Assembly (NCBI GenBank): GCA_030649135.1
Contig: JAUSGI010000008.1
Coordinates: 64,001 to 128,000 of the forward strand
DNA length: 64,000 bases
Source: a bacterium
GTDB lineage: Bacteria > Patescibacteriota > Minisyncoccia > Phycocordibacterales > Zambryskibacteraceae
Direction: 5' to 3'
Part shown: one piece after another, positions 1 through 64,000 of the stretch
Layout: each line of letters starts with the position of its first letter
Position numbering within the stretch: the first letter of the stretch is position 1
The notes under the pieces: generated by a model
Databases searched by the model: none
The model's input: only the letters and a program-made list of their open reading frames with translations
What the model was told of the DNA's origin: nothing
Position numbers and translations under genes: made by a program

Positions 1-1941
1 AGTAAAAAGTATTTTAAAAACCAACTCGGTGAATTTATTTATTATCGCACTTATTCCAAATGGATTGAGGATGAGAATCGCAGAGAAACTTGGATAGAGA
101 CTGTCGATAGGTACATGGATTTTATGAAAGAGAATCTTGGACAGAAATTAAAAGATGCCGAATACGCAGAGGTGAGAGAATCTATTTTAAAACAAGAAGC
201 TATGCCGTCTATGCGACTCTTGCAATTTGCGGGCAAGGCCGCTCGGGTAAATAATGTATGCGCGTACAACTGCTCTTATATCGCGCCGGAAGTTTTTCGT
301 GATTTTTCCGAGATTATGTATATCTCGATGTCCGGTACTGGCGCAGGTTGGTCGGTAGAAAGCGAAAATATTCAGAAGTTGCCGCAAATTAAACGTCAGA
401 CCGGTAAGAAACTGCCGACCTTCGTGGTGCCTGATAGTAAAGAAGGGTGGTGCGATGCACTCACGCTAGGTATGGAAACATGGGCAAACGGTTTGGATAT
501 TGATTTTGATTTTTCCCAACTTCGTCCCGCCGGCGCCCGGCTGAAAACTATGGGAGGCAAGTCCTCGGGACCAGAGCCGTTGCGCGAACTCCTGACCTTT
601 ACCAGGAGAAAGATGCTTGCCCGACAAGGCAAGCGGCTGGAAAACATTGATGCCCACGATATTATCTGTGAAATAGGCAATATCGTGGTGGCCGGAGGCG
701 TGCGCCGTAGCGCCATGATTTCCCTCTCCGACCTCGAAGATAGCGCCATTCGTGATGCCAAGAAAGGACAATTTTGGAATACAGACCCGCAGAGAATGCT
801 CGCCAATAACTCTGCCGTGTACGAGACCAAACCGACCAACACCGAATTTGTTGACGAGTGGCTGGCGCTGATGAAGTCCAATTCCGGGGAACGTGGCATT
901 TATAATCGCGGCGGGTTACAGTTTACTTTGCCCAAACGTCGTCTGTCCCAGTTTACTTCCGAGACCATGCCGCGTTGGGGAGGCAATCCGTGCGGAGAAA
1001 TTATTCTGCAGTCAAAACAATTTTGTAATTTATCAGAAATTGTGGCGCGAGCGGAAGATACGGAAGCCACTTTACTGCGCAAACTAAAAGTTGCCACTAT
1101 TCTCGGGACGTATCAGGCATCGCTCACCAATTTTCCGTATCTCTCGAAAGAGTGGCAGGAAAATTGTGAGAAGGAAGCTCTGCTCGGTGTTTCTATCACC
1201 GGTCAGTGGGATTGTCCGGCCGTGCGCAAACCGGCAGTCATGCGAAAATTGCGCGATGAAGCTGTCAAAATAAATAAAGTGTATGCCAAGCGTTTCAGTA
1301 TCAATCAATCTACCTGCGTGACCTGCGTTAAGCCGTCCGGCAATCTTTCTCAAACAGTTGATTCCTCTTCCGGCATTCACCCGCGACATTCCGCATTCTA
1401 CATTCGACGTGTTCGCATTTCCAATACCGATTCACTTTTCAAAATGTTGCGTGACCAAGGTGTACCCTTCCATCCGGAAGTGGGACAAACTATGGAGAAT
1501 GCCACCACCTTCGTTTTGGATTTTCCGGTGAAAGCACCCGACCGCTCGGTCTTTAAAAATGACCAAAGTGCGATTGACCAGCTGGAATACTGGAAAATGG
1601 TGAAAGAAAATTTTACGGAGCATAATCCTTCCACCACTATTTCTATCGGTGATGACGAATGGATAGAAGTGGCAAACTGGATTTATAAAAATTGGGATAT
1701 TGTCGGGGGGCTGGCCTTCCTACCGCGCGAGAGCCATGTCTATAAACTCGCGCCCTATGAGGCCATTGATGAAAAGACATATACCGAGATGAATAAGCGC
1801 TTCGGGAACATTGATTTCTCCAAAATTGTGACCTACGAAGTGACTAACGAGCTTGACCAGAAGGCGGAACTTGCCTGTGTCAGCGGTGTTTGTGATGTTG
1901 ATGCCGTGGGGACATCGGCTGAACCCGGTTCCGTCAAATAG
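1..1941 (+). CDS. nrdJ: Ribonucleotide reductase class II (adenosylcobalamin-dependent), 5' end outside the window
   Basis: The frame is open from nt 1 (SKKYFKNQLGEFIYYRTYSKW...ETWIETVDRY) upstream of the listed ATG at 115. NPCGEI active-site motif and class II RNR-like sequence throughout. Confidence 0.85.
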   Translation, partial: SKKYFKNQLGEFIYYRTYSKWIEDENRRETWIETVDRYMDFMKENLGQKLKDAEYAEVRESILKQEAMPSMRLLQFAGKAARVNNVCAYNCSYIAPEVFRDFSEIMYISMSGTGAGWSVESENIQKLPQIKRQTGKKLPTFVVPDSKEGWCDALTLGMETWANGLDIDFDFSQLRPAGARLKTMGGKSSGPEPLRELLTFTRRKMLARQGKRLENIDAHDIICEIGNIVVAGGVRRSAMISLSDLEDSAIRDAKKGQFWNTDPQRMLANNSAVYETKPTNTEFVDEWLALMKSNSGERGIYNRGGLQFTLPKRRLSQFTSETMPRWGGNPCGEIILQSKQFCNLSEIVARAEDTEATLLRKLKVATILGTYQASLTNFPYLSKEWQENCEKEALLGVSITGQWDCPAVRKPAVMRKLRDEAVKINKVYAKRFSINQSTCVTCVKPSGNLSQTVDSSSGIHPRHSAFYIRRVRISNTDSLFKMLRDQGVPFHPEVGQTMENATTFVLDFPVKAPDRSVFKNDQSAIDQLEYWKMVKENFTEHNPSTTISIGDDEWIEVANWIYKNWDIVGGLAFLPRESHVYKLAPYEAIDEKTYTEMNKRFGNIDFSKIVTYEVTNELDQKAELACVSGVCDVDAVGTSAEPGSVK

Positions 1942-1944
1942 GTA

Positions 1945-2487
1945 ATGCTCTATACTCGCAAGGGGGATAGTGGGACATCGGGGCTTTTCGGCACTAAGGA
2001 GCGTTTCTCGAAGGATAGCCCAATCTATGAAGCGCTCGGTACTCTAGACGAACTTAATTCCCTACTGGGTGTATGTCATGCGTATACCTTGCGTGAGAAA
2101 GAAGGGGGGGTTATGGCCGACGTGATCAGAAATGTTCAGGAACGTCTTTTTGTCGTTCAGGCAGAATTGGCGGGGGCGGATAAATGCATTACACAGACTC
2201 AAGTGGACGAGTTGGAGAAGACGGTAGACCGATATGAGGCGCAGATAGAAAATCCTCATGCCTTTATTATTCCCGGCGCAACAGGGTTGTCGGCTCTGCT
2301 CGACTATGCTCGAGCTGTGTCTCGCAGAGCGGAACGAGTAGTTATTGGAGCACATGCTCCCCACGAAGCGTCGGCTCCCACTAGAGCGTATCTTAATCGT
2401 CTTTCGAGTTTGCTGTATGCCCTGGCTCGGCATGTGGCGGGAAAAGCCGGTGCGCAAGAACCCGCCCCAACGTATAAGGAAGTCTGA
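1945..2487 (+). CDS. ATP:cob(I)alamin adenosyltransferase, PduO-type
   Basis: N-terminus MLYTRKGDSGTSGLFG is typical of PduO/MMAB. 180 aa. Starts 4 nt after the nrdJ stop. Confidence 0.8.
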   Translation: MLYTRKGDSGTSGLFGTKERFSKDSPIYEALGTLDELNSLLGVCHAYTLREKEGGVMADVIRNVQERLFVVQAELAGADKCITQTQVDELEKTVDRYEAQIENPHAFIIPGATGLSALLDYARAVSRRAERVVIGAHAPHEASAPTRAYLNRLSSLLYALARHVAGKAGAQEPAPTYKEV

Positions 2488-2535
2488 TATTTTCTTGATT
2501 CCTCGTCCCTTTTTCGTTATTGTTTCTTTGTTAAA

Positions 2536-2607
2536 GGCCTCATCGTCTAGCGGCTAGGACACAGCCTTCTCAAGGCTGGAACCGGGGTTCGATTCCCCGT
2601 GAGGTCA
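2536..2607 (+). tRNA. tRNA-Glu (anticodon CTC)
   Basis: Manual cloverleaf: acceptor GGCCTCA/TGAGGTC, anticodon stem CAGCC/GGCTG with loop TTCTCAA, T-arm GGGGTTCGATTCCCC. CCA is not encoded. Confidence 0.8.
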
Positions 2608-2744
2608 TACGAGCGGAAAGCACATGAACTGCTTCATGTGCGGGCGAAGTATGAAGACGGAAGCATATTTTTCTATCAAGAAAAATAGCTGAGTCCGGGG
2701 CTGGAAAATCTGCGAGTGGCGACGAGCAGATTATTGTGGCTCAC

Positions 2745-2767
2745 ATAGATTTGCATGCGAAGCATAC
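2745..2767. repeat. Left copy of a 23 bp direct repeat (ATAGATTTGCATGCGAAGCATAC) flanking a two-gene cassette
   Basis: Matches 3494-3516 (ATAGATTTGAATGCGAAGCATAC) at 22/23 positions. Contains a possible -35 TTGCAT. Confidence 0.6.
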
Positions 2768-2791
2768 GTTATTGGTATACAATTTGTACAT

Positions 2792-3199
2792 ATGACCTAC
2801 CTAAGCTACTTAATGGGAGCAGACAATATTGAGGATAAAGAGCTTACTGATTTGGGTATTAGTATTGAGGAGAAAAAGGCTGATGGAGACAGAACACTAA
2901 AGGTTCCAGATGAAAAGTTGAACGGGTACATTGAGTTAATGAAAACCAAGCTGAATAATGGCTTTTGGAATGAGATGGTTGGAGAAAGGGAGATCATCTT
3001 TGTTTTCAAGCTAAAAGATGGCTCAATCAAAGAATATAGGCTTTCACCTGAAAATGAGCAAGAAATTGATAACTTGTGTGCTGAACTGAATAACGAGCTA
3101 CCAGAGAAAACAGTAAATGTTTACAAGTACATTTCAGACAATAAGTTCTACCGTGATTTCATGATGGAACACTATGCTGATTTAATTAATAGAAAATGA
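2792..3199 (+). CDS. Hypothetical protein (135 aa), AT-rich cassette gene 1
   Basis: Long ORF in an AT-rich segment. ATGA overlap with the next ORF. No recognisable motif. Confidence 0.5.
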   Translation: MTYLSYLMGADNIEDKELTDLGISIEEKKADGDRTLKVPDEKLNGYIELMKTKLNNGFWNEMVGEREIIFVFKLKDGSIKEYRLSPENEQEIDNLCAELNNELPEKTVNVYKYISDNKFYRDFMMEHYADLINRK

Positions 3200-3405
3200 A
3201 ATTCCCACCAGAACCAAAAACTCCTTATATTTTGGATAAAGAACAGGATAAACGCATTTTTGAAAAACTCTCCAAATTCAAGAATAAAAAGCTAACTAAA
3301 GGACAGGAGGAGCTGATTGCTTTTCTTTACACACAACTTGAGGACGACTGGAGAACACCCCTTGAGGAGTTCATAGACAAGCTACTCGGAAGCACTCAAG
3401 CCTAA
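3196..3405 (+). CDS. Hypothetical protein (69 aa), AT-rich cassette gene 2
   Basis: Translationally coupled (ATGA overlap) to the ORF at 2792. Confidence 0.45.
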   Translation: MKFPPEPKTPYILDKEQDKRIFEKLSKFKNKKLTKGQEELIAFLYTQLEDDWRTPLEEFIDKLLGSTQA

Positions 3406-3493
3406 CAAAGAACTCTACAAAGGGTTTTGAATCTGATATCGTTAGGGTCACAAAATGTGTAAAGCAGGCAAACTGCTTTGCCTGCGGACATTA

Positions 3494-3516
3494 TAGATTT
3501 GAATGCGAAGCATACA
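3494..3516. repeat. Right copy of the 23 bp direct repeat
   Basis: See 2745-2767. Confidence 0.6.
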
Positions 3517-3546
3517 ATTTTTACCTAAAATAATTCCTTATTTATC

Positions 3547-3586
3547 AATACACAAAAAGCCCGATTGCTCGGGCTTTTTGTGTATT
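3547..3586. terminator. Perfect 18 bp-stem palindrome AATACACAAAAAGCCCGA-TTGC-TCGGGCTTTTTGTGTATT, bidirectional intrinsic terminator candidate
   Basis: GC core stem flanked by an A-run and a T-run. Lies between convergent transcription units. Confidence 0.6.
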
Positions 3587-3600
3587 CGAGTGGCTCACAA

Positions 3601-3693
3601 TTACTTCTTCCCCTCCTCACATCCACAGGCACAAGTACCATTTTCGGTGGTGTGAACATGGTCGCACTTGGAACATTTAGTTTCTTCTGGCAT
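3601..3693 (-). CDS. Small Cys-rich peptide (30 aa) MPEETKCSKCDHVHTTENGTCACGCEEGKK, putative zinc-ribbon mini-protein
   Basis: ORF below the track cutoff. CxxC...CxCxC pattern. Its stop abuts the palindromic terminator. No clear SD. Confidence 0.25.
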   Translation of the reverse strand: MPEETKCSKCDHVHTTENGTCACGCEEGKK

Positions 3694-3974
3694 AGTATAG
3701 TTGTTTAGTATTCTAATATATTCGCCGACCTTTTAAGTATAATATTTTATAGAGAGCAAAGCAATCCGTTTTTTAGTTGTGTATACCTGTATTTTTAAAA
3801 AATTCTTCCGGCGAAAAAGAGAAAACATGGAAAGGCGGAACGGGGCGAGGGCGGGGCGCCTAGTCCACGCGTGCGAAGTGGGTTCGCGCATGGGTTAGAA
3901 TATCCTCACAACTTGATTTTTATATAAAATCGTGTTATTTTGTGTTTAGATAAGTCAAGAGGGGGAAATCTTCC

Positions 3975-4529
3975 ATGAAATCAACTTCCGCTCCAATTCG
4001 TATCACCCAGGCAACCCCAGAAGACGTACTAGGTATGCAGGAAGTCTTCTACAAGACTTGGCTCGCAACTTACCCAAATGTCGAGTACGGTATCACCGTC
4101 GAGGACATCAGGGAGCGTTGGAAAAATCGGCTCGATGATGAGTACCTTGCCAAACGGCGTGAGCAGATGGCCAATCCCCCAATCGGTGAGTTGACTTTAG
4201 CCGCTCGGGATGGAAATCTGGTGGTTGGTGTTTGCCGGGTCATCAATCTTCCCAACAAGAACCAGCTGCAGGCACTTTACGTTCTTCCCGAATATCAAGG
4301 AAGAGGTGTCGGTACCACTTTGTGGGAAGAGGGTCGTAAATTCCTTGACGCTACACGAGACATCGAGGTTTGGGTCGCAACCTACAACACCAAGGCTATC
4401 GCATTTTACCAGCATCTTGGCTTTAGAGAAACGGGAGAGACCGACCTCGACGAACACTTCAAAATGCCTATAAGTGGTAACGTTATCCCGGAGATTGGGA
4501 TGGTGTTGAAGGCAGAACCGGCATCTTAA
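3975..4529 (+). CDS. GNAT family N-acetyltransferase
   Basis: Acetyl-CoA binding motif LYVLPEYQGRGVGTTL. 184 aa. Confidence 0.8.
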   Translation: MKSTSAPIRITQATPEDVLGMQEVFYKTWLATYPNVEYGITVEDIRERWKNRLDDEYLAKRREQMANPPIGELTLAARDGNLVVGVCRVINLPNKNQLQALYVLPEYQGRGVGTTLWEEGRKFLDATRDIEVWVATYNTKAIAFYQHLGFRETGETDLDEHFKMPISGNVIPEIGMVLKAEPAS

Positions 4530-4570
4530 TGGGTGCCGTTTTTCTTTTATTGTATAATATAGAAAATAAT

Positions 4571-4771
4571 ATGAGCCACTTGTTTCGTAGCGATAAATGT
4601 AAAAAATGCGGTGGGGATGCACCCAACTGGAAGTGTCCAAAGTGCGCTAGCACGTCGAGTGTTTTTGACCCATTACATTGGCAGAAATGTCGTTTCGGAG
4701 CAAAATATCAAGCGCAGTGCCAGAAGTGCGGTGAAGCCGAAGATAATTGCACTTGCACAATAGTTTCCTAG
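4571..4771 (+). CDS. Small Cys-rich zinc-ribbon-like protein (66 aa from MSHLF...)
   Basis: CKKCGG...CPKC...CQKCG...CTC. Rubredoxin-like knuckles. The listed ORF at 4529 probably starts at the internal ATG at 4571. Confidence 0.4.
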   Translation: MSHLFRSDKCKKCGGDAPNWKCPKCASTSSVFDPLHWQKCRFGAKYQAQCQKCGEAEDNCTCTIVS

Positions 4772-4782
4772 TTTTTAAATTT

Positions 4783-6534
4783 TTACGGTCGTGCCGGCGG
4801 AGGGGCTTCCCTATCCGGCTGGATATCATAGTAGTTGATGAGAAACTTGGCGGTATTAACAAAGGTGTCTGTTAAGGTTTCCGAGGCGTATTGAACATTC
4901 TTGGGATAATAAGTATAGAGAAACACTAGGAATTCCGGGTCATAGGATGGGAAATAGCCGAAGAATGAGTGAAGGTAACGGTCATCATAATATCCTCCTA
5001 CCTCTGGTCTTGCGATTTGGGCGGTGCCTGTTTTGGCGGCAATATTGTAGTTCTCAAGTCGAACTTGACCATAGTGGAGAGAACGGTCCACCACTTCCGT
5101 GAGCATGCGCGATATTTCCGCCGAAGTATCGGGAGAAAGGACGCGTGCTCTCTCTTCCTCCGGGGGATAGAGAATATTTTTGGTGGGCCCAAGTTCATAT
5201 CTAATTCCCTTGACCAAGTGGGGGGTGATGAGCGTGCCACCATTGGCCAGAGCCGAGAGCGCGCGTACGGTAATGATGGGGGTGAGCGCAATACCTTGGC
5301 CGAAAGAGGCCTGCGCCAGTTCAAGGTCGCGGCCGGTTTTGAGATTGGAGACCAGGGATTTACCCTCGTTTGGCAGGTCAATGCCGGTAGTAGTTTCGAG
5401 GCCGAAGCGAAGCATGTAGTCGCTGAATTTTGCGTTACCCATACGAGAGACTACGAAGGCGGCACCGGTATTGAGAGAGTTATTAAGTACTGCCTGCATG
5501 GAAAGACCGGAGCCATGAGATTTGCCGTCATAGTTGCAGAAAGTTCTGGTATTGAGTGTCATACAGCCCGGGTCGTTATAAGTGCTTCTAGCTGTGATGG
5601 CGCCAGAGTCGATGCCAGCCGACATAGTCAGCGCTTTCAGGATTGAACCCATTTCGTACCTATCTTCTATCAATCTGTTACTAAAAATAGCCGCATAACG
5701 CTCGCTTTGTGGGGAATTTGGGTCGAAGGAGGGAGTTAATGCCATGGCGTATATTTCTCCCGTTTTGGGATTAATCACTATGCCGCCGGTAAAGTCGGAG
5801 GAATATTTCTCGGTTACTTTTTTTATCTCGCTCTCGAGATATGCTTCGACCGATGGTTCGATGGTGGTGACTATATCTCCTTCGAAACTCTCATCTTCGC
5901 TGACAGCTTTCTTTATACTGGAAAAAATCTCGGCGAAAAAATTGACGAAAACATCGTCACCGCTTCTCTTTAGTACAGACTCATAGAAACGTTCCAATCC
6001 GTAGCGCCCGGCAAGTTCGTCTCCGCTATAACCAATGAGTCCTACGGTATGGGCCGCTATGGTTTGGCCTGGATAGGTACGCCATCTTTCCTTAGCGACG
6101 GAGAGGCCGGAAATTTTAAGCGCTTGGATTTTATCCGCTTGTTCTGTCGGTAGGCGTTTCGCCAGCTCCTCGTATGGGTCATTTTTTTTACCGACTTTGG
6201 CAAAGAAGTCTTCTTTGACAACTGGCGTAATGGTGTTGACGGTTTCGTAAATATTTTCTAAGTCGGTACGCTGACTCAGCATACTCGGGTTGATATAAAG
6301 AATAAACCCGGTCTTAATACCGGCCGCCGGTACGAGCGTACCATCTTTAGCGGTGAAAAAGATTAGTCCCCGGTCAAAGTAATTTATTCCGGCAACGTAC
6401 TGATGCTCCGCTTTGGCTTCGAAATCTTCCCCCGATATTATCTGGATAAAATAAAGTTTGCTAACAAGCAGAAGAGCGCTTAACAGTACGAAAAGCGACA
6501 GGAGTCGTAATCTGTTCTGAAGCCCATGCATCAA
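4783..6534 (-). CDS. ftsI: Peptidoglycan D,D-transpeptidase, PBP2/FtsI family
   Basis: N-terminal TM helix. SxxK (SILK), SLN and KTGT motifs. Position after ftsL in the dcw cluster. Confidence 0.85.
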   Translation of the reverse strand: MMHGLQNRLRLLSLFVLLSALLLVSKLYFIQIISGEDFEAKAEHQYVAGINYFDRGLIFFTAKDGTLVPAAGIKTGFILYINPSMLSQRTDLENIYETVNTITPVVKEDFFAKVGKKNDPYEELAKRLPTEQADKIQALKISGLSVAKERWRTYPGQTIAAHTVGLIGYSGDELAGRYGLERFYESVLKRSGDDVFVNFFAEIFSSIKKAVSEDESFEGDIVTTIEPSVEAYLESEIKKVTEKYSSDFTGGIVINPKTGEIYAMALTPSFDPNSPQSERYAAIFSNRLIEDRYEMGSILKALTMSAGIDSGAITARSTYNDPGCMTLNTRTFCNYDGKSHGSGLSMQAVLNNSLNTGAAFVVSRMGNAKFSDYMLRFGLETTTGIDLPNEGKSLVSNLKTGRDLELAQASFGQGIALTPIITVRALSALANGGTLITPHLVKGIRYELGPTKNILYPPEEERARVLSPDTSAEISRMLTEVVDRSLHYGQVRLENYNIAAKTGTAQIARPEVGGYYDDRYLHSFFGYFPSYDPEFLVFLYTYYPKNVQYASETLTDTFVNTAKFLINYYDIQPDREAPPPARP

Positions 6535-6536
6535 TT

Positions 6537-6860
6537 TTAGCGACTAAGTGTGTTGAACGAAAGGGATGTCACGCTCGTACGGGAAACATAAAGTGGCTTC
6601 TTAGCTTCTCGAAAGCCGTGCTGATACGCGAGCTCAAGGGAGACGTTATTCTTAAGTTCGATGTAGTCAAACTCGAGCGAACCAAGATTAGCCGAGATTT
6701 TAGCCATCTGCCTCTCCAGGTTTTGTCTGGTGGCAATATTTCTTGCGGTGGCATGTATGGCGTAGATATAGGCAAAGAGAGATAGTATCGATATAGCTAC
6801 TAAAATCCAGAAAACACGGGCTCGGTGGTCGTAGGAAATTGTTTTTGTCTTGTGTATCAT
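6537..6860 (-). CDS. ftsL: Cell division protein FtsL-like (small bitopic membrane protein)
   Basis: 107 aa. Single TM plus coiled region. Lies between rsmH and ftsI. Confidence 0.5.
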   Translation of the reverse strand: MIHKTKTISYDHRARVFWILVAISILSLFAYIYAIHATARNIATRQNLERQMAKISANLGSLEFDYIELKNNVSLELAYQHGFREAKKPLYVSRTSVTSLSFNTLSR

Positions 6861-7717
6861 ATTTTCTCTATAACTCGTAACTTGGCACTGCGCGAACGTG
6901 GGTTGTTCATCGTCTCTTCTTCGCTTGCTGTTATCGGTTTTTTGGTTATTTGCCTGGCGGATTTTTCCTTTATTTTTTCCCGGAAGAAATTCTTGACTAT
7001 TCGGTCTTCTAAGCTATGGAAGGAGATAACCACCAATCTGCCTTGATGTCCGAGAGCTTCAAACCCTTTCTCCAGTCCGACCTCTAGACTGGAAAGCTCT
7101 TCGTTCGTCGCGATTCGGAGAGCTTGGAAAGTCTTGGTGGCGGGGTGAATTTTGTCCCGAAAGCTTCTGTGTTTTACCGTCTCCACCACCCTAACAAGGT
7201 CGAATGTGGTTTGAAACGGTTTGACCTTTCTTTGTTCCACAATGGCTCTTGCAATTTTTCCGGATAACCTCTCTTCTCCGAAGCCGCGCAGGATGAGTTC
7301 AATGGCGTGCTCATCCCAGGAGTTTAAAATGTCGGCGGCTCGGATGCCTGTGTTAGACATTCTCATGTCCAGAGGTTCGTCTCTAAGAAAAGAGAATCCT
7401 CTGCCGGAGCGCTCGAGCTGGTCGGTGGAAATACCGAGGTCAAAGAGGATGGCGTCAACCTTTTGGGTTACGACTTTGTCCAAGTCTCTGAAGTTTGCTC
7501 GGGTTACATCTACCTTCGGGTCTTGGTCGATGGCGATTACCTTTACTGTCGGGAATCGCCTTCTCACTTCCTTGCTATGTCCCCCGCCGCCATAAGTGGC
7601 GTCGAGGAATATTTCCCCAGACTTGAGGTCGAGAGCATTAATGCTTTCGTGTAAAAGAACAGGTTTATGCATATTCTGACTCGAGTCGTTTTCTATAGGC
7701 CGACCAGCTTGAGGCAT
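6857..7717 (-). CDS. rsmH: 16S rRNA (cytosine1402-N4)-methyltransferase RsmH/MraW
   Basis: HKPVLL...LDATYGGGGHS motif typical of MraW. Confidence 0.9.
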   Translation of the reverse strand: MPQAGRPIENDSSQNMHKPVLLHESINALDLKSGEIFLDATYGGGGHSKEVRRRFPTVKVIAIDQDPKVDVTRANFRDLDKVVTQKVDAILFDLGISTDQLERSGRGFSFLRDEPLDMRMSNTGIRAADILNSWDEHAIELILRGFGEERLSGKIARAIVEQRKVKPFQTTFDLVRVVETVKHRSFRDKIHPATKTFQALRIATNEELSSLEVGLEKGFEALGHQGRLVVISFHSLEDRIVKNFFREKIKEKSARQITKKPITASEEETMNNPRSRSAKLRVIEKI

Positions 7718-8060
7718 TCCAGATTTCCACCCTGTCGTGAACGCCGGTAATAACGACTGGGTTTTTCAGGTCCGCAAACTCCCGCAAAAATTCGGGGACC
7801 AGAATTCTGCCTATAGAATCGATCTCAACTTCAGATGCACCGGAGAAAGTGAATCGTGCATAGCGATGGTCACTTTCTACATGCCCAAGTTTCCCCACCT
7901 CTTCGGAGATTTGAACCCAGGTTTTGTGGGGGTAGAGAAAAAGACAATGATCTTTGCCTCGAGTAACAACGACTTTGCTACCGAGAGCTTTTCGGAATTT
8001 GGCAGGCAAAGAGAAGCGATTCTTCTCGTCAACTGTATGTGTGTACTCGCCGATAAACAT
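7665..8060 (-). CDS. mraZ: Transcriptional regulator MraZ
   Basis: MFIGEYTHTVDEKNRFSLP...TRGKDHCLFLYP. Duplicated MraZ domain. 131 aa. Confidence 0.9.
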   Translation of the reverse strand: MFIGEYTHTVDEKNRFSLPAKFRKALGSKVVVTRGKDHCLFLYPHKTWVQISEEVGKLGHVESDHRYARFTFSGASEVEIDSIGRILVPEFLREFADLKNPVVITGVHDRVEIWNASSWSAYRKRLESEYA

Positions 8061-8132
8061 TGTTTTTTCATATTACCACTATTTCCCACTAACAAACATT
8101 CTATACCACCACATTCCACAACACTACTAAAG

Positions 8133-8162
8133 TTATCCCCTTTTTATCCCCTCCTTATCCCC
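8133..8162 (-). promoter_or_regulatory. Three direct repeats of GGGGATAA (minus-strand sense) at 11 bp period upstream of mraZ, candidate MraZ-binding boxes
   Basis: TTATCCCC at 8133, 8144 and 8155 on the plus strand, about 75-100 bp upstream of the mraZ ATG. Resembles the arrangement of MraZ repeats in other bacteria. Confidence 0.45.
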
Positions 8163-8173
8163 AATACTAAAAA

Positions 8174-8196
8174 TGTCAAACACCAGGTGTTTGACA
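8174..8196. promoter_or_regulatory. Perfect 23 bp palindrome TGTCAAACACC-A-GGTGTTTGACA in the mraZ upstream region
   Basis: 11+1+11 inverted repeat containing TTGACA. Operator-like. Confidence 0.4.
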
Positions 8197-8233
8197 CAAT
8201 ATAATTCTGAAATAGAGAAAGCCTCACACAGAG

Positions 8234-8256
8234 AAGCCATGCTTGGCTTTTTCTAT
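8234..8256. terminator. Hairpin AGCCA-TGCT-TGGCT followed by TTTTTCTAT, terminator candidate
   Basis: Lies 27 nt past the stop of the minus-strand gene 8283..8513. A T-run is present in the plus sense and a U-rich tract in the minus sense. Confidence 0.35.
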
Positions 8257-8282
8257 GCGAGGCCTACCGCTCGTGGTGGTCG

Positions 8283-8513
8283 TTAGAGCGACCAGTCCAT
8301 GCCTGGCATCCTCTGGTCCCGATCGTCCTCCGTGACCGCCTGAGCATTGGCAGGGACGAGATCCCATTCCCTCGGGACATCGTCGCCGATGCCGAGACCA
8401 GGGCAGTCGGGTTTCGTCACGAAGATGTAGGTTTCTCCTACCTTCCTGGCAAGTCCTCCCCCCTGCGTTCCGTAAATACCGAAGTTGTAGGTACAACCTT
8501 TCTTGGTATTCAT
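8283..8513 (-). CDS. Hypothetical small protein (76 aa) in a GC-rich islet
   Basis: Strong SD (AAGGGAGACCA-ATG). Consensus promoter TTGACA-17-TAAGAT upstream. Locally GC-rich versus flanks. Confidence 0.5.
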   Translation of the reverse strand: MNTKKGCTYNFGIYGTQGGGLARKVGETYIFVTKPDCPGLGIGDDVPREWDLVPANAQAVTEDDRDQRMPGMDWSL

Positions 8514-8563
8514 TGGTCTCCCTTCTTCCGAAGTTATCTACCGCTATCTTATCATACTACTAC

Positions 8564-8614
8564 TTATATGTCAAGGATAGCTTTTTTAGCGTTGGATTGG
8601 ATAAAGGATTTACG
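8564..8614 (-). repeat. Duplicate of the gyrB 3' terminus (encodes ...RKSFIQSNAKKAILDI*), left copy
   Basis: 51 bp with about 85-90% identity to 9604-9654 (gyrB ...RKSFIQSNAKKAVLDV*), same orientation. Confidence 0.65.
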
Positions 8615-8727
8615 GTAGTAATAATTCTTGGTTTACTTTATTCATTAGTAGGTCTTGAGTGACTCGTTACTTTTGTGTTGGCAGTCATATTAGCTAAACA
8701 GATAGAGATACTTAACAAGTTGGACAG

Positions 8728-8916
8728 ATGATTAGTCATGTTCTACAAAATATCATTCTATTTTTTAGTTTAGTTGGTATATGGCACCTTATACTTTTAA
8801 TTCTTAGCAACACACAAAACAAAGAAACATTTAAAGTTGACGTTAAACCAGAATTAGCAGGAATTTTATTATTGTTGTTTGTGATTGTGCTTCTATCTTT
8901 ATCTGGAGAGTTATAG
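8728..8916 (+). CDS. Hypothetical small membrane protein (62 aa)
   Basis: Hydrophobic ORF in the AT-rich insert. Weak RBS. Confidence 0.25.
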   Translation: MISHVLQNIILFFSLVGIWHLILLILSNTQNKETFKVDVKPELAGILLLLFVIVLLSLSGEL

Positions 8917-9047
8917 TGATTAGGTTATCCACACCTATCCCCTAAAAATTGGCTATTTGCTCTCCATATTACTTTCATAGTATAGTATGGGTGTGTCTGC
9001 GGGACGTCAGTCCTATCTAGCCAAATATTGCGCTGGAGACAGGCACA

Positions 9048-9422
9048 CTAAAGGATGTCGCTTATGGCGGCATTTTTTAGTGTCTCATCGTCATCGGAAG
9101 ATCGTAGCCCTTTTCCAGTAGATGTTTGTATCATTTTTATATCCCTATATTGTTTAGTGAACCATGCTGGTACAACACTTAGGAATTCAATAGCACCGTT
9201 ACCTTCTTGTGTTACTACGACTTTTACACGGAATTTCTGCACTATGGCTACAAAACCCCAACAACGGATAACGACATTCATTGGCACCCAAAGTCCTCTC
9301 CGATTTACTTTCTTGTAAACGATTTCCTCATCGTATTCTTGAAATGTAGTAGACGTCTCAAGTATGAATTTCGCCTTCTCAAGCATGTCAAAACGAAGTA
9401 TTTGCGCTCTTTTATCTCTCAT
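9048..9422 (-). CDS. Hypothetical protein (124 aa) in the AT-rich insert
   Basis: GGAG 11 nt before the ATG. An in-frame TAA lies 36 codons upstream, preceded by a 24-codon ORF in the same frame. Confidence 0.4.
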   Translation of the reverse strand: MRDKRAQILRFDMLEKAKFILETSTTFQEYDEEIVYKKVNRRGLWVPMNVVIRCWGFVAIVQKFRVKVVVTQEGNGAIEFLSVVPAWFTKQYRDIKMIQTSTGKGLRSSDDDETLKNAAISDIL

Positions 9423-9603
9423 TTTCTTTGGCGCTCCATAAACAAGGTGGTTAAACCCCTCTGATGTAAAACGAATTTCCTGACCAAGTGCAGGACAGTT
9501 TACAGAAATAAATGTTTTTTAAAGTGCTGCGGCTTCCCGTTTTATCTGTTCATAGTCTGCAACACGCTCTTCTATTGATTTTTTGTCTGTCATTTTATAA
9601 AAA

Positions 9604-11559
9604 TCACACGTCTAAAACGGCTTTTTTAGCGTTTGATTGGATGAAAGATTTGCGGGAAGGGACGTCGGTGCCCATGAGAATGTCGAAAATACGGTCCGCT
9701 TCTCTCGCATCCACAACAGTTACTTGTTTAAGAATTCTCGCTTTTGGATCCATGGTTGTTTCCCAAAGTTCTTCCGAGTTCATTTCCCCGAGACCTTTAT
9801 AACGTTGGATGTCGGCGCCTTCGATAGTCTTCTCGTTTTTTTCTTCGTCGGAATAGACATAAATAATTTCTTTCCCTTTTTTGATTTTATAGAGCGGCGG
9901 TTGAGCGATGTAGACATAGCCGGCATCGATGAGCGGTCTGAAAAATCTATAAAGTAATGTCAAGAGTAGAGTACGGATATGCGCGCCATCAACATCGGCA
10001 TCGGTGGCAATAATAATTTTGTGATAACGGAGTTTAGTGATATCAAAAGTATCCCCTATTGCCGTGCCGAAGGCGATGACTAGGTTTTTAATCTGTTCGC
10101 TCGCGAGCATCTTATCTAGACGCGCGCGCTCAATATTGAGAATCTTACCGCGCAAAGGGAGTATGGCTTGGATGCGTCTGTCTCTTCCCATCTTGGCGGT
10201 ACCGCCAGCCGAATCTCCCTCAACGATAAAGAGCTCTGCTTCTTCTGGGGTAGTGCCAGACTGGCAATCAGAGAGTTTGCCAGGCAGAGTCATGCCCTCA
10301 AGCGCTCCTTTGCGCAGGACTGAGTCCTTGGCCGCCTTGGCGGCTTTGCGCGCCTTGAGCGCGAGTACCACCTTCTGAATCATACTTCTGGCATCATCGG
10401 GATTTTCCTCAAGATAGGCAGAGAATGCGTCACCGAAGACGGTATTAACCATGCTCTGGGCCTCCACGCTACCGAGTTTTGATTTGGTCTGTCCCTCAAA
10501 TTGAATCTCACGCAATTTAATCGAAATGACAGCAGTCAGACCCTCGAGCGCGTCATCTCCGGTGAAGTTATCCTCCTTTTCACTCACCATATTATTCTTG
10601 CGGGCGTATGAATTTAGACTTCTGGTCAGGGCAGTCTTGAAACCGGTAACGTGAGTACCGCCTTCAGTAGTGTAAATATTATTGGCGAAAGGCAGGATGC
10701 GGGAAGAGATATCATCGACATATTGCAGGGCCACCTCCACTGTCTCGTAGTCGTTACCGTTCGCCTTCTTCTCAACATAGAAAATATTTTTATGTATCGG
10801 TTTGTTTCGCTCATTTTCGAATCGTACGAGAGATACCAGTCCCCCTTCGAAATAAAAAGACATGGAAGGTGTTTCCAGTCCCAACTCTCGTAGATAAAAG
10901 ACTTCGCTATCGGCAACTTTTGCTATCCCTCGGGCATCCAGGACCGATATGCGGAGACCCTTGACGAGATATGCCTGCTGGCGCAAATGATCGGCAATCC
11001 GTTCGAAGTTGAAGTTGGTATCCGGGAAAATAGCGGGGTCCGGTTGAAAGGTAATGACGGTACCATGGAGTTTTGAGGCGCCAATTTTCTTGACTGCACT
11101 TTTTCTTTTGCCCTGGCTGTACTCTTGAGCATAAACTCCCCCATCTCGGTGCACTTCGGCCCGGCAATAAATAGAGAGAGCATTGACTACCGAGCCACCG
11201 ACGCCGTGTAGTCCTCCGGAGATTTTGTATCCCTCTCCGCCGAACTTGCCGCCGGCATGCAGGGTAGTCATGATGGTCTCGAGTGCCGAGACTTTGGTTT
11301 GTTTGTGCGTATCAACCGGAATACCCCGGCCGTTATCAACCACGCGGACACGATTGTTGGGCAAGAGCACAACCTCTATATCGTCGGCAAATCCCCCCAT
11401 GGCCTCATCCCGAGAGTTGTCGAAAATCTCCGTCACAAGGTGGTGGAGGCCGTCGGGACCGGTGGTACCGATATACATGCCTGGACGTTTGCGCACCGGC
11501 TCGAGACCCTCTAAGACCGTAATTGATTCAGCGCTGTAATTGCTCTCTTTTTTCGGCAT
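9604..11559 (-). CDS. gyrB: DNA gyrase subunit B
   Basis: GHKL ATPase motifs (LVTEIFDNSRDEAM, GLHGVGGSVVNALS). Toprim and C-terminal domains. 651 aa. Confidence 0.95.
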   Translation of the reverse strand: MPKKESNYSAESITVLEGLEPVRKRPGMYIGTTGPDGLHHLVTEIFDNSRDEAMGGFADDIEVVLLPNNRVRVVDNGRGIPVDTHKQTKVSALETIMTTLHAGGKFGGEGYKISGGLHGVGGSVVNALSIYCRAEVHRDGGVYAQEYSQGKRKSAVKKIGASKLHGTVITFQPDPAIFPDTNFNFERIADHLRQQAYLVKGLRISVLDARGIAKVADSEVFYLRELGLETPSMSFYFEGGLVSLVRFENERNKPIHKNIFYVEKKANGNDYETVEVALQYVDDISSRILPFANNIYTTEGGTHVTGFKTALTRSLNSYARKNNMVSEKEDNFTGDDALEGLTAVISIKLREIQFEGQTKSKLGSVEAQSMVNTVFGDAFSAYLEENPDDARSMIQKVVLALKARKAAKAAKDSVLRKGALEGMTLPGKLSDCQSGTTPEEAELFIVEGDSAGGTAKMGRDRRIQAILPLRGKILNIERARLDKMLASEQIKNLVIAFGTAIGDTFDITKLRYHKIIIATDADVDGAHIRTLLLTLLYRFFRPLIDAGYVYIAQPPLYKIKKGKEIIYVYSDEEKNEKTIEGADIQRYKGLGEMNSEELWETTMDPKARILKQVTVVDAREADRIFDILMGTDVPSRKSFIQSNAKKAVLDV

Positions 11560-11642
11560 TTAAGTTTCCCCTATTCTAGCATAAATAGAGCTAGAAAGAA
11601 AGAGAAAATGTGTCAAAAACCCATATATAGGTTATAATTTAA

Positions 11643-12125
11643 GTGATGGTTATTTCAGAAGACAAGATTAGACGAGCAATAGAAGAAAAAGAGATAAGTA
11701 TACAGCCATTCAATGGGTCTTTACTTAAAGATGTTAGTTACACTTTCACTCTAAGTAACAAGTTTTGTCTGCCAAAAGTTACTACCGAATTCATTGACGC
11801 AAGAGATTCTATAGAGTTTGAAGAAAAAGTGATGCCTGATGAAGGATACTTACTTAGGCCTGGAGAATTTATTGTCTGTTATACCAAAGAAAAAGTCACT
11901 TTAAATAACAAATTCGTTTGTTTAATAAGTACAAGAGCATCGTTAGCTCAAATGGGATTAAATGTTACTCAAGGTTCCTTCCTGACAGGATCTGATACGG
12001 ATAACATCTTTGCGCTAGAGACAAGTAATAATGGAAACCTGCCCATTAAATTATTCCCTGGAATGAAGATAGCGAAAGGGGTTTTCCTAAGAGTAGACTC
12101 GGATTCTAGTTCTAACATTGGGTGA
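11643..12125 (+). CDS. dcd: dCTP deaminase family protein (dUTPase fold)
   Basis: N-terminal DKIRRAIEEKEISIQPF and FALETSNNGNLPIKLFPGMKIAKGVF resemble Dcd. A short 160 aa version. Confidence 0.7.
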   Translation: MMVISEDKIRRAIEEKEISIQPFNGSLLKDVSYTFTLSNKFCLPKVTTEFIDARDSIEFEEKVMPDEGYLLRPGEFIVCYTKEKVTLNNKFVCLISTRASLAQMGLNVTQGSFLTGSDTDNIFALETSNNGNLPIKLFPGMKIAKGVFLRVDSDSSSNIG

Positions 12126-12154
12126 TGTTTTGTATATACAATAAAATTATATTA

Positions 12155-12163
12155 TGCTATAAT
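12155..12163 (+). promoter_or_regulatory. Extended -10 promoter element TGCTATAAT at the start of the GC-rich island
   Basis: About 95 nt upstream of an sORF with a perfect SD. -35 not clear. Confidence 0.35.
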
Positions 12164-12257
12164 CACAAGTGGATTATACGCCTGTTTTAAGGCCAGCCAT
12201 GCACTCTCCAGGCATTTCGGGACTTGAGCCCGTTCAGCCTAGAAAGGAGGGATGTGC

Positions 12258-12431
12258 ATGCTAAATGTGATTTCGCTGGATCAACCCGTCCGGTTCGTGG
12301 ATAGGTCGGGCCAGCCCTGCGAGGGGAAACCTCTATTTCTCTCGCGGGACACGTATGGTAACTGGGGTCTCTCTGTTCAATACAGTGAAACAGGGATTTC
12401 CTGGGTTGCTTTCGACCAAATCAAGCAGTAG
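12258..12431 (+). CDS. Small ORF (57 aa) MLNVISLDQPVRFVDRSGQPCEGKPLFLSRDTYGNWGLSVQYSETGISWVAFDQIKQ
   Basis: Near-perfect SD (AAAGGAGGGATGTGC-ATG). Below the ORF-track size cutoff. Confidence 0.35.
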   Translation: MLNVISLDQPVRFVDRSGQPCEGKPLFLSRDTYGNWGLSVQYSETGISWVAFDQIKQ

Positions 12432-12485
12432 TACTGCTGGTCAAAAGCAATTGCCCGTCTAGAACAGACGTGAGCGGAAATCCAC

Positions 12486-12647
12486 ATGAAGTCCCTAAAT
12501 GGCAAGGGTATAAGTGTGGGCGAGACCGCAGACTCGGCATCCCTCTTGCCGTCTTCCAATGAGGCACGCATCTACTGTGGGCTGAGGAAGAGAAAAGAGA
12601 CAAGGCGATTGGTTCCCAATCGTCTTCCGTCCAAAGTTTGTTTATGA
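12486..12647 (+). CDS. Small ORF (53 aa) MKSLNGKGISVGETADSASLLPSSNEARIYCGLRKRKETRRLVPNRLPSKVCL
   Basis: Same frame as the previous sORF. Weak RBS. Could instead be part of a structured RNA. Confidence 0.2.
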   Translation: MKSLNGKGISVGETADSASLLPSSNEARIYCGLRKRKETRRLVPNRLPSKVCL

Positions 12648-12910
12648 AAATAGATTTTGGACGGAGGAGGTATCCCAATATATCCATGACCTAACTAGGC
12701 CATTATTTTAGAGCGTATTTAATACCATCAATCATGATTGACTTATCTATTTACATATGCTATCATTAACAGCAGATTAGATCGCAAGGCTTCCGTTCCC
12801 CGCCAGTTAAAGGGGATTACAAACCGGCATCGACTCACAAGATGAGTCATGCCAATGAAGTTCCTTCAAGAGTCTCAGTCACACAAGTGACTAGACGCGG
12901 GAGAAGTAAA

Positions 12911-13258
12911 ATGTGGTATCAGTACGGATGGGGAGAAGAGAAGGACATGCAGCGCTCAGCAGAGCGTTGGATGTGCAAGGGGTTTCAAGTTCGGGCCAAC
13001 CTCCAGCAGGGGACGGCTTGGGCCCTCGTGTCGGATTTCACCTTCCCTGGTGCGATCCCACATGAGACTTGCCCGGATTGTAGGGGAACCGGCTGGTGCT
13101 CGCACCATATCCCGGACTGCCCTGGCGAGCAGGTCTGCGACGGGAAGTGCTACACGTGCGTCGAGAGCGGGACGATCTGCCTCCAGCCCACCTGGGCGGA
13201 GGGTCGGGTCGTAACGCTCGAGGAAGCGGTGGCCTACCTGAAGCAGGGCCATCACTAA
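12911..13258 (+). CDS. Cys-rich protein with a DnaJ CR-type zinc-finger-like motif (CPDCRGTGWC...CPGEQVCDGKCYTC)
   Basis: Start chosen at the internal ATG with SD GGGAGAAG (the ORF track starts at 12842). GC-rich. Confidence 0.5.
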   Translation: MWYQYGWGEEKDMQRSAERWMCKGFQVRANLQQGTAWALVSDFTFPGAIPHETCPDCRGTGWCSHHIPDCPGEQVCDGKCYTCVESGTICLQPTWAEGRVVTLEEAVAYLKQGHH

Positions 13259-13277
13259 GATCACAACGTGTCACCAA

Positions 13278-13319
13278 GGCCCTGCGCGACTAGCAATCGC
13301 GCAGGGCCACTTCTTTTTA
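13278..13319 (+). terminator. Rho-independent terminator GGCCCTGCGCGA-ctagcaa-TCGCGCAGGGCC + ACTTCTTTTT
   Basis: 12 bp perfect GC stem followed by a T-run, directly after the island gene. Confidence 0.75.
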
Positions 13320-13436
13320 CACTCCTTCTTCTATTCTCGTTCTTACATTTATAATACGCTGTAGCGTAAATTAAGTGTATACGTTATAAAGTGTCTATAG
13401 GTAGAAGATAACGTGTGTATATATCTTCTTAAAAAC

Positions 13437-14579
13437 TCAAACCCTGCGAATTTCGGCTTTGAAGTCTGTTTCAGTTTTATTCTCGAGTTCGGCGTGGAGT
13501 TTATTGACCTCCTCGTTAGTTAATGTTCTTTCTAGGCTACGGTAAGTAATGCGGAAAGTGTAACTTAACTTCCCAACGCCAAATTTCTCCGTGTTCTCGT
13601 ATTTGTCCAAAAGTTCTACTTGCTCAATCAAATTTCCTCCTATATCTCGGATGACATCGAAATAATCATTGGGCACGAAGTCCTTGTCTACCACGAAGGA
13701 AATGTCCCGTATCACCGGTGGAAATTTAGAGACTTCTTTAAATTTAGTGCCAAGTGTTAATTGTGATTTCACTCTCTCGTCTGTAGACCAAAGCAGGCGA
13801 ATATCAGGCAAGTCCATGGCCATCATGGCGAGACGTTCAAGGCCGAAACCGAATGCCCAGCCGTGATACTCGGTTAAGCCGAAATTGGAAAGCACACTCT
13901 TTTTAGGCATACCGGAGCCGAGCATCTCAACCCACTTTCCCTTCACTTCCGCTTCCATCTCAAAACTTGGGTCAGTATAAGGAAAGTTATGGTCATAAAA
14001 GCGGAAGTTTGTACCTTTGTCAAAAATGTTTTCAGCAACTTCCGTAAGAACGTTTTTGAGGTCTTCCGGTTTAACGGTCATCTTGGCATCGGGCACGAGA
14101 TATAGTCCGCCTATCTGGTGAAATACATTCATATGAGTACGGTCTATCTCATCCTTGCGGTATACCTTGCCGAAACAAATTACTCTCAAAGTTTCTCCCC
14201 TTTTTATTTTTTCCTTGATAGACGGATGGTTCAAGTAGTAATACCAGAATACCGTGTCGTGAGTACGTAACACATGATTTTCGTCCACATAATATGTGTC
14301 TGATTTACTTCTGGCCGGGTGTCCGGGAGGCATGTTAAACAAGTCAAACAAAATCTCGGTAGAAATAATTTCCGGTATTTGAATTATGTCAAAACCTTCA
14401 AGACTCCGGACTTTGAGAGTTCGGTCCACCACCTCCTTTAATGGGCTGCCGGTAGCGCGAGAAAGGTCCGGTAGGGAAAGAAAGCGTTTCAGGCGCTCCG
14501 ATTCCGGGTCGTTTTTCGTCTCTAGGTCCTTGCGTAATTTCTGCTCTTCCTCTGATTGAATTACTATATTTTCTGCCAT
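13437..14579 (-). CDS. pheS: Phenylalanine--tRNA ligase alpha subunit
   Basis: Class II aaRS motifs (FNMPPGHPAR..., GLERLAMM). Confidence 0.95.
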   Translation of the reverse strand: MAENIVIQSEEEQKLRKDLETKNDPESERLKRFLSLPDLSRATGSPLKEVVDRTLKVRSLEGFDIIQIPEIISTEILFDLFNMPPGHPARSKSDTYYVDENHVLRTHDTVFWYYYLNHPSIKEKIKRGETLRVICFGKVYRKDEIDRTHMNVFHQIGGLYLVPDAKMTVKPEDLKNVLTEVAENIFDKGTNFRFYDHNFPYTDPSFEMEAEVKGKWVEMLGSGMPKKSVLSNFGLTEYHGWAFGFGLERLAMMAMDLPDIRLLWSTDERVKSQLTLGTKFKEVSKFPPVIRDISFVVDKDFVPNDYFDVIRDIGGNLIEQVELLDKYENTEKFGVGKLSYTFRITYRSLERTLTNEEVNKLHAELENKTETDFKAEIRRV

Positions 14580-14616
14580 TATCTTATATGGTATGGTATA
14601 GTGGTTTTTATCGCAA

Positions 14617-15864
14617 ATGGTTGAGATTCAAACCCTTTTCTTGTATGGTTCCATTTTCGTCTCGCTTTATTTCGAGGTATTTCTGCTTATCACCTATCTG
14701 GAAGTACAAGCAGAATTAATTCTCGAAGGGGAACATCTTGCCAAGCCCATCACCCGGTTTCCAACTGTGACCATCGTCGTCCCCTGTTTTAACGAGGCAT
14801 ATACGGTCAATAAAACCGTCCGCTCACTTTTAAATTTGGATTATCCCAAAGATAAACTTTCTGTCATTCTCGTGAATGACGGCTCGACCGACGGGACAGG
14901 CCGTGAACTTGCCAAGTTTAAGAAGCATCCTCAAATTAGTATTCTCTCCAAGGAGAACGGTGGCAAATATACGGCGCTTAATCTCGCTTTGGCGAAAGTC
15001 CAAAGTGACTTGGTGGGCGGCCTTGATGCCGATTCCTTTGTCGACCCACTTGCTTTGAGGAAAATTGTGCCATTTTTTGACGATGCCAATATTCAAGCGG
15101 TAATCCCTTCGATTAAAGTCTTTGAACCCAAAAGTGTCTTACAGCATGTTCAGAAGATTGAGTACAGCTGGGGTATCTTCCTGCGCCGAATGCTTTCCTC
15201 TATAGGCGCGCTTTACGTCACGCCCGGACCATTTTCCATCTTTCGCACGCGGGTGTTTACGGAACTGGGCGGCTATGTCCGCGGGCACCATACCGAGGAC
15301 TTGGAAATGGCGCTACGCATGCAGAAGCATCATTATAAAATCGTCAATTCCTATGGAGCGCATGTTTATACCGTCACGCCGGCAAATTTACCGGCACTTT
15401 ACAAACAGAGGGTGCGCTGGACTTACGGTTTTCTTAATAATGTTCTGGACTACCGTGGGATGTTCTTCAATAAAAAATACGGTCACATTGGAATGTTTGT
15501 CTTGCCTGTCGCCACTTCCTCAATTTTTTCCACTCTCTTTATTGTCGGTAGCACTCTCTGGAATAATTTATCCGGAGTGCTTGACCTTTTGGCCAGATTC
15601 CGGACGGTAGGTTTCAGCTGGAAGTTGTTGCTTCCCTCTTTCGACTGGTTTTTTATCAGTACTGGTGTGACACCCTTTCTTACCATAGGCGCACTAACTC
15701 TTACCCTCGTTATTCTGTATCTGTCTATTAAAATGGCTGACGGCAAGGTGAATCTTACGAGGGGTATTTTCTACTACCTCGTACTCTACATTTTCATCGT
15801 GCCCTTGTGGTTAACCAAGGCGTTATTCAATACTGTCTTTAGGAGACAAATTAGTTGGAGATGA
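14617..15864 (+). CDS. Family 2 glycosyltransferase, processive membrane-embedded type (PgaC/NodC/cellulose-synthase-like)
   Basis: DxD region (VILVNDGSTDGT), QRVRW (QxxRW) motif, C-terminal TM helices. Confidence 0.8.
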   Translation: MVEIQTLFLYGSIFVSLYFEVFLLITYLEVQAELILEGEHLAKPITRFPTVTIVVPCFNEAYTVNKTVRSLLNLDYPKDKLSVILVNDGSTDGTGRELAKFKKHPQISILSKENGGKYTALNLALAKVQSDLVGGLDADSFVDPLALRKIVPFFDDANIQAVIPSIKVFEPKSVLQHVQKIEYSWGIFLRRMLSSIGALYVTPGPFSIFRTRVFTELGGYVRGHHTEDLEMALRMQKHHYKIVNSYGAHVYTVTPANLPALYKQRVRWTYGFLNNVLDYRGMFFNKKYGHIGMFVLPVATSSIFSTLFIVGSTLWNNLSGVLDLLARFRTVGFSWKLLLPSFDWFFISTGVTPFLTIGALTLTLVILYLSIKMADGKVNLTRGIFYYLVLYIFIVPLWLTKALFNTVFRRQISWR

Positions 15865-16556
15865 TAGACTTTAAAAAATATATTGTTGCGTTTATCATTA
15901 CTGCTTTTATCTTTGGCACGGCAATTTTCGTATCCAATCTGATAGGACAAAAGAAGCTCGAGGATGTTCGCGCCATCGAGAATCGGGTGGCGCTCGATAT
16001 TCTCTCATCGGAAACCCAATTTGCCTTACTTGAAGAAACTTCCTGCAAAGACATTGGCCCGGGTTTTCTTTCTAAAGAACTCGGCTCTCTCGGAGAGAAG
16101 CTCGCTTATGCGGAAAACCAGACCGAATTTAACGCCGGTGACCTTGAGTATCTGAAACGTTCGTATTTCTTGCTTGAAATCAAGGACTATCTCTTGATGA
16201 AACGGCTGACGGAGAAATGTGGTATCCGGCCAACCTTCATTCTATATTTCTACTCTACCCAGGAGAAGTGTGAAGACTGCGAAAGGATGGGCTATGTTCT
16301 GACAGCGTTACGGGATAAGTATCAAGACTTGCGAGTATACTCATTTGATTATCACTTCGATGTCGGGGCAGTTGGCACCCTCATTTCTATTTATAAAGTT
16401 AAATCGGACCTACCGGCTATGATTATCAACGGTCTTACCTATTACGGCTTTCGCTCCGTCGAAGACTTGGAGAAGACCGTGCCCGCTCTCAAAGAGCTTG
16501 CGGCCAAGGTCAAAGCCGCCGAAAAAGCCACCACTTCAACTCCGAAAATCAATTAG
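15855..16556 (+). CDS. Membrane-anchored thioredoxin-like protein (CEDC motif)
   Basis: N-terminal TM. FILYFYSTQEKCEDCERMGY...PAMIING resembles a thioredoxin fold. 10 nt overlap with the upstream GT2. Confidence 0.45.
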   Translation: MEMIDFKKYIVAFIITAFIFGTAIFVSNLIGQKKLEDVRAIENRVALDILSSETQFALLEETSCKDIGPGFLSKELGSLGEKLAYAENQTEFNAGDLEYLKRSYFLLEIKDYLLMKRLTEKCGIRPTFILYFYSTQEKCEDCERMGYVLTALRDKYQDLRVYSFDYHFDVGAVGTLISIYKVKSDLPAMIINGLTYYGFRSVEDLEKTVPALKELAAKVKAAEKATTSTPKIN

Positions 16557-16589
16557 GTATCTGTATCGAGACGGGAAGAGAATTTAGAG

Positions 16590-16946
16590 TTAGGTCTTGA
16601 GTGACCACGGCGGCTGGAGTTTCCCGATGTAGGTCTTTGGCCCGCCGTACTGATCTGCTGTGATGTCGACGATCGTCCCGTCGTCCATCTGAAAGAACGT
16701 GTGGTTTTCCTCGCCGTACCTCCCTTGGATGATTGCGCCTAAACCGAGTCGGTGGCGCAGGTAGATAGTTGCCGCACCACAGGCAAGGTGCGGGAACGAG
16801 CCGAGTATTTGCTTCACGAAGAGTGCGGTATCACCGACATCGGCATACGCGCCATAGAGTTCGGCAAGTAACGCCTCGTCGACACTCTTCGTCTCGAACG
16901 CTCTCCGGACATCTCCCACGATGCTTTGTAGTTCGGCTTCGTACAT
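16590..16946 (-). CDS. Hypothetical protein (118 aa), GC-rich island
   Basis: SD AAGGGGGTGGTG before the ATG. Follows the truncated carbamoyltransferase remnant. Confidence 0.45.
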   Translation of the reverse strand: MYEAELQSIVGDVRRAFETKSVDEALLAELYGAYADVGDTALFVKQILGSFPHLACGAATIYLRHRLGLGAIIQGRYGEENHTFFQMDDGTIVDITADQYGGPKTYIGKLQPPWSLKT

Positions 16947-16989
16947 ACTGCACCACCCCCTTACACTTCTAGTATACCACTTCGGCGCG

Positions 16990-17196
16990 TTAGGTACGTT
17001 TTACAAGTAGAAACCGATCAAGCACGAGCGCATCGAGGTTCATCCGCAGGAACGTTCGCACTGCATCCTGTGGCGTCTCGACGATCGGCTCATCCTTGGA
17101 GTTGAAGGAAGTATTCACCACGACTGGGATACTGGTGATCGAGGCAAACTCGCTGATAGCTACCTCAACTCCGAAAACCAAATGAATGTGTTATAG
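16990..17196 (-). pseudogene. C-terminal remnant of a NodU/CmcH/HypF-family carbamoyltransferase
   Basis: VVVNTSFNSKDEPIVETPQDAVRTFLRMNLDALVLDRFLL matches the conserved carbamoyltransferase C-terminus. An upstream in-frame stop leaves only about 68 codons. Confidence 0.55.
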
Positions 17197-17302
17197 AGGC
17201 GGTCACTTATTAGAAGAGACATTGGTTGATTAAGGGATAAAAATTGGTTAGACTAACGTTAGACTAATAATCGTCAGTAGACGAGGAGAGAGAGGGCATA
17301 CC

Positions 17303-17461
17303 ATGAGCTGGGAAGATGTTCCAGTAAGAATTATTATTTCACCAATGCGGGAGGTGCCAGCCAAGGAAGCAACGTCTCTGTTCAAGATCATCATGCGGAC
17401 CCAACAGACTAAGCCTATTCCTCTAGTGGATAAGGCCCCAGGTCACGCGAGCACCGACTAA
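17303..17461 (+). CDS. Small ORF (52 aa) MSWEDVPVRIIISPMREVPAKEATSLFKIIMRTQQTKPIPLVDKAPGHASTD
   Basis: SD GGAGAGAGAGGG upstream. Below the ORF-track cutoff. Preceded by a TTAGACTAA x2 direct repeat. Confidence 0.25.
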   Translation: MSWEDVPVRIIISPMREVPAKEATSLFKIIMRTQQTKPIPLVDKAPGHASTD

Positions 17462-17505
17462 AGAAAATAGTCGTGTGTCTTCGCTGGCCTTTTTAATTTT
17501 CAAAC

Positions 17506-17581
17506 TGGAGCCGGGAAGAGGACTCGAACCTCCGACCTGAGCTTTACAAAAGCCCTGCTCTACCAACTGAGCTATCCCGGC
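17506..17581 (-). tRNA. tRNA-Thr (anticodon TGT)
   Basis: Reverse complement GCCGGGATAGCTCAGTTGGTAGAGCAGGGCTTTTGTAAAGCTCAGGTCGGAGGTTCGAGTCCTCTTCCCGGCTCCA. CCA encoded. Confidence 0.85.
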
Positions 17582-17588
17582 ATTTACA

Positions 17589-18029
17589 CTACCTTACCTC
17601 TTTTTTGTCGTCTTGAGAACCGTCTTCGCAGACATCATGTATTTCCCCGTTTCCTTTCTCAATGTCGGATATGTTTTTAAAGAATTCCGAGATGCCGTCT
17701 GATTTTTTTAATAACCTTGAGTCGCGCATATTGTTGGCGTACTGTTCCCTTTTTTCTCCAAGGTAAACAAGTAATTTGTTGAAAGAATTTCTGGAATGAA
17801 TGGGGATTTGTTTGTGGAAAAGAAAAGAAGTTTTCTCCTTACCTTCTGAATACAAGTGAACTACCTTGTGATAAATAGCGCGTACGCGAATATCACCCCT
17901 CGAGATGATGCTTAATAAGAAGAACGGTTTTTTTTGTTTTTCCCCAAACTTTTTGGCCGCTATAAGCAGCACAACCGCCAGACCGGAGACGGCAAAAGAG
18001 ATTATAAATATCAAATCTAGAGCTGGCAT
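17589..18029 (-). CDS. Hypothetical membrane-anchored protein (146 aa)
   Basis: N-terminal TM helix. No motif recognised. Confidence 0.5.
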   Translation of the reverse strand: MPALDLIFIISFAVSGLAVVLLIAAKKFGEKQKKPFFLLSIISRGDIRVRAIYHKVVHLYSEGKEKTSFLFHKQIPIHSRNSFNKLLVYLGEKREQYANNMRDSRLLKKSDGISEFFKNISDIEKGNGEIHDVCEDGSQDDKKEVR

Positions 18030-18032
18030 GCG

Positions 18033-18485
18033 CTAATTAACGGAAAACCGCACAAAATGTCCTATTTCAGCACGCTCGCCGAATTTCTGTACGGTATTGT
18101 TTATAAGGTCGCTGATTTTTTGTCCGGGGTCTTTGATAAATGGTTGCTCGAGCAGTTCGGCAGTATCGGTTGGATTCATGGCAGCTATGTGCATGCAAAT
18201 ATCGCGGGCGATAGATTTGAATTCGGGATTTTTGGCGACAAAGTCCGTCTCGCAAAGGAACTCAATCATCACCCCGACCGTCTCACCGGTATGAATGTAA
18301 GAGACTACTGTGCCGGCTCCGAGAGTGCGGCCGCCTTTCTTAGCGGCGATTTCGGCCCCTTTTTCCTTGAGAAGGATTATGGCCTTGTCTTTATCCCCCT
18401 CCGCCGCTTCCAAAGCCTTCTGACATTCCATGATGGAGAGGCCGGTTTCTTCGCGCAGAGCTTTGATTTCAGCTGTGGTAATCAT
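18033..18485 (-). CDS. tsf: Elongation factor Ts (short form)
   Basis: MITTAEIKALREETGLSIMECQKAL is the UBA-like EF-Ts N-terminus. Lies downstream of rpsB. Confidence 0.85.
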   Translation of the reverse strand: MITTAEIKALREETGLSIMECQKALEAAEGDKDKAIILLKEKGAEIAAKKGGRTLGAGTVVSYIHTGETVGVMIEFLCETDFVAKNPEFKSIARDICMHIAAMNPTDTAELLEQPFIKDPGQKISDLINNTVQKFGERAEIGHFVRFSVN

Positions 18486-18487
18486 CT

Positions 18488-19213
18488 TTAAACCTTTGGT
18501 TCTGCTGGTTCCGCTGGTACTGTTTCCCTGCCTTTCTTATATGCAGTCACCAACGTTTCTAGGATAAAGGCAATGCTTTGTCTCGAGGAGTCGTTACCGG
18601 GGACGGCATAGTCAATTTCGTAGAGGTTAGAATCAGAGCCAGCCAGGGCTACCACCGGAATGTGCATTTTGCGTGCCTCAGCGACGGCTATGGATTCTTT
18701 TTTAGGGTCAATGACTACCAAAAACTTCGGTAAAGATTTAAGTTGAGCCAGTCCTCCGAAATAAATAGTAAGTCTCTCAATCTCACGGTCGAAAAGCAGG
18801 CGTTCTTTTTTGGTGTATTTGCCTAGCTCACCTTTTTCTCTTTGTTCGACAAGCTCTGCCAGCCTGGCAATACGTTTCTTGATTTCAGAAAAATTGGAGA
18901 GAGTGCCCCCAATCCACCGACCGGCGACATAAGGCATATCAAGTTCCCTACCGGCTTTCTTGATAGCTTCTCTTGCTTCACTTTTGCCTCCGACCCAAAG
19001 GGCCACGGCCTTTTCCTTGCCTTTCTCTTCCACAAAAGCTTGTGCCTTCTCCAGTTCCTTACTGGTTTTCTCCAGGTTGAATATTTCGAGATTATTTTTG
19101 GAGCCGAAAATAAAGGGTTTGGCAGACGGGTGTCTGCGAGATTTTACGAAACCGAAGTGAGCTCCAACAGCAAAAAGAGCATTCACCGCCGAAGCTTTGT
19201 TGATTTTCTCCAT
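18488..19213 (-). CDS. rpsB: 30S ribosomal protein S2
   Basis: NALFAVGAHFGFVKSRRHP... Start placed at MEKINK, although the ORF frame stays open up to 19264. Confidence 0.9.
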   Translation of the reverse strand: MEKINKASAVNALFAVGAHFGFVKSRRHPSAKPFIFGSKNNLEIFNLEKTSKELEKAQAFVEEKGKEKAVALWVGGKSEAREAIKKAGRELDMPYVAGRWIGGTLSNFSEIKKRIARLAELVEQREKGELGKYTKKERLLFDREIERLTIYFGGLAQLKSLPKFLVVIDPKKESIAVAEARKMHIPVVALAGSDSNLYEIDYAVPGNDSSRQSIAFILETLVTAYKKGRETVPAEPAEPKV

Positions 19214-19254
19214 GGTCGATAAGTTTAGCAGAAAAGCCCGTCTCTTACAAGGAT

Positions 19255-19289
19255 AGAAAAACACCCTCGACTGTTGCCAGCCGAGGGTG
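19255..19289 (-). terminator. Intrinsic terminator CACCCTCG-...-CGAGGGTG + TTTTTCTATCC (minus sense)
   Basis: 8 bp stem followed by a U-run. Downstream of gene 19323..19580. Confidence 0.6.
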
Positions 19290-19322
19290 TGGTGACTGTT
19301 GGGTCTGCGGGAGCGCGGACGC

Positions 19323-19580
19323 TTAGCTGGGCGTTTCCTGTTTTCTTACCTTCCTTTTCTTGCGAAAAGGAGAGTCACGGTGTAAGACGGTACACCACGC
19401 CTTACCGTCGCTTCCAGCCTCGGCGCTACCAGATATATAGCCCCGGTAGTCTACGAGGATGTCCTCAGAGCCGGACATGCCAGGCGTGTGGTTTTCGCAC
19501 CACTTGATCTCCAGCATTTCCTTCGTGGAGTCGGCATCTCCTTCACACCCTGGGCAGTAGGGGCGCGCCGTCTCGCTCAT
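19323..19580 (-). CDS. Hypothetical Cys-containing small protein (85 aa from MSETARPYCPGCEG...)
   Basis: SD GGAGGG. ATGA overlap with the upstream gene. GC-rich islet. Confidence 0.45.
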   Translation of the reverse strand: MSETARPYCPGCEGDADSTKEMLEIKWCENHTPGMSGSEDILVDYRGYISGSAEAGSDGKAWCTVLHRDSPFRKKRKVRKQETPS

Positions 19581-19834
19581 AGCGCCCTCCCTGCAGTCCA
19601 CAGACCAAGGTCGTAGAGACGGCGTTTGTCGAGGTTCGCGTCGTACCTACAACGACTGCACTGTACCCTGATAGACTCGCCTTTCACGAGCCCCATGATG
19701 ACCATCTCGGCCTTGCAGACGAAGTGTATGGCCTGGTTGTTCTCGATGGTGATGGTTCTCGGGTTCTTCGTCTGGTCAATCCGTAGGATAGGGGGTAGGT
19801 CATCCTTATCACTCAAAAATGCTAGGAGATTCAA
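19577..19834 (-). CDS. Hypothetical small protein (85 aa, apparent TTG start)
   Basis: Translationally coupled to 19323..19580. GC-rich. Start uncertain. Confidence 0.35.
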   Translation of the reverse strand: MNLLAFLSDKDDLPPILRIDQTKNPRTITIENNQAIHFVCKAEMVIMGLVKGESIRVQCSRCRYDANLDKRRLYDLGLWTAGRAL

Positions 19835-19894
19835 ATAGTTCGGAGCGGCCTAACCCCACCTTACCTAGAAATATAGAAAAATCAACCGGGGTGT

Positions 19895-20680
19895 ATGATT
19901 AGTTTTATGTTGAATAAAGAGACCCCAAAAGGCAGGGATTATAGCCAAGATATCCGTTGGCTACTCGAAGAAAAGTATCATGGTCAAATGAGTGAGGCGG
20001 CCCAGACGGACATAGAAAGAATTAAACAGGGTGAGCCCGTAGCCTATGTTATTGGCTTTGTGGATTTTCTGGGGTGTAAAATTGACCTCTCGCAAAAGAC
20101 TTTGATTCCTCGAGCAGAGACGGAATTTTGGGTGGAACAAGCAATCAGAAGCATCAAGAAGGATGTTCCTACAGGGGTAAGGTGTCTTGATATGTTTGCC
20201 GGGTCTGGATGTATTGGGGTTGCCGTGCTTAAGAACATCCCTTTTTCGACAGTAGATTTTGTGGATTGTGACGCTACAGCGATTACACAAATTGCCATCA
20301 ACTGTAAACTAAATGGTATCGAAGCGTCTCGTTGGAAGGTCATAAAATCGGATGGGTTTCAACGTGTAGACGACTCGTATGATTATATTTTTGCCAATCC
20401 GCCATATATTGCCAAAAACAGAAGGAGTGATGTGGCAGAATCTGTCTTAACCCATGAACCGCGCGGAGCACTTTGGGGTGGTACCGACGGCCTCCTCTAC
20501 ATTAAAACTTTTCTCGACCAAGTAAAAGAATATTTGAATGAAGGGGGCACGGTCTATATGGAATTCGATACTCACCAGAAAGACGAGATAGAAAAGATTT
20601 TAATGACTAAAAGTTTTAATAAAATTGATTTTTGCCAAGATCAATTTGGTAAATGGCGATATCTCGTTTTAATTGCCTAA
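19895..20680 (+). CDS. prmC: Release factor glutamine methyltransferase PrmC/HemK
   Basis: NPPY motif (IFANPPYI) and SAM-binding motif [10 protein letters not shown]. Confidence 0.85.
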
Positions 20681-21562
20681 ATTGGCCGCTGTGGCTTCGA
20701 GAATCGGTCCCATCTCCCCTTTCATGATTCTTTCTATGTTATGCCACGACTCCTTGAGACGGTGGTCGGTAATGCGGTCCTGGAGAATATTATAGGTACG
20801 AATCTTCTCCGAGCGGTCCGCGGTACCAATTTGAGATTTCCTGTCTGCGGAATACTTGGCCTCTTCCTCCTCCTCTTTCTTAGCTTCAAGCTTGGCAATG
20901 AGAATGCTCATAGCTTTCTCACGATTCTTTAATTGGCTTCTCTCGGCAGTAGAGCGCACATCAATGCCGGTTGGTTTATGGATAATCCTGACCGCAGTTT
21001 CGATCTTATTAACATTTTGACCCCCGGCACCTCCCGACCTGGAAGTTTCTATCTCTAAGTCGGAAGGTTTGATTTCAATGGTAGTTTTTTTGCGTAACGG
21101 CAGAATAGCCACAGAAGCAGTCGAGGTGTGGACCCTGCCCATCTTTTCCGTCGCGGGTACTCGTTGGATGCGATGTACCCCAGTCTCGAAGCGTAGTTTC
21201 TTATAAACATCCCGTCCGCGTATTTCAAACGCCGCTTCCTTATAGCCCCCCAGCGATGTATCAGAACTGTAGAGCGGGGAGACCCCCCAGCCTTGGAGAG
21301 CGGCGTAGAGGGTATACATTTCGGAGAGTTCTCTGGCAAAGAGAGCCGCCTCCTCCCCTCCGGCACCGGCACGCACTTCCAGGATAATTTCATTTGGGAA
21401 CTCATCGTCTTCTCCTGTAATTTTTTCTGCCGAAAGAATTCTGTCCATCTCCTCAAGCATCATTTGTTTCGACTCCTCGTCTTCGGGAGGCAGGCGTAAA
21501 AGAGCCTTGGCTAAATAGGCAGTCTTGGGATTATTTTTATATTTTTCTATATCAAAACTCAC
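20669..21562 (-). CDS. prfA: Peptide chain release factor 1 (compact form)
   Basis: GGQ motif ([11 protein letters not shown]). PAT tripeptide ([14 protein letters not shown]), which is the RF1-type PxT. Confidence 0.9.
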
Positions 21563-21864
21563 TTCTTCTTGCTACGACTTGTCCCGAGCTTCGTCGAGGG
21601 AACCTTTCTAGGAGTAGCTTGCGCCTGTCTTTGTTTGAAGCGTTCGACTCGACCTGCGATATCGAGCGTGCGCACCTCTCCGGTATAGAAAGGGTGGGTA
21701 GCGGAAGATATTTCTACCCGAAAAACAGGATACTCTTTCTTGTCTACTTTGGCTTTGGCGGTTTCCTTGGTCACAACCGTGGAAGGAATGATAAATTCTG
21801 TGCCATCAGAGTTATCGATAAAAAGTACCGGTCGATAATTGGCGGGGTGAATTTCTTTTCTCAT
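21559..21864 (-). CDS. rpmE: 50S ribosomal protein L31 (non-zinc type)
   Basis: MRKEIHP...HPFYTGEV...GRVERF. 4 nt overlap with prfA. Confidence 0.85.
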
Positions 21865-21887
21865 TGGAACTCTATTATATCAGCAAA

Positions 21888-23303
21888 TTAGAGGTTCTGC
21901 AACGGGTTAATCATGGTCAGCTGGATGTTCGAGGCCCTGTTCATCACCTGATTTCCATAGCTTAGACCGACATTTGCTCTACCTCTGGTGTAGCAAGTTT
22001 TACCGGAGTAATATCGACAAGCGGCACTACGCTCATCGGTAAAGTCTTGGGAGCCGGCACCAAGATTTCCAAGTAGAATAGCCGAAGCCATAATGGCATC
22101 GGCCGGGTTCCAGGGGTCAGGATTCGTCTTGCCAACCGCCGAGGCAATCTGACTTTCGATAAGGTTCCAGGTCGAAGGAATAAACTGGGCCGGCCCCATA
22201 GCGCCACCGTATCCCGGGACACCCGCAATAGGACACGAAACTCTAGTCCCCAAAGCGTCTCGTCCCAGATTTTTTAAAATAGTTTGCAAGAGCGGCAGGT
22301 CACGTGTCGGGTGAATACCGTTTAAAAACATTCTGCCTGTGTTGACCCCCTTGGTCTCACCGGTGGCAAGGTTCGTGATTACACAAGAACCGACATTTGC
22401 CCCGAGGTTTGACTCTTGTTGGAGGATTGCCAAAATAAATGCCGGTCGCACTCCCGTTTTGACGCTTGCCGTTTCGGCATATTGGAGGGCCGTACCGAAG
22501 GGAATCGCTCCGGCATCTCTTAGTGGAAAGAGTACGGCTTTAATCTGTGCTGCCTTAGCTTGTCTGTCTGCCAAGACTTGTTCGTAAGTTTTTTCTTTGG
22601 TCTGGTTAATAGCCAGGAGGGTCTTTTTCTCGGTCTGGTCTATTTCCACTTCTTTCTTGGATGCTTCCATGGCGGCGCGGGCAGCCGCCTCGGCTTCCCT
22701 TTTTTTATTCAGAATTGCTTTCTCCGTTTCGGTCAGGGTTCTGGTGGTTCTTAATTCGGTAAATAGGTCAGCCAGCGCCTGCTCGGTGGAAGCATAGGTA
22801 TCTATGTCTATAAAAAATTCAGAAAGATTCTTGTCGCTTAACATGGCCTCGACTAATGAATAAGAATTGATATCGTTTGTCTTACGCAAAATATCAGCAA
22901 TGGCGTTTTTACCCTTCGTGATGCGGGTATCAAGTACTACAATTTCTTTTTGCTTGACCGCGATATCTTTTGTCAGGTTAGCTATAGCAATATTTTTCCC
23001 CTTGATATTAGCTTGGGCGGCCTTTATTTTGGCAGTAAGAGCTGCAATGTCTCTAGTAAATGAGGCGCTGTCCTGTTTAGTTTTATTGAGCGTTACCGTC
23101 CATTCAGCAATCTCTTTATTACAGGCTTCAAGCTCTTGTTCAAGTTGGGCCCGACTCTTATTGGCGATTTGGTCGGTACAGGCATCTTGAGCGAGAGCGG
23201 AGTGATAATTGGGAACAATCAAAAAGCCGATAACGAGTATCGAGACGGAAATTATTTGGAGTGGATTAAACTGGAGGTGTTTCTTTTTTGACTTCACTTT
23301 CAT
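21888..23303 (-). CDS. Coiled-coil protein with a C-terminal lytic transglycosylase domain (MltB-like)
   Basis: Signal/TM, long coiled coil, then GAMGPAQFIPSTW typical of MltB/Slt LTs. Start ambiguous (23324 or 23303). Confidence 0.7.
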   Translation of the reverse strand: MKVKSKKKHLQFNPLQIISVSILVIGFLIVPNYHSALAQDACTDQIANKSRAQLEQELEACNKEIAEWTVTLNKTKQDSASFTRDIAALTAKIKAAQANIKGKNIAIANLTKDIAVKQKEIVVLDTRITKGKNAIADILRKTNDINSYSLVEAMLSDKNLSEFFIDIDTYASTEQALADLFTELRTTRTLTETEKAILNKKREAEAAARAAMEASKKEVEIDQTEKKTLLAINQTKEKTYEQVLADRQAKAAQIKAVLFPLRDAGAIPFGTALQYAETASVKTGVRPAFILAILQQESNLGANVGSCVITNLATGETKGVNTGRMFLNGIHPTRDLPLLQTILKNLGRDALGTRVSCPIAGVPGYGGAMGPAQFIPSTWNLIESQIASAVGKTNPDPWNPADAIMASAILLGNLGAGSQDFTDERSAACRYYSGKTCYTRGRANVGLSYGNQVMNRASNIQLTMINPLQNL

Positions 23304-23937
23304 TGGTTTCAATAGTTTCCTCACCTTCTTTGCCCTTCTTTTCCACTTCTATTTCCGAAAGGTCAACCGGTAGAACCTCTTCCTCCTTCTCTTCTCGTGG
23401 AGCCGATACCAAAGCCACCACTTCCTCCGGATTTTCTTTAAGCTCAACACCCGATGAAAGTATAATGTCTTTAGCTAGAATCTGGTCACCGAAATTGGCT
23501 AGAGGGCTTATGTCTATATTGATGCTATGGGGTAAATCTTTTGGCATCGCTTCTATTTTGAGTTTGTAGAGCACTTTTACGAGCATTCCGCCCAAATCTT
23601 TGACTGCCGGTGAAACCCCGATAAATTCGAGAGGTAATTCCACTTCTACTTTGTGGCCTTTTTCAAAGACATAGAAATCCGCATGACGAGGCACGCCGGT
23701 AATGGGGTCGAGGTCCACATCTTGGATTAGGCTTTCCTTAATACCTTCTGGTGTCTCTAGGGTCACTACGCTTGATTCCCCTGCTTCCTTCCAAACCTTT
23801 ATAAAGTCAATCTTGGGAACAGAAATCGAGGTAGATGCTTCCTTTTTACCATAAAAGACTGCGGGAACCTTTCCCGCTTTTCTGATTTGATCCAATTTAT
23901 CGGCCTTATTCCGTGCCTCTGCCTTCAAGGTAAGCAT
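23266..23937 (-). CDS. rplY: 50S ribosomal protein L25 / general stress protein Ctc
   Basis: MLTLKAEARNKADKLDQIRKAGKVPAVFYGK is the L25 N-terminus. Acidic C-terminal tail. Confidence 0.85.
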   Translation of the reverse strand: MLTLKAEARNKADKLDQIRKAGKVPAVFYGKKEASTSISVPKIDFIKVWKEAGESSVVTLETPEGIKESLIQDVDLDPITGVPRHADFYVFEKGHKVEVELPLEFIGVSPAVKDLGGMLVKVLYKLKIEAMPKDLPHSINIDISPLANFGDQILAKDIILSSGVELKENPEEVVALVSAPREEKEEEVLPVDLSEIEVEKKGKEGEETIETNESEVKKETPPV

Positions 23938-23946
23938 ATCTCCATC

Positions 23947-25590
23947 TTACTCGATTGCGATGTGAGATTCAAGATACTCCAAAGTGCCGTTCACCTTCTT
24001 GCCGGGGTTGAAGATATTTTGTGGGTCGAAAATTTCTTTGGTTTGTTTGAAGAGTCCCAGTACCTTCGGCGAATACATTTTATTTAAATACGGAGTGCGG
24101 ACGATGCCGTCATTATGTTCAGCAGTAGTCGTTCCCTTATACTCCGCTACTAAGTCATAAAACTTATCAGCAACAATTGGAATCTTTTTTCGCTCACTTT
24201 CTTTTCTCAAATCCATAAGCGGAATGATGTGGAAATTGCCGTTACCCGCGTGTCCGGCGATATTAGCCTCTATACCCGCCTCTTCAAGAATTTTGAGCGC
24301 CCGCGGCAGAAATTCCGGAACTTTCTCAGCCGAGATACAGAAATCATCCACGAAGGGGGCCGTTCTTTTACCCTTGACATGTTTTCTCAATAGATTAAAC
24401 GACTCTCTGCGCATGACCCAGAATTTTTCTTCTTCAGAATCCTTTTCTATCACTCTTGACCAGACATTAAACGACTTGAGAGCTTCCATAACTTTTTTAA
24501 CCTTTTCTTTTACTTCTCCTTCTGCTTGTTCAGCTATCTCTACCAAAATGATGAGTTTGGGTAAACCAAGCATTCTTAATCCAATAAGAATTTCTGGAAT
24601 AAATTGCGCGGCAAATGATACGAGTCCGGTTCCGGCTTTTCTGGCAATTTCTGGCATGAAGCGGATACCTAGCTTGAGCGTATCTTCATCAAAGGTCTCG
24701 AGACTCTCTGGGTCATGGGGCAAGATAGCATTGACCACTTGCGGAAGCTCATCCCATGATTTTAAGAAAAGTGCGACCATGTCGTGATACTTTTTTTCAG
24801 GCACTAACTTTAGTTTCATTTCCGTGACGATGCCAAGTGTCCCCTGCGAACCCACCAAAAGCTTATTTATGTCAAACACCTGGTGTTCGACATCCCAGAC
24901 ATTCCAAAGGTAATATCCGGCAGAGTTTTTTGATACTTTAGGTTTTGCTTGTGCCAGAGCTTCTTTATTATCTTCCACCAGACTGAATATCTTTTGGTAA
25001 ATACTGCCCTCGAAATCTCCTTGTGCCATCTTGACATCAAGTTCGGTTCTGGAGAGAGGCTTGACTACATACTCATTGCCATCAGCGAAAATCACTTTTG
25101 ATTCCAGAATAAAGTTTTCCATTTTGCCGTAGCGTAAACTTCTCTCCCCCGCACAATTATTGCCAAACATACCACCGAGAGCGCACAAATTTTTTGAAGC
25201 CGTAAAGCAAGGCAAGATGAGTCCTTTTTCTTGCGTCCTTTGCTCAAAATCACGATAGAACATTCCCGGCTCTACCAACACAGAGGTTAAACCTTTGTGC
25301 TCGGAGATCTCAGCCATTTTATTAAGATATCTTGTCACGTCGGCGACTACCGACTCGCCGAGTGGTCCACCGGTCATATCCGAACCGGCTGCTCTGACGG
25401 TGACAGAATTACCAGGATTCTCCCCTACCCATTTGACAAGATTCTTCAAGTCTTCGGTATCTTTCGGGAATACCACAAGCTTAGGCTTCACTTCAAACAA
25501 TGAGGCATCGTGCGAATATGTCTTGAGGGTCGCTTCGTCATCCGAAATATCGCCTTTAAAAAATTTCCTGACTTCTTCCGCTAAGGTCAT
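23947..25590 (-). CDS. FAD-linked oxidase (PCMH-type FAD-binding; GlcD/D-lactate dehydrogenase-like)
   Basis: FAD-binding region VTVRAAGSDMTGGPLG. C-terminal oxidase domain. 547 aa. Confidence 0.8.
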   Translation of the reverse strand: MTLAEEVRKFFKGDISDDEATLKTYSHDASLFEVKPKLVVFPKDTEDLKNLVKWVGENPGNSVTVRAAGSDMTGGPLGESVVADVTRYLNKMAEISEHKGLTSVLVEPGMFYRDFEQRTQEKGLILPCFTASKNLCALGGMFGNNCAGERSLRYGKMENFILESKVIFADGNEYVVKPLSRTELDVKMAQGDFEGSIYQKIFSLVEDNKEALAQAKPKVSKNSAGYYLWNVWDVEHQVFDINKLLVGSQGTLGIVTEMKLKLVPEKKYHDMVALFLKSWDELPQVVNAILPHDPESLETFDEDTLKLGIRFMPEIARKAGTGLVSFAAQFIPEILIGLRMLGLPKLIILVEIAEQAEGEVKEKVKKVMEALKSFNVWSRVIEKDSEEEKFWVMRRESFNLLRKHVKGKRTAPFVDDFCISAEKVPEFLPRALKILEEAGIEANIAGHAGNGNFHIIPLMDLRKESERKKIPIVADKFYDLVAEYKGTTTAEHNDGIVRTPYLNKMYSPKVLGLFKQTKEIFDPQNIFNPGKKVNGTLEYLESHIAIE

Positions 25591-26435
25591 AGCATATTAA
25601 ATATTTTCAGCCGGCCGAGAACCACTTTTTTCATTTCCTCCACTCCTTCGGCCAAGAATTTATAAGGTGCTATTTCACCCGACTTAAGACCTTCCTCGAT
25701 TCCCTCTTTGTAAGCAACCCTTAATTCGGTATTGATATGAATAATTCTGATACCGGCCTTGATTGCCTCCCGAAATTCCTCTTCTTGATTTCCGGAGCCG
25801 CCGTGCAGCACCAACGGTATGCCGACAGTTTCCGCAATAGCCTGAATGCGTTCGATATTAAGCTTGGGCTCACCTGTTTTCACTATGCCGTGAACGTTAC
25901 CGACGGATGGCGCAAGCATGGCCACACCGGTAGCTCTCACAAACTCAAGTGCCTCTTCAGGCTTGGTTTGTGTTTCAAGCGAAACACCTTCAGGCAGGGC
26001 ATCAAGCAGTTTGGATGATTTGCCTATAAAACCAAGTTCCCCCTCTACTATTATTTCCGTATTTTTAGAACGAGCATATTCCACGACCTCTCTGGTCATT
26101 TTAACGTTTTCCTCAAGTGTTTTATCTGCAGCATCGATGATAACGCTATCGACTCCTGCATCAATGGCCAACTTTGCCTTTTCCACGGAATAAGTATGGT
26201 CGGCGTTAATAAAAACCGGTAGACCGTTTGCCCTTGCGGTTTTTACCAAAGAAATCACCTCCTCAAGTCCGATGAAGTCCCGCTCCCCTTCGGAAACCCC
26301 GATGATGACCGGGACACCCAGCTCCTTAGCTGTCTCAACTACCGCCTTGAACCCTTCCGAGTCTGAAATATTGAAATGGCCTATAGCCACTTGTTTCTCT
26401 TTCGCCCAAGCTAGGTATTCCCTTAAAGTTTTCAT
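25587..26435 (-). CDS. fba: Fructose-bisphosphate aldolase class II
   Basis: LVLHGGSG motif. Start placed at MKTLREYL, although the ORF frame is open up to 26699. Confidence 0.85.
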   Translation of the reverse strand: MKTLREYLAWAKEKQVAIGHFNISDSEGFKAVVETAKELGVPVIIGVSEGERDFIGLEEVISLVKTARANGLPVFINADHTYSVEKAKLAIDAGVDSVIIDAADKTLEENVKMTREVVEYARSKNTEIIVEGELGFIGKSSKLLDALPEGVSLETQTKPEEALEFVRATGVAMLAPSVGNVHGIVKTGEPKLNIERIQAIAETVGIPLVLHGGSGNQEEEFREAIKAGIRIIHINTELRVAYKEGIEEGLKSGEIAPYKFLAEGVEEMKKVVLGRLKIFNML

Positions 26436-26466
26436 TCTTACAATTCTATCATGATATACTTTCTGT

Positions 26467-27453
26467 ATGCATGACTTCGTAGCCATAGGCGAGACTACTA
26501 TTGACGCGTTTATAAAGCTTGAGAATGCGAGTGTCAATTGCGATGTAGATAAGGAGAATTGCAAAATCTGTCTGCCTTTTGCGGCCAAAGTGCCGTATGA
26601 GTTCGTGGTCGAGGTACCGGCGGTCGGTAATGCGGGCAATGCCTCCGTGTCTGCTAGTCGCTTGGGCTTGAAGTCCGCCCTCGTTGCCAATATCGGCAAA
26701 GATAGCGATGGAGAAAAGTGTTTGCGCGCACTGGAGGCAGACGGAGTCTCGACCGAATATATCGGTATCCAGGAGGGTGAGAAAACTAATTACCACTACG
26801 TGCTCTGGTACGAAAGTGATAGAACTATTCTCCAGAAACATAGTAAATTTATATACAAACTACCGGATATTGGAGAGCCAAGCTGGGTATATCTGACTTC
26901 TCTTGGGAAAGATTCGGATAAATATCATACCGAGATTGTCGAGTATCTTAAAGGCCATCCCAACATCAAACTTGCCTTCCAACCTGGCATATTTCAAATT
27001 GGTCTCGGTAAAGATAAGCTCAAAGATATCTATGGGAGAACAGATATATTTTTTTGTAACGTTGGAGAAGCAGAAAAAATTCTGGGCATCGATACTTTGG
27101 GCATAAACGAGCTTTTAAAACGTATGCAGGCTCTCGGACCCAAAATTGTGGTTATCACAGATGGACCGAATGGAGCATATGTCTTTGACGGTAAGGATAT
27201 CTTGTTCCAGCCACCCTACCCCGATCCCAAGCCCCCTTACGAACGCACCGGAGCGGGCGATGCCTTTGCTTCGACGACGGTGGCCGCTCTGGCGCTTGGT
27301 AATGACCTCCCTACCGCTCTCTCATGGGGTGCAGTCAATTCAATGTCCGTGGTTCAACAAGTCGGCGCCCAAAAAGGTTTGCTCACCCGCCCTCAAATCG
27401 AAGAATATTTGAAAACTGCCCCTCCCGATTTCAAAGCCAAGCAAGTAAAATAA
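26467..27453 (+). CDS. PfkB-family carbohydrate kinase
   Basis: TGAGDAFAS motif. Ribokinase-like fold. Confidence 0.8.
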   Translation: MHDFVAIGETTIDAFIKLENASVNCDVDKENCKICLPFAAKVPYEFVVEVPAVGNAGNASVSASRLGLKSALVANIGKDSDGEKCLRALEADGVSTEYIGIQEGEKTNYHYVLWYESDRTILQKHSKFIYKLPDIGEPSWVYLTSLGKDSDKYHTEIVEYLKGHPNIKLAFQPGIFQIGLGKDKLKDIYGRTDIFFCNVGEAEKILGIDTLGINELLKRMQALGPKIVVITDGPNGAYVFDGKDILFQPPYPDPKPPYERTGAGDAFASTTVAALALGNDLPTALSWGAVNSMSVVQQVGAQKGLLTRPQIEEYLKTAPPDFKAKQVK

Positions 27454-27455
27454 TA

Positions 27456-28442
27456 TTACCGCTTTATAATTTTGTTGACTGCTCCGATAATACTTTTGGT
27501 GCCCATACCGTAGTGTTCTATGAGTTCATCTGGAGTTCCGGATTGGCCAAATTGGTCGTCTACGCCCAGAAACTCCATGGGCACCGGGAAATTTTTAGCT
27601 AAACATTCCGCCACGGCAGAACCCATACCACCACGAATTTGATGTTCTTCCAGAGTTATTATCCTGCCAACTTTCTTGGCAAATTTTACAATACTTTCTT
27701 CGTCTAAAGGTTTAATGGTCGCAAGGTTCACTACTTCTACTTCAATCCCCTGCTCCTCAAGCTCTTTAGCTGCTAGGAGTGCTCTGTGAAGAAGCGCCCC
27801 GGTAGCAATGATACCCGCTTGGGGCTTTTCGCTAGTCCAGTAAGTTTCTGCTTTACCAATCTTGAAGGGTGTTTGTTCTGTTGTTATAATAGGCGTCTTT
27901 TCACGGGCGAGGCGTATATAAACCGGCGTGCCTGTATCCACGCTTGCCAAAGTGGCTTTCTTGGCTTCTATGGCGTCGCAAGGAGAAAGTACCATCATGC
28001 GAGGAATAACGCGAGTGATAGCGATGTCTTCTATGGCCTGATGCGTCCCGCCATCAGGACCGACAGAGATGCCGGCATGGGAGCCGATAATCTTAACTGG
28101 CCTATCGTTATAACAAATATTGGTGCGAATCTGCTCCCAATTCCTACCGGGAGAAAACATGGCGTAAGAGCTGATGAAAGGAATCTTGCCCATCGCCGCT
28201 AAACCGCTGGCTACTCCGGCAAGGTTTTGTTCGGCCACTCCAACTTGAATAAATCGGTTCGGAAATTTCTCGGCAAACAGATTCATCTTGGTAGACTCTG
28301 TCAAATCAGCGCAGAGCCCCACTACCTGCATGTTTTTCTCCCCTGCCGCCAAAAGTCCTTCGCCGAATCCTTGCCGAATCGGTATTTGTTCTACATCCTT
28401 ATCAAATATCTTCGTATTCAGTTTTAAGTCAGGGTTTAGCAT
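27456..28442 (-). CDS. Transketolase, C-terminal (pyrimidine-binding) subunit
   Basis: ...FIQVGVAEQNLAGVASGLA... Typical split-transketolase B subunit. Confidence 0.9.
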   Translation of the reverse strand: MLNPDLKLNTKIFDKDVEQIPIRQGFGEGLLAAGEKNMQVVGLCADLTESTKMNLFAEKFPNRFIQVGVAEQNLAGVASGLAAMGKIPFISSYAMFSPGRNWEQIRTNICYNDRPVKIIGSHAGISVGPDGGTHQAIEDIAITRVIPRMMVLSPCDAIEAKKATLASVDTGTPVYIRLAREKTPIITTEQTPFKIGKAETYWTSEKPQAGIIATGALLHRALLAAKELEEQGIEVEVVNLATIKPLDEESIVKFAKKVGRIITLEEHQIRGGMGSAVAECLAKNFPVPMEFLGVDDQFGQSGTPDELIEHYGMGTKSIIGAVNKIIKR

Positions 28443-28465
28443 TATTTATAGTGAGTTTATCGAAC

Positions 28466-29077
28466 CTACCTATTTTTATTAGTCCATAAATTATCCCACC
28501 AACTTGACGGGTCCTCGCTTAAAGCTATTTTAGCCAGGGCCTTGCCACTTTTTGTCTTGAATCTTTCCAAGTATTTGTCCTTCTCGCCCCCTTCACCCGG
28601 TTTTCCTTCTAACCAAATCAAAGCTTCTTTATTGCCTTGCCAAACGTACTCTCGTAAGAGAAAAAGTTGGTCAATCAGGTCAGCCTCTTTGGCTATTATA
28701 GCCTCCACGCTTTCCCGCTTGTCATACTCGTCGGCGATTTCCTTCAAATCTCCGAAGGGCAAAGTGCCGAGTTGTTCAGCTTTAATCTCCTCGTCGAAGA
28801 TTTTGACATATTTTTTGTGAATCCAGTTGTGGTCCCCCGTTCTGACTTCGCCCATATCATGAGTAAGGCACATCATCACAACCTTATAAGGATCCGCTTT
28901 CTCCATTTTGGCCAAAAACCAGCCTATTAATGTTGCCCGATAGGAGTGAGTGGCAATATTGTCTGACATGTCATCCGTCAGAAGAGTTTGGCGGTGCATG
29001 CGCGGTAATTTGCGCATGGTACCCATTTCAAAAAGGAACCTGACTATCTTTTGTTCGTTTGAATCACTCATGTTCAC
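28466..29077 (-). CDS. HD-domain phosphohydrolase (YfbR-like 5'-deoxynucleotidase family)
   Basis: H...HD motif (THSYRA...LTHDMGEVRTGDH). 203 aa. Confidence 0.75.
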   Translation of the reverse strand: MNMSDSNEQKIVRFLFEMGTMRKLPRMHRQTLLTDDMSDNIATHSYRATLIGWFLAKMEKADPYKVVMMCLTHDMGEVRTGDHNWIHKKYVKIFDEEIKAEQLGTLPFGDLKEIADEYDKRESVEAIIAKEADLIDQLFLLREYVWQGNKEALIWLEGKPGEGGEKDKYLERFKTKSGKALAKIALSEDPSSWWDNLWTNKNR

Positions 29078-29957
29078 TTCTTATTTTACCGCCCAGAGTC
29101 CGTAATTCGGACAAAGCCACATCACCCTGTTTATCAGCCGGCACTTTATCGGTCGGACCTTTGCCGGGAGGACTGCCGTGCCAGCGGTAATCACGTTCAA
29201 ATTCCGGAACTCCCTTACCTGCGATAGTATGAGCAATAATTACGGTTGGTTTGCCGAATATCCCCTTAGCCGCCTCGAAGGCATCAGCAATTTCTTCGAT
29301 ATTGTGCCCATCTATTTCAATCACGTGCCAATTCCAAGCGCACCATTTATCGGAAAGTGATTCAAGTGGCATAATATTTTCGGTATACCCCTCTATCTGG
29401 ATATTATTTCTGTCTATTACGGCAGTCAGGTTGTGTAGCTTCTCTTTGCCCGCAAGCATGGCTGCCTCCCAAGTCTGCCCGCAATCCTGCTCCCCGTCGG
29501 AGAGGAGCGCGTAGATGCGTCGCTCACTTGTCAGACCGTAGTCAATCTTATCGGCAAGCGCCATACCAACTGCTTGGGAAAGCCCGGAGCCAAGTGGTCC
29601 GGAACTGGACTCTAACATTGGCAAAAAATCTCGGTGCGGATGTCCCTGCAGGCGTGAGCCGAACTTTCGGAGAGTCTTGAGCTCTTCGACCGGAAAATAA
29701 CCGGCATGAGCCATGGTCGAGTAGAGCACCGGACAAATATGGCCATTCGAGAGTACCAACCTGTCCCGTTCCGGCCAGTCTGGTTTCTGGGGATTATGCT
29801 TCAGGGTATGAAAGTATAGTACGGTAAAGATATCGGCCATATCTAAAGGTCCCGCGGTATGCCCGGAGCCGGCGGTAATAAGCGCTTCAATAAGCGAGAT
29901 GCGAATGTTATTCGCCTTCTCTTTAAGTTCGGTTAATTTTTCGTCAGTGATTTCCAT
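29064..29957 (-). CDS. Transketolase, N-terminal (TPP-binding) subunit
   Basis: GSGHTAGPLDMADIF...LSNGH motifs. Confidence 0.9.
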   Translation of the reverse strand: MEITDEKLTELKEKANNIRISLIEALITAGSGHTAGPLDMADIFTVLYFHTLKHNPQKPDWPERDRLVLSNGHICPVLYSTMAHAGYFPVEELKTLRKFGSRLQGHPHRDFLPMLESSSGPLGSGLSQAVGMALADKIDYGLTSERRIYALLSDGEQDCGQTWEAAMLAGKEKLHNLTAVIDRNNIQIEGYTENIMPLESLSDKWCAWNWHVIEIDGHNIEEIADAFEAAKGIFGKPTVIIAHTIAGKGVPEFERDYRWHGSPPGKGPTDKVPADKQGDVALSELRTLGGKIRSEHE

Positions 29958-30493
29958 AATTCTTGAAAGCCCGACCCGACCACCAACCTATCTGCGCCGG
30001 CATTTTGGAGCGCCTGATAGTTGGTAATATTGATTCCCCCATCAATGCTCATCGGCACTTGGGGAAACTTTTCTTTAACCTTTTTTATTCTATCAAAAAT
30101 CTGTTCATCTAGCGGATGTCCTTGCGCGCCAATCTGGGCGATAGACATGAGATGGATAAAATCTATTTGAGGTACAAGCGGGGAAACTTCTTCTAACGGT
30201 GTTTCGAGTTCTACTGCCAAGCCAATCTCCACTTTGCCTTTAAACTTACTAATCTTTTCTTCGAGAGTATGAACGATAATTCTCTTGGCTCCCCTCTTCA
30301 CCCAGCGCTCTACAATTTCTCCTGGTTGCTTTACCATCAAGTGCACTTCAAAGTTGATGCCCAGAGGCTCTATCCAGATATCTGCCTCGAGCGTATCAAG
30401 GTGCACCAATCTTACCTCCTTTGGTATCTGGGAGAGCTTAAAATCTAAATCGGCAATGTTGGTAGGTAAAATAGCCGGGATAATTTCACTCAT
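29933..30493 (-). CDS. rpe: Ribulose-phosphate 3-epimerase-like protein (short)
   Basis: HLMV and SIDGGIN motifs of the RPE TIM barrel. 186 aa. Confidence 0.7.
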   Translation of the reverse strand: MSEIIPAILPTNIADLDFKLSQIPKEVRLVHLDTLEADIWIEPLGINFEVHLMVKQPGEIVERWVKRGAKRIIVHTLEEKISKFKGKVEIGLAVELETPLEEVSPLVPQIDFIHLMSIAQIGAQGHPLDEQIFDRIKKVKEKFPQVPMSIDGGINITNYQALQNAGADRLVVGSGFQELWKSLTKN

Positions 30494-30962
30494 GAATACG
30501 ATTCATTTTAGTAATACGCCTCGCATATTTTTCCGTATTCTTAAATGGAGTATCGAGCCATTCTTTGACCACCTCTTTCATCTCTTCTTCGGTGATAAAT
30601 CTCGCTCCTAAAGAAAGTACGTTGGCATCGTTGTCAGCTCGGGAGATCTTGATGATTGACTCGTGCTCTTCTTGCACTACGCATTGTCCCTGTCCATAAT
30701 AAACCGTAGCCCGGACGTTATTAAATTTGTTGGCCGCCATGCCTTCTCCCTGGCCGGAACCGCCCAGGACAATCCCTCTCACTTCATTGGGGTGCATTGA
30801 GACTTCGCGGGCTACTGGAATGATGAAATCGGGATAGTCGTCTTCCTCGTTGTATTCAAAGGCACCCTTATCCCCCACTTCGTAACCAAGCCCCTGGAGA
30901 AAAGGAACTAGTTTTTCCTTAAGTCCGAATCCGGCATGGTCAGAACCTACGAAAATTTTCAT
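30486..30962 (-). CDS. rpiB: Ribose-5-phosphate isomerase B
   Basis: MKIFVGSDHAGF...GIVLGGSGQGE. Confidence 0.85.
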   Translation of the reverse strand: MKIFVGSDHAGFGLKEKLVPFLQGLGYEVGDKGAFEYNEEDDYPDFIIPVAREVSMHPNEVRGIVLGGSGQGEGMAANKFNNVRATVYYGQGQCVVQEEHESIIKISRADNDANVLSLGARFITEEEMKEVVKEWLDTPFKNTEKYARRITKMNRIHE

Positions 30963-30963
30963 A

Positions 30964-31953
30964 TCATTTGATGTGCGAGCCTAACTTAATAACATGCTCT
31001 AAGAGCGTGTAGCAGTACCCCATTTCGTTGTCATACCAAGCGAGCACTTTCACCAAGTTACCGCCGACCACGCGAGTGAAGTTAAGGTCGGCAATCGAGC
31101 CGTAGGGACTACTTAAAATATCCGAGGAGACCAGTTCTTCTTCAGTAACAGTGAAGATTCTTTTCCACCTCTCCTCGCCCGATGCTTTCTTCAAAATGTT
31201 GTTTACCTCCTCGACGGTAGTTGCCCTTTTGGATACAAAGGTGATGTCTACAATAGAACCAGCCACAACCGGTACCCGCATAGCGATGCCATCGAACAAT
31301 CCGTTAAGCTTGGTAAATGCTTTAGTCACAGCAATAGCGGCACCTGTGGAGGATGGCACTATATTTTGCGCTGCAGCGCGTCCCTCCCGGAAGCCTCTCT
31401 GGGAAGGACCATCCACTAAAGACTGTGAAGCTGTATAGCCGTGGGTAGTGTTCAAAACCGCTTTCTCTATACCGATGGCTTCATCGAGAATAGCAATTAA
31501 AGGACTGCCGGCATTGGTGGTACAGGAAGCATTGGAAGTAATAAGGCAAGTAGAAAGTTTTTCTTCATTTACCCCCATGAGTACTGTGGCTCCCTCAATA
31601 CCCCCAATCGGTTCATCTTTCATCGGAGCAGTTACCACTACCCTCTTAGCTCCGGCATCAAGATGCGCCTTCGAGCCGGCGTAGCTTGCAAAAAATCCCG
31701 TGGATTCAATAACTACATCTATATTGAGTTCTTTCCATGGCAGGTTACTTGGGTCTTTCTCCTGGAAAAATTTAACATCAAATTTGCCGTTCCAGTTGCC
31801 GTAAACGGTGTCATGCTTTAATAGATACTCAATGTTCTCCCGGTCACCCAAGTCGTTAACAGCCACCACCTCGACCTCCGGTCGCTCGACAGCCAATTTA
31901 TAAAAAGCCCTGCCGATTCTACCCGCCCCATTGATTGCCACTCGTATTGCCAT
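30964..31953 (-). CDS. gap: Glyceraldehyde-3-phosphate dehydrogenase
   Basis: INGAGRIGR NAD motif. SCTTN active-site cysteine. Confidence 0.95.
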   Translation of the reverse strand: MAIRVAINGAGRIGRAFYKLAVERPEVEVVAVNDLGDRENIEYLLKHDTVYGNWNGKFDVKFFQEKDPSNLPWKELNIDVVIESTGFFASYAGSKAHLDAGAKRVVVTAPMKDEPIGGIEGATVLMGVNEEKLSTCLITSNASCTTNAGSPLIAILDEAIGIEKAVLNTTHGYTASQSLVDGPSQRGFREGRAAAQNIVPSSTGAAIAVTKAFTKLNGLFDGIAMRVPVVAGSIVDITFVSKRATTVEEVNNILKKASGEERWKRIFTVTEEELVSSDILSSPYGSIADLNFTRVVGGNLVKVLAWYDNEMGYCYTLLEHVIKLGSHIK

Positions 31954-31954
31954 C

Positions 31955-32398
31955 CTAGAATTGTACCATAGCGCCTATATCAATAAAGTGTCGAGCGCTA
32001 AATCCAGCCGGAAGTTCCAAGACGTATTGGACTACTTGATTGGGATAGAAAATTTGTGGAAAAGTATCCGGCGATACTTCCTTGTTTATATCAACAACAC
32101 GAAAATTATTATCAATCCAGACGATATCAATGGCAAAACGCATATCTTTCATCCAAAAGCCGTCTTGAACCGGATTACCAAATATAAAAAGCATACCCGT
32201 TCCTGCCGGAAGCGTTTTCCTACCCGACAAACCCTTGGCGCGCGTTTGCGGGGTATCAACTACCTCAACTTGTATGCTGGTATCGTTTATTTTTATAATT
32301 TTTGTCTGGCTTTCGGGAACTACTGGGCGGCTGAAGAACAGAAAAACTGACCCGAGTATAATGAGGAGTCCCAAGACAAGAAAGAAGAAATTCTTCAT
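31955..32398 (-). CDS. DUF192 domain protein
   Basis: MLFIF...FWMKDMRFAIDIVWID pattern of DUF192/COG1430. N-terminal TM. Confidence 0.6.
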   Translation of the reverse strand: MKNFFFLVLGLLIILGSVFLFFSRPVVPESQTKIIKINDTSIQVEVVDTPQTRAKGLSGRKTLPAGTGMLFIFGNPVQDGFWMKDMRFAIDIVWIDNNFRVVDINKEVSPDTFPQIFYPNQVVQYVLELPAGFSARHFIDIGAMVQF

Positions 32399-32412
32399 CT
32401 TTTTATTATAAC

Positions 32413-32437
32413 AAACCCCGCCAGAGGCGGGGTTTGT
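32413..32437. terminator. Hairpin AACCCCGCC-aga-GGCGGGGTT, intrinsic terminator candidate
   Basis: Perfect 9 bp GC-rich stem with a U-rich flank. Lies after the RRM gene. Confidence 0.55.
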
Positions 32438-32460
32438 TCACTAACTGCTTTCGCAGTTAA

Positions 32461-32742
32461 TTACATAGGTCGACGATCGCGAGGAGCGCGAGGCTCTAGC
32501 GGGCGAGCAACATTGACAGTCAACTTTCTACCTTCGTAGTCTTGACCATTGTACATGTTAATCGCTGCTTGAGCTTCATCATCATTTGACATCTCGACGA
32601 ATCCGAAACCTTTGCTTCTGCCGGTCATGCGATCAATAATAATTGATGCAGAGGAGACAGCTCCAGCCTTTGCGAACAAGTCGCTAAGGGCTGCTTCTGT
32701 CGTGGAATAAGGAATCCCACCGACGTATAGCTTTGTTGCCAT
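32461..32742 (-). CDS. RRM-type RNA-binding protein
   Basis: RNP-2 (LYVGGIP) and RNP-1 (KGFGFVEM) motifs. Start placed at MATKLYV, although the ORF frame is open up to 32772. Confidence 0.8.
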   Translation of the reverse strand: MATKLYVGGIPYSTTEAALSDLFAKAGAVSSASIIIDRMTGRSKGFGFVEMSNDDEAQAAINMYNGQDYEGRKLTVNVARPLEPRAPRDRRPM

Positions 32743-32890
32743 TTTATTTGTGCCGACATTTAAGTTAAGCATGTAAGTGTCGGACCGATCTCATCTCGCG
32801 CTCTCTCTCGGATAAACCTCAAGTAACCTCTCAACGAGAACCTTACATTGCTTGATTATAGCATATAGTCCTAATTTGTGCAAACTTGCT

Positions 32891-33097
32891 TTAACCATCC
32901 TTTCTTTTAAACCAACCCTTTAATTTATCCCATAGTAAGACTCTAAGTCCCAATAACTCTAAACCTACGAGCAAAAGAAAGCCTACCGGTGTAAAAGGGG
33001 TGATTACGGACAGCAAGCCGATAATGACCAACACCACACCGGTAACTTTTCTGACCTTGGGATTATCAGTCCAAATTTTTTTAAAATATTCTTTCAC
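32891..33097 (-). CDS. Small membrane protein (68 aa)
   Basis: Two predicted TM helices. Contiguous with the upstream small gene. Confidence 0.4.
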   Translation of the reverse strand: MKEYFKKIWTDNPKVRKVTGVVLVIIGLLSVITPFTPVGFLLLVGLELLGLRVLLWDKLKGWFKRKDG

Positions 33098-33358
33098 TTA
33101 AAGTGGACAAACCGTATCCCCCCTCTGACATTTATCGTAATACTCCTGTGTCACGCAATTTAGAGGGACCCCATAATTTACACAACCCGCCGGACATTTT
33201 CCATTGGCATCCGGGTCAACATTACATTGACTATTATCTACAGCGGGCGGCGTCAGATAAACTGCGTTTTGTTTGGTGTAAACAAAATAAGAACCTGCTC
33301 CGATAACCACAATGGCAGCTATGATAAGGGCTATATTTATAAATCCTTTTTGGTGCAT
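33098..33358 (-). CDS. Small secreted/membrane-anchored Cys-rich protein (86 aa)
   Basis: N-terminal TM and 6 Cys in the C-terminal half. Confidence 0.4.
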   Translation of the reverse strand: MHQKGFINIALIIAAIVVIGAGSYFVYTKQNAVYLTPPAVDNSQCNVDPDANGKCPAGCVNYGVPLNCVTQEYYDKCQRGDTVCPL

Positions 33359-33390
33359 ATTGTTCTCTCAATTATACCACGATTCCCAAC

Positions 33391-33478
33391 TGGCGGAGGC
33401 GGAGAGAGTCGAACTCTCGAGGGCTTGCGCCCTACACGCTTTCCAAGCGTGCGCACTAGACCACTATGCGACGCCTCC
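33391..33478 (-). tRNA. tRNA-Ser (anticodon GGA)
   Basis: Reverse complement GGAGGCGTCGCATAGTGGTCTAGTGCGCACGCTTGGAAAGCGTGTAGGGCGCAAGCCCTCGAGAGTTCGACTCTCTCCGCCTCCGCCA. Long variable arm. Confidence 0.85.
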
Positions 33479-33537
33479 GTGATTGAAGCATACTAACCCA
33501 ATTTCCGCCTTTTTAAAATCTCCACCCATATTTTTTC

Positions 33538-34368
33538 TTACCACCGACCACTCGCTCCCCCGCCACCGGACATTCCCCCGCCGAAACCACCGAAGCCACC
33601 GGAGTGGCCACCTCCCCTGCCTCCGCCAATCCACCATGGCGGTACTCCGCCCCGCGTGACCGCATTTTTGTAAGCTCGAGAAACCAGAAAGTCGAAAACC
33701 AATCCGACCAAAATGCTTAAGCCAATGAACAAAACGCCGGATAAAAATATAAATCCCAGAACGCCTCCTATGATACCACCCGCCCACCACGACTTTGACC
33801 TACCTAAAATTGAGGCAAAGTAAATTAAGATAAAGATAGCGTAAGGAAAAAAGTTTGACCAATTCTCACCGCCGGATTCTACCCCAGAAGGTAATTCCTC
33901 ACCTCCTATAAGTCCGATAATGATGTTAATAGCATCATTGATACCGCCATCATAATTGCCCGCCCGAAATGCCGGTACAATAATCTCTCTGATGATTCTT
34001 CCGCTGTCGATGTCCGTAACTACCGACTCCAATCCGTAACCGACTTCTATACGCACCTCTTTATCCTCGAGAGATACCAGAAGAAGCAGGCCGTTATCTT
34101 CCTTTTCCTTACCGATTTTCCATTCTTGAAACAGTTTTTCCGCGTAAGTCTCGATAGTCTCGTCTTCGAGCTTAGGGATAGTGACTACCGTAATTTCATT
34201 ACTGGTATCTTCTGCAAACTGCGTCAATCTCTGATTGAGACTCGAAATAGTTTCCGGTTTGAGAACTTTCGCAAAATCATTGACAAATCCCATCGGCTGG
34301 CCGGGAGAAATATAGCCCAGGACAATAGCCGGAAATATCAAAGAGAAAACGAGAGCAGACCACCTCAT
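33538..34368 (-). CDS. TPM-domain protein (TLP18.3/Psb32-like) with a Gly-rich C-terminal tail
   Basis: GFVNDFAKVL...ITVVTIP pattern. TM. GGGxGG tail. Confidence 0.75.
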   Translation of the reverse strand: MRWSALVFSLIFPAIVLGYISPGQPMGFVNDFAKVLKPETISSLNQRLTQFAEDTSNEITVVTIPKLEDETIETYAEKLFQEWKIGKEKEDNGLLLLVSLEDKEVRIEVGYGLESVVTDIDSGRIIREIIVPAFRAGNYDGGINDAINIIIGLIGGEELPSGVESGGENWSNFFPYAIFILIYFASILGRSKSWWAGGIIGGVLGFIFLSGVLFIGLSILVGLVFDFLVSRAYKNAVTRGGVPPWWIGGGRGGGHSGGFGGFGGGMSGGGGASGRW

Positions 34369-34371
34369 CGC

Positions 34372-34929
34372 TTATTCGAGATTTACTGTAGGAGATGTCT
34401 CGGCCCCACTAGCTGATTCGAAGTATGAACGTTCACCAAAACCAAGCAATCCCGCCAGAATATTCTTAGGAAATCTTTTTACGGAGATATTATAGTCACG
34501 AATCATGTCGTTGAAGCGGATGCGTTCCACCGAGATACGGTTCTCCGTACCTTCAAGCTGGGTCATCAGGTCTCGCACATTGGAGGAAGACTGTAATTGC
34601 GGATAGTTCTCCATCACTACGAGGAGTCTCGCGAAAGCATTTTCGACTTGGCTCGCAGCGAGGGCCTTATCATTGGCGGAAGTAGCGCCGGCGTAGCGAG
34701 TGCGGGCTTCGGCAATATCACCGAAAATCTTTTGCTCTTGAGTTAAGATGCCTTTAACCGAATTTACCAAGTTAGGGATAAGGTCAAATCGTCTCTGATA
34801 CTGTGTTTCCACTTTGGCCCACTGGGCGTCGGCCGCTTCGTTCAATGAAATCAGGCCGTTATAACCAGAAAATCCCCAAATGACGAGAAGAACGAGCACT
34901 CCTATAATTGCCAAAACGCTTTTGTTCAT
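34372..34929 (-). CDS. lemA: LemA family protein
   Basis: WAKVETQYQRRFDLIPNLV motif. Start placed at MNKSVLAII to avoid overlap with groEL (the ORF frame is open up to 35034). Confidence 0.8.
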   Translation of the reverse strand: MNKSVLAIIGVLVLLVIWGFSGYNGLISLNEAADAQWAKVETQYQRRFDLIPNLVNSVKGILTQEQKIFGDIAEARTRYAGATSANDKALAASQVENAFARLLVVMENYPQLQSSSNVRDLMTQLEGTENRISVERIRFNDMIRDYNISVKRFPKNILAGLLGFGERSYFESASGAETSPTVNLE

Positions 34930-34963
34930 ATCTTTTTGGTTAGTTACCAAATTGTAAACTAAT

Positions 34964-36628
<1,665 letters not shown>

Positions 36629-37009
36629 TTATTTAATGACTGCTAAAATATTGTCTTCTTTCAAGAGATAAAGTTCCTCGCCGCCCTGTTCAACTTCGTC
36701 ATATCCGTATTTGGAAAAGATGACAACGTCGCCAACCTTAAGACGCACCGGTACCAATTTTCCCTCGATCCATTTCCCCTCCCCGACGGCTAAAACTTTA
36801 CCTTGAGCCGATTTCTCTTTGGTCACGGATTCAGGGAGAATAAAATTGAGTGGAGACTTTTTACCTTGAGCTTGCCCCGCCACGGCGGGGCGCAGTCGAA
36901 TCTCTTCTTCGGTAAAAGGACGAACCAGAACTCTGTCCCCAAAAGGCTTGATCTGGGCTTTTGCTTGCCCGGAGTTTTTGCGAGGGGTTTTTGTATTTTT
37001 CTTTTTCAT
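36629..37009 (-). CDS. groES: Co-chaperonin GroES (with an N-terminal basic extension and a loop insertion)
   Basis: KPFGDRVLVRP...GKVLAVGEG... Confidence 0.9.
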   Translation of the reverse strand: MKKKNTKTPRKNSGQAKAQIKPFGDRVLVRPFTEEEIRLRPAVAGQAQGKKSPLNFILPESVTKEKSAQGKVLAVGEGKWIEGKLVPVRLKVGDVVIFSKYGYDEVEQGGEELYLLKEDNILAVIK

Positions 37010-37127
37010 ATTGCCCGCACATTATATTCAAAAAAATCATAAAGTCAAATTAAATGGTTTGCGTGGCTGGTTTAAATTGTGCTAGTATAACCCGGTACAG
37101 GCCCCTCGACCTTACTCGGGGTAAACA

Positions 37128-37355
37128 ATGGCCCAGATTCTTCCCTACATTCAGATTCTTTTGAGCATCCTTCTTATAGGAGGAGTGCTCCTCCAGCGCT
37201 CGGAAGCCAGCCTCGGTTCCGCCTTTGGAGGGGACAGTGCGATAGGAGGTCGTTTCATGCGACGTGGATTTGAAAAAATTCTTTTCAACGCTACGGTAGT
37301 AGTGGCTATCCTTTTCGCCCTTTCCGCTTTTGCCAGTCTTTTCCTCGACCGGTAA
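37128..37355 (+). CDS. secG: Preprotein translocase subunit SecG
   Basis: MAQILPYIQILLSILLIGGVLLQ...FGG is SecG-like. Two TM helices. Confidence 0.75.
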   Translation: MAQILPYIQILLSILLIGGVLLQRSEASLGSAFGGDSAIGGRFMRRGFEKILFNATVVVAILFALSAFASLFLDR

Positions 37356-37361
37356 GTAACA

Positions 37362-39119
37362 ATGAATTATAAAGAATTGCAAGTGCTTCTCTTGAAGCGC
37401 TTCAGTATGCCCAAGGAACGTTTAGTACGCGGAATTCTGCGTTCTTTCTCCATAGCGGAAAAGGCGGTGTTCTTTTTCTTAGTCTCGGTCTTTGTATTTT
37501 CCGGCACCACTCTCCTATGGAAAGTGAGCAGTACCTATCTCGTCGAAGTACCTACCGAAGGCGGCACCCTGACGGAAGGCGTAGTCGGTAATCCGCGCTT
37601 TATTAACCCGGTGCTGGCTATATCGGAAGCTGACAAGAATTTGGTAGCTCTGCTTTACTCCGGCTTGGTACGCGTCACCCCGGAAGGCCAGACGGAAAAT
37701 GATTTGGCGGAAAAAGTGGAAATTTCAAATAATCGCCTAGTTTATACGGTTCAAATTCACCAAGATGCCCATTTCCATGACGGTACGCCAGTGACGGCTG
37801 ACGATGTAATTTTTACTATCCAGAAAATTATTGACCCGAGTATTAAAAGTCCCAGAAGGGGCAATTGGGATGGGGTTGAGGTCGAGAAAATCGACGACAG
37901 AACCGTCTCGTTTACTCTAAGACAGGCATACACTCCCTTCATCTACAACTTGGCGGTAGGCATCTTGCCCAAACATATTTGGAAAAATGTTTCCCCCGAC
38001 GAGTTTTCCTTTAGTCAGTTTAATACTCTTCCCGTCGGTTCCGGACCGTATCAGGTTGAAAGTGTCGAGAGAAATTCCGGTGGCATACCCAATTTATACA
38101 AATTAATCCCCTTTGAGAACACGCCCGGTAAAACACCCTTTATCAAAAATCTAGTGTTCAGATTTTATCCTAGCGAAGCCGAATTGATTATGGCCCATAA
38201 CACAAATGCGGTAGAAAGCCTTAGCGGTATCTCGCCAGAGAGAGTACAGGAGCTCGAAATAAACGATTCCCGCATTGTTTCCTCCGCTCTACCTCGCGTT
38301 TTTGCCGTCTTTTTCAACCAAAGTAAATCCAAGGCGCTTTTAAATAGAGAGGTGCGCCAAGCGCTTGACCTTGCCAGTCCCAAGGAAGAAATAGTCGAAA
38401 AAATTTTCGACGGCTACGCTACCGTTATCGACGGCCCAATGCCCGCCGGCATATACTCTTGGACCAATACCGACAAGAACAGACCTCCACTTGACCAGAG
38501 ATTAGAGACAGCGCAAGCATTACTTGCCAAAGCAGGTTGGAAAATGAACACGGAGACGGAAGTGCTTGAAAAGAAATCCGCTTCTGGTACAATGACCTTG
38601 TCGTTTGCAATCTCTACCGGTGATGCCCCCGAACTTCAACAGGTAGCGAATGAGCTCGTTGCTCAATGGGGAAAACTCGGCGCCAAGGTCAATGTTCTCG
38701 TCTTCGAGACTGGTGACCTTAACCAAAACGTCATACGCCCGAGAAACTTCGACGCCCTTCTCTTCGGTGAGGTAGTAAGCAGAGATGCCGACCTGTATCC
38801 ATTCTGGCATTCTTCTCAGAGAGCCGACCCCGGGCTCAATATCGCTCTCTATGCCAATAGTCGGGCCGACAAGGAACTCGACAATGCCCGAAGTGCAAGT
38901 AACCCGCAAGCGGCGGAAGAAAGTTACAAGGCCTTCACGAAAGAGTTGGAGGCCGATATGCCGGCAGTCTTCCTCTATACGCCAAGTTTCCTTTATGTCG
39001 TACCGGAAAAAATAGCGGCCTTGAGTCTAAACTCTCTGACGGTTGCTCAAGATAGATTCCTGGGTATTAGAGAATGGTATATCGAAACAGATAAAGTTTG
39101 GAAAATATTCGTTAACTAA
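37362..39119 (+). CDS. Extracellular solute-binding protein, family 5 (OppA/DppA-like), orphan
   Basis: N-terminal TM anchor. SBP_bac_5-like sequence. No adjacent permease genes. Confidence 0.75.
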   Translation: MNYKELQVLLLKRFSMPKERLVRGILRSFSIAEKAVFFFLVSVFVFSGTTLLWKVSSTYLVEVPTEGGTLTEGVVGNPRFINPVLAISEADKNLVALLYSGLVRVTPEGQTENDLAEKVEISNNRLVYTVQIHQDAHFHDGTPVTADDVIFTIQKIIDPSIKSPRRGNWDGVEVEKIDDRTVSFTLRQAYTPFIYNLAVGILPKHIWKNVSPDEFSFSQFNTLPVGSGPYQVESVERNSGGIPNLYKLIPFENTPGKTPFIKNLVFRFYPSEAELIMAHNTNAVESLSGISPERVQELEINDSRIVSSALPRVFAVFFNQSKSKALLNREVRQALDLASPKEEIVEKIFDGYATVIDGPMPAGIYSWTNTDKNRPPLDQRLETAQALLAKAGWKMNTETEVLEKKSASGTMTLSFAISTGDAPELQQVANELVAQWGKLGAKVNVLVFETGDLNQNVIRPRNFDALLFGEVVSRDADLYPFWHSSQRADPGLNIALYANSRADKELDNARSASNPQAAEESYKAFTKELEADMPAVFLYTPSFLYVVPEKIAALSLNSLTVAQDRFLGIREWYIETDKVWKIFVN

Positions 39120-39195
39120 AATTTAAGGAAACATGCTTAATACATTTACGAGTGGTCTGCGCCACAAAAATATTCATAGGAGATCTAACGCACCC

Positions 39196-40905
39196 ATGGT
39201 GGCGAAAAAGCCTCATGACATCATTCCGACATTGGGAGAGAGCATTAGAATCATCCCGCTCGGCGGGGTGGAAGAAATCGGCAGAAACATGACCGTCATA
39301 GAATACGGCGAAGATATCATAGTCATTGATGCTGGCATTAAGTTTACCGACTATGAGACGCCAGGGGTCGACTATATCCTGCCTAATATTAAATATCTCG
39401 AGGAACGCAAGGACCACATCCGCGCCTTGGTGATTACTCACGGGCACCTCGACCACATCGGCTCCATCCCCTACGTCATTGACCGCCTTGGTAATCCGCC
39501 AATCTATACCCGTGAGTTTGGGGCCCTATTGATTCAGAAGAGGCAGGTGGAATTTCCCCACCTGGCGCCGCTTGATATCAGGATTGTCGAAGCCAACGAC
39601 ACTTCCATCCCGTTAACCGCCAATCTCAAGGTGCGCTTTTTCGGTGTTACCCACTCTATTCCGGATTCCACCGGTGTCATCATCGAGACCCCTTACGGCG
39701 ACATCGTCAATACCGGAGACGTGCGTATAGAGAACGAAAATGGCGTACCGGACCAGAGGGAAATAGAGCATTACAAAATGTTCAAGGACCGCAATATTCT
39801 GCTCTTTTGTATGGACTCGACAAACATCGAACAACCGGGCTTCTCGCTATCGGAAACTTTTATTTTGAAAAACATAGACGGGATTGTGGCCGCCGCGCCC
39901 GGCCGGATTATCTTAGCCACCTTTGCTACCCAAGTGGAGAGGGTGATTGAGTTTATCAAGATGGCCCAGCACTATTCGAGAAAAGTGATTATTGAAGGCC
40001 GCAGTATGAAAACAAATGTCGAGATTATCAAACATCTTAATCTCGTCGAAACCAGCCATATCATTCCGATTGAAGATACTACGAAGTATCCTCCCAACAA
40101 GATTATGATTATCACCACCGGCGCCCAAGGCGAAGAATTCTCCGCTCTGATGCGCATGTCCAACAAGACCCACAAATTTGTCCGTCTGGAACGTTCCGAC
40201 ACCATTGTGCTCTCTTCTTCCGCTATTCCCGGTAATGAACGCGCTATTTCCAAGCTGAAAGATAATCTCTATCGTCATGATTCAAAAATTATCACTTATC
40301 TTGATTCGGACGTGCACACCTCGGGCCACGGTAGGCGCGGTGAATTGGAGTGGTTACACAAGCAAATGCCGTACAAATATTTTATGCCGGTGCATGGCAA
40401 CCACTACAGACTAAAGATGCACGCCGAACTAGCCGCGAGACTCGGCTGTCCGCGCGAAAACATTATCGTGCCGGACAACGGCAGTATTCTCGAAATTCAA
40501 GACAAAGGCGCTAAGTTTGTTAAATTACGGGAGAAAGCGCCCTCGGAAGATATGGTGGTTGAGGGTCTTTCTATCGGAGATATTTCTGACGTAGTAATCC
40601 GAGACAGAAAAATGTTGGCGGAAGACGGTATTTTCGTAGTTATAGCCCTGGTGAACACGCGCACGGGCTATCTCAAAAAATCACCGGACATTATCGCCAG
40701 AGGTTTCGTCTACCTGCGGGAATCGCAGGAATTGCTTTCCGAAGCGCGGGGCATCATTAAGCGCTCCATCGAAGGCACCACCGTGGGTATGAATCCGATT
40801 AATTTTGATTACGCCAAGAACGCAGTCACCGAGGATGTCTCCCGGTTTCTCTTCCAACGCACAGCCAAAAAACCGATAGTTATTCCGGTCATCTTAGGAG
40901 TATGA
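39196..40905 (+). CDS. rnj: Ribonuclease J
   Basis: Metallo-beta-lactamase HxHxDH (VITHGHLDHIGS), beta-CASP and C-terminal domains. Start placed at MVAKKPH (the ORF track starts at 39133). Confidence 0.9.
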   Translation: MVAKKPHDIIPTLGESIRIIPLGGVEEIGRNMTVIEYGEDIIVIDAGIKFTDYETPGVDYILPNIKYLEERKDHIRALVITHGHLDHIGSIPYVIDRLGNPPIYTREFGALLIQKRQVEFPHLAPLDIRIVEANDTSIPLTANLKVRFFGVTHSIPDSTGVIIETPYGDIVNTGDVRIENENGVPDQREIEHYKMFKDRNILLFCMDSTNIEQPGFSLSETFILKNIDGIVAAAPGRIILATFATQVERVIEFIKMAQHYSRKVIIEGRSMKTNVEIIKHLNLVETSHIIPIEDTTKYPPNKIMIITTGAQGEEFSALMRMSNKTHKFVRLERSDTIVLSSSAIPGNERAISKLKDNLYRHDSKIITYLDSDVHTSGHGRRGELEWLHKQMPYKYFMPVHGNHYRLKMHAELAARLGCPRENIIVPDNGSILEIQDKGAKFVKLREKAPSEDMVVEGLSIGDISDVVIRDRKMLAEDGIFVVIALVNTRTGYLKKSPDIIARGFVYLRESQELLSEARGIIKRSIEGTTVGMNPINFDYAKNAVTEDVSRFLFQRTAKKPIVIPVILGV

Positions 40906-42053
40906 TGCGATTCATACCGGTTTTCGCGGCCAGCCTCTTTCTCTCCGTACACTTTGGCAGTACCCTTTACTTCCATTCTTCTTTCTTAAACGATTACTTC
41001 AAACCTAATGTCGTCAGTTTTCTCTTTCTCCTTGGAGCCCTCGGTAATATTTTTCTTTTTTTATTTGCTCCTAAGTTGATTCAACGATTCGGCAAGCGTC
41101 CTCTGCTCTTTTTTTCCCTCGTCCTAACCGCCGCCAGTACGTTTATTTTCGCTTTAACTATCACCCGACCAGTGATTATTTTTGCTTTTATCGTCTACAG
41201 TAGTTTCCTGCCCATGGTTTATTACTGCCTTGATGTTTTCCTGGAAGAACTATCGACAAATGCCAAGACGGGGGAAATCCGGGGTATTTATCTTACTGTA
41301 TTTAATGCCGGCATAGTCGTGGGACCGCTTATTCTGGCGATCTTGGCGCAAGAGGGCCCGCCTACTAAATTTCTGTATTTAGTGGCGGGTCTGTTGTTAA
41401 TACCGCCGGCGATACTAGCGCTTTTTTCTTTCAAATCTCAACAGCCTAAAGCGCACAGCCCCTACCACCATTCCCTGCGATTGCCATTCGGCGATTGGTG
41501 GCATTCCAAAAACATTCAACGCGTTACTTTAGCCAGACTAACACTCGAATTGTTCTTCGCCTTTATGGTTATCTATGTTCCAATTTATCTCCATACTGGG
41601 CTTGGTTTCGCGTGGTCAGAACTTGGTATTATTTTCACCGTTATGCTTCTGCCTTTTGTGCTGTTCGAGTGGCCAGCAGGCGAACTTGCCGACCGTCTCC
41701 TGGGGGAAAAAGAGATTATGAGTGCCGGTTTTTTCATTACTGGCATATCTCTGCTCATCATGCCTTTTATAGGGAAAGTATTTTGGGCATGGATGGCTAT
41801 CCTTTTTATCTCAAGAGTTGGAGCGAGTCTAATCGAGGCGATGACCGAAAGTTATTTCTTTAAACATATCAACGCGCGTGATACCGGTCTGATAAGCATT
41901 TTTCGCTTAACCCGTGCGTCCGGTTTCGTTTTGGGCGCCATAGTCGCCACTCTGACTTTAAATTTTTTCTCGTTCGATAAAATTTTTTTTGCTCTGGCGG
42001 TGATAGTCTTCTTCGGTCTCAAACAAAGTTTGTCTCTCAGAGATACGCGGTAG
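40902..42053 (+). CDS. MFS transporter
   Basis: About 12 TM segments. 383 aa. Confidence 0.8.
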   Translation: MMRFIPVFAASLFLSVHFGSTLYFHSSFLNDYFKPNVVSFLFLLGALGNIFLFLFAPKLIQRFGKRPLLFFSLVLTAASTFIFALTITRPVIIFAFIVYSSFLPMVYYCLDVFLEELSTNAKTGEIRGIYLTVFNAGIVVGPLILAILAQEGPPTKFLYLVAGLLLIPPAILALFSFKSQQPKAHSPYHHSLRLPFGDWWHSKNIQRVTLARLTLELFFAFMVIYVPIYLHTGLGFAWSELGIIFTVMLLPFVLFEWPAGELADRLLGEKEIMSAGFFITGISLLIMPFIGKVFWAWMAILFISRVGASLIEAMTESYFFKHINARDTGLISIFRLTRASGFVLGAIVATLTLNFFSFDKIFFALAVIVFFGLKQSLSLRDTR

Positions 42054-42061
42054 AAAAATTT

Positions 42062-42097
42062 ATAAAAAAATAGGACCCGCCAAGTAGGCCGGGTCCT
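42062..42097 (-). terminator. Intrinsic terminator GGACCCGGCCTACTTGGCGGGTCC + UAUUUUUUUAUA (minus sense)
   Basis: 8 bp GC stem followed by a U-run on the minus strand. Downstream of cassette gene 1. Confidence 0.65.
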
Positions 42098-42133
42098 GTG
42101 GCAGTTTGGGGAGGTCTGCCAACCTTTACTTCT

Positions 42134-42322
42134 CTACTCGGCGGGTCGGAACTTACGACGAGGCCGACTTTGTTTCAGGTCTTCGTCACACCCTACCATC
42201 TCCCTTTCTATCACATCCTGGTCAGAGAGGTCTTCATCCTCCGACCCATGCATCAGTCCAAAACCCTTAAGGAGTCGAATTTCCTTACTCGAAGGATCTA
42301 CGCCTGTCTTTCTCTTTTTCAT
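42134..42322 (-). CDS. Hypothetical small protein (62 aa), GC-rich island cassette 1
   Basis: SD AAGGAGCCCAG-ATG. TTGACAA -35-like element upstream. Confidence 0.45.
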   Translation of the reverse strand: MKKRKTGVDPSSKEIRLLKGFGLMHGSEDEDLSDQDVIEREMVGCDEDLKQSRPRRKFRPAE

Positions 42323-42446
42323 CTGGGCTCCTTATGTCCTGCTTCCCTTTCGATTATGTTCAGGGTGAAGGCTTACAGACACTAACGCTCTGTCCTTTAG
42401 AGTGGCATGAACAAGCTAGTTTGTCAATTAGTTGTAATCGTTGTAT

Positions 42447-42478
42447 AGAAAAAGGACCCTCCATGCTGGCAGGGTCCC
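42447..42478 (-). terminator. Intrinsic terminator GGGACCCUGCCAGCAUGGAGGGUCC + UUUUUCUAU (minus sense), preceded by a second hairpin at 42486-42505
   Basis: Hairpin followed by a U-run. Downstream of cassette gene 2. Stem-loop sequence related to the terminator at 43443-43479. Confidence 0.65.
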
Positions 42479-42555
42479 GTTGTGAGTTGAGGCCGTGTCC
42501 TCAACTCGTTTGTACTTAGGCGTGACATCGGCACGCATTGGGATCTGAAACTCTG

Positions 42556-42786
42556 CTAGTCCCCGATCGCCCCACTTCGTGAGAACGGGCGAGAGACGCC
42601 CGGTAACACCCGGGACGGATCCATCCCGAGGCGCTGCCTCAGCCACGCGACCCACTCCGGATAGCTCGGAGTGAGAAGCACGACGACCTCGTCGTAGGTC
42701 GGCGTGTCCCCAAGCACGTCGCACACGGCTGGCAAAAGAAGCCGGCGTGTTTCCTTGTCGAGTCTCCGACCCGATGCGTCATTCAT
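42556..42786 (-). CDS. Hypothetical small protein (76 aa), cassette 2
   Basis: SD GAGGAGAAGG before the ATG. Structured GC-rich leader. Confidence 0.45.
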   Translation of the reverse strand: MNDASGRRLDKETRRLLLPAVCDVLGDTPTYDEVVVLLTPSYPEWVAWLRQRLGMDPSRVLPGVSRPFSRSGAIGD

Positions 42787-42920
42787 TGCCTTCTCCTCAT
42801 CGCGCTTTGCGCGACTTTAAACATTTAGCAGTGCGTCCTCTTGCGAGGCCTATACGCACTGCGGTTCAGCCCCCTCTGTGCGGGGAATCGATACTTGATT
42901 ATATTTTCTTTCTCAAAGAA

Positions 42921-42977
42921 CTAACTGTTTCGCCCTTTCGGACTCATCAGCGCAGATACACATCTGCGAACAGCGGG
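42921..42977 (-). ncRNA. Candidate hammerhead ribozyme (type III topology, minimal)
   Basis: Minus strand 5'-CCCGCUGUU|CGCAGAU-GUGU-AUCUGCG-CUGAUGA-GUCC-GAAA-GGGC-GAAAC-AGUUAG-3'. Conserved CUGAUGA and GAAA cores. Helix I is a 7 bp hairpin. Helix II is GUCC/GGGC with a GAAA loop. Helix III is a 5 bp pairing of CUGU(U)/ACAG. Cleavage triplet GUU. Confidence 0.45.
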
Positions 42978-43019
42978 AAGTTTTGCTGAGATACTTCCCG
43001 AAACTCTGGGTTTGCACGG

Positions 43020-43340
43020 TTACCCCTTCTTCTTCTTGCTACCGGCACCCATGCCAGCGGCCATCCGGCGCTGCTCCTCCGCGCGCTCGCTCCGGTGGGC
43101 GAGGTAGCGCTTGTGCGCCGCCTCACGGATGGAGGCCGAGAACTCGGTCTCCTTCCGACGCCGCTCGGACAGCATGCGCCTGGCGCACGCCAGGCGTGGC
43201 CGCCAGAAATCGGAGGTCGCGAGTTGCTTGTCGAGCTCGACCGCGGCGATATCCGCCGCAACGGTCGAAGTGGCGACCTGCACCGGCAGGGTGCAGGCCA
43301 GAAACTCTATCACTCGGCCAATGGAGCGTGTCGCATTCAT
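43020..43340 (-). CDS. Hypothetical protein (106 aa, helical, basic C-terminal tail), cassette 3
   Basis: SD AGGAG. Promoter TTGACAA-17-TATCAT upstream. Confidence 0.5.
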   Translation of the reverse strand: MNATRSIGRVIEFLACTLPVQVATSTVAADIAAVELDKQLATSDFWRPRLACARRMLSERRRKETEFSASIREAAHKRYLAHRSERAEEQRRMAAGMGAGSKKKKG

Positions 43341-43402
43341 GGCGTTCTCCTTATCGTGCCTCCCCTTCGTCTATACTTAGGGTGAGGACTTTCTAGCTAC
43401 AA

Positions 43403-43430
43403 TGATAGCATAATACAACTTATTTGTCAA
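43403..43430 (-). promoter_or_regulatory. Sigma70-like promoter TTGACAA-N17-TATCAT for cassette gene 3
   Basis: Consensus -35 with 17 bp spacing. About 60 nt upstream of the ATG at 43340. Confidence 0.55.
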
Positions 43431-43442
43431 TGGCTTTAAATA

Positions 43443-43479
43443 GTTAAAAGTAAAAGGGCCCTCCGTGTAGGCAGGGCCC
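43443..43479 (-). terminator. Intrinsic terminator GGGCCCUGCCUACACGGAGGGCCC + UUUUACUUUUAAC (minus sense)
   Basis: Downstream of cassette gene 4. Homologous to the 42447-42478 terminator. Confidence 0.65.
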
Positions 43480-43498
43480 AGTCGAAACGCCACCTAGT

Positions 43499-43894
43499 CT
43501 AGTAACTGGTGGGGAAAGCAGATGTCAGCGCCTCCCCCTGGTCGCTTGCCGGGTTGGGGTTGAACCAAACCCGAGAGATGGACCCATGGCCGATGTGATA
43601 CACGCCGGCCAGAGTACATGAGCCATCCCGCTGTGCGGGGTGATGTACGAACACCCCGAAACGCAGACGGGCCAGCGCGGCCGCGATGCAGAACGGCACA
43701 TCCGCGACGGCATAGACGAAGCCATCGCCATGCTCGCGGACGTAGTCCGCGAGCCCATCCGTGGTGACGAACACCGTGGGGTCCTTCACGATCTCCACGT
43801 AAACACCGTGGAGAGTTCGCATCGCCCGCCGCTGTGTGGGCGACATGTCGTAACGCGATAACCAATAAATCCTCCCGATGTAAATTCTGTTCAT
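43499..43894 (-). CDS. Hypothetical protein (131 aa from MNRIYIGRIYW...), cassette 4
   Basis: The ORF track starts at 43969, but that ATG lies inside the promoter. The ATG at 43894 has SD GGGAGG...GGGGGAACC. Contains DGSCTLAGVYHIGHG (possible Cys/His catalytic pair). Confidence 0.5.
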   Translation of the reverse strand: MNRIYIGRIYWLSRYDMSPTQRRAMRTLHGVYVEIVKDPTVFVTTDGLADYVREHGDGFVYAVADVPFCIAAALARLRFGVFVHHPAQRDGSCTLAGVYHIGHGSISRVWFNPNPASDQGEALTSAFPTSY

Positions 43895-43959
43895 GGTTCC
43901 CCCACTCTGCCTCCCATTTCTCGGAGGGCTATAGGTAATACAACCTTGGTCTGCTCTCA

Positions 43960-43988
43960 CTAATAGCACAGCACAATTCTCTTGTCAA
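43960..43988 (-). promoter_or_regulatory. Sigma70-like promoter TTGACAA-N17-TATTAG for cassette gene 4
   Basis: Consensus -35 with 17 bp spacing. Lies at the island boundary with the AT-rich DUF2231 gene region. Confidence 0.5.
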
Positions 43989-44002
43989 CAGCGTCCATAA
44001 AT

Positions 44003-44437
44003 CTAATACACATTTAGGAGTTTGAAAATTGGAGCAAGGAACGGGTCGAAATGAGTACCGTAGACGGTGGCGCCGAAGAGTCCGCCGGCAACCACAATAA
44101 AAAATAGTCCGATAATAGCCAAGGGAATTATGATGACTGGCAAGAGCATTTTAGACCATCTAACGTAAGCCAGAGAAATAATGCCGAAGATAGTGGCAGT
44201 GATAAGAATAAAAATTTTATACATGGTTACCAGAGGACTATCCCCCGCCAAATTAGCGCTCATGTAAGCGGTGACAACCGTAGCAATAGCGCCCAGCTCA
44301 CCGACTACGAGCAAAGTTCCTTTGATAGGGAGCCAGTGCGGAGAGTCCAATAATTTTTTGAAACGCATTAGTTCAAAAACAGTATAAGTTGTCAAAAATG
44401 CTATGGGGTAGTGTATCACCAGTGGATGAATGTCCAT
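44003..44437 (-). CDS. DUF2231-family membrane protein
   Basis: MDIHPLVIHYPIAFL N-terminus typical of DUF2231. 4 TM. Confidence 0.6.
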   Translation of the reverse strand: MDIHPLVIHYPIAFLTTYTVFELMRFKKLLDSPHWLPIKGTLLVVGELGAIATVVTAYMSANLAGDSPLVTMYKIFILITATIFGIISLAYVRWSKMLLPVIIIPLAIIGLFFIVVAGGLFGATVYGTHFDPFLAPIFKLLNVY

Positions 44438-44438
44438 T

Positions 44439-46088
44439 TTATTTCTTATTTTTTATTATAGCTTTTATAAAAGCCGTGAAAAGAGGGTGGGGGGAAAGAG
44501 GTCGCGCTTTGAACTCCGGATGAAATTGCGTTGAGAGATAAAATGGGTGAGCATTTTTAGACAATTCAGCTATTTCGCAAAGTCTCCCGTCTGGAGACAT
44601 GCCGGAGAAAATCATGCCTGCCTTATTAAGTCTTTCAATATAAGCAGGATTAACTTCAAAACGATGCCTGTGTCTCTCGGAAATTTTATTTGTCGCGTAG
44701 GCCTTGTGGGCAAGAGTCTTTGGTTTAAGAACCGCCGGCCAAGCACCCAGGCGCATGGTGCCGCCAAGTTTACCGTCTTTAATTTTATCTTTCTGCTCTT
44801 CCATGACATCTATCACCGGGTATTTGGTTTCTTTATCTACTTCCGTAGTGTGTGCACCCTTGAGACCGGCCACATGCCGTGCGTACTCCACTACCGCCAG
44901 TTGCATACCGTAACAAAGCCCGAGATACGGAATCTTCTTTTCCCTCACAAACTTAATTGCGCTGATAATGCCCTCCACGCCGTTGGAACCAAAACCACCC
45001 GGCACTATCACTCCATCGTAATTTTTAAGTTCACTTACTTTGCGTTTACCCGTCTCGTATTCTTTGGCATTTATCCAGACTAGTTTAGGCTTCACGCTTT
45101 GCCAATAGGCAGAGAATTTGACAGCTTCTATAACCGACACGTAGGCATCGGAGAGCACAAAGTCTCCGGTGTCGAAATATTTACCTACTACCGCAACCCT
45201 CACTTCCCTCTTGGCGGACTTGGTTTTAGAAACAAATTTTTTCCAGGCGACTAAATCCTTTTTGCGTGGTTTGAGACCGAAGTGGCCGAGAATCCTTTGA
45301 CTTAACCCGTCCCGTTCAAAATTTATCGGCACATCATAAATACTTTCGATATCCGGCGCTGCAATGATATCCTCACTCGACACGCCCGTGGCCAGAGCGA
45401 TTTTCTCCTTCCGCTTCTGGTCAATCGACACCTCGCTTCTTGCGATAATCATGTCCGGTTGGATACCGTAGGAATTGAGTTGGCGGATAGCATTTTGGGT
45501 AAGTTTGGTTTTCATCTCGCCGAGCTTGCCCGGCACAGGAAGATAAGAGACCATCACGAACATAACGTTTCTTGGTTCTCGAATTTTCATTAGGCGGGCT
45601 GCTTCGAGAAAAATGGCATTCTGATATTCGCCGACCGTACCGCCGATTTCGAGTACGGTAATATCCGCATTAGTTTTAGAAACTGAATGATGAATACGAT
45701 TGAATATCTCTTCCGTTACGTGATAGACCGGTTCCACACACTTGCCGTTGTATCCAAGAGCGCGCTCTTTATCTATAACATGTTTAAGAATCATGCCATT
45801 GGTCAGATAATTTTCCGAAGGCATATCGGCATTGAGGAAACGTTCGTAATTGCCCATATCCTGGTCAGTCTCAAGACCGGAATCCAGCACAAAGACTTCT
45901 CCATGTTCGACCGGATTCATGGTGCCGGCATCGACATTTAAATAAGGGTCAGCCTTGATCAGACTGACCGAGAAACCTTTTGACTGGAGAATGGCGCCAA
46001 TAGAGGAGGTGGCGATACCTTTGCCGACTCCCGACATTACTCCGCCCACGACAAAGATATATTTATACCGACCTTCCTTTTTTCTCAT
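44439..46088 (-). CDS. pyrG: CTP synthase
   Basis: YIFVVGGVMSGVGKGI... Glutamine amidotransferase C-terminal domain. 549 aa. Confidence 0.95.
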   Translation of the reverse strand: MRKKEGRYKYIFVVGGVMSGVGKGIATSSIGAILQSKGFSVSLIKADPYLNVDAGTMNPVEHGEVFVLDSGLETDQDMGNYERFLNADMPSENYLTNGMILKHVIDKERALGYNGKCVEPVYHVTEEIFNRIHHSVSKTNADITVLEIGGTVGEYQNAIFLEAARLMKIREPRNVMFVMVSYLPVPGKLGEMKTKLTQNAIRQLNSYGIQPDMIIARSEVSIDQKRKEKIALATGVSSEDIIAAPDIESIYDVPINFERDGLSQRILGHFGLKPRKKDLVAWKKFVSKTKSAKREVRVAVVGKYFDTGDFVLSDAYVSVIEAVKFSAYWQSVKPKLVWINAKEYETGKRKVSELKNYDGVIVPGGFGSNGVEGIISAIKFVREKKIPYLGLCYGMQLAVVEYARHVAGLKGAHTTEVDKETKYPVIDVMEEQKDKIKDGKLGGTMRLGAWPAVLKPKTLAHKAYATNKISERHRHRFEVNPAYIERLNKAGMIFSGMSPDGRLCEIAELSKNAHPFYLSTQFHPEFKARPLSPHPLFTAFIKAIIKNKK

Positions 46089-46114
46089 TCAGATGATTCT
46101 ATCACACTCAATAT

Positions 46115-46321
46115 CTAAGACATTTTGGGGATAATAAAGATGGCCAAAATGTATGCGACAAGTCCCGGTACCACCCCGCTGAATATAACTACGAGGAGCC
46201 AAACTAGGCGTAATGGCACTGGGTCAATGCCGAAGTACTCCCCCAGTCCTCCACAGATACCGGCAAAAACCTTGTTGGTATTACTGCGATATAATTTCTT
46301 GGTTTCCATATTGGTTTCCAT
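46115..46321 (-). CDS. PspC-domain membrane protein
   Basis: LYRSNTNKVFAGICGGLGEYFGIDPVPLR is the PspC domain. The start lies within a tandem ATGGAAACCAAT/ATGGAAACCAAG repeat (46321 or 46309). Confidence 0.6.
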   Translation of the reverse strand: METNMETKKLYRSNTNKVFAGICGGLGEYFGIDPVPLRLVWLLVVIFSGVVPGLVAYILAIFIIPKMS

Positions 46322-46360
46322 ATTGGAATTATAACAGATTTCAGGTATCGTATGAACTAT

Positions 46361-46381
46361 TGCGGGATCGTCTAATGGTAG
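46361..46381 (+). pseudogene. 5' half (positions 1-21) of a tRNA-Gln(TTG)-like gene, detached
   Basis: TGCGGGATCGTCTAATGGTAG is identical to the 5' end of the intact tRNA at 57213-57286. The sequence diverges after the D-loop. Confidence 0.6.
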
Positions 46382-46408
46382 CCTGCCCGCCATCGCTGGG
46401 AGTTGAGC

Positions 46409-46479
46409 TGGGAGATCGTCTAATGGTAGGACACCTCCCTCTGAAGGAGGTTATCTTGGTTCGAGTCCAAGTCTCCCAG
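46409..46479 (+). tRNA. tRNA-Gln (anticodon CTG)
   Basis: TGGGAGATCGTCTAATGGTAGGACACCTCCCTCTGAAGGAGGTTATCTTGGTTCGAGTCCAAGTCTCCCAG. U1-A72 pair and G73 discriminator typical of tRNA-Gln. Confidence 0.8.
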
Positions 46480-46574
46480 CTCAGGCCCTAGCAGGCGGGG
46501 ACATCGCCATCCCTGCCCCGCCGTGGCGGGGTGAAAAGGCGAGCATCTTGCTTGTCCCGGCCAGCCGGGCGGGA

Positions 46575-46597
46575 GTCGAGTCCAAGTCCCGCAGCCA
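46575..46597 (+). pseudogene. 3' fragment (T-loop plus acceptor plus CCA) of a tRNA-Gln(TTG)-like gene, detached
   Basis: GTCGAGTCCAAGTCCCGCAGCCA versus GTTCGAATCCAAGTCCCGCAGCCA in the intact copy. The acceptor is complementary to the 46361 half. Confidence 0.55.
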
Positions 46598-46645
46598 GGT
46601 TTGCTATAACTAAGCGCATGAACAAATGTGCTACAATAAGAACAT

Positions 46646-47536
46646 ATGAACAAAATAATCATTGCGCTGGCTGTAATCATGATTGCTGGTTTGGGTGTTT
46701 ACTTTATAAACAAGAGTCCTACAAAGGTAGTAAATCCTCCCGAAAGCCAGAATACTACTGCTACCACTACGCCCATAGCGAAAGAAGAAAATCCAAGCGA
46801 ATCGATTATCGGTAAATCGGTCGAGAATCGCGACATCATCGCCTACCACTACGGCACCGGTGAGACGGAACTATTGTTTATTGGCGGGATACATGGCGGA
46901 TATTCGTGGAATACGGCACTGGTCGCATTTGAGTTGATGGACTATCTCAAGGCAAGCCCCAATATCATTCCCAAGAATATAAAAGTGACGGTCATTCCGG
47001 TACTGAACCCGGACGGTTTGAATAAAGTTGTCGGCACTGCTGGTCGCTTTACCCCATCGGATGTGCCGTCGCCAATATCCGCCACGGTGGCTGGTCGCTT
47101 TAACGCCAATACCGTTGACCTTAATCGTAACTTCGACTGTGACTGGAAAGCTTCAGGCACATGGCAAAGCAAAACCGTCAGCGGCGGAAGCAGGGCTTTC
47201 TCCGAACCCGAAACCCGGGCAATCAAAAGCTACGTAGAATTAAACAAACCAGACGCAGTCGTGACCTGGTATAGTGCCGCAGGGGGTGTCTATGCCTCCG
47301 AGTGCGGTAAGGGCATTTCCGCCGAAACCCGGGCTATCACAAAAGAATTTGCCGATACCTCCGGCTATCCTGCTTTTGATGATTTCGACTTCTATGAGGT
47401 AACGGGCGACATGGTCAATTGGTTTGCCAAGAATAATATCCCAGCCATCAGCGTGCTTCTCACGAACCACACAGACACCGAATGGACAAAAAATCAGAAA
47501 GGCATCCAGGCTCTCCTCAAGTATTACGTCAAATAA
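46646..47536 (+). CDS. M14-family zinc carboxypeptidase (MpaA / gamma-D-Glu-mDAP peptidase-like), paralog 1
   Basis: N-terminal TM. DLNRNFD motif and GGIHGGY. 296 aa. Confidence 0.75.
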   Translation: MNKIIIALAVIMIAGLGVYFINKSPTKVVNPPESQNTTATTTPIAKEENPSESIIGKSVENRDIIAYHYGTGETELLFIGGIHGGYSWNTALVAFELMDYLKASPNIIPKNIKVTVIPVLNPDGLNKVVGTAGRFTPSDVPSPISATVAGRFNANTVDLNRNFDCDWKASGTWQSKTVSGGSRAFSEPETRAIKSYVELNKPDAVVTWYSAAGGVYASECGKGISAETRAITKEFADTSGYPAFDDFDFYEVTGDMVNWFAKNNIPAISVLLTNHTDTEWTKNQKGIQALLKYYVK

Positions 47537-48405
47537 TGCCCAGGAAGGTTATTGTTCCGGTTGTCATTGTCATCTTGGGTATTGGTGCGTTTGTGCTGTT
47601 TAATTTTTACGGAAAATCTAGAGAAGCGCCATCGATAGTAGACTTAGAGCCCAAGTGGCCCCAATTCGAAGTCATCGGCCAATCCGTCGAGGGGCGCAAA
47701 ATTGAAAGTTATACATATGGAGACGGAGATAAATATGTGCTGTTCGTGGGTGGCATCCACGGGGGTTACGAGTGGAACAGTGTACTCCTCGCTTATCAAT
47801 TCATCGACTACTTGGCGGCCAATCCTACTACCGTACCCCCCAATTTAACTATCGCAGTAATACCTTCGGCTAATCCTGACGGAGTCTATAGAGTGGTAAG
47901 CAAAGAAGGTCGTTTTACCAGCACCGATGTTTCTACCGACAAAGAAACCCTGGCCTCGGGACGTTTTAATGCGCACAAGGTAGACCTTAATCGCAACTTT
48001 GACTGCAATTGGAAACCGACAAGCCTGTGGCGAGAGAAGACCGTGAGTGCCGGCTCCGAGCCATTCTCCGAGCCGGAAGCAATGGCACTGCGAACATTTG
48101 TTTTAGAAAACAAACCGGATGCCGTTATCTTTTGGCATAGTCAATCCAACGCTGTGTACGCATCAGAGTGCCAGTCAGGTATTCTTCCGGAAACACTTGA
48201 TATCATGAACGCCTACTCGCGTGCGTCAGGATACCAGGCGGTCAAGTCATTTGACAGTTACGATGTCACAGGCGACTCTGAAGGGTGGCTCGCTTCTATC
48301 GGTATCCCGTCCATTACGGTCGAGCTTAAAGACCACGAGAACATAGAGTGGGAGAAGAACCTAGCCGGTATCAAAGCTATACTCGGATACTATTTGACAA
48401 AATAA
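47536..48405 (+). CDS. M14-family zinc carboxypeptidase, paralog 2
   Basis: Same motifs (VDLNRNFDCNW, GGIHGGYEWN). Start placed at MPRKVIV, overlapping the paralog 1 stop (TAATG). The ORF track starts at 47482. Confidence 0.75.
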   Translation: MPRKVIVPVVIVILGIGAFVLFNFYGKSREAPSIVDLEPKWPQFEVIGQSVEGRKIESYTYGDGDKYVLFVGGIHGGYEWNSVLLAYQFIDYLAANPTTVPPNLTIAVIPSANPDGVYRVVSKEGRFTSTDVSTDKETLASGRFNAHKVDLNRNFDCNWKPTSLWREKTVSAGSEPFSEPEAMALRTFVLENKPDAVIFWHSQSNAVYASECQSGILPETLDIMNAYSRASGYQAVKSFDSYDVTGDSEGWLASIGIPSITVELKDHENIEWEKNLAGIKAILGYYLTK

Positions 48406-48516
48406 GCGAGGTGCGATATACTAGAGCGGTAAATCAGTACTCACAGGTTTCGTTTGGAGATTATCTCTATTACGCAGACGCAAGTCTATAAACCTCACGA
48501 GCGAGGTTTATCTTAT

Positions 48517-49686
48517 ATGCAAAATGGAAATCGCGGCTTTAGGCCGCAAAATAGAGGACGTATAGGCAAGTGGCCCCAGAAGGCCTTTTCTGACGTGTCG
48601 AAGTTTATAAATAAGGATATTATCAACCTTGAGACGGAGCACTTCGCGCCGGAACATTCTTTCGCCGATTTCAAATTCCAAGAAATATTGAATCAAAATA
48701 TCAAAGCGAAGGGCTACATCACTCTTACGCCTATTCAGGATAAGGCCATCCCCTATGTTATGGCCGGCAAAGATATTGTCGGTATCGCCAATACCGGTAC
48801 CGGTAAGACGGCCGCTTTCCTTATCCCACTTATCAATAAAATTATTCTCGACTCCCGAGAGAAGGTCCTGATTGTGGTACCCACCCGTGAGCTGGCGCAC
48901 CAGATAGACGAGGAGCTACGAGTTTTTGCCAAAAACTCAAACCTTTTTTCCGTGCTCTGTATTGGCGGTGTCGGTATGGGTAAACAGATTAGAGAACTCT
49001 ATCAGAGACACCATTTTGTCATCGGCACACCCGGGCGTTTGAAAGACCTCATGGAACAGAAAGTACTTGACCTCTCCGGATTCAAGACTATCGTCCTTGA
49101 TGAGGCTGACAGAATGCTCGATATGGGCTTTATTCGTGATATGCGTTTTATGATGTCAAAAATGCCCAAAGAGAGGCACACGCTCTTCTTCTCCGCCACT
49201 TTATCGCCGGAGATTGAGAAACTTATTCATGAATTCCTACGCGAACCGGTGCGTATCTCGGTGAAAACTCAAGATACTCCCAAGAATGTACACCAAGATG
49301 TGGTGAGAATTCCGAAAGATAAAACCAAACTGGATATCCTTCACAATCTTCTTACGCAAGTGGAGTTTAGTAAGGTGCTCATCTTCGGCCGTACTAAACA
49401 CGGAGTAGAGAAGCTTGCCCATGAGTTAGGAAAGCGAGGTTTCAAAGCCGAATCTATCCACGGCAACAAGAGTCAACCACAAAGACAGCGAGCGCTGGAG
49501 CTCTTCAAGCACGACCACGCCCAAGTGCTTACCGCGACCGATGTGGCCGCACGTGGTCTCGACATTTCCGATGTGACACATGTCATCAACTTTGATTTGC
49601 CGGCTACCTATGACGACTACGTCCATCGTATCGGCCGTACCGGCCGCGGTAGTAAGTCAGGCAAGGCCCTCACATTTATCGAGTAA
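48517..49686 (+). CDS. DEAD-box ATP-dependent RNA helicase
   Basis: Q motif, Walker A (ANTGTGKT), DEAD (VLDEADRML), SAT and HRIGRTGR motifs. Start placed at the first ATG (the ORF track offers a TTG at 48454). Confidence 0.85.
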   Translation: MQNGNRGFRPQNRGRIGKWPQKAFSDVSKFINKDIINLETEHFAPEHSFADFKFQEILNQNIKAKGYITLTPIQDKAIPYVMAGKDIVGIANTGTGKTAAFLIPLINKIILDSREKVLIVVPTRELAHQIDEELRVFAKNSNLFSVLCIGGVGMGKQIRELYQRHHFVIGTPGRLKDLMEQKVLDLSGFKTIVLDEADRMLDMGFIRDMRFMMSKMPKERHTLFFSATLSPEIEKLIHEFLREPVRISVKTQDTPKNVHQDVVRIPKDKTKLDILHNLLTQVEFSKVLIFGRTKHGVEKLAHELGKRGFKAESIHGNKSQPQRQRALELFKHDHAQVLTATDVAARGLDISDVTHVINFDLPATYDDYVHRIGRTGRGSKSGKALTFIE

Positions 49687-49687
49687 A

Positions 49688-50104
49688 CTAACGTACAGTC
49701 AGAGTACCAACCATACCCATAGCGCGATGATTGCCGATTGAGCAGTAGTATTGGAAAGAGCCAGTCTTATCGGCGACAAAGGTAATCGTTTGTTCTTCTC
49801 CGACTTTAAGGGTACGGGTGGCGACACCAAATTCGTCTATCTTTAAGTCGTGAGTGCCGTTCACGTTCTTAACGGTAATTTTAACAGTATCTCCTTTATT
49901 GACCACCAAGGTCGTAGGAGTAAATGAGAAAGGAACCGCCTCGATATTAAATTCCTTAACTCCGATTAAGTTAGTTTGTACCTCCTCTTCCAGCACTTTT
50001 TCTTCCACTACTGCCGTTGGCGCAATACTTTTACTTTTGAAAAGTAGGAAACCGCCAACAATCAGGACAACAACAATGACAACTGAAATTATTTTATTAT
50101 TCAT
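49688..50104 (-). CDS. Cupredoxin-domain (plastocyanin/azurin-like blue copper) protein
   Basis: N-terminal TM. Type-1 copper ligand pattern ...GTHDLKI...YYCSIGNHRAMGM. Confidence 0.7.
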   Translation of the reverse strand: MNNKIISVVIVVVLIVGGFLLFKSKSIAPTAVVEEKVLEEEVQTNLIGVKEFNIEAVPFSFTPTTLVVNKGDTVKITVKNVNGTHDLKIDEFGVATRTLKVGEEQTITFVADKTGSFQYYCSIGNHRAMGMVGTLTVR

Positions 50105-50115
50105 GATACTTTAAA

Positions 50116-51057
50116 TTATACCTTCAAGTACTTTCTAATGGCAAGAGCGCTCGAGAGCGCGCCGATAGACACTCCGGAAACCATAATGATGGAAGCAATC
50201 TCCAGGAAGTGGCGAAAATAATAAGAGAAGATATTGAAGCCTACAAAGAAACTTTCGGTAGTACTGCCAAGCCAGTAAGTAAGGGGTAAAAGGATTAGCA
50301 GAGTCAAGAGGCCTGCCACCACTCCGTAAATAATGCCAACCACCACGAACGGTCCCCTGATGTAGGTGGTCGAGGCACCCACCAAGCGCATGACACTTAT
50401 CTCATCCCGAGCGAGGTAGATGGTCAGACGAATGGTATTGAAGGCAATCAGCACGGAAATAATGGCCAGAAAGAGCGTCAAGGCGAAACCGAGCCGGTCA
50501 GCGGAGGAAATAATTTGTGTCAGTTTGTCTATGGCCACTTTGTTCTGAAAGTAATTAACTCGGTCAATAATAGGCACACCGCCGGAGGCAAGCGCGCTCC
50601 CACTCTCCAGAAACTCGGCTACGGAAGCGTACTGGGCTGGGTCCCTGGCTCTGACATTAAGAACCGCCCCCAGCGGATTTTCACCCAGCTCATTAAGAGC
50701 GGAAAGAATGGGCTGGTCACTTGCGTGTCTCTCTTTGAAGGCAGTGAGCGCCTCCTCGCGCGAAACATAAGTGACCAAAAAGACTTCGGAGAGAGATTCA
50801 ATGGTATGTTTAATATTTAAAATATCCTCTTCTTTGGCCGAAGTGACAAAAGTGACGTTAATATCAATCTTATTTTTCAATTCGGCCAGAGTAGTATCGA
50901 GAATGGCGCTGGAGAAAGAAATGAGACCAATAACCAAAAGTGTAACCATCATCACCAAAACGGAGGCGAGAGTAACCGTGCCGTCTCTCCAGAAGTTGAA
51001 AAATCCGGTGCGTAGGATTCTCTTTAATTTTGTCCAAAACATTTGCTTTTTCGTCAT
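50116..51057 (-). CDS. ftsX: Cell division permease FtsX
   Basis: 4 TM with a large periplasmic loop. Downstream of ftsE. Confidence 0.85.
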   Translation of the reverse strand: MTKKQMFWTKLKRILRTGFFNFWRDGTVTLASVLVMMVTLLVIGLISFSSAILDTTLAELKNKIDINVTFVTSAKEEDILNIKHTIESLSEVFLVTYVSREEALTAFKERHASDQPILSALNELGENPLGAVLNVRARDPAQYASVAEFLESGSALASGGVPIIDRVNYFQNKVAIDKLTQIISSADRLGFALTLFLAIISVLIAFNTIRLTIYLARDEISVMRLVGASTTYIRGPFVVVGIIYGVVAGLLTLLILLPLTYWLGSTTESFFVGFNIFSYYFRHFLEIASIIMVSGVSIGALSSALAIRKYLKV

Positions 51058-51734
51058 ACGAAATATTTGCCGGCTTTTTCATCGCGGACAATCTTGCCTC
51101 GATTCATGGCCACGACGCGCTTCTTCAACAAATCAATTATACCTTTATTGTGCGTGGCGAGTATGACGGTGGTGCCAAGATCGTTAATCTTTTTTAATAT
51201 CTGCACTATGTCGTAGGTATTGGCTGGGTCAAGATTGCCTGTCGGCTCATCGGCAATAATGATATCCGGTTCGTTGACCAAGGCGCGGGCAATAGCTACT
51301 CGCTGCTTCTCACCGCCCGAGAGTTCGCGCGGAAAATTCCAAATCTTCGGCATCAAGTCTACCAATTCAAGAACATGGGGAACATCCGACTCTATCTCAC
51401 TATCCGTTCGACCAGCTGCTTCCATGGTGAAGGCGATATTCTCGTAGACGGTCTTATTGGGCAGAAGCCGAAAATCTTGGAAAACCATGCCCACTTTTCT
51501 GCGAAAGGCATCAATTTCTTTCTTGTTGAGAGTGTGGATATTGGTAGATTCGTAATACACGGAACCTTCGGTCGGCTTTTCTTCCGCGAGAAAAAGTTTC
51601 AAGAGTGTGGTTTTGCCGGCACCGGATGGTCCGACGATAGAGATAAATTCCTCCGGCTCGATTGAGAGCGTTACCTCCTCCAGAGCTATGGAATTATCGG
51701 GATAAATTTTAGACACACGGTCAAAAACAATCAT
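51054..51734 (-). CDS. ftsE: Cell division ATP-binding protein FtsE
   Basis: Walker A (GPSGAGKTT), ABC signature (LSGGEKQR), Walker B. Confidence 0.9.
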
Positions 51735-51796
51735 GTCTCTCTATTCTATCATGCGACTATCCGCCCAACAAGATAAAATATGCTATATTATCAACA

Positions 51797-52384
51797 ATGA
51801 AGGGACGAATTATCGTTATAATTGCTGTTTGCGCCGCTGGGATAATATTTTTTATTAGCACTTACCCATCGAAAACCGTGCGGTCTTTCCCGAACCCTGA
51901 TTTACCCCTTGTCTCCCCTGTGCTCTCTGCTCCGCCCATAGACATACTATCCGGTAATGACCCGCTATTGGCTACCCGAGCATGGATGACCTTCCAGAAC
52001 TATCTGGAATTTGCCCGCACTCATAATCTACCAGGGATAAAAAGTTTGTCTCATCAAATTTCCGACACATGTAATGACCCTGTAAAAGAGCAGAGGTGTT
52101 TCGCTCTGATGGACAGCGTGTACATTATGGCTAGTAAACTAAAGATGGACGAATTCAAACATATCCAAGCAGACCGACGCCAGATTATGATGTTTACAGA
52201 TGGACCGATAGTGGCAATTCTTTATTTCACCAGAGATGAAAGCCTTACTCCCAAGATGCTCGGCCTTAGGTTTTGTTTCGAAGAGACAACGACACCGGGA
52301 AGATGTGTCGAGGCTGATCCCAAACTGCGCGACCAGGATGGCAACGGCTGGTGGGACAACGTTGAATCACTTTTCTACCGTTAG
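51797..52384 (+). CDS. Hypothetical membrane-anchored protein (195 aa)
   Basis: N-terminal TM. No motif recognised. Confidence 0.4.
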   Translation: MKGRIIVIIAVCAAGIIFFISTYPSKTVRSFPNPDLPLVSPVLSAPPIDILSGNDPLLATRAWMTFQNYLEFARTHNLPGIKSLSHQISDTCNDPVKEQRCFALMDSVYIMASKLKMDEFKHIQADRRQIMMFTDGPIVAILYFTRDESLTPKMLGLRFCFEETTTPGRCVEADPKLRDQDGNGWWDNVESLFYR

Positions 52385-52398
52385 TTCAAATACGCTTC

Positions 52399-52824
52399 CT
52401 AGGACCTGTCGGTACTTTTCAATGCCAAGAGAGCCAACACCAGAATATAAACAATGTGTTCGTCAAGCAGAGGATGGTTGGCAGGCGGGAAAGCGGCCAA
52501 ATACATTAACAAGAACATAAGACTGCCGGCAAGTGCTCCCCAGACAACCTTCCTATTAAGTAATAGGGTAAGTCCCACGGAGAGAAGTCCCAGCATAAAG
52601 AGCCAATCAACCACGGGCATCCCGGAGAGACCCTTGAAAAATTCCGCCAAAGGCCCACGGGTGGCATTCATTAAGAATCCAGAAGTGGGCGAACCGCCGT
52701 TAATCCAAGCTTTTTCGCTTGTGGTGGCAAAGCCGAGTCCGAACAACTTATCGACAAACGCCCAAAGGAAAATTAGACCCATTGATAAACGTAGCGCGAG
52801 CCAAACAATTTTTTTCTTCTTCAT
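52399..52824 (-). CDS. DoxX-family membrane protein
   Basis: 4 TM. LGFATT...GGSPTSGFL pattern consistent with DoxX. Confidence 0.55.
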   Translation of the reverse strand: MKKKKIVWLALRLSMGLIFLWAFVDKLFGLGFATTSEKAWINGGSPTSGFLMNATRGPLAEFFKGLSGMPVVDWLFMLGLLSVGLTLLLNRKVVWGALAGSLMFLLMYLAAFPPANHPLLDEHIVYILVLALLALKSTDRS

Positions 52825-52865
52825 ATGCGCTTATTATAACATGTGATAAAATGTAATATCATATT

Positions 52866-53282
52866 ATGTGGATAGGTTACGCTTTATTGTCAGCTATCTT
52901 TGCGGCCGCGGTCGCTATTCTTGCTAAAATCGGCCTGAAAAATGTTGACTCGACTCTGGCAACCACTATCAGAGCTGTGGTTATGGCGCTTTTTCTCCTC
53001 GGTGCCGCTCTTGTATTGCAGAAATTCTCGCTCATCAAAACTGTCGGCAATCAAACTCTGACTTTTATTGTCTTTTCCGGCGTGGCCGGAGCTCTCTCCT
53101 GGCTCTTTTACTTCCTCGCTCTTAAATACGGTCCGGCTACCGGTGTAGCCGCTTTAGATAGACTAAGTGTCGTCTTTGTCGTCATTCTCGCCGCCATATT
53201 TCTCGGTGAAGCTCTAACCTTTAAATCCGTCACCGGTCTAGTATTACTTGTCCTCGGAGCCCTTCTCCTCGTCTGGAAGTGA
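52866..53282 (+). CDS. EamA-like (DMT superfamily) 4-TM transporter
   Basis: 138 aa. EamA domain-like hydrophobic pattern. Confidence 0.65.
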   Translation: MWIGYALLSAIFAAAVAILAKIGLKNVDSTLATTIRAVVMALFLLGAALVLQKFSLIKTVGNQTLTFIVFSGVAGALSWLFYFLALKYGPATGVAALDRLSVVFVVILAAIFLGEALTFKSVTGLVLLVLGALLLVWK

Positions 53283-53289
53283 AAAAGTC

Positions 53290-53574
53290 CTACTTATCCA
53301 ACTTTTTATAAAGAGTACCGGTAAAAATAAGGATTACAAGACCAATTAAAAATAAATACCACGGGTTATTCTCGAATATCAATACGCTTCTGATAATCCC
53401 TTTCACCCCTTCAGAGACTGCAACAGCGCCGAAAAGTGCAAGCAGAGCAAAGGTGAGCGGATACCTTTTAAAAACAGATTGACCCTTCTTCCCCGCCATA
53501 TTATTTACCTCCTCAGTCAGTTTCTCTAAATCTTTCAGTAAGTCAAGCTGACTACGCGGTTCTGATTCGTTCAT
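53290..53574 (-). CDS. Hypothetical membrane protein (94 aa)
   Basis: Two TM helices. Confidence 0.35.
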   Translation of the reverse strand: MNESEPRSQLDLLKDLEKLTEEVNNMAGKKGQSVFKRYPLTFALLALFGAVAVSEGVKGIIRSVLIFENNPWYLFLIGLVILIFTGTLYKKLDK

Positions 53575-53608
53575 GGGTATATTCTAACAGAGTTTAGATT
53601 TCATACAC

Positions 53609-54178
53609 TCATTGCATCTCCAACACGGCTTCTAGAGCTGATGGTAGACTGCTTACTCCGTCACTGCCGCTAAAATGCCCCTTGTTGTGTTCTACGATTA
53701 TCTTGGCCCCGGCCTTTTCTTTCCAGGATTCCTGATTTTCCGCTAAAACAAAAGGGTCATTATCTGAAAAGATAGCAACCGCTTTGTTTACCACTCTTTT
53801 TACTTTCTCATCGTTGCGTGGCGTATTGACCCATGGTCCGGCAATTCTTTCTTCCTCTTCAGTCTCCAGATTACGAAGATTGTAAAACCCAGCTACGAAT
53901 ACAGCCCCGCCAATTTTAACTCCTTCCGGCAAAGTTTCGAGATACCTGATAATGGCCTGGCAGCCGATACTATGTCCAATAAAAAATGTATTGATATCGG
54001 CTGTTCCCACTAAGTTACTCAAAAATGGAATCCATGTTTCTATCTTTGGTTCTGACGGGTCTGGCATTGCTGGCACAAAAACTTCGAAACCTCTGGCTTC
54101 TAGTTCTTTCTTCAACCACGGAAACCAGCATTCTTCGGGATGACCATCCCAACCGTGAATTATGTAGACTCTTTTCAT
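53609..54178 (-). CDS. Alpha/beta hydrolase, YdeN/RBBP9-like serine hydrolase
   Basis: IIHGW...GHSIGC nucleophile elbow. Start placed at MKRVYIIHGW (the ORF frame is open up to 54211). Confidence 0.65.
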   Translation of the reverse strand: MKRVYIIHGWDGHPEECWFPWLKKELEARGFEVFVPAMPDPSEPKIETWIPFLSNLVGTADINTFFIGHSIGCQAIIRYLETLPEGVKIGGAVFVAGFYNLRNLETEEEERIAGPWVNTPRNDEKVKRVVNKAVAIFSDNDPFVLAENQESWKEKAGAKIIVEHNKGHFSGSDGVSSLPSALEAVLEMQ

Positions 54179-54183
54179 ATAAA

Positions 54184-54744
54184 TTACTTTTGGGCGCTCA
54201 TAATAAAACACGGCGGAATATTACGAAGTTCAAATTGAGTATTAACGGCATCTTTATTAAAGTATTTATTCAGTAGGCCAAGCATTAGCGGAGAATACTG
54301 GTGAAAGACGATAAATTTACCGGTACTCTTGAGCATTGCGAATGTATCACCCACTATTTTTTCCCGCTCAAGAGACTTCAAGATGGAAAAGGGGATGCTG
54401 GAAACTACTAAATCGATAGTGGCCTCGTTCCTGCGGCTTAATTCTCGGGAGGCTTCTTGGGCTGTTCCTTTGATAATTTTCAGTCGGGAATCTTCTATAT
54501 TTTTTAAAACTTTCAAAAACTTTGGATTCGTTTCCACCACGATAAGCTCTCCATCTTCCGGCATTCTTTTCAGTATCTCCATTGTCAGCACCCCGTCCCC
54601 GGGGCCATATTCTACTACCCGGCGCAGTGCCCTACCGTCAAACTGGCGCACCACAGCGTTCACCACATATTTAGAACTACGCGTTAGCGCGCCGATTTGA
54701 CTGTCCAGGAAAGCGACCTTGAAAAAATTTAATTGTTCCAGCAT
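54184..54744 (-). CDS. Class I SAM-dependent methyltransferase
   Basis: VVEYGPGDGVLT motif I. Confidence 0.6.
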   Translation of the reverse strand: MLEQLNFFKVAFLDSQIGALTRSSKYVVNAVVRQFDGRALRRVVEYGPGDGVLTMEILKRMPEDGELIVVETNPKFLKVLKNIEDSRLKIIKGTAQEASRELSRRNEATIDLVVSSIPFSILKSLEREKIVGDTFAMLKSTGKFIVFHQYSPLMLGLLNKYFNKDAVNTQFELRNIPPCFIMSAQK

Positions 54745-54748
54745 GTTG

Positions 54749-55324
54749 TCAGACTACGCGGAGGAGGAAAAGTAGTATTTCTTTCCCCAGAAAGATATAG
54801 ACCGCGCAAGTTATCCCTTCTCCAATAAATACCCCCAGCAGAAACTTTTTTTTATCTATCTTCAGCGAACCGCAAACATAGCATATGACATCGGTGGGCG
54901 TGAATGGAAGCATACTCCAAAGGATAACGATTGGCAATTCATTTTTCTCGATTACCGACTTTAATTTGGCTATCTGTGTGGGATATTTGCGTTCGAAAAA
55001 TTCGCTTAAGTGGAGAAATTCAGAGAAGTAATAGACAACGATGGAAGATACCATAATGCCAACTAGGGTTAGGATAAAAAGCGGCTTTAAGGGCAGGAAT
55101 AAAAGTCCCAGTATTATTAAATAGGTTACCGGAATCAGAGTAAAACCGCGTAGGCATCCTAATACTAAATAAACCCAGTAACGTACATAAAGGGGTGCAT
55201 CCACTACTCTGGTTATCTGCTCCACGATGAATCCTCTCTGGAAAAAATACAAATAAAACGCCGCAATAATTACGAGAAGCCATATATCTCTAGCGACGAG
55301 CTTTGTTTGGGAGTGAGTTTCCAA
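54749..55324 (-). CDS. DedA/TVP38-family membrane protein
   Basis: Multi-TM. ...LPFTPTDVICYVCGSLKIDKKKF resembles the DedA family. Confidence 0.55.
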   Translation of the reverse strand: METHSQTKLVARDIWLLVIIAAFYLYFFQRGFIVEQITRVVDAPLYVRYWVYLVLGCLRGFTLIPVTYLIILGLLFLPLKPLFILTLVGIMVSSIVVYYFSEFLHLSEFFERKYPTQIAKLKSVIEKNELPIVILWSMLPFTPTDVICYVCGSLKIDKKKFLLGVFIGEGITCAVYIFLGKEILLFLLRVV

Positions 55325-55371
55325 GAGTTTTGCTAGTAGTAATTCCTAAATCTTCATTTTTTATCTTACCA

Positions 55372-55608
55372 TCAGGTGCGAACTTGTTCTTGAATCCTTT
55401 TTAGGTTTTGCGAAGCCTCATTGTATCGTTCCTCAACAGTATCGTGTAACCAAGCTGATGAAATCTCTTGATTATTACCACCCGATTCTTTAACTAGACC
55501 CGCAACTTCTGCCAAGTGAAAAATGTATGGTGTTTTTGCTTCGTCATTGCGCACATGGTCCTTGTGTGCGTGCGATGCGAATTCTTTTGCTTTTGTAATT
55601 ATGTCCAT
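55372..55608 (-). CDS. HD-domain N-terminal fragment (RelA/SpoT-like hydrolase fold), possibly a truncated gene
   Basis: HAHKDHVR...PYIFHLAEVA...WLHDTVE carries H..H and HD, but the ORF ends after 78 aa, before the distal Asp. Confidence 0.45.
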   Translation of the reverse strand: MDIITKAKEFASHAHKDHVRNDEAKTPYIFHLAEVAGLVKESGGNNQEISSAWLHDTVEERYNEASQNLKRIQEQVRT

Positions 55609-55646
55609 ATTTTTGATGTTTCTTAGAGTCCGAACCTGTCTCTACA

Positions 55647-56378
55647 CTAGAGATCTACTCGGTGTAATCCTTTTTTCTTTATTAGACTGCCTAGAAAGAT
55701 GCAATTGCGGCCATGCTTCCCGTTGACGAATATTTCATCGCACTCACATTCACCAAGAACACCTTTAAAGTACTCGTAGTCCATCTCTTTGGGCGCAAAG
55801 ATTACAATATCATTCGTTATAAACTCTTTGATATCAGAAATCAATTTAGCTAAGTCAGGATTTACTAGAGACCTTTTTTCTGCCGAATAGTTTGGATATT
55901 TCTCAGGGTACCAGTAAGGAATATCGTAAATAACAATATCCGCAGCAATACTTTTGAGTAAATCGGTATCAGTCACATCTCCCAAAACTAATTTAACTTT
56001 TTCAAGCAGACCTGCTTTTTCTAAATTTTCTCGACATGCTTCCAATACTTTTTTATCTATATCGACACCAATAGCTCCCTTGAACACTGGTGCTAAACGT
56101 TCAAGTGTAACACCAACCGCACAGCAGAGTTCGAGTAAAATCTTATTCGTATTGCCAATGCGTTCTCCAAGCCATTTTGCAGCCGTAGGATTGTTGGATA
56201 GGTAGAGAGATAATGCATCACCAGCGATATCTTCCCGGTATCCTCTTTTTTGTATGAGTAAACTACGAACGTTATCGTACATAATCTCTATTTTAACAGA
56301 TTTAGGCTTCAACAATAGACACCTGCGATTTTTGACAATTTCAAATTTTTTAAGAGATTTTCCCGAAGAAGTCCTCAA
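55647..56378 (-). CDS. Class I SAM-dependent methyltransferase (RsmD/TGS-like)
   Basis: LELCCAVGVT...GVDIDKKVLEACRENL. Start possibly at the internal ATG 56282, which would remove a 29 nt overlap with the patatin gene. Confidence 0.6.
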   Translation of the reverse strand: MRTSSGKSLKKFEIVKNRRCLLLKPKSVKIEIMYDNVRSLLIQKRGYREDIAGDALSLYLSNNPTAAKWLGERIGNTNKILLELCCAVGVTLERLAPVFKGAIGVDIDKKVLEACRENLEKAGLLEKVKLVLGDVTDTDLLKSIAADIVIYDIPYWYPEKYPNYSAEKRSLVNPDLAKLISDIKEFITNDIVIFAPKEMDYEYFKGVLGECECDEIFVNGKHGRNCIFLGSLIKKKGLHRVDL

Positions 56379-57210
56379 GTCCCTGATGATTCATTGTATC
56401 GTCATAACCCTGCTGGATCGTCTGAGACAAACAGTTAAACCTGGTGTCTATTCTGAAAATTGGTAAGTTCTTCTTTGGCTGAATTACAGCAATGTTTTTC
56501 TTCTGGCGTATTTTCTCAATAAGATTGGGTATTTGCTCGTAGTGAGCGGGCATGCTCCAAATCGCTTCCTGTAGTGCAGTTGTTTCATCGCGTATGAGAA
56601 GCCAGCGTAAAATTTTACGGAAGAAAAACATTTTAGGCAACGGCATAGGCGGTCTTGTAAGAACTATCAGGATATTATCTTCATCAAAAACTCTTTCTAG
56701 CCCAGAAACACTACCAATAGTGCCGTCATAGTAACACCGGCCCCCAAAACAAACCTTTCCTTCAGAAAAATAAGGAACGGCACAGCTTGATCTTAATAGT
56801 TCATAAAAATTTATTGGATCATCTTTCGAGAAAAAAACAGAAGTTCCAGTTTCAGCATCGGTAACGCCAATTTCTAATTTAGTTGGGTTACTCTTAAATG
56901 CGGGAAGATTTAATGGATATCGCTTTTGAAGCATTTCATCGATAAGAAAATTAATGTTCATGACACGTTTACCGATGGGGAATTTCCAGGGAGTAACAAA
57001 TTTACCAGATCTTACTAAGTCCTCCCAAATCGGTTGGATGAGATTCTCCTGGCCGCTGACAAGATACGAATATACTGCTGCTGCACCTGAGCTTGCTACA
57101 ATACGATGGAGTTTTTTAAAGCCGTATCTCTTCCCAAGTGCGGACACGACTCCAGCATGATAGGCAGTAATCATTCCGCCGCCCTGCCCAATGATACAAA
57201 ATTGATTCAT
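56350..57210 (-). CDS. Patatin-like phospholipase
   Basis: GxGxxG (IGQGGGMITAYHAG) and GxSxG (ASSGAA) motifs. Confidence 0.8.
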   Translation of the reverse strand: MNQFCIIGQGGGMITAYHAGVVSALGKRYGFKKLHRIVASSGAAAVYSYLVSGQENLIQPIWEDLVRSGKFVTPWKFPIGKRVMNINFLIDEMLQKRYPLNLPAFKSNPTKLEIGVTDAETGTSVFFSKDDPINFYELLRSSCAVPYFSEGKVCFGGRCYYDGTIGSVSGLERVFDEDNILIVLTRPPMPLPKMFFFRKILRWLLIRDETTALQEAIWSMPAHYEQIPNLIEKIRQKKNIAVIQPKKNLPIFRIDTRFNCLSQTIQQGYDDTMNHQGLEDFFGKIS

Positions 57211-57212
57211 TT

Positions 57213-57286
57213 TGGCTGCGGGACTTGGATTCGAACCAAGATACTCGCCTTCAAAGGGCGATGTCCTACCATTAGACGATCCCGCA
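57213..57286 (-). tRNA. tRNA-Gln (anticodon TTG)
   Basis: Reverse complement TGCGGGATCGTCTAATGGTAGGACATCGCCCTTTGAAGGCGAGTATCTTGGTTCGAATCCAAGTCCCGCAGCCA. Its 3' end lies 2 nt from the patatin start codon. Confidence 0.85.
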
Positions 57287-57335
57287 ATAGGTCCAATTTA
57301 TCAAAATTCTATCCCTTTCGCCACCTCCATAAAAT

Positions 57336-57605
57336 CTATTCTAGTGTTCTCAAGAACTTAAGAATAGATTTGCCATCATCAGTTAAAGCATGGCGCACAC
57401 TATTATTATCATTCCTTTTCATCACAATACCAGAAAGCGCTAACCGCCGGATATGATCTGCCCCTGTTTTGTAATTTATTATCAACATGTCAGATATCTC
57501 CGTGACTGACAACTCGGGAGATTTGGCTAATAACTCCATTATTTCTATCCTTCTATGGTTTGAAAACCCTCTAACTAATTTTTGCAGTTGTTTAGGTTTT
57601 CTCAT
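57336..57605 (-). CDS. ArsR/SmtB-family transcriptional regulator
   Basis: HTH ...VTEISDMLIINYKTGADHIRRLALSGIV... 89 aa. Confidence 0.8.
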   Translation of the reverse strand: MRKPKQLQKLVRGFSNHRRIEIMELLAKSPELSVTEISDMLIINYKTGADHIRRLALSGIVMKRNDNNSVRHALTDDGKSILKFLRTLE

Positions 57606-57611
57606 TCTATA

Positions 57612-57646
57612 CTGGTGTTCTTGAGAACATAAGAATGCTATTTGAC
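57612..57646. promoter_or_regulatory. Operator-like element containing the 12 bp palindrome GTTCTTGAGAAC upstream of arsR. About 80% similar to 57341-57374, which lies inside the arsR 3' end.
   Basis: CTGGTGTTCTTGAGAACATAAGAATGCTATTTGAC versus CTAGTGTTCTCAAGAACTTAAGAATAGATTTGCC. Confidence 0.4.
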
Positions 57647-58681
57647 AGTGTCGGCGAGAGCAAGCTCGAGAGCCAGTTCTGGGATACTGGTGCGGCCGGA
57701 GTCTTCGTAAGCAGTAATGAAGCGCAGGAGAACGTCGGCAGTTAGGTCAGTCCCAGCTTTGTCTCTAAGGGTTTGCAAAAACTTAAAGTCATCTTCACTA
57801 ACTTCTCCGGCAATATATTCGTCCATACCTGCTTTGAGCCGCAGGAGAAAGAGGAAACGCAGGCGCTCGAGAATAAGTTTGGCGAAAAGTTTCATCTCGG
57901 CATTGGCTCCGGCGGCGCTCTGGATTGCTTTCATCCCCTTTTCTAAATCTTTTTCGACAATCGATTCGAGAATCTGGCGCACCAGCTCCGCTTTCGGCGC
58001 ACCAGTTACTTGTTCTATCTCCTCTCTGGTTATCTTCTTACTTTTGGTAGAAGAAAGCACTTTTTCCAAAATCCCATGCGCATCGCGGAAAGAGCCGTCA
58101 CCCAGTAGCGCCACCAGTTCCGCCGCGGCCGGCTCAAGCGCTGCGCCCTCCTTTTTCGCCACCGAGAGTGCGAAATCTTTGAGCGTCGCTTGATTGGGTT
58201 GTTTGAACGAAAAAGTTTGGCAACGAGAAATCACCGTCTCCGGCACTTTCTCAAGTTCGGTGGTAGCTAAGATGAAGACCACATGCGCCGGTGGTTCCTC
58301 AAGAGTCTTTAGAAACGCGTTCCAGGCATCTTTGGTAAGCATGTGCACTTCGTCGATAATGTAGACCTTATATTTGGACTCGAATGGCAAAGTATTGACC
58401 GATTCCCGAATCTCCCGCACGTCGTCGATACCACGGTTGGAAGCGGCGTCCATCTCGACGAGGTCATTGGCCGAGGTGCCAATTTCTCGCGACAAAATTC
58501 TCGCCATGGAAGTCTTGCCGGTACCTCGTGAGCCAGAGAAAAGGTAGGCATGGGAAATATTGCCGAGTTTGATTGCCCCTTCCAAAACTTTGACAATATG
58601 ACCCTGCCCGATAATATCTCCAAAGGTTTGGGGACGATATTTGCGGTAAAGCACTCCCCCGCTCTTCTCTCCTTTTTTCAT
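57638..58681 (-). CDS. dnaX: DNA polymerase III subunit gamma/tau (short form)
   Basis: Walker A GSRGTGKTS. DEVH box (IIDEVHML). SRC sensor (ISRCQTF). 347 aa. Confidence 0.75.
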   Translation of the reverse strand: MKKGEKSGGVLYRKYRPQTFGDIIGQGHIVKVLEGAIKLGNISHAYLFSGSRGTGKTSMARILSREIGTSANDLVEMDAASNRGIDDVREIRESVNTLPFESKYKVYIIDEVHMLTKDAWNAFLKTLEEPPAHVVFILATTELEKVPETVISRCQTFSFKQPNQATLKDFALSVAKKEGAALEPAAAELVALLGDGSFRDAHGILEKVLSSTKSKKITREEIEQVTGAPKAELVRQILESIVEKDLEKGMKAIQSAAGANAEMKLFAKLILERLRFLFLLRLKAGMDEYIAGEVSEDDFKFLQTLRDKAGTDLTADVLLRFITAYEDSGRTSIPELALELALADTVK

Positions 58682-59661
58682 GAACGTAGTATATCAGATA
58701 CTATTTTGTTAACCTCGTTTGCGTTGTTCGTTTCCATAAGTTTGGCGCGTAAATCCCCTGCTTTATCAAAGCCCGTAACGTAGGCCTTAAAATGTTTCTT
58801 CATCACAGAAAAGTTTTTGTACCCACCGAGCAGTTCTTCAAATAACTTTGTGTGCTCAACCAGCACCCGCAGTTTTTCTTCGGTTGCCGGAACATATCCT
58901 TCCACAAATAGCCACGGGTTTCCGAAAATGGCCCGGCCGAGCATGACACCATCACAGCCCGTCTCTTCGACTCTCATCCTTGCTTCTTTCAAATCTTTAA
59001 CATCCCCATTACCCAAAATTAAAGTGTCTTTACCACTTGCATCACGAATCTCGACTGCCAGTTTGACAAACTCCCAACGAGCGGGCACCTTCGACATTTC
59101 TTTCCTGGTACGAGCATGAATGGTAACCATCGCCACTCCCTCTTTAAGCATTTCTGACAGCCAGCTCTCCAGGTCAGGACGACTGTACCCTATACGAGTT
59201 TTGACCGAGACAGGTAGTGTGCTAGCCCCTTCTTTAGCCGCCCTTACAAGCTCCCGAGCCAGCACCACGTTCTTCATAAGTGATGCGCCGGCACCTTGTT
59301 TCTCGATACTTTTGTCCGGACAACCCATATTTATATCGACACCATCAAAGCCAAGCTCCTTTGCGAGCTCGGCGGCTTTTTTCATATGTTCCGGAGAGGA
59401 GGTAAAGAATTGCGCCACGATTGGCCGCTCCGCTTCGCTATATTCCAGATTCTTCAAAAGTTTCTTTTTCCCCTCTTCCGGCGCAAGTGCCAAGCCGTCG
59501 GCAGAAGTAAATTCTGTCCACATCACGGCGGGTTTACCCCGCCCACCTAGGCGGGGCGAGCCGTACTTAGCGATTATTCTGCGAAAAGCGGCATCCGTAA
59601 CATCCGCCATGGGAGCGAGGACGAAAACAGGTTTTTCTATTTTCTGCCAGAAATTATCCAT
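58678..59661 (-). CDS. dus: tRNA-dihydrouridine synthase
   Basis: VFVLAPMADVTDAAFR... TIM-barrel Dus family. Confidence 0.85.
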   Translation of the reverse strand: MDNFWQKIEKPVFVLAPMADVTDAAFRRIIAKYGSPRLGGRGKPAVMWTEFTSADGLALAPEEGKKKLLKNLEYSEAERPIVAQFFTSSPEHMKKAAELAKELGFDGVDINMGCPDKSIEKQGAGASLMKNVVLARELVRAAKEGASTLPVSVKTRIGYSRPDLESWLSEMLKEGVAMVTIHARTRKEMSKVPARWEFVKLAVEIRDASGKDTLILGNGDVKDLKEARMRVEETGCDGVMLGRAIFGNPWLFVEGYVPATEEKLRVLVEHTKLFEELLGGYKNFSVMKKHFKAYVTGFDKAGDLRAKLMETNNANEVNKIVSDILRS

Positions 59662-62002
59662 TCACGTCCTTTTCCGTCAATTCTATTTCCGAGCCTGAAG
59701 TAATTTCACCGGATATCATCTTCTTGGCAATAACCTGTTCAACAGTCTCCTGTATGGCGCGATTAAGCGGCCGGGCACCGAACTTCGGGTCCATACCTTT
59801 TTTGGTTAGAAATGATATCAAAGAGTCGCTGATTTTAAGAGTGATGCCTTGTTTCTTCAGACGTAAGGTGAGGTGGGACAATAAGCGTTTAGACACCTCA
59901 CGTAAAGATGCTTCGTCGAGGGGATGGAATAGTATCACGCCGTCAAAGCGATTCAATAACTCCGGTTTGAAAATTCCCTTGGCGATTATCTCATTAATAA
60001 TCGTTTCGCGCGCCAGGGAAAGGTCCTTACCGGACTTGACGTATTCAAAGATGAGGTCACTCCCAGCGTTGGAGGTGGCGACAATGATGACATTTCTGGC
60101 ACTCACCTTTTCGCCCCGCATGTCCGAAAAGATTCCCTCATCTATAATCTGGAGAAATAAGTCCAGTACTTTCGAATCTGTTTTTTCAAATTCATCAAGC
60201 AAAAGAACGCCATACGGGTTCTCACGAAGCAAAGTAGTAAGCGTCCCCGGCGTCTTGGACTCAAATGAGCCTATCAATCTGTTTAACGAGTCCGGAGCAT
60301 TATATTCGGACATGTCGAGACGAAGTAATTTGGATGCTTGGCCGAAAAAGACTTCCCCCAAAGCTTTAGCCGTTTCCGTTTTACCAACTCCGGTAGGGCC
60401 GATAAACAGAAAAGAGCCGGCGGGTCTTAACGGATTGCCTATGCCGGAGCGGGCGCGTCTGACAGCGTCGCTCACCGCCTTAATCGCATCATCTTGACCC
60501 ACAATCCTCTCCTTGAGAATAATCTCAAGATTCAAGAGCTTGTCTTTCTCTTCCGGTTTGACAAAACCGGTTGGTATGCCGGTTTTAGACTTGACCGCGG
60601 AGAGAATGTCTTCCTTATTCACTATCCCCCTTCCATCTTGGCTCACTTTCGCTGACGATGTCGCTATAAGATCCATGGCGCTGTCAGCAAGCGGTCTGTC
60701 CACAAAATATTGTTTGGATGCGGCCACAGCTTCAGAGAGCGCCGGGTAGGAAATCAAAATATTCATTTGTTTCTCCAAATGGTTGACCTCCGATTCAAGC
60801 ATTTGCACCAACGCGTCTTCATCGACCGGCAAGACATTTACTTTTTCAAAATGTTGTTTAATCTCGCCCAAGGGTTCGAGCAGACGCTGGTATTCCTCGG
60901 TATTGGAGACGCCCACAATCTGCATCTGCGACGAAGAGAGAAAGGGACTTAACAGGGCCAGCACAGAAACTCCGTAACTATTGCCCGCCGACAAAAAAGC
61001 GGCCATATTCGGTATGACGAATATGACATTACCGGCCCTTTCGGACTCTTGCAGCACCTTTATCAGTTCGCGTTCCAATATCTGACCATTACTTGCCGCC
61101 GCGGAAAGAGTGGAGATTTCAAAAACCCATATTTGTTTGTTGCTTAATGCGGCAGACACTTCGTCTTTCTCTATAAGTTTGTGGAGTTCCTCAAGCACTT
61201 CCATCTTCCCTACCCCGTCGTCACCGACAAGCAAAGCATTGGCTTCATGCGACCGGGACAGAGCAATTTCCAGAAGCTTGGCTTCTTCGATATGGTACCC
61301 TTCCTCACCCATTGAGTCGGAGATTATAAGTGGACGGGCATACTTCATCAGAGAAAATGATTTTCCATACGACCAATCCCGGCCTATGGGGTCTATTTTG
61401 AAAAGATTGTCTTTGCCCCACCATCTTTTTGATTTCAAGATATTAAATCTGACTGACGCGGTCCATGTCGCCGCTCCCAGAAATTCTTCCTCCGTAACGT
61501 GATGAGTGAGAATAAAGTTCTTGAATTCGATATCGGAAGTAAGCAATCCTCCTAGATATCCACGAAGGATGGAATGGCCTCTAGTTAACTTGAAAGAGGC
61601 CGATGTTACCTTAGACTTTCTGTTCGATAAAAAGTTCTTCTGGGATTCCTGGTCTATGCCACAACGCCAAAGTATTTCCCTTCCCAACTTGGCCGACATG
61701 AAGCCGTAAGTTAAATCGCCTTCCGGAGAACCGAAAACTATCAAGGCGAGCTCACAGGCAAATCTACCGGTATCTTTGGAACGCTTAAAATAAAGAGAGT
61801 AAAAGAAACAATCAAACAAAGAGAGTATGAGCCATAACGAGAAAAAGGCGAGACCAAGACCTATGGACCATATTGAAGTAATAGCGAATAATAAAATAAG
61901 GACGGTCTTCACAATACCGCGCGCACGTCGCGGTAAGGTTTGCTCAAGCAGATAAACCGGCTTCCAGGGGGTAAGTGTTTTCTTTAATGTTTCATAATGC
62001 AT
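59654..62002 (-). CDS. Clp/Hsp100-family AAA+ ATPase with an N-terminal transmembrane region and a degenerate first nucleotide-binding domain
   Basis: NBD2 intact (GPTGVGKTE, LLLDEFEKT, ATSNAG). NBD1 Walker A reads GDDGVGKM with no DE Walker B. About 2 TM helices at the N-terminus. Confidence 0.8.
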   Translation of the reverse strand: MHYETLKKTLTPWKPVYLLEQTLPRRARGIVKTVLILLFAITSIWSIGLGLAFFSLWLILSLFDCFFYSLYFKRSKDTGRFACELALIVFGSPEGDLTYGFMSAKLGREILWRCGIDQESQKNFLSNRKSKVTSASFKLTRGHSILRGYLGGLLTSDIEFKNFILTHHVTEEEFLGAATWTASVRFNILKSKRWWGKDNLFKIDPIGRDWSYGKSFSLMKYARPLIISDSMGEEGYHIEEAKLLEIALSRSHEANALLVGDDGVGKMEVLEELHKLIEKDEVSAALSNKQIWVFEISTLSAAASNGQILERELIKVLQESERAGNVIFVIPNMAAFLSAGNSYGVSVLALLSPFLSSSQMQIVGVSNTEEYQRLLEPLGEIKQHFEKVNVLPVDEDALVQMLESEVNHLEKQMNILISYPALSEAVAASKQYFVDRPLADSAMDLIATSSAKVSQDGRGIVNKEDILSAVKSKTGIPTGFVKPEEKDKLLNLEIILKERIVGQDDAIKAVSDAVRRARSGIGNPLRPAGSFLFIGPTGVGKTETAKALGEVFFGQASKLLRLDMSEYNAPDSLNRLIGSFESKTPGTLTTLLRENPYGVLLLDEFEKTDSKVLDLFLQIIDEGIFSDMRGEKVSARNVIIVATSNAGSDLIFEYVKSGKDLSLARETIINEIIAKGIFKPELLNRFDGVILFHPLDEASLREVSKRLLSHLTLRLKKQGITLKISDSLISFLTKKGMDPKFGARPLNRAIQETVEQVIAKKMISGEITSGSEIELTEKDVNG

Positions 62003-62008
62003 AAATCC

Positions 62009-62398
62009 TTAGATAAAGAGATTAATTGCGCCGAGAGAAAAAAGAAACAAAATGATAAGCGGCACGAGCGCCCATAAAACAAACGCTACAGGACCGGCGA
62101 TAACCAGCAGAAGCAAAACGAGCAACCCGGCCGTCATCACAAACGTTTTTAAGACAAATCCCACCATGCGCATCAGAGTATTAACCACCAAAGTTTCGAA
62201 AAAAACTTCGGGGTTAAGCCCTTTTTGATACTCTTCATCAAGCCGTCCAAATGGGGCAAACCAAGTTCTAAAGAGAAGTCCCAAGGAGAAAAAGTGACGG
62301 ACGAACAAAATAAGATTTTTCCAATTGTGAAGTAAATCTTTTAAGCCATCGGTATAATGCCACCTGGTGTAGAAAGGTAAGAGATAGAAGAAACCCAT
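62009..62398 (-). CDS. Hypothetical membrane protein (129 aa)
   Basis: 3-4 TM. Lies 7 nt upstream of the Clp-family gene. Confidence 0.4.
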   Translation of the reverse strand: MGFFYLLPFYTRWHYTDGLKDLLHNWKNLILFVRHFFSLGLLFRTWFAPFGRLDEEYQKGLNPEVFFETLVVNTLMRMVGFVLKTFVMTAGLLVLLLLVIAGPVAFVLWALVPLIILFLFSLGAINLFI

Positions 62399-62416
62399 GA
62401 CTTCTTAATTATACTA

Positions 62417-63232
62417 TTAATCTTTGAATTTGTAGAATACTTTATTTTCGGTACGCAAATCGAGGTAGCGTATCCTGTCGAAGAAATCACTTTGGGCTTT
62501 GATGGCGGGGTCGGAGAGAAACGCCTCCAAGTTCGAGCGGATAAGGACGAGATCGTCCTCCCTTCGCCATATAATCTGACCTCCCTCGGACAGCCCGAGC
62601 TTGTAGTCCTCGCTTCCGACTTCCATGGTCAAAGGTTGAATCTTGAGTGCCGCCAAATTTTCTATAAACTTTGAAAGTAATCGAAAATCTTGAATAGGAG
62701 TGAATCTTTTACCCACGGGACTCTCGGCCTGGTTAGGAGCAAGGTAGGCAAAGTAGACTCCATCCGAAAAGGAGGGCGCGGGAGCAAAAATGAATCCCTC
62801 TTCGTCCAGGAAAAAACATTCGGGAGTGCAGTAAAGGGCAAAAGGCATACGCTCGAGAACTGCTACGAGCAACTCCTGTTGTTCCCCTAAATCCAAATTA
62901 ACAGACTTGAACCTAGGAAATTCTCCAAGCAGATTTTCTCTGATGGCACGCCGCGGATAGATGAGAACATTGGCCCGGGGAATAAGCCAAAGATAGTAAC
63001 CTGCAAGCCCGCGTCTGACCGTTTGGATAATTTCTTCTTTATCAACCACATTCTCTCCCAAAATCGTGACATCGGTTATTTGAAAGCGTTCCAGACGAGA
63101 AAGATAGATTAGCCAAGAAAGAATGGACAGGAATCCAATAGAAAGCAGGGTAAGCCGGATAAGTCTCCTCCTTTTCTTCTTCTCATAGAATTCTCGCGAG
63201 TTAAGGACCCTGCCACTCGAAACAATTTTCAT
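62417..63232 (-). CDS. ftsQ: FtsQ/DivIB-like cell division protein (TM plus POTRA-like)
   Basis: N-terminal TM then ITDVTILGENVVDKEEI POTRA-like segment. 271 aa. Confidence 0.55.
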   Translation of the reverse strand: MKIVSSGRVLNSREFYEKKKRRRLIRLTLLSIGFLSILSWLIYLSRLERFQITDVTILGENVVDKEEIIQTVRRGLAGYYLWLIPRANVLIYPRRAIRENLLGEFPRFKSVNLDLGEQQELLVAVLERMPFALYCTPECFFLDEEGFIFAPAPSFSDGVYFAYLAPNQAESPVGKRFTPIQDFRLLSKFIENLAALKIQPLTMEVGSEDYKLGLSEGGQIIWRREDDLVLIRSNLEAFLSDPAIKAQSDFFDRIRYLDLRTENKVFYKFKD

Positions 63233-63262
63233 AAGAGAAGTATAACAAATCCTTTAACAATT

Positions 63263-63844
63263 TTAGAAAAAAGAAATGTGATGAGGCCGATACATCGAGT
63301 ACTCAAGACAGAGAACCTCGTGTGATGGGTCCATGTAGTTGACTATCCAAGACGATAGATTGAGTGGGGTCAGACGCTTCGAATAAATGCGTCCGCACTC
63401 AAACCGTTTGGATAGAATGCTCTGGATCATGGCGGCGGTTGTCGTCTTACCGACACTTCCAGTAACTCCCACTACTAGTGGGTTGAGAATCGAAAGAACG
63501 TACTCCCGCAGTTGATTGATTGCGAGAAACACGTCGTGAACACGGATATATTTCAGGCCGTACATGTCGCCGTCGGAGACTCTGCCATCGACCACGAAGA
63601 CGATATTGCTTCTTTGTCGAAGTTTGGGGATATTTTTGGTACGATCAAACGCGTTGATGTACCAACCCTCTTCTTTCGGATTGTCTTTATAGACTACGAA
63701 GTAGAGTTCGTTTCCCTCTCTAACACCGCCTGTCTCAAACTCCCTGATGTAGGCGACGTTGAGTCTCATGAAAGATGTTCCGTCACTGACGTTGTGAACC
63801 TCTGCTTCCCAGATGGCTCTGATCGTCTCGATACTTATTTGCAC
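63263..63844 (-). CDS. MurF-like Mur ligase N-terminal region, truncated just after the P-loop
   Basis: LVVGVTGSVGKTTTAAMI is the Mur ligase P-loop. The N-terminal domain resembles MurF. The ORF ends about 45 codons later, and ftsQ follows immediately. Confidence 0.5.
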   Translation of the reverse strand: MQISIETIRAIWEAEVHNVSDGTSFMRLNVAYIREFETGGVREGNELYFVVYKDNPKEEGWYINAFDRTKNIPKLRQRSNIVFVVDGRVSDGDMYGLKYIRVHDVFLAINQLREYVLSILNPLVVGVTGSVGKTTTAAMIQSILSKRFECGRIYSKRLTPLNLSSWIVNYMDPSHEVLCLEYSMYRPHHISFF

Positions 63845-63855
63845 TTTGTTCTCCC

Positions 63856-64000
63856 TAGGTCAGGTTGACGATGACTGAAACAAGCTCATCAGTGTGAGTG
63901 TTGGCGATATCGTGTCCGCCGCCCTCGATGACGTGGAGTTTGTGGTGGCTCTTGCGCGAAGCAAGAAAATCCTTTACCGACTCAAGCGGAGTAGCAGAAT
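63856..64000 (-). CDS. 3' end of an unidentified gene (partial, runs off the window)
   Basis: The minus-strand frame encodes ...HVIEGGGHDIANTHTDELVSVIVNLT* with its stop at 63856-63858. Confidence 0.2.

Follow-up and report, generated by a model that had tools for sequence, protein, structure and literature searches.

Direct repeats beside a tRNA-Glu gene in Parcubacteria: probable 3' tails of a conserved structured element that trails the tRNA

The question raised by this locus is why two copies of a 23-nt sequence should lie close behind a tRNA-Glu gene, one on either side of a pair of small genes. In the 64,000-nt stretch of DNA analysed here (the window), the first copy (ATAGATTTGCATGCGAAGCATAC, 2745-2767, plus strand) begins, as originally described, 138 nt past the end of the tRNA-Glu gene (anticodon CUC, CCA not encoded), which ARAGORN places at 2536-2607 on the plus strand and which scores 58.5 bits with the Rfam tRNA model. 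The second (ATAGATTTGAATGCGAAGCATAC, plus strand) does match the first at 22/23 positions, but its true location is 3493-3515, one base away from the coordinates 3494-3516 first given for it. With up to 3 mismatches allowed, these are the only two matches on both strands of the 64 kb, and none is found in 100 dinucleotide shuffles. Several other features reported for the interval are also present: two coupled genes of 135 and 69 aa with an ATGA overlap between the repeats, an AT-rich composition of the bracketed DNA (GC 0.32-0.40 vs ~0.47 in the surroundings), an internal ATGC-GAA-GCAT palindrome, which in the repeat takes the form of a mini-hairpin containing GCGAAGC, a perfect palindrome (18+4+18) at 3547-3586, and a 30-aa Cys-rich ORF at 3601-3693 on the minus strand. 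The original prediction read the repeats as att-like ends of a small integrated cassette, or else as a duplicated promoter module. We consider it likely that both 23-mers are instead the 3' tails of a conserved structured element trailing tRNA-Glu, a trailer RNA that would be cotranscribed with the tRNA in a region of gene turnover.

The repeated unit exceeds the 23-mer. A hairpin at 2617-2643 is 70% identical to one at 3461-3487, with compensatory changes between the two, and 12 nt past each 23-mer (AATTTKTACMTA, 2781-2792 and 3516-3527) are also repeated. Copy 1 is a complete element (2605-2767), fused to tRNA-Glu(CUC) and matched by cmsearch at 2607-2767 with 170.5 bits. It begins with hairpin P1 (2605-2654, plus strand, from the MFE fold), whose basal pairs borrow the last bases of the tRNA (TCA 2605-2607, paired with the TGA of a conserved TGAAG), and continues with hairpin P2/P3 (2658-2697, plus strand), which carries a conserved 3' bulge, GAG, and hairpin P4 (2698-2742, plus strand), closed by GGGCU/GGCUC with G.U pairs; P2/P3 and P4 are both defined by folding and covariation, the latter also by an excess of G.U pairs, and the first 23-mer is the conserved 3' tail. 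In helices 1 and 2, compensatory changes are seen at 13/13 pairs. Copy 2 (3448-3515, plus strand; cmsearch 3451-3515, 45.1 bits, E 3e-10, and blastn), of which the second 23-mer is the tail, is a relic without P2-P4: in comparison with locus L035 (loci are designated by L and a number) ~97 nt, corresponding to P2-P4, are absent, while P1 is identical at 45/45 positions. The P1 arms are GCACATGAA/TTCATGTGC in copy 1 and GCAGGCAAA/TTTGCCTGC in copy 2; four pairs differ and all four are compensated, and therefore the two copies are not a fresh duplication of the kind expected of att sites.

Copy 2 is preceded by a 52-nt segment (3399-3450, plus strand) ending in TAGGGTCA, which by blastn is common to L002, L004 and L024 (3399-3486 is 87.5% identical to L002). 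This segment is possibly a decayed 3' part of tRNA-Glu; the match is weak, being reached by 47/500 shuffles for the window and 8/500 for L002. On the other side of copy 2, the palindrome at 3547-3586 has, in sequence and fold, the features of a bidirectional intrinsic terminator (A-run, GC hairpin, T-run), with arms AAAAAGCCCGA-TTGC-TCGGGCTTTTT of 18 nt each that are 100% complementary around a 4-nt loop; its T-run sits inside the extended stem, which is why a simple scan overlooks it. It probably ends both the transcript of ORF1-ORF2-copy 2 and that of the 30-aa ORF on the minus strand. A terminator hairpin is also found 3' of the element in L035 and L037. Farther downstream, positions 3793-3915 (plus strand) appear, from sequence identity, to be what is left of a stretch that in L035 lies ahead of the element and comprises GC-rich non-coding DNA and a -10 segment: 3793-3869 matches L035 3695-3621 at 85.7% identity, and 3870-3915 is ~69% identical by eye. 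This vestige ends in TCACAA and then runs into a GNAT gene.

The same element, 105-250 nt long, is present as ~28 distinct copies/loci in Parcubacteria (Zambryskibacteria and Minisyncoccia relatives). This set derives from a motif scan, which returned 4 genomes and ~28 metagenome contigs, with the addition of loci fetched through ORF1 and PduO. The exact motif has one match in each of the four matching Parcubacteria-type species genomes, and there are 1-2 copies per locus. The common parts are the three covarying hairpins (P1, P2/P3 and P4), the joints TGAAG, GAG bulge and GGGG, and the tail with its GCGAAGC mini-hairpin. The near-invariance of the 23-mer among L014-L049 is partly built in, because an exact 19-base pattern was used to retrieve these loci; among independently fetched relatives the 5' half of the tail is changed (TAAATCAGCATGCGAAGCATAC in L053, TAGATTGCGAGTGCGAAGCATTC in L056). 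From a MAFFT alignment RNAalifold derives 40 pairs, 26 of them with compensatory changes. In a second alignment, of 26 distinct sequences, which was fitted to the model and therefore favours the structure, 97.1% of the cells are paired and both sides change in 31/40 pairs. The covariation score is 0.46, vs 0.15 for shuffles (0/500 reach the observed value) and 0.06-0.09 for slid controls. Fold z-scores range from -4.3 to -6.5. The folded strand is the tRNA strand: read on that strand the alignment has 57 G.U cells vs 8 A.C cells, and standard pairs amount to 97.1% on the plus strand vs 91.5% on the minus strand. Single-stranded DNA, too, could form such hairpins, with G.T pairs.

We could not assign the element to any class already described. 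With the covariance models of Rfam 15 only the tRNA passes; all other scores are at most 23 bits, far below threshold. SRP RNA, RNase P RNA, tmRNA, 6S and 5S RNA, riboswitches and ribozymes were each set aside, as neither Rfam nor ARAGORN supports them and by eye the architecture does not fit. A coding function was considered as well and rejected: the ORFs that cover the element lack conservation or are short. One of 70-79 aa is called across the element in L002 and L004, but it is not kept elsewhere, a 1-nt indel within it separates L002 from L004, and stems and tail carry 1-nt indels; another small reading frame, which would begin with the ATG of the tail (MRSI...), is conserved for no more than four residues. 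By inspection the tail has no consistent complementarity to the 5' strand of P1 or to tRNA-Glu, and a literature search for tRNA-Glu-linked RNAs in Parcubacteria returned nothing relevant. From its sequence and covariation, then, what we have is a previously undescribed folded, RNA-like element of small groundwater bacteria.

The association with tRNA-Glu is exact. At ~20 loci the element begins at the base after the discriminator of the tRNA: at 14 loci the end of the tRNA-Glu (UUC or CUC) called by ARAGORN is 0-5 nt from the cmsearch start, in L015, which was outside the ARAGORN scan, a complete tRNA-Glu(UUC) can be recognized by eye in front of the element, and in five cut contigs the tRNA 3' end is visible in the same position. 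No promoter-like box occurs between tRNA and element. Copies without a tRNA are preceded by TATAAT-GGGTCA followed by C (L020 and L004) or TATGAT-TTCATCA followed by C (L027 and L035). L054 has a tRNA-Glu(CUC) without element, and therefore the element is dispensable for tRNA-Glu as such.

These observations suggest how the element might be expressed. The tRNA promoter would drive tRNA-Glu and element as one transcript, out of which RNase P and RNase Z would free the tRNA, leaving the 105-250 nt trailer as a separate stable RNA with its end at or just past ...GCGAAGCAUAC. The conserved, mostly single-stranded tail may be the part recognised by a protein or by another RNA. In the tRNA-less copies the -10 box appears to be positioned for a transcription start at the same first base. 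Copy 2 of the window, which has no such -10 box, is probably the mere 3' end of the ORF1-ORF2 transcript, stopping at 3547-3586; since it has no usable promoter, the tiny transcript that the original prediction derived from the second repeat is unsupported.

Precedents exist for a tRNA and a second RNA in one transcript. In plant tRNA-snoRNA genes and in MALAT1-mascRNA, RNase P and RNase Z set the end of a second structured RNA; the Parcubacteria locus would resemble them in having one precursor with a tRNA and a structured RNA, if the processing that we propose takes place, and differs from those eukaryotic cases, which involve known RNA classes, in that the element matches no Rfam class. The 3'ETS-leuZ of the E. 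coli glyW-cysT-leuZ operon is a short RNA that acts as a sponge via Hfq and base pairing. In the bacteria that carry the element, Hfq is generally absent. Like 3'ETS-leuZ, the element is encoded directly 3' of a tRNA, and by analogy it may be released by precursor processing and have a function of its own; unlike 3'ETS-leuZ, which is not known to have a multi-helix covarying structure, it is 105-250 nt long with 3-4 conserved helices. The term 3'ETS-leuZ appears in PMC6191717.

There remains the matter of the two genes between the copies. ORF1 (2792-3199, plus strand; 135 aa) encodes a conserved Parcubacteria protein with a ferredoxin-like core, which is widespread in the group, in many chromosomal contexts and with an exchangeable downstream partner. 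ORF2 (3196-3405, plus strand; 69 aa, 45 homologs), whose start overlaps the ORF1 stop codon (ATGA), is the variable gene here: homologs also occur without ORF1, and in L002 a RibD_C gene takes its place between conserved flanks. Ahead of ORF1 an extended -10-like box, TGgTATACA (2773-2781, plus strand), can be read from the sequence as a putative promoter; it is homologous to TGgTATATAAT 3' of the element in L053 and is absent from the output of a simple promoter scan. The ORFs of positions 1-8000 are RNR, PduO, ORF1, ORF2, the 30-aa ORF, GNAT, zn80, PBP, FtsL, RsmH and MraZ. In L053, the closest syntenic relative (PduO 80% identical), tRNA-Glu(CUC) and one element are followed directly by zn80, with no ORF1, ORF2 or GNAT gene at the site; the intervening genes are thus variable content beside a tRNA gene, as had been proposed. 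The genes that follow the element vary by locus (NUDIX-like, TsaD, zn80, a membrane protein and others), and other two-copy loci enclose other cargo: in L046 this is a YafQ-type toxin pair, in L004 and L020 an unknown protein of 155-162 aa. A link to an origin of replication was considered and rejected: the GC skew changes sign near 8 kb, but weakly and in a terminus-like direction. We propose that the two copies came to flank ORF1-ORF2 through gene gain, loss and rearrangement just 3' of the element: the bracketing would arise because the DNA behind the element undergoes frequent turnover, not through site-specific integration.

A more specific version of these events is that a segment composed of ORF1, a variable gene X, the 52 nt and an element recombined into a resident tRNA-Glu-element locus without a dedicated integrase, either as a circular piece that entered by one crossover or by homology-assisted insertion, with the tail and the 12 nt as crossover homology that would be functionally att-like. 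The linkage of ORF1, X, the 52 nt and the element is common to L002, L004 and L024, homology past both tails extends over the 12 nt of AATTTKTACMTA, copies 1 and 2 have differing P1 types, as expected from two sources, the block is missing in L053, and further loci have two copies around variable cargo. On the other hand the shared homology amounts to only ~35 nt, we found neither a circular form nor a recombinase nor another case with these junctions, the tRNA remnant in front of copy 2 is statistically weak, and a tandem duplication of tRNA-Glu and trailer followed by decay and gene shuffling fits the order equally well. Overall we regard this route as a serious but rather unlikely one.

The element could also act in cis on the next gene, as a structured 5' cap that protects or marks the mRNA or as a terminator/insulator between the tRNA and an operon. 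Such a role would agree with the position of the next gene, which lies nearby on the same strand in 19/29 copies (18/28, with starts 16-257 nt past the tail, plus L053), and with the T-runs that roughly half of the loci have 3' of the tail. We nevertheless consider it unlikely: the downstream genes have -10 boxes of their own, behind the element in L035, L037 and window copy 2 comes a terminator instead of a gene, and a terminator would need less than three covarying helices and conserved joints.

Two further explanations deserve mention. According to the first, the trailer is a landmark that guides or tolerates recurrent capture and swapping of small genes right behind its conserved tail through a host enzyme encoded elsewhere, as an integrase-less, integron-like hotspot in the streamlined genomes of Parcubacteria; here the recognition or crossover site would be the folded strand, either as RNA or as single-stranded DNA with the GCGAAGC mini-hairpin. 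Like integron attC sites and the ends of IS200/IS605 elements with their TnpB/IscB guide RNAs, the element is structured and strand-specific, with a sharp, conserved boundary beside variable DNA. Unlike them it has no IntI, TnpA, TnpB or IscB gene nearby (IntI, TnpA and TnpB-type Pfam domains are missing from the annotated neighbours, and the copy number is low), it exists in few copies at a fixed place behind tRNA-Glu, and the DNA that varies next to it is made up of complete genes that carry promoters of their own. We judge this explanation very doubtful. Slightly more doubtful still is the second, in which the element acts as single-stranded DNA that folds into a signal for priming or recombination, with GCGAAGC, a classic, extraordinarily stable DNA mini-hairpin (PMC13037366), at its centre. 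The d(GCGAAGC) mini-hairpins are reported at single-strand priming sites of phages and plasmids and at promoters of the N4 virion RNA polymerase (PMC13037366), and the tail does hold an exact GCGAAGC within ATGC-GAA-GCAT (stem of 4-6 bp, GAA loop); moreover, the pairing asymmetry tells only which strand folds, and variable genes adjoin the element. Unlike those signals, however, the tail ends a tRNA-fused, covarying and apparently RNA-level chromosomal structure; no primase, HUH or integron-integrase gene lies nearby, each locus has just 1-2 copies, and the exact fusion to the tRNA 3' end, together with the -10 boxes set for a start at the first base, points to RNA.

Both readings of the original prediction are hard to credit. 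That a site-specific recombinase inserted a small element at tRNA-Glu, with the repeats as attL and attR, would suit direct repeats that adjoin a tRNA gene, AT-rich DNA between them and genes missing at the L053 site, and the locus resembles tRNA-integrated islands and prophages in having repeats by a tRNA that flank genes absent in a close relative. Unlike such islands, however, it has no integrase (no integrase or recombinase domain is encoded within 1-8000), and its 23-mers, the first of which starts 138 nt past the tRNA, do not overlap that gene, although the segment before copy 2 may be a decayed tRNA-Glu 3' part. A comparison of the DNA 3' of tRNA-Glu, which had been suggested as a check, finds in L053 a full element, not a short core, without ORF1 and ORF2: the 23-mer is the 3' end of a structured element, a family-wide motif kept in genomes without the two genes. 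Relatives therefore carry as a single copy what was thought to mark an insertion, essentially the situation that had been named as speaking for a conserved repeat. The search for both proteins in phage and plasmid databases that had been suggested earlier, here extended to the DNA, gave no mobile-element similarity: neither ORF1 nor ORF2 has a significant match in PHROG or PADLOC (best E 0.11 and 0.015), viral contigs give 0 matches, and phage/plasmid blastn matches the tRNA only. The divergence of the copies, with P1 altered by four compensatory pairs, and the wide conservation of ORF1 in many chromosomal contexts of Parcubacteria also argue against integration. Equally implausible is the idea that a promoter module of the sigma-70 type was duplicated, in which TTGCAT/TTGAAT would be the -35-like box. 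One may cite for it the TATACA box 19 nt past the TTGCAT of copy 1 and the same-strand gene that in most loci begins 16-120 nt past the tail, but it fails because the scan calls no site at either copy, the 16-18 nt past TTGMAT are unrelated among homologs and mostly not -10-like (not TAnnnT), leaving no -10 box at a conserved spacing in the window or the homologs, the downstream genes own extended -10 boxes at variable distance, the TTG is entirely missing in L053, and the motif lies within the covarying structure. A candidate for copy 2, TTGAAT-17-TAGGGT, was discarded: TAGGGT comes after a spacer of 10 nt, and at 17 nt the sequence is ACAAAA.

Parcubacteria and the candidate-phyla-radiation in general have tiny genomes, and to our knowledge almost no non-coding RNAs have been described in them beyond the universal ones. 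If the trailer interpretation is true, the lineage would possess a functional RNA of its own, a multi-helix molecule fused base to base to tRNA-Glu and preserved across many compensatory changes, and its covariance model would provide a handle for the search for partners and for the study of tRNA precursor processing in uncultured organisms. It would also serve as a caution that short direct repeats by tRNA genes can be the ends of a conserved RNA element and not att sites, and it would mark the DNA behind the element as a site where small genes are gained and lost.

Both of the 23-nt direct repeats reported in the original prediction are present next to the tRNA-Glu(CUC) gene (2536-2607) and are identical at 22 of 23 positions; the first lies at 2745-2767 and the second at 3493-3515, the coordinate given earlier for the latter being one base too high. 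Even when up to 3 mismatches are allowed, neither strand of the window has a further match to them, and 100 shuffles gave none. The remainder of that observation is confirmed: the interval between the repeats is AT-rich (GC 0.32-0.40), the two genes that it holds, ORF1 (2792-3199, 135 aa) and ORF2 (3196-3405, 69 aa), have reading frames overlapping by ATGA, and a 40-nt perfect palindrome is found at 3547-3586. The repeated unit exceeds the 23-mer, as a repeat finder identified 12 additional nt repeated directly after each copy, and a hairpin (2617-2643 vs 3461-3487) with 70% identity between the copies, in which the two arms have changed together.

Two loci reached through homologs of ORF1 (L002, L004) carry the same 23-mer in one occurrence, at the end of a GC-rich, hairpin-rich stretch of ~250 nt whose 5' part is the same hairpin as in the window. 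Species genomes and metagenome contigs were scanned for GATTTGNATGCGAAGCATAC, yielding respectively 5 and 31 loci, three of which (L016, L031, L038) are chance or coding matches. In most true matches the first base of the element directly follows the discriminator of a tRNA-Glu gene (anticodon UUC or CUC), as recognized by ARAGORN in 14 loci and by eye in L015, and as also seen in five contigs that are cut inside the tRNA. The usual order is tRNA-Val(GAC), tRNA-Ser(CGA), tRNA-Glu with the element, variable genes, and then often TsaD; tRNA-Glu(CUC) occurs without the element in L054. Since loci L014-L049 were fetched with the tail of the element itself, ascertainment accounts in part for how little the 23-mer as a whole varies, and further relatives were fetched through the upstream PduO gene to avoid that bias. 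Because the tails of L053 (TAAATCAGCATGCGAAGCATAC) and L056 (TAGATTGCGAGTGCGAAGCATTC, with a mini-hairpin GAGUGC-GAA-GCAUUC in which one pair is compensated) differ, the truly conserved core of the tail, as judged from these sequences, is GCGAAGCAT. A promoter-like stretch is kept before tRNA-Glu(CUC) (TTGATT, 17 nt, TATTGT or TATTCT; window 2490-2535, L053 4866-4920, L002 4085-4110), which with 8 of 12 matches falls under the threshold of the promoter scan.

The element begins with a long hairpin, P1, whose basal pairs join the last TCA of the tRNA to the TGA of a conserved TGAAG. It is followed by P2/P3, in which a GAG bulge is conserved, by GGGG, by a variable and in some cases long P4, and by the tail YRTAGATTTGMATGCGAAGCATAC. 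From ten copies aligned with MAFFT, RNAalifold derived a structure of 40 pairs, of which 26 show compensatory changes. A covariance model of the element (R1) recognized exactly two copies in the window, at 2607-2767 (170.5 bits) and 3451-3515 (45.1 bits), and additional copies without the exact 23-mer, in a short 112-nt form, in L020, L046, L004 and L024. Across 26 distinct sequences 97.1% of the cells are paired and both sides have changed in 31 of the 40 pairs, with a covariation score of 0.46 vs 0.15 in shuffles (0/500 reach 0.46) and 0.06-0.09 with slid partners; this alignment was fitted to the model and leans toward the structure, the MAFFT result being an independent check. There are 57 G.U cells vs 8 A.C cells, and the folded strand is therefore that of the tRNA. 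Single-sequence folds beat their shuffles (z = -4.3 to -6.5), no conserved ORF runs over the element, and nothing but tRNA was matched by Rfam 15 in the window, L002, L017, L027, L035 and L037. Overall, these analyses show that the structure fused to tRNA-Glu is conserved, covaries and is specific to one strand; the window holds two copies of it, one degenerate. Tandem duplication of the P4 module and tail start (CCGGGGCTGGAAAAT-hairpin-ATTATTGTGGCTCAC) is seen inside one element in L018 (3990-4101); L022 and L047 retain only P4 and the tail, behind an unrelated insert able to pair with the tRNA 3' end.

Copy 1 (2605-2767), which is fused to the tRNA, has all parts of the element, and copy 2 (3448-3515) comprises only P1 and the tail. 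The P1 of copy 2 matches that of L035 at 45/45 positions; in comparison with L035, copy 2 lacks about 97 nt (P2-P4). Four base pairs differ between the apical P1 stems of copy 1 and copy 2 (GCACATGAA/TTCATGTGC vs GCAGGCAAA/TTTGCCTGC), all compensated; the copies are therefore old paralogs or of different sources, and not a recent duplication. The second copy could have arrived by recombination, through the tail, of a module formed by ORF1, a variable coupled gene and the element, or by duplication and decay. The 52 nt before it are common to L002-type loci, end in TAGGGTCA and weakly resemble the 3' part of tRNA-Glu (shuffles reaching this level: 47/500 for the window, 8/500 for L002). No credible promoter was found for copy 2, which is probably transcribed by read-through from ORF1-ORF2, stopping at the palindrome, a bidirectional terminator; a terminator stands behind the element in L035 and L037 too. 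Two copies surround differing cargo in four loci: in the window it is ORF1-ORF2, in L046 a YafQ-type toxin pair, and in L004 as well as L020 a protein of 155-162 aa. The L046 cargo (551-996) lies on the opposite strand and consists of a YafQ/RelE-type toxin gene (Pfam E 1e-8) and, upstream of it, a partner of 59 aa.

At least 269 homologs of ORF1, at 65-89% identity, occur in Azambacteria, Yanofskybacteria and other Parcubacteria; their chromosomal contexts differ, and often they lie directly behind a tRNA gene (Gln in L006, Asn in L008-L011, also Glu). In most contexts an ATGA-coupled gene follows, its identity depending on the genome (RibD_C, SET, a PRK-type kinase, or ORF2); the contexts compared were the window (2792-3405), L002, L006, L008 and L012, and L008-L011 have no coupled gene. 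The DNA of the window is 89.8% identical to that of L002 over 2790-3202, the similarity being interrupted where ORF2 replaces RibD_C and resuming at 3399; the swap is exact from the ORF1 stop to this position. ORF2 has 45 homologs, some without ORF1. The structure model of ORF1 is confident (pLDDT 93.8), and its fold matches only generic ferredoxin-like domains. A Cys-rich 30-aa ORF (3601-3693, minus strand; CxxC...CxCxC) has no homolog in the fetched loci; an 80-aa protein (4529-4771, plus strand; gene zn80) has several CxxC pairs, ends similarly (NCTCT), and is kept beside the element in L028, L029, L043 (64% identity in these three) and L053. No Pfam or NCBIfam family matches either of them.

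L053, the closest syntenic relative (PduO 80% identical), has the flanks of the window, RNR-PduO on one side and zn80, PBP, FtsL, RsmH, MraZ and GyrB on the other. These flanks enclose a broken 5' half of tRNA-Glu(UUC) containing hairpin inserts, a gene of the GIY-YIG type, tRNA-Glu(CUC) in intact form, and a single short element with zn80 right behind it; ORF1, ORF2, copy 2, the 30-aa ORF and the GNAT gene are therefore either additions in the lineage of the window or losses in L053. In this part of L053 (4921-5400), the tRNA-Glu(UUC) half, at the position of the window's tRNA-Glu, has two hairpin-rich inserts in its D-arm region, then the gene for the 81-aa GIY-YIG nuclease, with the intact tRNA 490 nt further on; it resembles a tRNA gene that was broken or invaded, possibly an intron or homing-endonuclease event. 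Downstream genes vary from locus to locus, and the DNA that lies behind the element is subject to turnover. A GC-rich non-coding region without long ORF or Rfam match precedes the element in L035 (3520-4290, minus strand, up to ~770 nt) and, shorter, in L027 (upstream of 1535); it holds two similar units (CACCACGCA...GGAGCGTRC), a 77-nt piece survives in the window (3793-3915 region, 85.7% identical), and it could represent a further structured RNA or the remains of a gene. GC skew in the window is positive to ~8 kb and negative beyond, a weak signal whose switch has a terminus-like sign. A stretch of GC ~0.31 (~8550-9000) separates mraZ (7665-8060, minus) from a 651-aa ORF (9604-11559, minus), for which synteny with L053 and L003 makes gyrB the probable identity; the ~7900-9600 region could be a replication landmark.

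Action of the element as single-stranded DNA is formally possible, because its tail contains GCGAAGC, a classic very stable DNA mini-hairpin (PMC13037366), but is less likely. We reject the repeats as att sites of an integrated cassette: no recombinase gene is present in 1-8000, tRNA is the sole match in phage and plasmid collections, the motif of the element is absent from the viral contigs searched, and ORF1 and ORF2 belong to no family in Pfam, PHROG, NCBIfam or PADLOC. The proposal is retained in so far as it sees variable, inserted content next to the tRNA. Nor are they a duplicated promoter module, as the promoter scan gave no site at either repeat, no -10 box after TTGMAT (the -35-like hexamer of the 23-mer) is conserved across homologs, and the genes that follow carry extended -10 boxes of their own, at distances that vary (TGgTATACA for ORF1, TGgTATATAAT in L053, TGaTATACT in L019 and L020). 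In tRNA-less copies an upstream -10 box is positioned for a start at the first base of the element (TATAAT-GGGTCA/C, TATGAT-TTCATCA/C, slash before the start), which supports a defined 5' end for a putative RNA.

As an RNA, the element would be co-transcribed with tRNA-Glu, released from the precursor by tRNA processing, and might then act separately through its conserved tail. Among known kinds, the functional tRNA 3' external transcribed spacer comes closest; this class is structurally unlike the element. The result of interest is a candidate new tRNA-Glu trailer RNA.

Follow-up and report, generated by a model that had tools for sequence, protein, structure and literature searches.

The window analysed here, a stretch of 64 kb, carries the 3′ end of gyrB as two direct copies (8564–8614 and 9604–9654, 1040 nt apart), which raises the question of how a second end of an essential gene came to lie in the gyrB–mraZ interval. 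The initial annotation had attributed the arrangement to site-specific integration into the gyrB 3′ end with target-end duplication, the element having since decayed. Between the copies, the segment 8615–9603 is indeed AT-rich, with a GC content of 36.7% against 46.3% for the window, and the 62-residue ORF, the 124-residue ORF, the in-frame TAA and the 24-codon ORF described there are all present; the segment does not, however, hold small hypothetical ORFs only, for the 24-codon and 124-residue ORFs belong to one LPD3-like gene, and an sRNA gene and half of a further gene, its 3′ part, lie there as well. The parts of the locus, from gyrB towards mraZ, are as follows.

9604–11559, minus strand: gyrB, the functional gene, with matches to Pfam DNA_gyraseB, Toprim, GyrB_C and HATPase_c
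9048–9593, minus strand: LPD3-like gene of 181 codons with one nonsense codon, starting 11 nt after the gyrB stop
8992–9079, plus strand: conserved sRNA gene of ~88 nt, antisense to the last ~10 codons of the LPD3-like gene
8728–8916, plus strand: orf62, the gene of a small two-helix membrane protein, a cassette member in a subset of relatives
8615–8731, plus strand: remnant (3′ half) of orf48, a small membrane gene, complete in relatives, whose 5′ side is cut off here by a junction
8564–8614, minus strand: relic of a gyrB allele, its last 16 codons and stop (RKSFIQSNAKKAILDI-stop), bounded by the junction 8614/8615
8546–8574, minus strand: promoter-like site TTGACA-17-TAAGAT with a TG-extended −10 box, the −35 box lying inside the relic
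8283–8513, minus strand: orf76, a small gene of 56.7% GC, cargo of a variable slot
8173–8238, minus strand: two hairpins downstream of orf76, from a terminator scan and comparison with empty-site intergenic regions
8061–8170, minus strand: conserved mraZ promoter region with GTGG/GGGGATAA repeats, where homology to all relatives resumes

The functional gyrB is 83–91% identical to the gyrB of Zambryskibacteria, and its tail (9604–9654) is of the type AVLDV-stop, as in the closest relatives. The second of the two hairpins (8173–8197), followed by a T-run, occupies the place of the gyrB terminator in relatives with an empty site. At the protein level orf62 is 77–79% identical in L095, L167 and L168, and a 62-residue gene is called at the same place in L081–L083. 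No significant Pfam or PHROGs family was found for orf62, orf76 or orf138, the best weak matches having E-values of at least 0.03.

The two copies of the gyrB end are real and share one orientation, though on formal alignment they agree at 39 of 51 positions (76%), not at the approximately 45 first reported, with a core pair (8580–8615 and 9620–9655) that is identical at 32 of 36. The longest identical run is 14 nt (GCTTTTTTAGCGTT). When the 64 kb window was compared with itself, as had been proposed, only these two direct copies were found; there is no third copy and none is expected by chance, the best match in 300 shuffles reaching 28 of 51. Translated from the minus strand, the relic and the resident tail read RKSFIQSNAKKAILDI-stop and RKSFIQSNAKKAVLDV-stop, and 10 of the 12 nucleotide differences between them are synonymous or change one stop codon into another, while the remaining two are both exchanges between Ile and Val. 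The probability of such a synonymous pattern under 12 random substitutions is ~2e-5. Divergence between relic and resident falls within the range seen for orthologous tails of different Zambryskibacteria species, in which 34–44 of the 51 nt agree. Because the differences are mostly synonymous and of between-species size, the left copy was the working end of a second, diverged gyrB allele, still coding until shortly before the event that placed it here, and not a duplicate made on insertion. Comparison of the tails was also tried as a means of telling which copy is native and was not decisive, since the tails of other species share 34–44 of 51 nt with the resident and 33–42 with the relic.

The initial annotation had suggested looking for the empty site in relatives. 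Nine of them have an empty gyrB–mraZ slot of 127–174 nt, and others are filled with unrelated cargo of at least six kinds. A cassette consisting of the LPD3-like gene, the sRNA gene, orf62 and orf48 follows gyrB in at least 15 related contigs; in L168, other slot content follows orf62. In the gyrB tree, genomes with the cassette are intermixed with genomes that lack it. In the pair formed by an empty locus (L005) and a filled one (L098), the flanks are 98.4% identical and a 1572-nt cassette stands in place of 60 nt, with one crossover within the final ~15 nt of gyrB and the other in the mraZ promoter. L098 and L096 in turn have cassettes that are 99–100% identical, while their flanks agree at only 86–96%. 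The replaced 60 nt of the filled/empty pair and the near-identical cassettes in diverged flanks together show that the cassette moves by homologous recombination, using the gyrB tail as one arm and the mraZ promoter region, which is the right homology arm, as the other. The same core genes thus enclose different cargo in different genomes, and nearly the same cargo is found in diverged backgrounds, the two features expected of a recombination hot spot with flank-mediated exchange. In ultra-small, uncultured Patescibacteria, where classical mobile elements are few, small cassettes would accordingly be swapped beside an essential gene by plain homologous recombination and occasional illegitimate joints.

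The window departs from this pattern at one point. Colinearity with the carrier locus L081 is lost exactly at 8614/8615, in the middle of orf48, and returns at ~8166 in the mraZ promoter. At the junction, which reads ...ATTACTAC/CGTAAATCC... with the slash at the joint, our own reading of the alignments finds microhomology of only 1–2 nt. The junction is known from a single assembly, an independent Logan contig stopping at 9033, short of it. The orf48 remnant, translated as VVIILGLLYSLVGLE-stop-LVTFVLAVILAKQIEILNKLDR compared with ...VVMILGLLYSSVGFEWLVTFVLAIILAKQIEILNKLDR for the orf48 of L081, has an in-frame TGA (8660–8662) where relatives have Trp. Since homology breaks off inside a gene that is intact in relatives, the alignments identify 8614/8615 as an illegitimate join within a gene and not as the end of an element.

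We consider it likely that the relic is the scar of one-sided illegitimate recombination, and that it arrived or remained together with orf76. The gyrB–mraZ interval would act as a slot for cargo that related genomes trade by homologous recombination, with the last gyrB codons as left arm and the mraZ promoter as right arm. A one-sided, homology-anchored event, with one homologous and one illegitimate crossover, would have fused codon Arg635 of gyrB with the middle of orf48. In the favoured direction, a fragment comprising gyrB tail, orf76, terminator and mraZ promoter would have passed from an unsampled cassette-free donor, presumably by transformation, into a cassette-bearing genome, where it would have been anchored in the mraZ region at the cost of the 5′ half of orf48 and of earlier slot cargo. 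This direction of transfer is preferred because the right flank (mraZ to ftsI) and the cassette are both most similar to the carriers L167 and L168, by small differences in identity, which makes the orf76 patch the better candidate for the incoming piece. The segment from relic to mraZ is also laid out like a non-carrier locus, with tail, cargo, terminator and mraZ promoter in succession. As a recombination scar the joint is ordinary, though unusually clean.

The same anatomy would result from the mirror-image event, in which a native genome with gyrB (ending AILDI-stop), orf76 and mraZ received the 3′ part of gyrB, the LPD3-like gene, the sRNA gene, orf62 and half of orf48 from a carrier, anchored in gyrB, so that the relic would be the native tail. 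Transfer of the cassette into an empty-site background is documented for L098, and this genome holds other GC-rich cargo between pheS and gyrB. The affinity of the right flank, like that of the cassette, to L167 and L168 nevertheless speaks for the opposite direction, and affinity does not shift along gyrB, where comparison by quarters and by 400-nt chunks gave no sharp change that could mark a mosaic boundary and only a weak right-flank preference for the same two carriers. We therefore regard this direction as rather unlikely.

An assembly chimera, with reads of two co-occurring strains (one carrying the cassette, the other gyrB, orf76 and mraZ) joined by the assembler, has to be weighed for a metagenome-assembled genome, the more so as related strains of both locus types co-occur in the same environments. 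It appears improbable, because graph assemblers join at shared k-mers and the junction has no k-mer common to the putative parents, the longest identical run of the tails being the 14 nt given above; the region 9033–10018 is moreover reproduced exactly by an independent assembly.

The integration reading can be put in its strongest form as an attP-bearing mobile element that mimicked the gyrB 3′ end, restored the gene with its own copy, displaced the native tail and has since lost its integrase. Direct repeats in the same orientation do bracket an AT-rich segment, a mimic carried by an element would leave behind just such a diverged, coding-like second tail, and the cassette is horizontally mobile. 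However, no integrase was called in 15 related cassette copies, and no integrase or recombinase gene was found in 8615–9603 or in the neighbouring ORFs of the window between 4.7 and 14.6 kb (~4 kb on either side). A second gyrB tail was present in none of the 11 related cassette intervals that cover the expected place, the right end falls in orf48, which continues intact in relatives, and the filled/empty pair has its crossovers in homologous flanks with 60 nt replaced, in place of a precise insertion with duplication. An integrase or recombinase gene, direct repeats at a constant position in every copy and a precise empty site, by which an att duplication is recognized, were all lacking. A recombinase acting in trans is possible; integration as such is very improbable and largely refuted. 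Local duplication of the gyrB end, by replication slippage or as a tandem duplication split by an insertion, would fit two nearby copies in the same orientation but can be dismissed almost entirely, since a pattern in which 10 of 12 changes are synonymous with frame and stop kept (P ~2e-5 under random substitution) rules out neutral decay of a local duplicate, and divergence has reached the between-species level while the neighbouring orf48 remnant already has a nonsense codon.

One-sided illegitimate recombination of this kind has precedents. [quoted passage not shown] As in those systems, the exchanged DNA here has one end in conserved sequence, while the joint at its other end is non-homologous and nearly free of microhomology; DNA of the recipient is lost or displaced, and an orphan 3′ fragment of a conserved upstream gene lies beside retained cargo. 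The borders of the patch agree with such an event, in that the gyrB side is colinear, homology is found again at ~8166 and the joint truncates orf48; so does the relic, which by its identity of 39/51 nt and its synonymous pattern is a diverged homologue and not a local copy. In contrast to the described cases, the anchor is the essential housekeeping gene gyrB of an uncultured Patescibacterium known from its sequence alone, for which direction and transformation are deduced, and the orphan fragment carries a predicted promoter. Some integrative elements, such as tRNA-, tmRNA- and guaA-targeting islands, insert at a gene's 3′ end and carry a replacement for it. The present locus resembles these islands in having two gene 3′ ends of the same orientation, one functional and one orphan, around foreign-looking DNA, and differs from them in lacking an integrase and a constant element end, in that none of the other carriers has the duplication, and in that exchange in relatives proceeds by homologous arms.

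Within the cassette, the 24-codon and 124-residue ORFs are the two parts of a single conserved gene of 181 residues, split by the change of a Tyr codon (Tyr25, TAY) to TAA at 9519–9521, where all homologs read have Tyr; the 124-residue ORF (9048–9422) is its distal part. The TAA is reproduced by an independent Logan contig. Two 124-residue database proteins (P0113 and P0117), considered as a sign that the stop codon is shared, were rejected as contig-end artefacts. The family comprises 196 homologs, mostly of 179–181 residues and up to 92% identical. A match to Pfam LPD3 (PF18798) runs across the stop, the read-through protein scoring 24.8 bits (E 2.7e-5) and the closest intact homolog (P0001) 27.2 bits against a gathering threshold of 27 bits; 26 of 30 family members match this profile, only over positions 2–75 of its 114. 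A search of the protein model against the PDB with Foldseek gave no match, nor did a search of the PDB with the sequence profile.

All LPD3-like genes examined have the sRNA antisense to their 3′ ends. The sRNA has its own putative promoter (TTGCTC at 8957–8962 and TATAGT at 8981–8986), of which the −35 and −10 boxes are both conserved, and is folded as a closing stem (P1) around two hairpins, downstream of which lies an intrinsic terminator whose U-run is at 9073–9078. When 38 distinct sequences were aligned, 98.6% of the cells were paired, against 39–50% with the partners slid, and 14 of the 33 pairs have a compensatory change. Of 81 related loci searched with a covariance model, 78 have a match next to the LPD3-like gene, and in the other three the contig stops short of the site; the window contains a single match, and control loci totalling 941 kb give only three weak hits. 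No Rfam 15 family matches at its gathering score, and the sole match in an Rfam E-value scan of 7500–10500 was Atu_C8 (E 0.5, 21.5 bits where the gathering score is 50). Many Patescibacteria have this conserved pair of protein and antisense sRNA, which Rfam does not contain and which offers a concrete subject for experiments.

The pair is reminiscent of type I toxin-antitoxin loci with 3′-overlapping convergent antisense RNA, such as txpA/RatA and bsrG/SR4 of B. subtilis: a protein gene and a short structured RNA converge with overlapping 3′ ends, the RNA has a terminator and a promoter of its own, as far as can be predicted, and the two are strictly co-inherited in variable, horizontally exchanged regions. 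A type I locus combines its antisense RNA with a small hydrophobic toxin of less than 60 residues, whereas the protein here has 181 residues and is predicted to be soluble, and in this window its gene is inactivated. We suggest, tentatively, that the LPD3-like protein and the linked convergent ~88-nt sRNA might form an undescribed, toxin-antitoxin-like two-component selfish or defence module of Patescibacteria, in which the RNA would restrain a RelE/BECR-like RNase, either through overlap with its 3′ end or by binding. Such a module would move between genomes by flank-mediated recombination beside gyrB, and the gyrB-tail relic would then be a by-product of cassettes competing for the slot.

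The relic was also said to supply the −35 box of the promoter of orf76, and the sequence supports this. The site TTGACA-17-TAAGAT with its TG-extended −10 box (8574–8546) matches at 10 of 12 positions in addition to the TG extension, lies 33 nt upstream of the orf76 ATG and is the sole such site on the minus strand within 7600–9800. Its TTGACA is built from the relic codons Leu-Asp-Ile, corresponding to Leu/Ile-Asp-Ile in the gyrB-terminal promoter generally. The intact gyrB tails of ~11 relatives have the same predicted layout, with TTGACA equally far from the stop codon and a −10 box 16–18 nt downstream, and the match is 12/12 in L012, L055 and L059. Judged from these motifs, the gyrB-terminal promoter in the relic most likely still drives orf76, and the last gyrB codons may generally double as an outward-reading promoter for cargo that lands there.

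Homologs of orf76 (n = 18) have the conserved core GTQGGGLA..FVTKPDCPGL.GDE.P.EWD, the closest beyond this genome's own copy being 72% identical. They sit elsewhere in other Patescibacteria, some as cassettes between 30-nt direct repeats; the window lacks the 30-nt repeat by which they are bounded in L088 and L092. The gene is not in any gyrB locus of the relatives, and a donor locus joining gyrB to orf76 was not found, the homologs never standing beside gyrB in the seven contexts seen.

The window belongs to a Zambryskibacteria-like bacterium (Parcubacteria/Patescibacteria) represented by an NCBI MAG (locus tags Q7R69_). The gene order on the minus strand is pheS ... gyrB, an interval, mraZ, rsmH and ftsL/ftsI, and the gyrB of the window is 83–91% identical to gyrB of Zambryskibacteria MAGs. 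The interval and its borders comprise the following features:

11559..9604, minus strand: gyrB, upstream border of the interval; its last 51 nt (9604–9654) are the resident tail
9048–9593, minus strand: LPD3-like gene, matching Pfam LPD3 across TAA 9519–9521
8992–9079, plus strand: sRNA gene of about 88 nt, folding into two hairpins within a closing stem, then a terminator that ends in a U-run; 8957–9079 with its promoter, overlapping the 3' end of the LPD3-like gene
8728..8916, plus strand: orf62, a small membrane protein gene
8615..8731, plus strand: remnant of orf48
8564–8614, minus strand: left copy of the gyrB tail (the relic)
8283..8513, minus strand: orf76, a small GC-rich gene
8060..7665, minus strand: mraZ, downstream border of the interval

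The gyrB end occurs exactly twice in the 64 kb window, where no copy is expected by chance, and the best match in the shuffled intergenic region never exceeded 28/51. The initial annotation is partly confirmed: the two copies that it reported exist, but their identity over the full 51 nt is 39/51 and not about 45/51, with 32 of 36 positions identical in the repeat core (8580–8615 and 9620–9655). The AT-richness that it noted also holds, with 36.7% GC in 8615–9603 versus 46.3% window-wide.

In a codon-wise comparison of the left copy with the resident tail, 10 of 12 differences are synonymous or stop-to-stop, and the remaining two are Ile/Val changes that are found in natural gyrB tails as well; 12 random substitutions in the resident tail gave a comparable outcome in 2 of 100,000 trials. 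Either copy matches the gyrB tails of other species at 34–44 of 51 nt, and the two copies are mutually no closer. A decayed local duplicate is ruled out by this synonymous pattern together with the between-species level of divergence. Since the copies are no more alike than tails of different species, the left copy must have terminated a functional gyrB of a different lineage until a short time before its arrival here.

The window is colinear at 78% identity with the related contig L081 through gyrB and on through the cassette (LPD3-like gene, sRNA, orf62) as far as a point within orf48, its last gene. Homology is lost precisely at 8614/8615, at the border of the left copy, and returns at about 8166, within the mraZ promoter. 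Because orf48 runs on in L081, the left copy adjoins a break within a gene rather than a true element terminus. The segment 8614–8170 (relic, promoter, orf76, terminator) stands in place of the 5' half of orf48 and the cargo found here in relatives, and its layout of gyrB tail, cargo, terminator and mraZ promoter is that of a cassette-free locus.

In nine close relatives mraZ follows gyrB after 127–174 nt without cargo; besides a terminator hairpin, this spacer contains the conserved mraZ promoter and its GTGG repeats. In other relatives the site is occupied by unrelated genes, for example a GIY-YIG protein, an SGNH-like hydrolase, membrane proteins of about 190 aa or a RelE-type pair, and L168 has the cassette as in the window up to orf62, followed by yet another cargo; the gyrB-mraZ site is a cargo slot. 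All LPD3-like homologs of at least 85% identity (L081–L084, L095–L101, L114, L155, L167 and L168) lie directly after gyrB, and more distant homologs lie elsewhere. Upstream of mraZ (window 8061–8170; homologous regions in L002–L027) there is a conserved series of GTGG(G/A)(T/A)A repeats, which are probably MraZ boxes.

The flanks of L005 (empty) and L098 (filled) are 98.4% identical, and a 1572-nt cassette in L098 takes the place of 60 nt. Its left junction falls in the final 15 or so nt of gyrB, where L098 has a synonymous variant, GTGCTTGATGTGTAG, that other carriers typically show, and L005 has GTTCTAGACGTGTAA, and its right junction lies among the mraZ promoter repeats; this repeat region is the right recombination arm. 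The L098 cassette is 99–100% identical to that of L096, whereas the flanking genes of the two are just 86–96% identical, and carriers and non-carriers are interleaved in the gyrB tree. The cargo exchange here is homologous recombination through the conserved flanks, with neither duplication nor integrase. The L098 cassette has also lost 237 nt between direct repeats of 15 nt, a deletion that truncates orf186 (L096 6546–6797 versus L098 6546–6560).

Several relatives have pheS and gyrB adjacent; in the window about 1.9 kb (11560–13436) is inserted between them, which looks like a second cargo slot and contains:

11643–12125: dCTP-deaminase-like gene
12252–12431: orf59, GC-rich, no family match
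12842–13258: orf138, 59% GC, no family match

Site-specific integration into the gyrB 3' end, as originally proposed, is not supported: the break lies inside orf48, no second tail lies beside any of the roughly 90 other gyrB tails examined, and the L005/L098 exchange involved neither duplication nor integrase. The relic is best explained as the scar of an exchange with one homologous and one illegitimate crossover, the pattern of homology-facilitated illegitimate recombination, a mechanism also put forward to explain orphan gene ends in T6SS and Rhs loci (PMC5361080); it is a fresh example of an already known type of event. Two directions of transfer would yield an identical product. We favour entry of a "gyrB tail – orf76 – terminator – mraZ promoter" segment into a cassette-bearing genome, because carriers L167, L168 and L095 are, by a small margin, the closest match to the right flank (mraZ to ftsI) as well as to the cassette. 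No mosaic boundary was found in gyrB, and no donor locus was found for the orf76 segment, the 18 orf76 homologs sitting in other contexts. The slot as a hot spot and the protein/sRNA module are more interesting results than the relic itself.

The idea that the relic supplies the orf76 promoter is supported by sequence comparison, with a refinement. TTGACA-17-TAAGAT with a TG extension (window 8546–8574) lies 33 nt upstream of the orf76 ATG, its TTGACA formed by the relic codons Leu-Asp-Ile. In the intact gyrB of about 11 relatives TTGACA has the same position, beginning 10 nt ahead of where the stop codon ends, and a −10 box follows 16–18 nt downstream; the match is 12/12 in L012, L055 and L059, and in L012, L026 and L059 a gene follows directly. 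This shared layout points to a recurrent gyrB-terminal promoter that arrived with the relic and was not made by the rearrangement. At the end of intact gyrB, the codons for (Ile/Leu)-Asp-Ile form the −35 box of this putative outward-reading promoter:

L012, 7934–7962: gyrB-terminal promoter
L055, L059, L063, L068, L073, L047, L048, L026: gyrB-terminal promoter at the gyrB stop

Between the copies, a 24-codon ORF and a 124-aa ORF are a single gene; translated through TAA 9519–9521 it encodes 181 aa, and the LPD3 match spans the stop (E 2.7e-5). Its 196 homologs are nearly all 179–181 aa long, with identity up to 92%, and every homolog read has Tyr at the stop position (Tyr25); the nonsense codon is also present in an independent Logan assembly. 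Beyond the conserved sRNA gene and orf62, orf48 is present as its 3' half; this small membrane gene is intact in relatives and 5'-truncated here, with an in-frame TGA (8660–8662) where relatives have Trp. With these two nonsense codons, decay of the cassette's protein genes seems to be under way in this genome; orf62 and the sRNA look intact.

Just past the LPD3-like stop codon, conservation is far above that of the surrounding coding regions. Over 38 distinct sequences 98.6% of cells are consistent with sRNA pairing versus 39–50% with the partners slid, and compensatory changes occur at 14 of the 33 pairs; G-U pairs, of which there are many, place the sRNA on the strand antisense to the LPD3-like gene, and conserved −35 and −10 boxes precede it. 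By covariance model the sRNA adjoins the LPD3-like gene in 78 of 81 related loci searched (L166 lies outside the 81), down to 30% protein identity, the contigs of the other three (L114, L116, L155) ending before the site. The model has one hit in the window and three weak, terminator-like hits in 941 kb of control loci, and no Rfam family matched. Across Patescibacteria, each LPD3-like gene examined has the sRNA in strict linkage, and the two may form a toxin-antitoxin-like module.

In other Patescibacteria the orf76 homolog is itself a cassette of about 370 nt between same-orientation copies of a 30-nt motif, GTTCTAAACGCGTCCAGNGTGGNGTACTGC, which is absent from the window and occurs at the following positions:

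L088: 1190, 4115, 4488, 5043
L092: 201, 1375, 1744, 2121, 2344

The motif flanks neighbouring small genes too, and the L088/L092 array is therefore integron-like or repeat-bounded.

Follow-up and report, generated by a model that had tools for sequence, protein, structure and literature searches.

Little is understood of CPR bacteria, whose accessory genes may have to do with episymbiosis or with conflict with phages, and the genomes of Patescibacteria are streamlined. In groundwater Patescibacteria, genomic islands and HGT are reported to account for up to 13% of genome length (PMC12455944). The closest described counterparts of the locus studied here are small, horizontally acquired islets of orphan genes ('moron'-like cassettes; groundwater Patescibacteria, PMC12455944). 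Like them, it is strain-specific and inserted at an intergenic hot spot, deviates in GC content and codon usage, has a promoter and a terminator of its own, contains genes without detectable relatives, and is one of several such insertions in the genome. The window analysed is a stretch of 64 kb from a Patescibacteria/Parcubacteria MAG, a tiny groundwater bacterium of an aquifer community (the sample of SRR13727527), and the island lies at 12126-13330 (Table 1). We read the island as a recently acquired, strain-specific orphan coding cassette with two sigma-70 units that encode small proteins, a reading to which we assign a probability of roughly 0.55; its source was most likely a phage or another mobile element. 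Transcription, translation, zinc binding and translational gating of the island genes are features that we infer from the sequence.

Table 1. Features of the island and its insertion site (positions in the window).
Feature	Position	Strand	Basis
Promoter P1, TATACA-17-TATAAT with extended -10 TG	12135..12163	+	10/12 matches; predicted TSS near 12170
Unit 1 5' leader	12170..12257	+	MFE helices; ~88 nt
ORF57, probable small protein gene (MLNVISLDQPVRFVDRSG...)	12258..12431	+	57 codons; SD; codon model
Hairpin-dense non-coding 3' part of unit 1	12432..12732	+	z = -4.75
Promoter P2, TTGACT-17-TATCAT with TG	12738..12766	+	10/12 matches; predicted TSS near 12773
Unit 2 structured 5' leader, 138 nt	12773..12910	+	z = -4.9; 0/200 shuffles as stable
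ORF115, Cys-rich putative zinc-binding orphan protein (CPDCRGTGWCSHHIPDCPGEQVCDGKCYTC)	12911..13258	+	Codon periodicity, SD, codon model
Intrinsic terminator	13278..13308	+	12-bp stem, 10 G-C pairs, 7-nt loop, tail ACTTCTTTTT
DNA absent from relatives' pheS-gyrB spacer (AT-rich dcd and GC-rich island)	11606..13335, approximate		Spacer comparison with L002, L004

In relatives whose PheS is 83-90% identical, pheS either directly adjoins gyrB, with a spacer of 59-185 nt (59 nt in L002, with a PheS identity of 90%; 184 nt in L004-L006), or is separated from it by a different, PaaX_M-like gene (L007/L008), and the island is missing from the pheS-gyrB spacer of every relative fetched. Because pheS stands beside gyrB in these relatives, dcd and the island are insertions at a variable spot between the two genes; the flanks shared with L002 and L004 read TTTACGCTACAGCGTATTATAAATGTA towards pheS and CTTTCTTTCTAGCTCTATTTATGCTA towards gyrB. 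The GTDB genomes contained no close dcd that might serve as an anchor. In a metagenome relative with a dcd of 57% identity (L009), dcd lies beside tRNA-Met and the island is absent, which rules out that dcd and the island form one unit. The same locus in an independent Logan assembly shows no difference across 4775 nt, so the island is real DNA. The sole other copy of the island found (L001) is identical, and no further copies of the island sequence occur within the window.

All sequence features listed in a preliminary description of this DNA were found where it had placed them, among them the GC-rich island of 1.2 kb: its GC content is 0.512 vs 0.463 for the window (rank 17 among 628 windows of 1205 nt). 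Within it, the segment of ORF115 reaches 0.621, and 348-nt windows with a GC content of at least 0.62 occur solely in this island and in an island at ~43 kb. The GC3 of ORF115 is 0.77 vs 0.30-0.58 in host genes, and the SDs of island ORFs range from -7.4 to -14.7 kcal/mol vs a host mean of -3.4 kcal/mol, the host genes being largely SD-less. Close relatives lack the island at the syntenic site, and its composition and codon usage (and SD usage as well) are unlike those of host genes; both are what is expected of a horizontally acquired genomic islet, and the earlier view of the island as an acquired module is thus upheld. Unlike the described islets, it has no integrase, transposase, terminal or boundary repeats or phage genes that would point to mobility, and no donor lineage was identified, phage, plasmid and viral collections yielding no match.

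Besides the island, the 64 kb contain at least three other orphan insertions with a high GC3, and the four SD-bearing insertions are located at ~12.1-13.3, 16.6-17.5, 19.3-19.9 and 42.1-44.0 kb. Two of the further insertions occupy sites that are empty in L002, and the one at 42.1-44.0 kb carries a type III hammerhead ribozyme at 42922-42976. Both insertions whose folding was measured are hairpin-saturated. Paralogy between island ORFs is represented by one weak CPxC...WC match of ORF115 to an ORF of island 3 (E = 0.002 in a ten-sequence database), and the leader motif of island 2 and its hammerhead sequence have no match in IMG/VR. It would be possible to regard the four insertions as copies of an undescribed cassette that colonises intergenic sites, with the ~560-nt closed RNA of unit 1 (see below) as a new structured RNA that possibly partners the zinc-finger protein; we consider this very unlikely.

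Whereas the preliminary description had recognized one promoter followed by a long structured leader, the island comprises two predicted transcription units, the second of which has a promoter of its own (P2), not listed previously and equal in quality to P1. The extended -10 element proposed for P1 is borne out (TGCTATAAT at 12155, with TG upstream). P1 and P2 have a 24-nt repeat in common, and the same TATGCTATAAT-type promoter as P1 also drives a host gene for an RRM protein at 32855-32865 on the minus strand. As paralogues, units 1 and 2 were rejected, their short common motifs not being colinear.

Unit 1 carries ORF57, which had been described as an ORF with a near-perfect SD, and so it proved: the SD sequence (AAAGGAGGGATGTGCATG at 12243, spacer 7 nt) forms an SD-anti-SD duplex of -12.4 kcal/mol, the strongest in the region. 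Under a codon model for which ORF115 and the remaining island ORFs served as training set, the ORF57 frame beats the other five by at least 6 nats, a modest margin, and ORF57 carries a modest coding signal (GC1/2/3 = 0.55/0.40/0.60); its length is within chance expectation for a sequence of 51% GC. AlphaFold, run on the single sequence, returned a three-stranded beta sheet with a pLDDT of 69, for which Foldseek found no match with E < 1 in the PDB. In the leader, a helix between 12198-12213 and 12237-12260 places the SD GGAGG (12246-12250) opposite UCUCC, and the AUG at 12258 opposite CAU (pair probabilities 0.79-0.92); folded alone, the leader reaches a z of only -1.5. Since both SD and AUG are buried in this hairpin, translation of ORF57 would be expected to be gated by refolding or processing of the RNA. 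Further downstream, the 3' end of unit 1 (12695-12732) pairs with its 5' end (12166-12196) in a duplex of -22.7 kcal/mol (empirical p ~0.006, pair probabilities 0.83-1.0), and the first ~560 nt of the P1 RNA would thus constitute a closed domain. The hairpin-dense 3' part, which probably stabilises the transcript, includes a 10-bp hairpin (12603-12625) and an 18-bp hairpin (12626-12665); the latter forms, in the MFE fold, the stem of the large hairpin noted previously (12622-12668), which we locate at 12623-12668 with arms of 21 nt and which is not followed by a U-tract. The repeated motifs reported previously were likewise located: CGTCTTCC occurs twice (12550 and 12621), GGCAAGGG at 12501 and CCCTCTTGCC at 12541.

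The second ORF reported for unit 1, ORF53 (12486-12647), is present and begins 228 nt (76 codons) beyond the start of ORF57 in the same frame; however, its SD, at -3.5 kcal/mol, counts as none, a codon-frame signal is absent, and we judge that it is not a gene. One may ask whether ORF57, the in-frame gap and ORF53 are the remains of one gene of ~130 codons broken by two stops (TAG at 12429 and TGA at 12471), the island then being decaying, functionless foreign DNA. A weak third-position GC excess continues in the ORF57 frame to ~12630, ORF53 ends in a basic tail as do ORFs of islands 2 and 3, and island 4 holds a clear gene fragment (the C-terminus of a carbamoyltransferase, E = 2e-16), all of which would agree with decay. 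Yet no promoter, SD or terminator is broken and ORF115 is intact as well, ORF53 has no codon-frame signal, and a streamlined genome would, on general grounds, be less expected to keep 1.2 kb of junk; we find decay doubtful and continue with the coding cassette.

In unit 2, the Cys-rich open frame extends over 138 aa (12842-13258), but codon periodicity starts at ~12915 and not at 12842, and the ATG at 12911 is the likely start, giving 115 aa. With GC1/2/3 of 0.60/0.50/0.77, an SD of -7.4 kcal/mol, a terminator 20 nt past the stop, and its own frame scoring best in a codon model trained on island ORFs without ORF115, ORF115 looks like a real gene; its AlphaFold model is a poor fold (pLDDT 43) and uninformative. 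The leader contains four perfect hairpins inside a stem formed by CUUCCGU (12790-12796) and the SD region GCGGGAG (12897-12903), and has no Rfam match. In the P2 mRNA, too, the compact leader with its several hairpins would thus pair with the SD of the mRNA, which would encode a protein that is probably zinc-binding. The strong terminator seen previously is confirmed, and both the P1 and the P2 transcripts probably end there. As for the function of the cassette, an accessory role, e.g., in host takeover, defence or anti-defence, is a guess.

Neither ORF57 nor ORF115 was predicted by the NCBI or Logan gene callers, and ORF57 has no annotation in any source; the Logan gene call at the island is instead an antisense frame of 98 aa, which in searches matched only itself. 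Two probable small genes are therefore absent from the public record, which gives the analysis some value for annotation. For ORF115 and its 138-aa frame, neither 5.8 billion clusters (k-mer/HMMER search) nor 1.84 billion representatives (HMMER, scanned in full) yielded a homologue; among the latter, three matches to the 138-aa frame were rejected because they arose from repeats within the proteins matched. ORF115 and ORF57 gave no homologue in IMG/VR, nor did ORF57 in the GTDB genomes, in pattern scans that rely on exact words. Phages and plasmids gave no match to the island DNA (blastn) or to the concatenated island ORFs (tblastn), and Pfam, PHROGs, PADLOC and NCBIfam profiles gave none that was significant (Pfam none on the 138-aa frame even at E <= 1). 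This counts against the coding cassette, because without a homologue of either ORF there is no evolutionary support for translation.

Folding of the island is exceptionally stable (z = -6.6 for 12165-12700 and -7.0 for 12770-13320; 0/100 shuffles as stable), while the flanking genes have z near 0. In ordinary mRNAs, such values (-5 to -7) and a 5'-3' closing helix are unusual, and both would also be in keeping with a functional non-coding RNA. Unit 1 (~12170-12730), possibly together with the unit 2 leader, might accordingly represent a structured RNA of an undescribed class, perhaps forming an RNP with the Cys-rich protein, ORF57 being incidental. The plus strand of unit 1 folds more strongly than the minus strand (-214 vs -190 kcal/mol), the high-probability closing helix spans the unit from the predicted TSS to just upstream of P2, and no gene is called here by any annotator. 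RNA genes in AT-rich genomes are usually GC-rich and flanked by AT-rich DNA, and the GC-rich transcribed segment is indeed bordered by AT-rich promoter DNA (GC 0.26 at 12701-12772). However, the minus strand still reaches a z of -4.7, the structure strings together simple, perfect hairpins and is not a multi-junction fold, and island 2, the one other island measured, shows the same excess folding (z -1.5 to -5) on both strands and across its ORFs; high folding scores therefore do not single out RNA genes here. Against ORF57 being incidental stand its SD, the strongest of the region, a codon signal specific to its frame, and a fold predicted with moderate confidence. A clean match to a known Rfam family such as RNase P or tmRNA, which the preliminary description had named as the outcome that would speak against it, did not turn up. 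A cmscan of 11900-13600 at E <= 1 against 4227 Rfam models found no tmRNA, RNase P, riboswitch or other relevant family, the sole match being mir-299 noise on the 12623-12668 hairpin (21 bits vs a gathering score of 67, E = 0.2); in the whole window, Rfam at gathering score gave tRNAs only, and ARAGORN found only 5 tRNAs and no tmRNA. Unit 1 resembles the large, GC-rich OLE, ROOL, GOLLD and HEARO-like RNAs of AT-rich bacteria in its length of ~0.5 kb, its high GC content relative to its flanks, its position in a long intergenic region, its strongly negative folding z and its own promoter, but differs from them in having neither an Rfam match nor homologues, hence neither a conserved architecture nor covariation support, and in containing an ORF whose SD is strong and whose codon signal is coding-like. 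We regard a non-coding RNA as distinctly unlikely and retain the coding cassette as the preferred reading.

A different reading of the same structures is suggested by hok/sok-type mRNAs, which unit 1 resembles in being long and very stable, with predicted 5'-3' fold-back pairing and a buried SD and start codon, and in lying in acquired DNA. The island would then be an addiction module in the style of toxin-antitoxin systems, with a fold-back-inhibited mRNA whose SD is occluded until 3' processing, and regulated by a counter-transcript or a second gene product. A weak promoter-like site on the minus strand (12731-12702) and terminator-like hairpins on the same strand (12622-12606 and 12469-12453) could together give rise to an antisense RNA that covers the 3' part of unit 1. 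This antisense gene is unconvincing, though, as its promoter matches 9/12 positions and is without TG, and the ORF57 peptide is hydrophilic and predicted to be beta-rich, whereas type I toxins are hydrophobic peptides. There is no sequence similarity to any such system, PADLOC, Pfam and NCBIfam contain no toxin match, and pairing of the unit 1 RNA with the unit 2 leader was rejected because the duplex energy is within shuffle noise. A type I system was rejected on these grounds, and so was a type III (ToxIN-like) system, since 11500-13500 contains no tandem or multi-copy direct repeats. Overall, we take a module of this kind to be highly improbable.

For the protein of unit 2, the preliminary description had proposed a Cys-rich product of the DnaJ type; the gene stands, but the DnaJ label is not supported. 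Like CR-type (DnaJ-like) zinc fingers, ORF115 has a canonical CxxCxGxG (CPDCRGTG) followed by more Cys pairs (CPDCRGTGWC...CPGEQVCDGKCYTC), but it has this motif once, as against two to four repeats in CR-type zinc fingers (four in DnaJ), and it lacks a J domain. Its alignment to the NCBIfam DnaJ profile is non-significant (14.3 bits vs a cut-off of 585, E = 0.015), as is that to the lambdoid antiterminator Q (PDB 7ubj/4mo1, phmmer, E = 0.56-1.3), which is limited to the Cys motifs; with no Q-family Pfam match and no PHROG match below E = 0.047, assignment to either family was rejected. The coding cassette remains closest to the orphan-gene islets, from which it differs in transcripts unusually rich in secondary structure and in an SD usage that sets it apart from the host genes, which largely lack SDs. 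If this reading is true, the island is another case of orphan genes that entered a streamlined CPR genome horizontally, and is otherwise ordinary; it would carry greater weight if the folded transcripts function as RNA, or if the GC-rich, SD-bearing insertions of this genome have a common insertion mechanism.

We compared the pheS-gyrB region with that on contigs of relatives (L002-L008, PheS 83-90% identical), in which gyrB lies directly after pheS. Between the two genes L002 has 59 nt and L004-L006 have 184 nt, and in L007 and L008 the spacer holds a different, PaaX_M-like gene. Aligning the spacers places additional DNA in the present genome at ~11606-13335, consisting of the AT-rich dcd and the GC-rich island (12126-13330), so that the earlier view of the island as an acquired module held. 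Because an independent Logan assembly (L001; SRR13727527) reproduced 4775 nt around the island exactly, its junctions are not the artefact of one assembler. The dcd gene (11643-12125, plus strand) is not present in the relatives' spacer either, has an atypical composition (GC 0.36, GC3 0.30) and scores 80 bits against the NCBIfam dCTP deaminase, below the cut-off of 92.8 bits. A homologue (57% identity) on another Hainich groundwater contig (L009) adjoins tRNA-Met without the island; therefore, dcd and the island were acquired separately, at a hot spot. Since DNA 3' of that homologue's stop codon (TTCTAGTTCTAACAT) falls within the dcd reading frame here, the C-terminus appears to have been extended by stop loss. 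PheS itself (13437-14579, minus strand) matches a protein of an NCBI MAG (locus tag Q7R69_02890) with 100% identity, and its closest relatives are annotated as Patescibacteria, Parcubacteria, Paceibacterota or Zambryskibacteria. Here and in 120/120 relatives among the matches listed (P0001-P0120), PheS has ~380 aa, its catalytic core (PF01409) being joined at the C-terminus to an FDX-ACB domain (PF03147). FDX-ACB is part of the beta subunit in most bacteria, and the fusion brings to mind the monomeric enzyme of mitochondria.

The GC content of the island is 0.512 overall and 0.621 in its Cys-rich ORF, against 0.463 in the window and 0.358 in dcd. All elements listed in the preliminary description were recovered, among them the first promoter (P1), the Shine-Dalgarno sequence (SD; AAAGGAGG, 7 nt upstream of ATG 12258) of the 57-codon ORF57 (12258-12431), a large hairpin (12623-12668), the Cys-rich ORF with its CPDCRGTG motif, and the closing terminator. 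Its model of one promoter with a long leader did not survive, because a second promoter (P2), equal in quality to P1 and not listed there, divides the island into two transcription units. The island units share their TATGCTATAAT extended -10 promoter with a host gene for an RRM-type RNA-binding protein, which has a leader of roughly 110 nt containing self-complementary segments (32743-32865, minus strand).

The Cys-rich ORF115 (12911-13258) lies inside a 138-aa open frame (ORF138, 12842-13258); codon periodicity begins at ~12915, which argues for a start at ATG 12911 and not at 12842. Its GC is 0.77 at position 3 versus 0.50 at position 2, its SD reaches -7.4 kcal/mol, 20 nt separate the stop from the terminator, and a codon model for which the remaining island ORFs served as training set puts its frame 5.8 nats above the best antisense frame and >20 above the others. 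On these signals we regard ORF115 as a real gene, although AlphaFold without alignment gave a pLDDT of only 43. ORF57 is probably coding: its SD is the strongest in the region (-12.4 kcal/mol), its frame leads the other five by at least 6 nats, GC1/2/3 is 0.55/0.40/0.60, and a three-stranded sheet is predicted (single-sequence pLDDT 69); its length by itself is within chance. The 53-codon ORF53 (12486-12647) is indeed present in the same frame as ORF57 but shows neither an SD (-3.5 kcal/mol) nor a frame signal, and is probably not a gene. That the whole island is decaying foreign DNA seems unlikely to us. None of the three ORFs occurs in a collection of 15 billion proteins and they were therefore called by no annotator; the Logan gene call at the ORF115 locus is an antisense 98-aa frame instead.

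A known RNA family, raised earlier as a refuting outcome, was not found by cmscan (11900-13600, E <= 1), whose sole match, mir-299 on the large hairpin, is meaningless. At gathering score, Rfam yielded five tRNAs and nothing else in the whole window, and ARAGORN no tmRNA. ORF138 had no relative among 5.8 billion clusters and no true homologue when HMMER was run over all 1.84 billion representatives, the three matches being repeat artefacts. The antisense ORF search also returned nothing related, nor did ORF115 and ORF57 when used as patterns to scan IMG/VR and the GTDB genomes, or comparison with phage and plasmid collections by blastn and tblastn. Pfam, PHROGs, PADLOC and NCBIfam gave nothing significant for the island; the two hints that did emerge fall short of significance, one to the zinc-finger region of DnaJ (E = 0.015), the other to the phage antiterminator Q zinc finger (E = 0.56-1.3).

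Folding energies of both units are far below those of dinucleotide shuffles (z = -6.6 for 12165-12700; z = -7.0 for 12770-13320), and a sliding 150-nt scan gave z of about -1.4 to -5.5 in the island and values near 0 in gyrB, dcd and pheS. In unit 1, the SD and the AUG are base-paired to UCUCC and CAU, respectively, in a predicted helix, and a predicted duplex of both ends (pair probabilities 0.83-1.0; empirical p ~0.006 relative to all windows in the 64 kb) bounds a ~560-nt domain ending just before P2. The 3' 300 nt of unit 1 form a row of simple hairpins (z = -4.75) with no U-tract terminator after them, so transcription from P1 probably continues into unit 2. The leader of that unit is predicted to form four perfect hairpins within a stem pairing CUUCCGU to the SD region. 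That unit 1 contains a truly novel structured RNA would fit such folding, but is quite unlikely. A GC-rich insertion elsewhere in the window (island 2) shows a like excess (z -1.5 to -5), which is seen on either strand and extends over its ORFs; with this key control, high folding scores here mark GC-rich foreign DNA and not specifically an RNA gene.

Features of the island and of further GC3-rich insertions
Feature	Position	Strand	Remark
P1	12135-12163	+	extended -10 element
P2	12738-12766	+	shares a 24-nt repeat with P1
Terminator	13278-13308	+	12-bp stem
SD/AUG-pairing helix, unit 1	12198-12213 / 12237-12260	+	pair probabilities 0.79-0.92
Closing duplex, unit 1	12166-12196 / 12695-12732	+	-22.7 kcal/mol
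Unit 2 leader	12773-12910	+	z = -4.9
Island 2	~42130-43970	minus	four promoter-hairpin leader-strong SD-small ORF units; larger than the 12126-13330 island
Type III hammerhead ribozyme	42922-42976	minus	Rfam RF00008, 37.5 bits, E = 5.8e-6
Island 3	~19290-19890	minus	between rpsB and a methyltransferase gene; matching L002 spacer 91 nt
Island 4	~16560-17500	minus	abuts the 3' end of tRNA-Thr (17506-17581)

At least three further GC3-rich insertions lie within the window. The ORFs of island 2 have 131, 106, 76 and 62 aa (the first three with GC3 0.74-0.83); three of the four are annotated in the NCBI record, as hypothetical proteins, and within the protein collection each of them is a singleton or near-singleton. 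The island also has two terminator-promoter-leader modules that are nearly identical (~43480-43340 and ~42480-42320). Between the 106-aa and 76-aa ORFs sits a hammerhead with a canonical core (CUGAUGA...GAAA; CUGAUGAGUCCGAAAGGGCGAAAC), missed by the default scan because its score is under the gathering score of 48.5, and without an exact match in IMG/VR. Island 3 contains two small Cys-containing ORFs (GC3 0.68-0.69), one with a weak CPxC...WC resemblance to ORF115, and its terminator takes its 3' arm from host sequence that L002 also has. At the site of island 4, the tRNA of L002 directly adjoins the next gene; the island carries a 118-aa orphan (GC3 0.68, weak YunG-like match) and a gene remnant, a 63-aa carbamoyltransferase C-terminus (PF16861, E = 1.8e-16). 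The SDs of the tested GC-rich island ORFs are strong (-7 to -15 kcal/mol, ORF53 being the sole exception), whereas host genes average -3.4 kcal/mol for the anti-SD duplex and many seem SD-less, figures that are indicative only, as host start codons are uncurated. Some host genes start a few bases past the -10 box; examples of the host pattern lie at 13437-14579, 32461-32742 and 51797-52384.

We favor, with a probability of roughly 0.55, an acquired orphan cassette of two small protein genes, probably derived from a mobile element or phage, in which SD-occluding RNA structure would gate translation of both proteins; a hok-like addiction module is improbable. HGT islands have already been documented for groundwater Patescibacteria (PMC12455944), and the island thus belongs to a known category; unusual here are the pervasive hairpins, an SD usage that contrasts with the host's, and the fact that 64 kb contain several insertions of this kind, one of them bearing a hammerhead.
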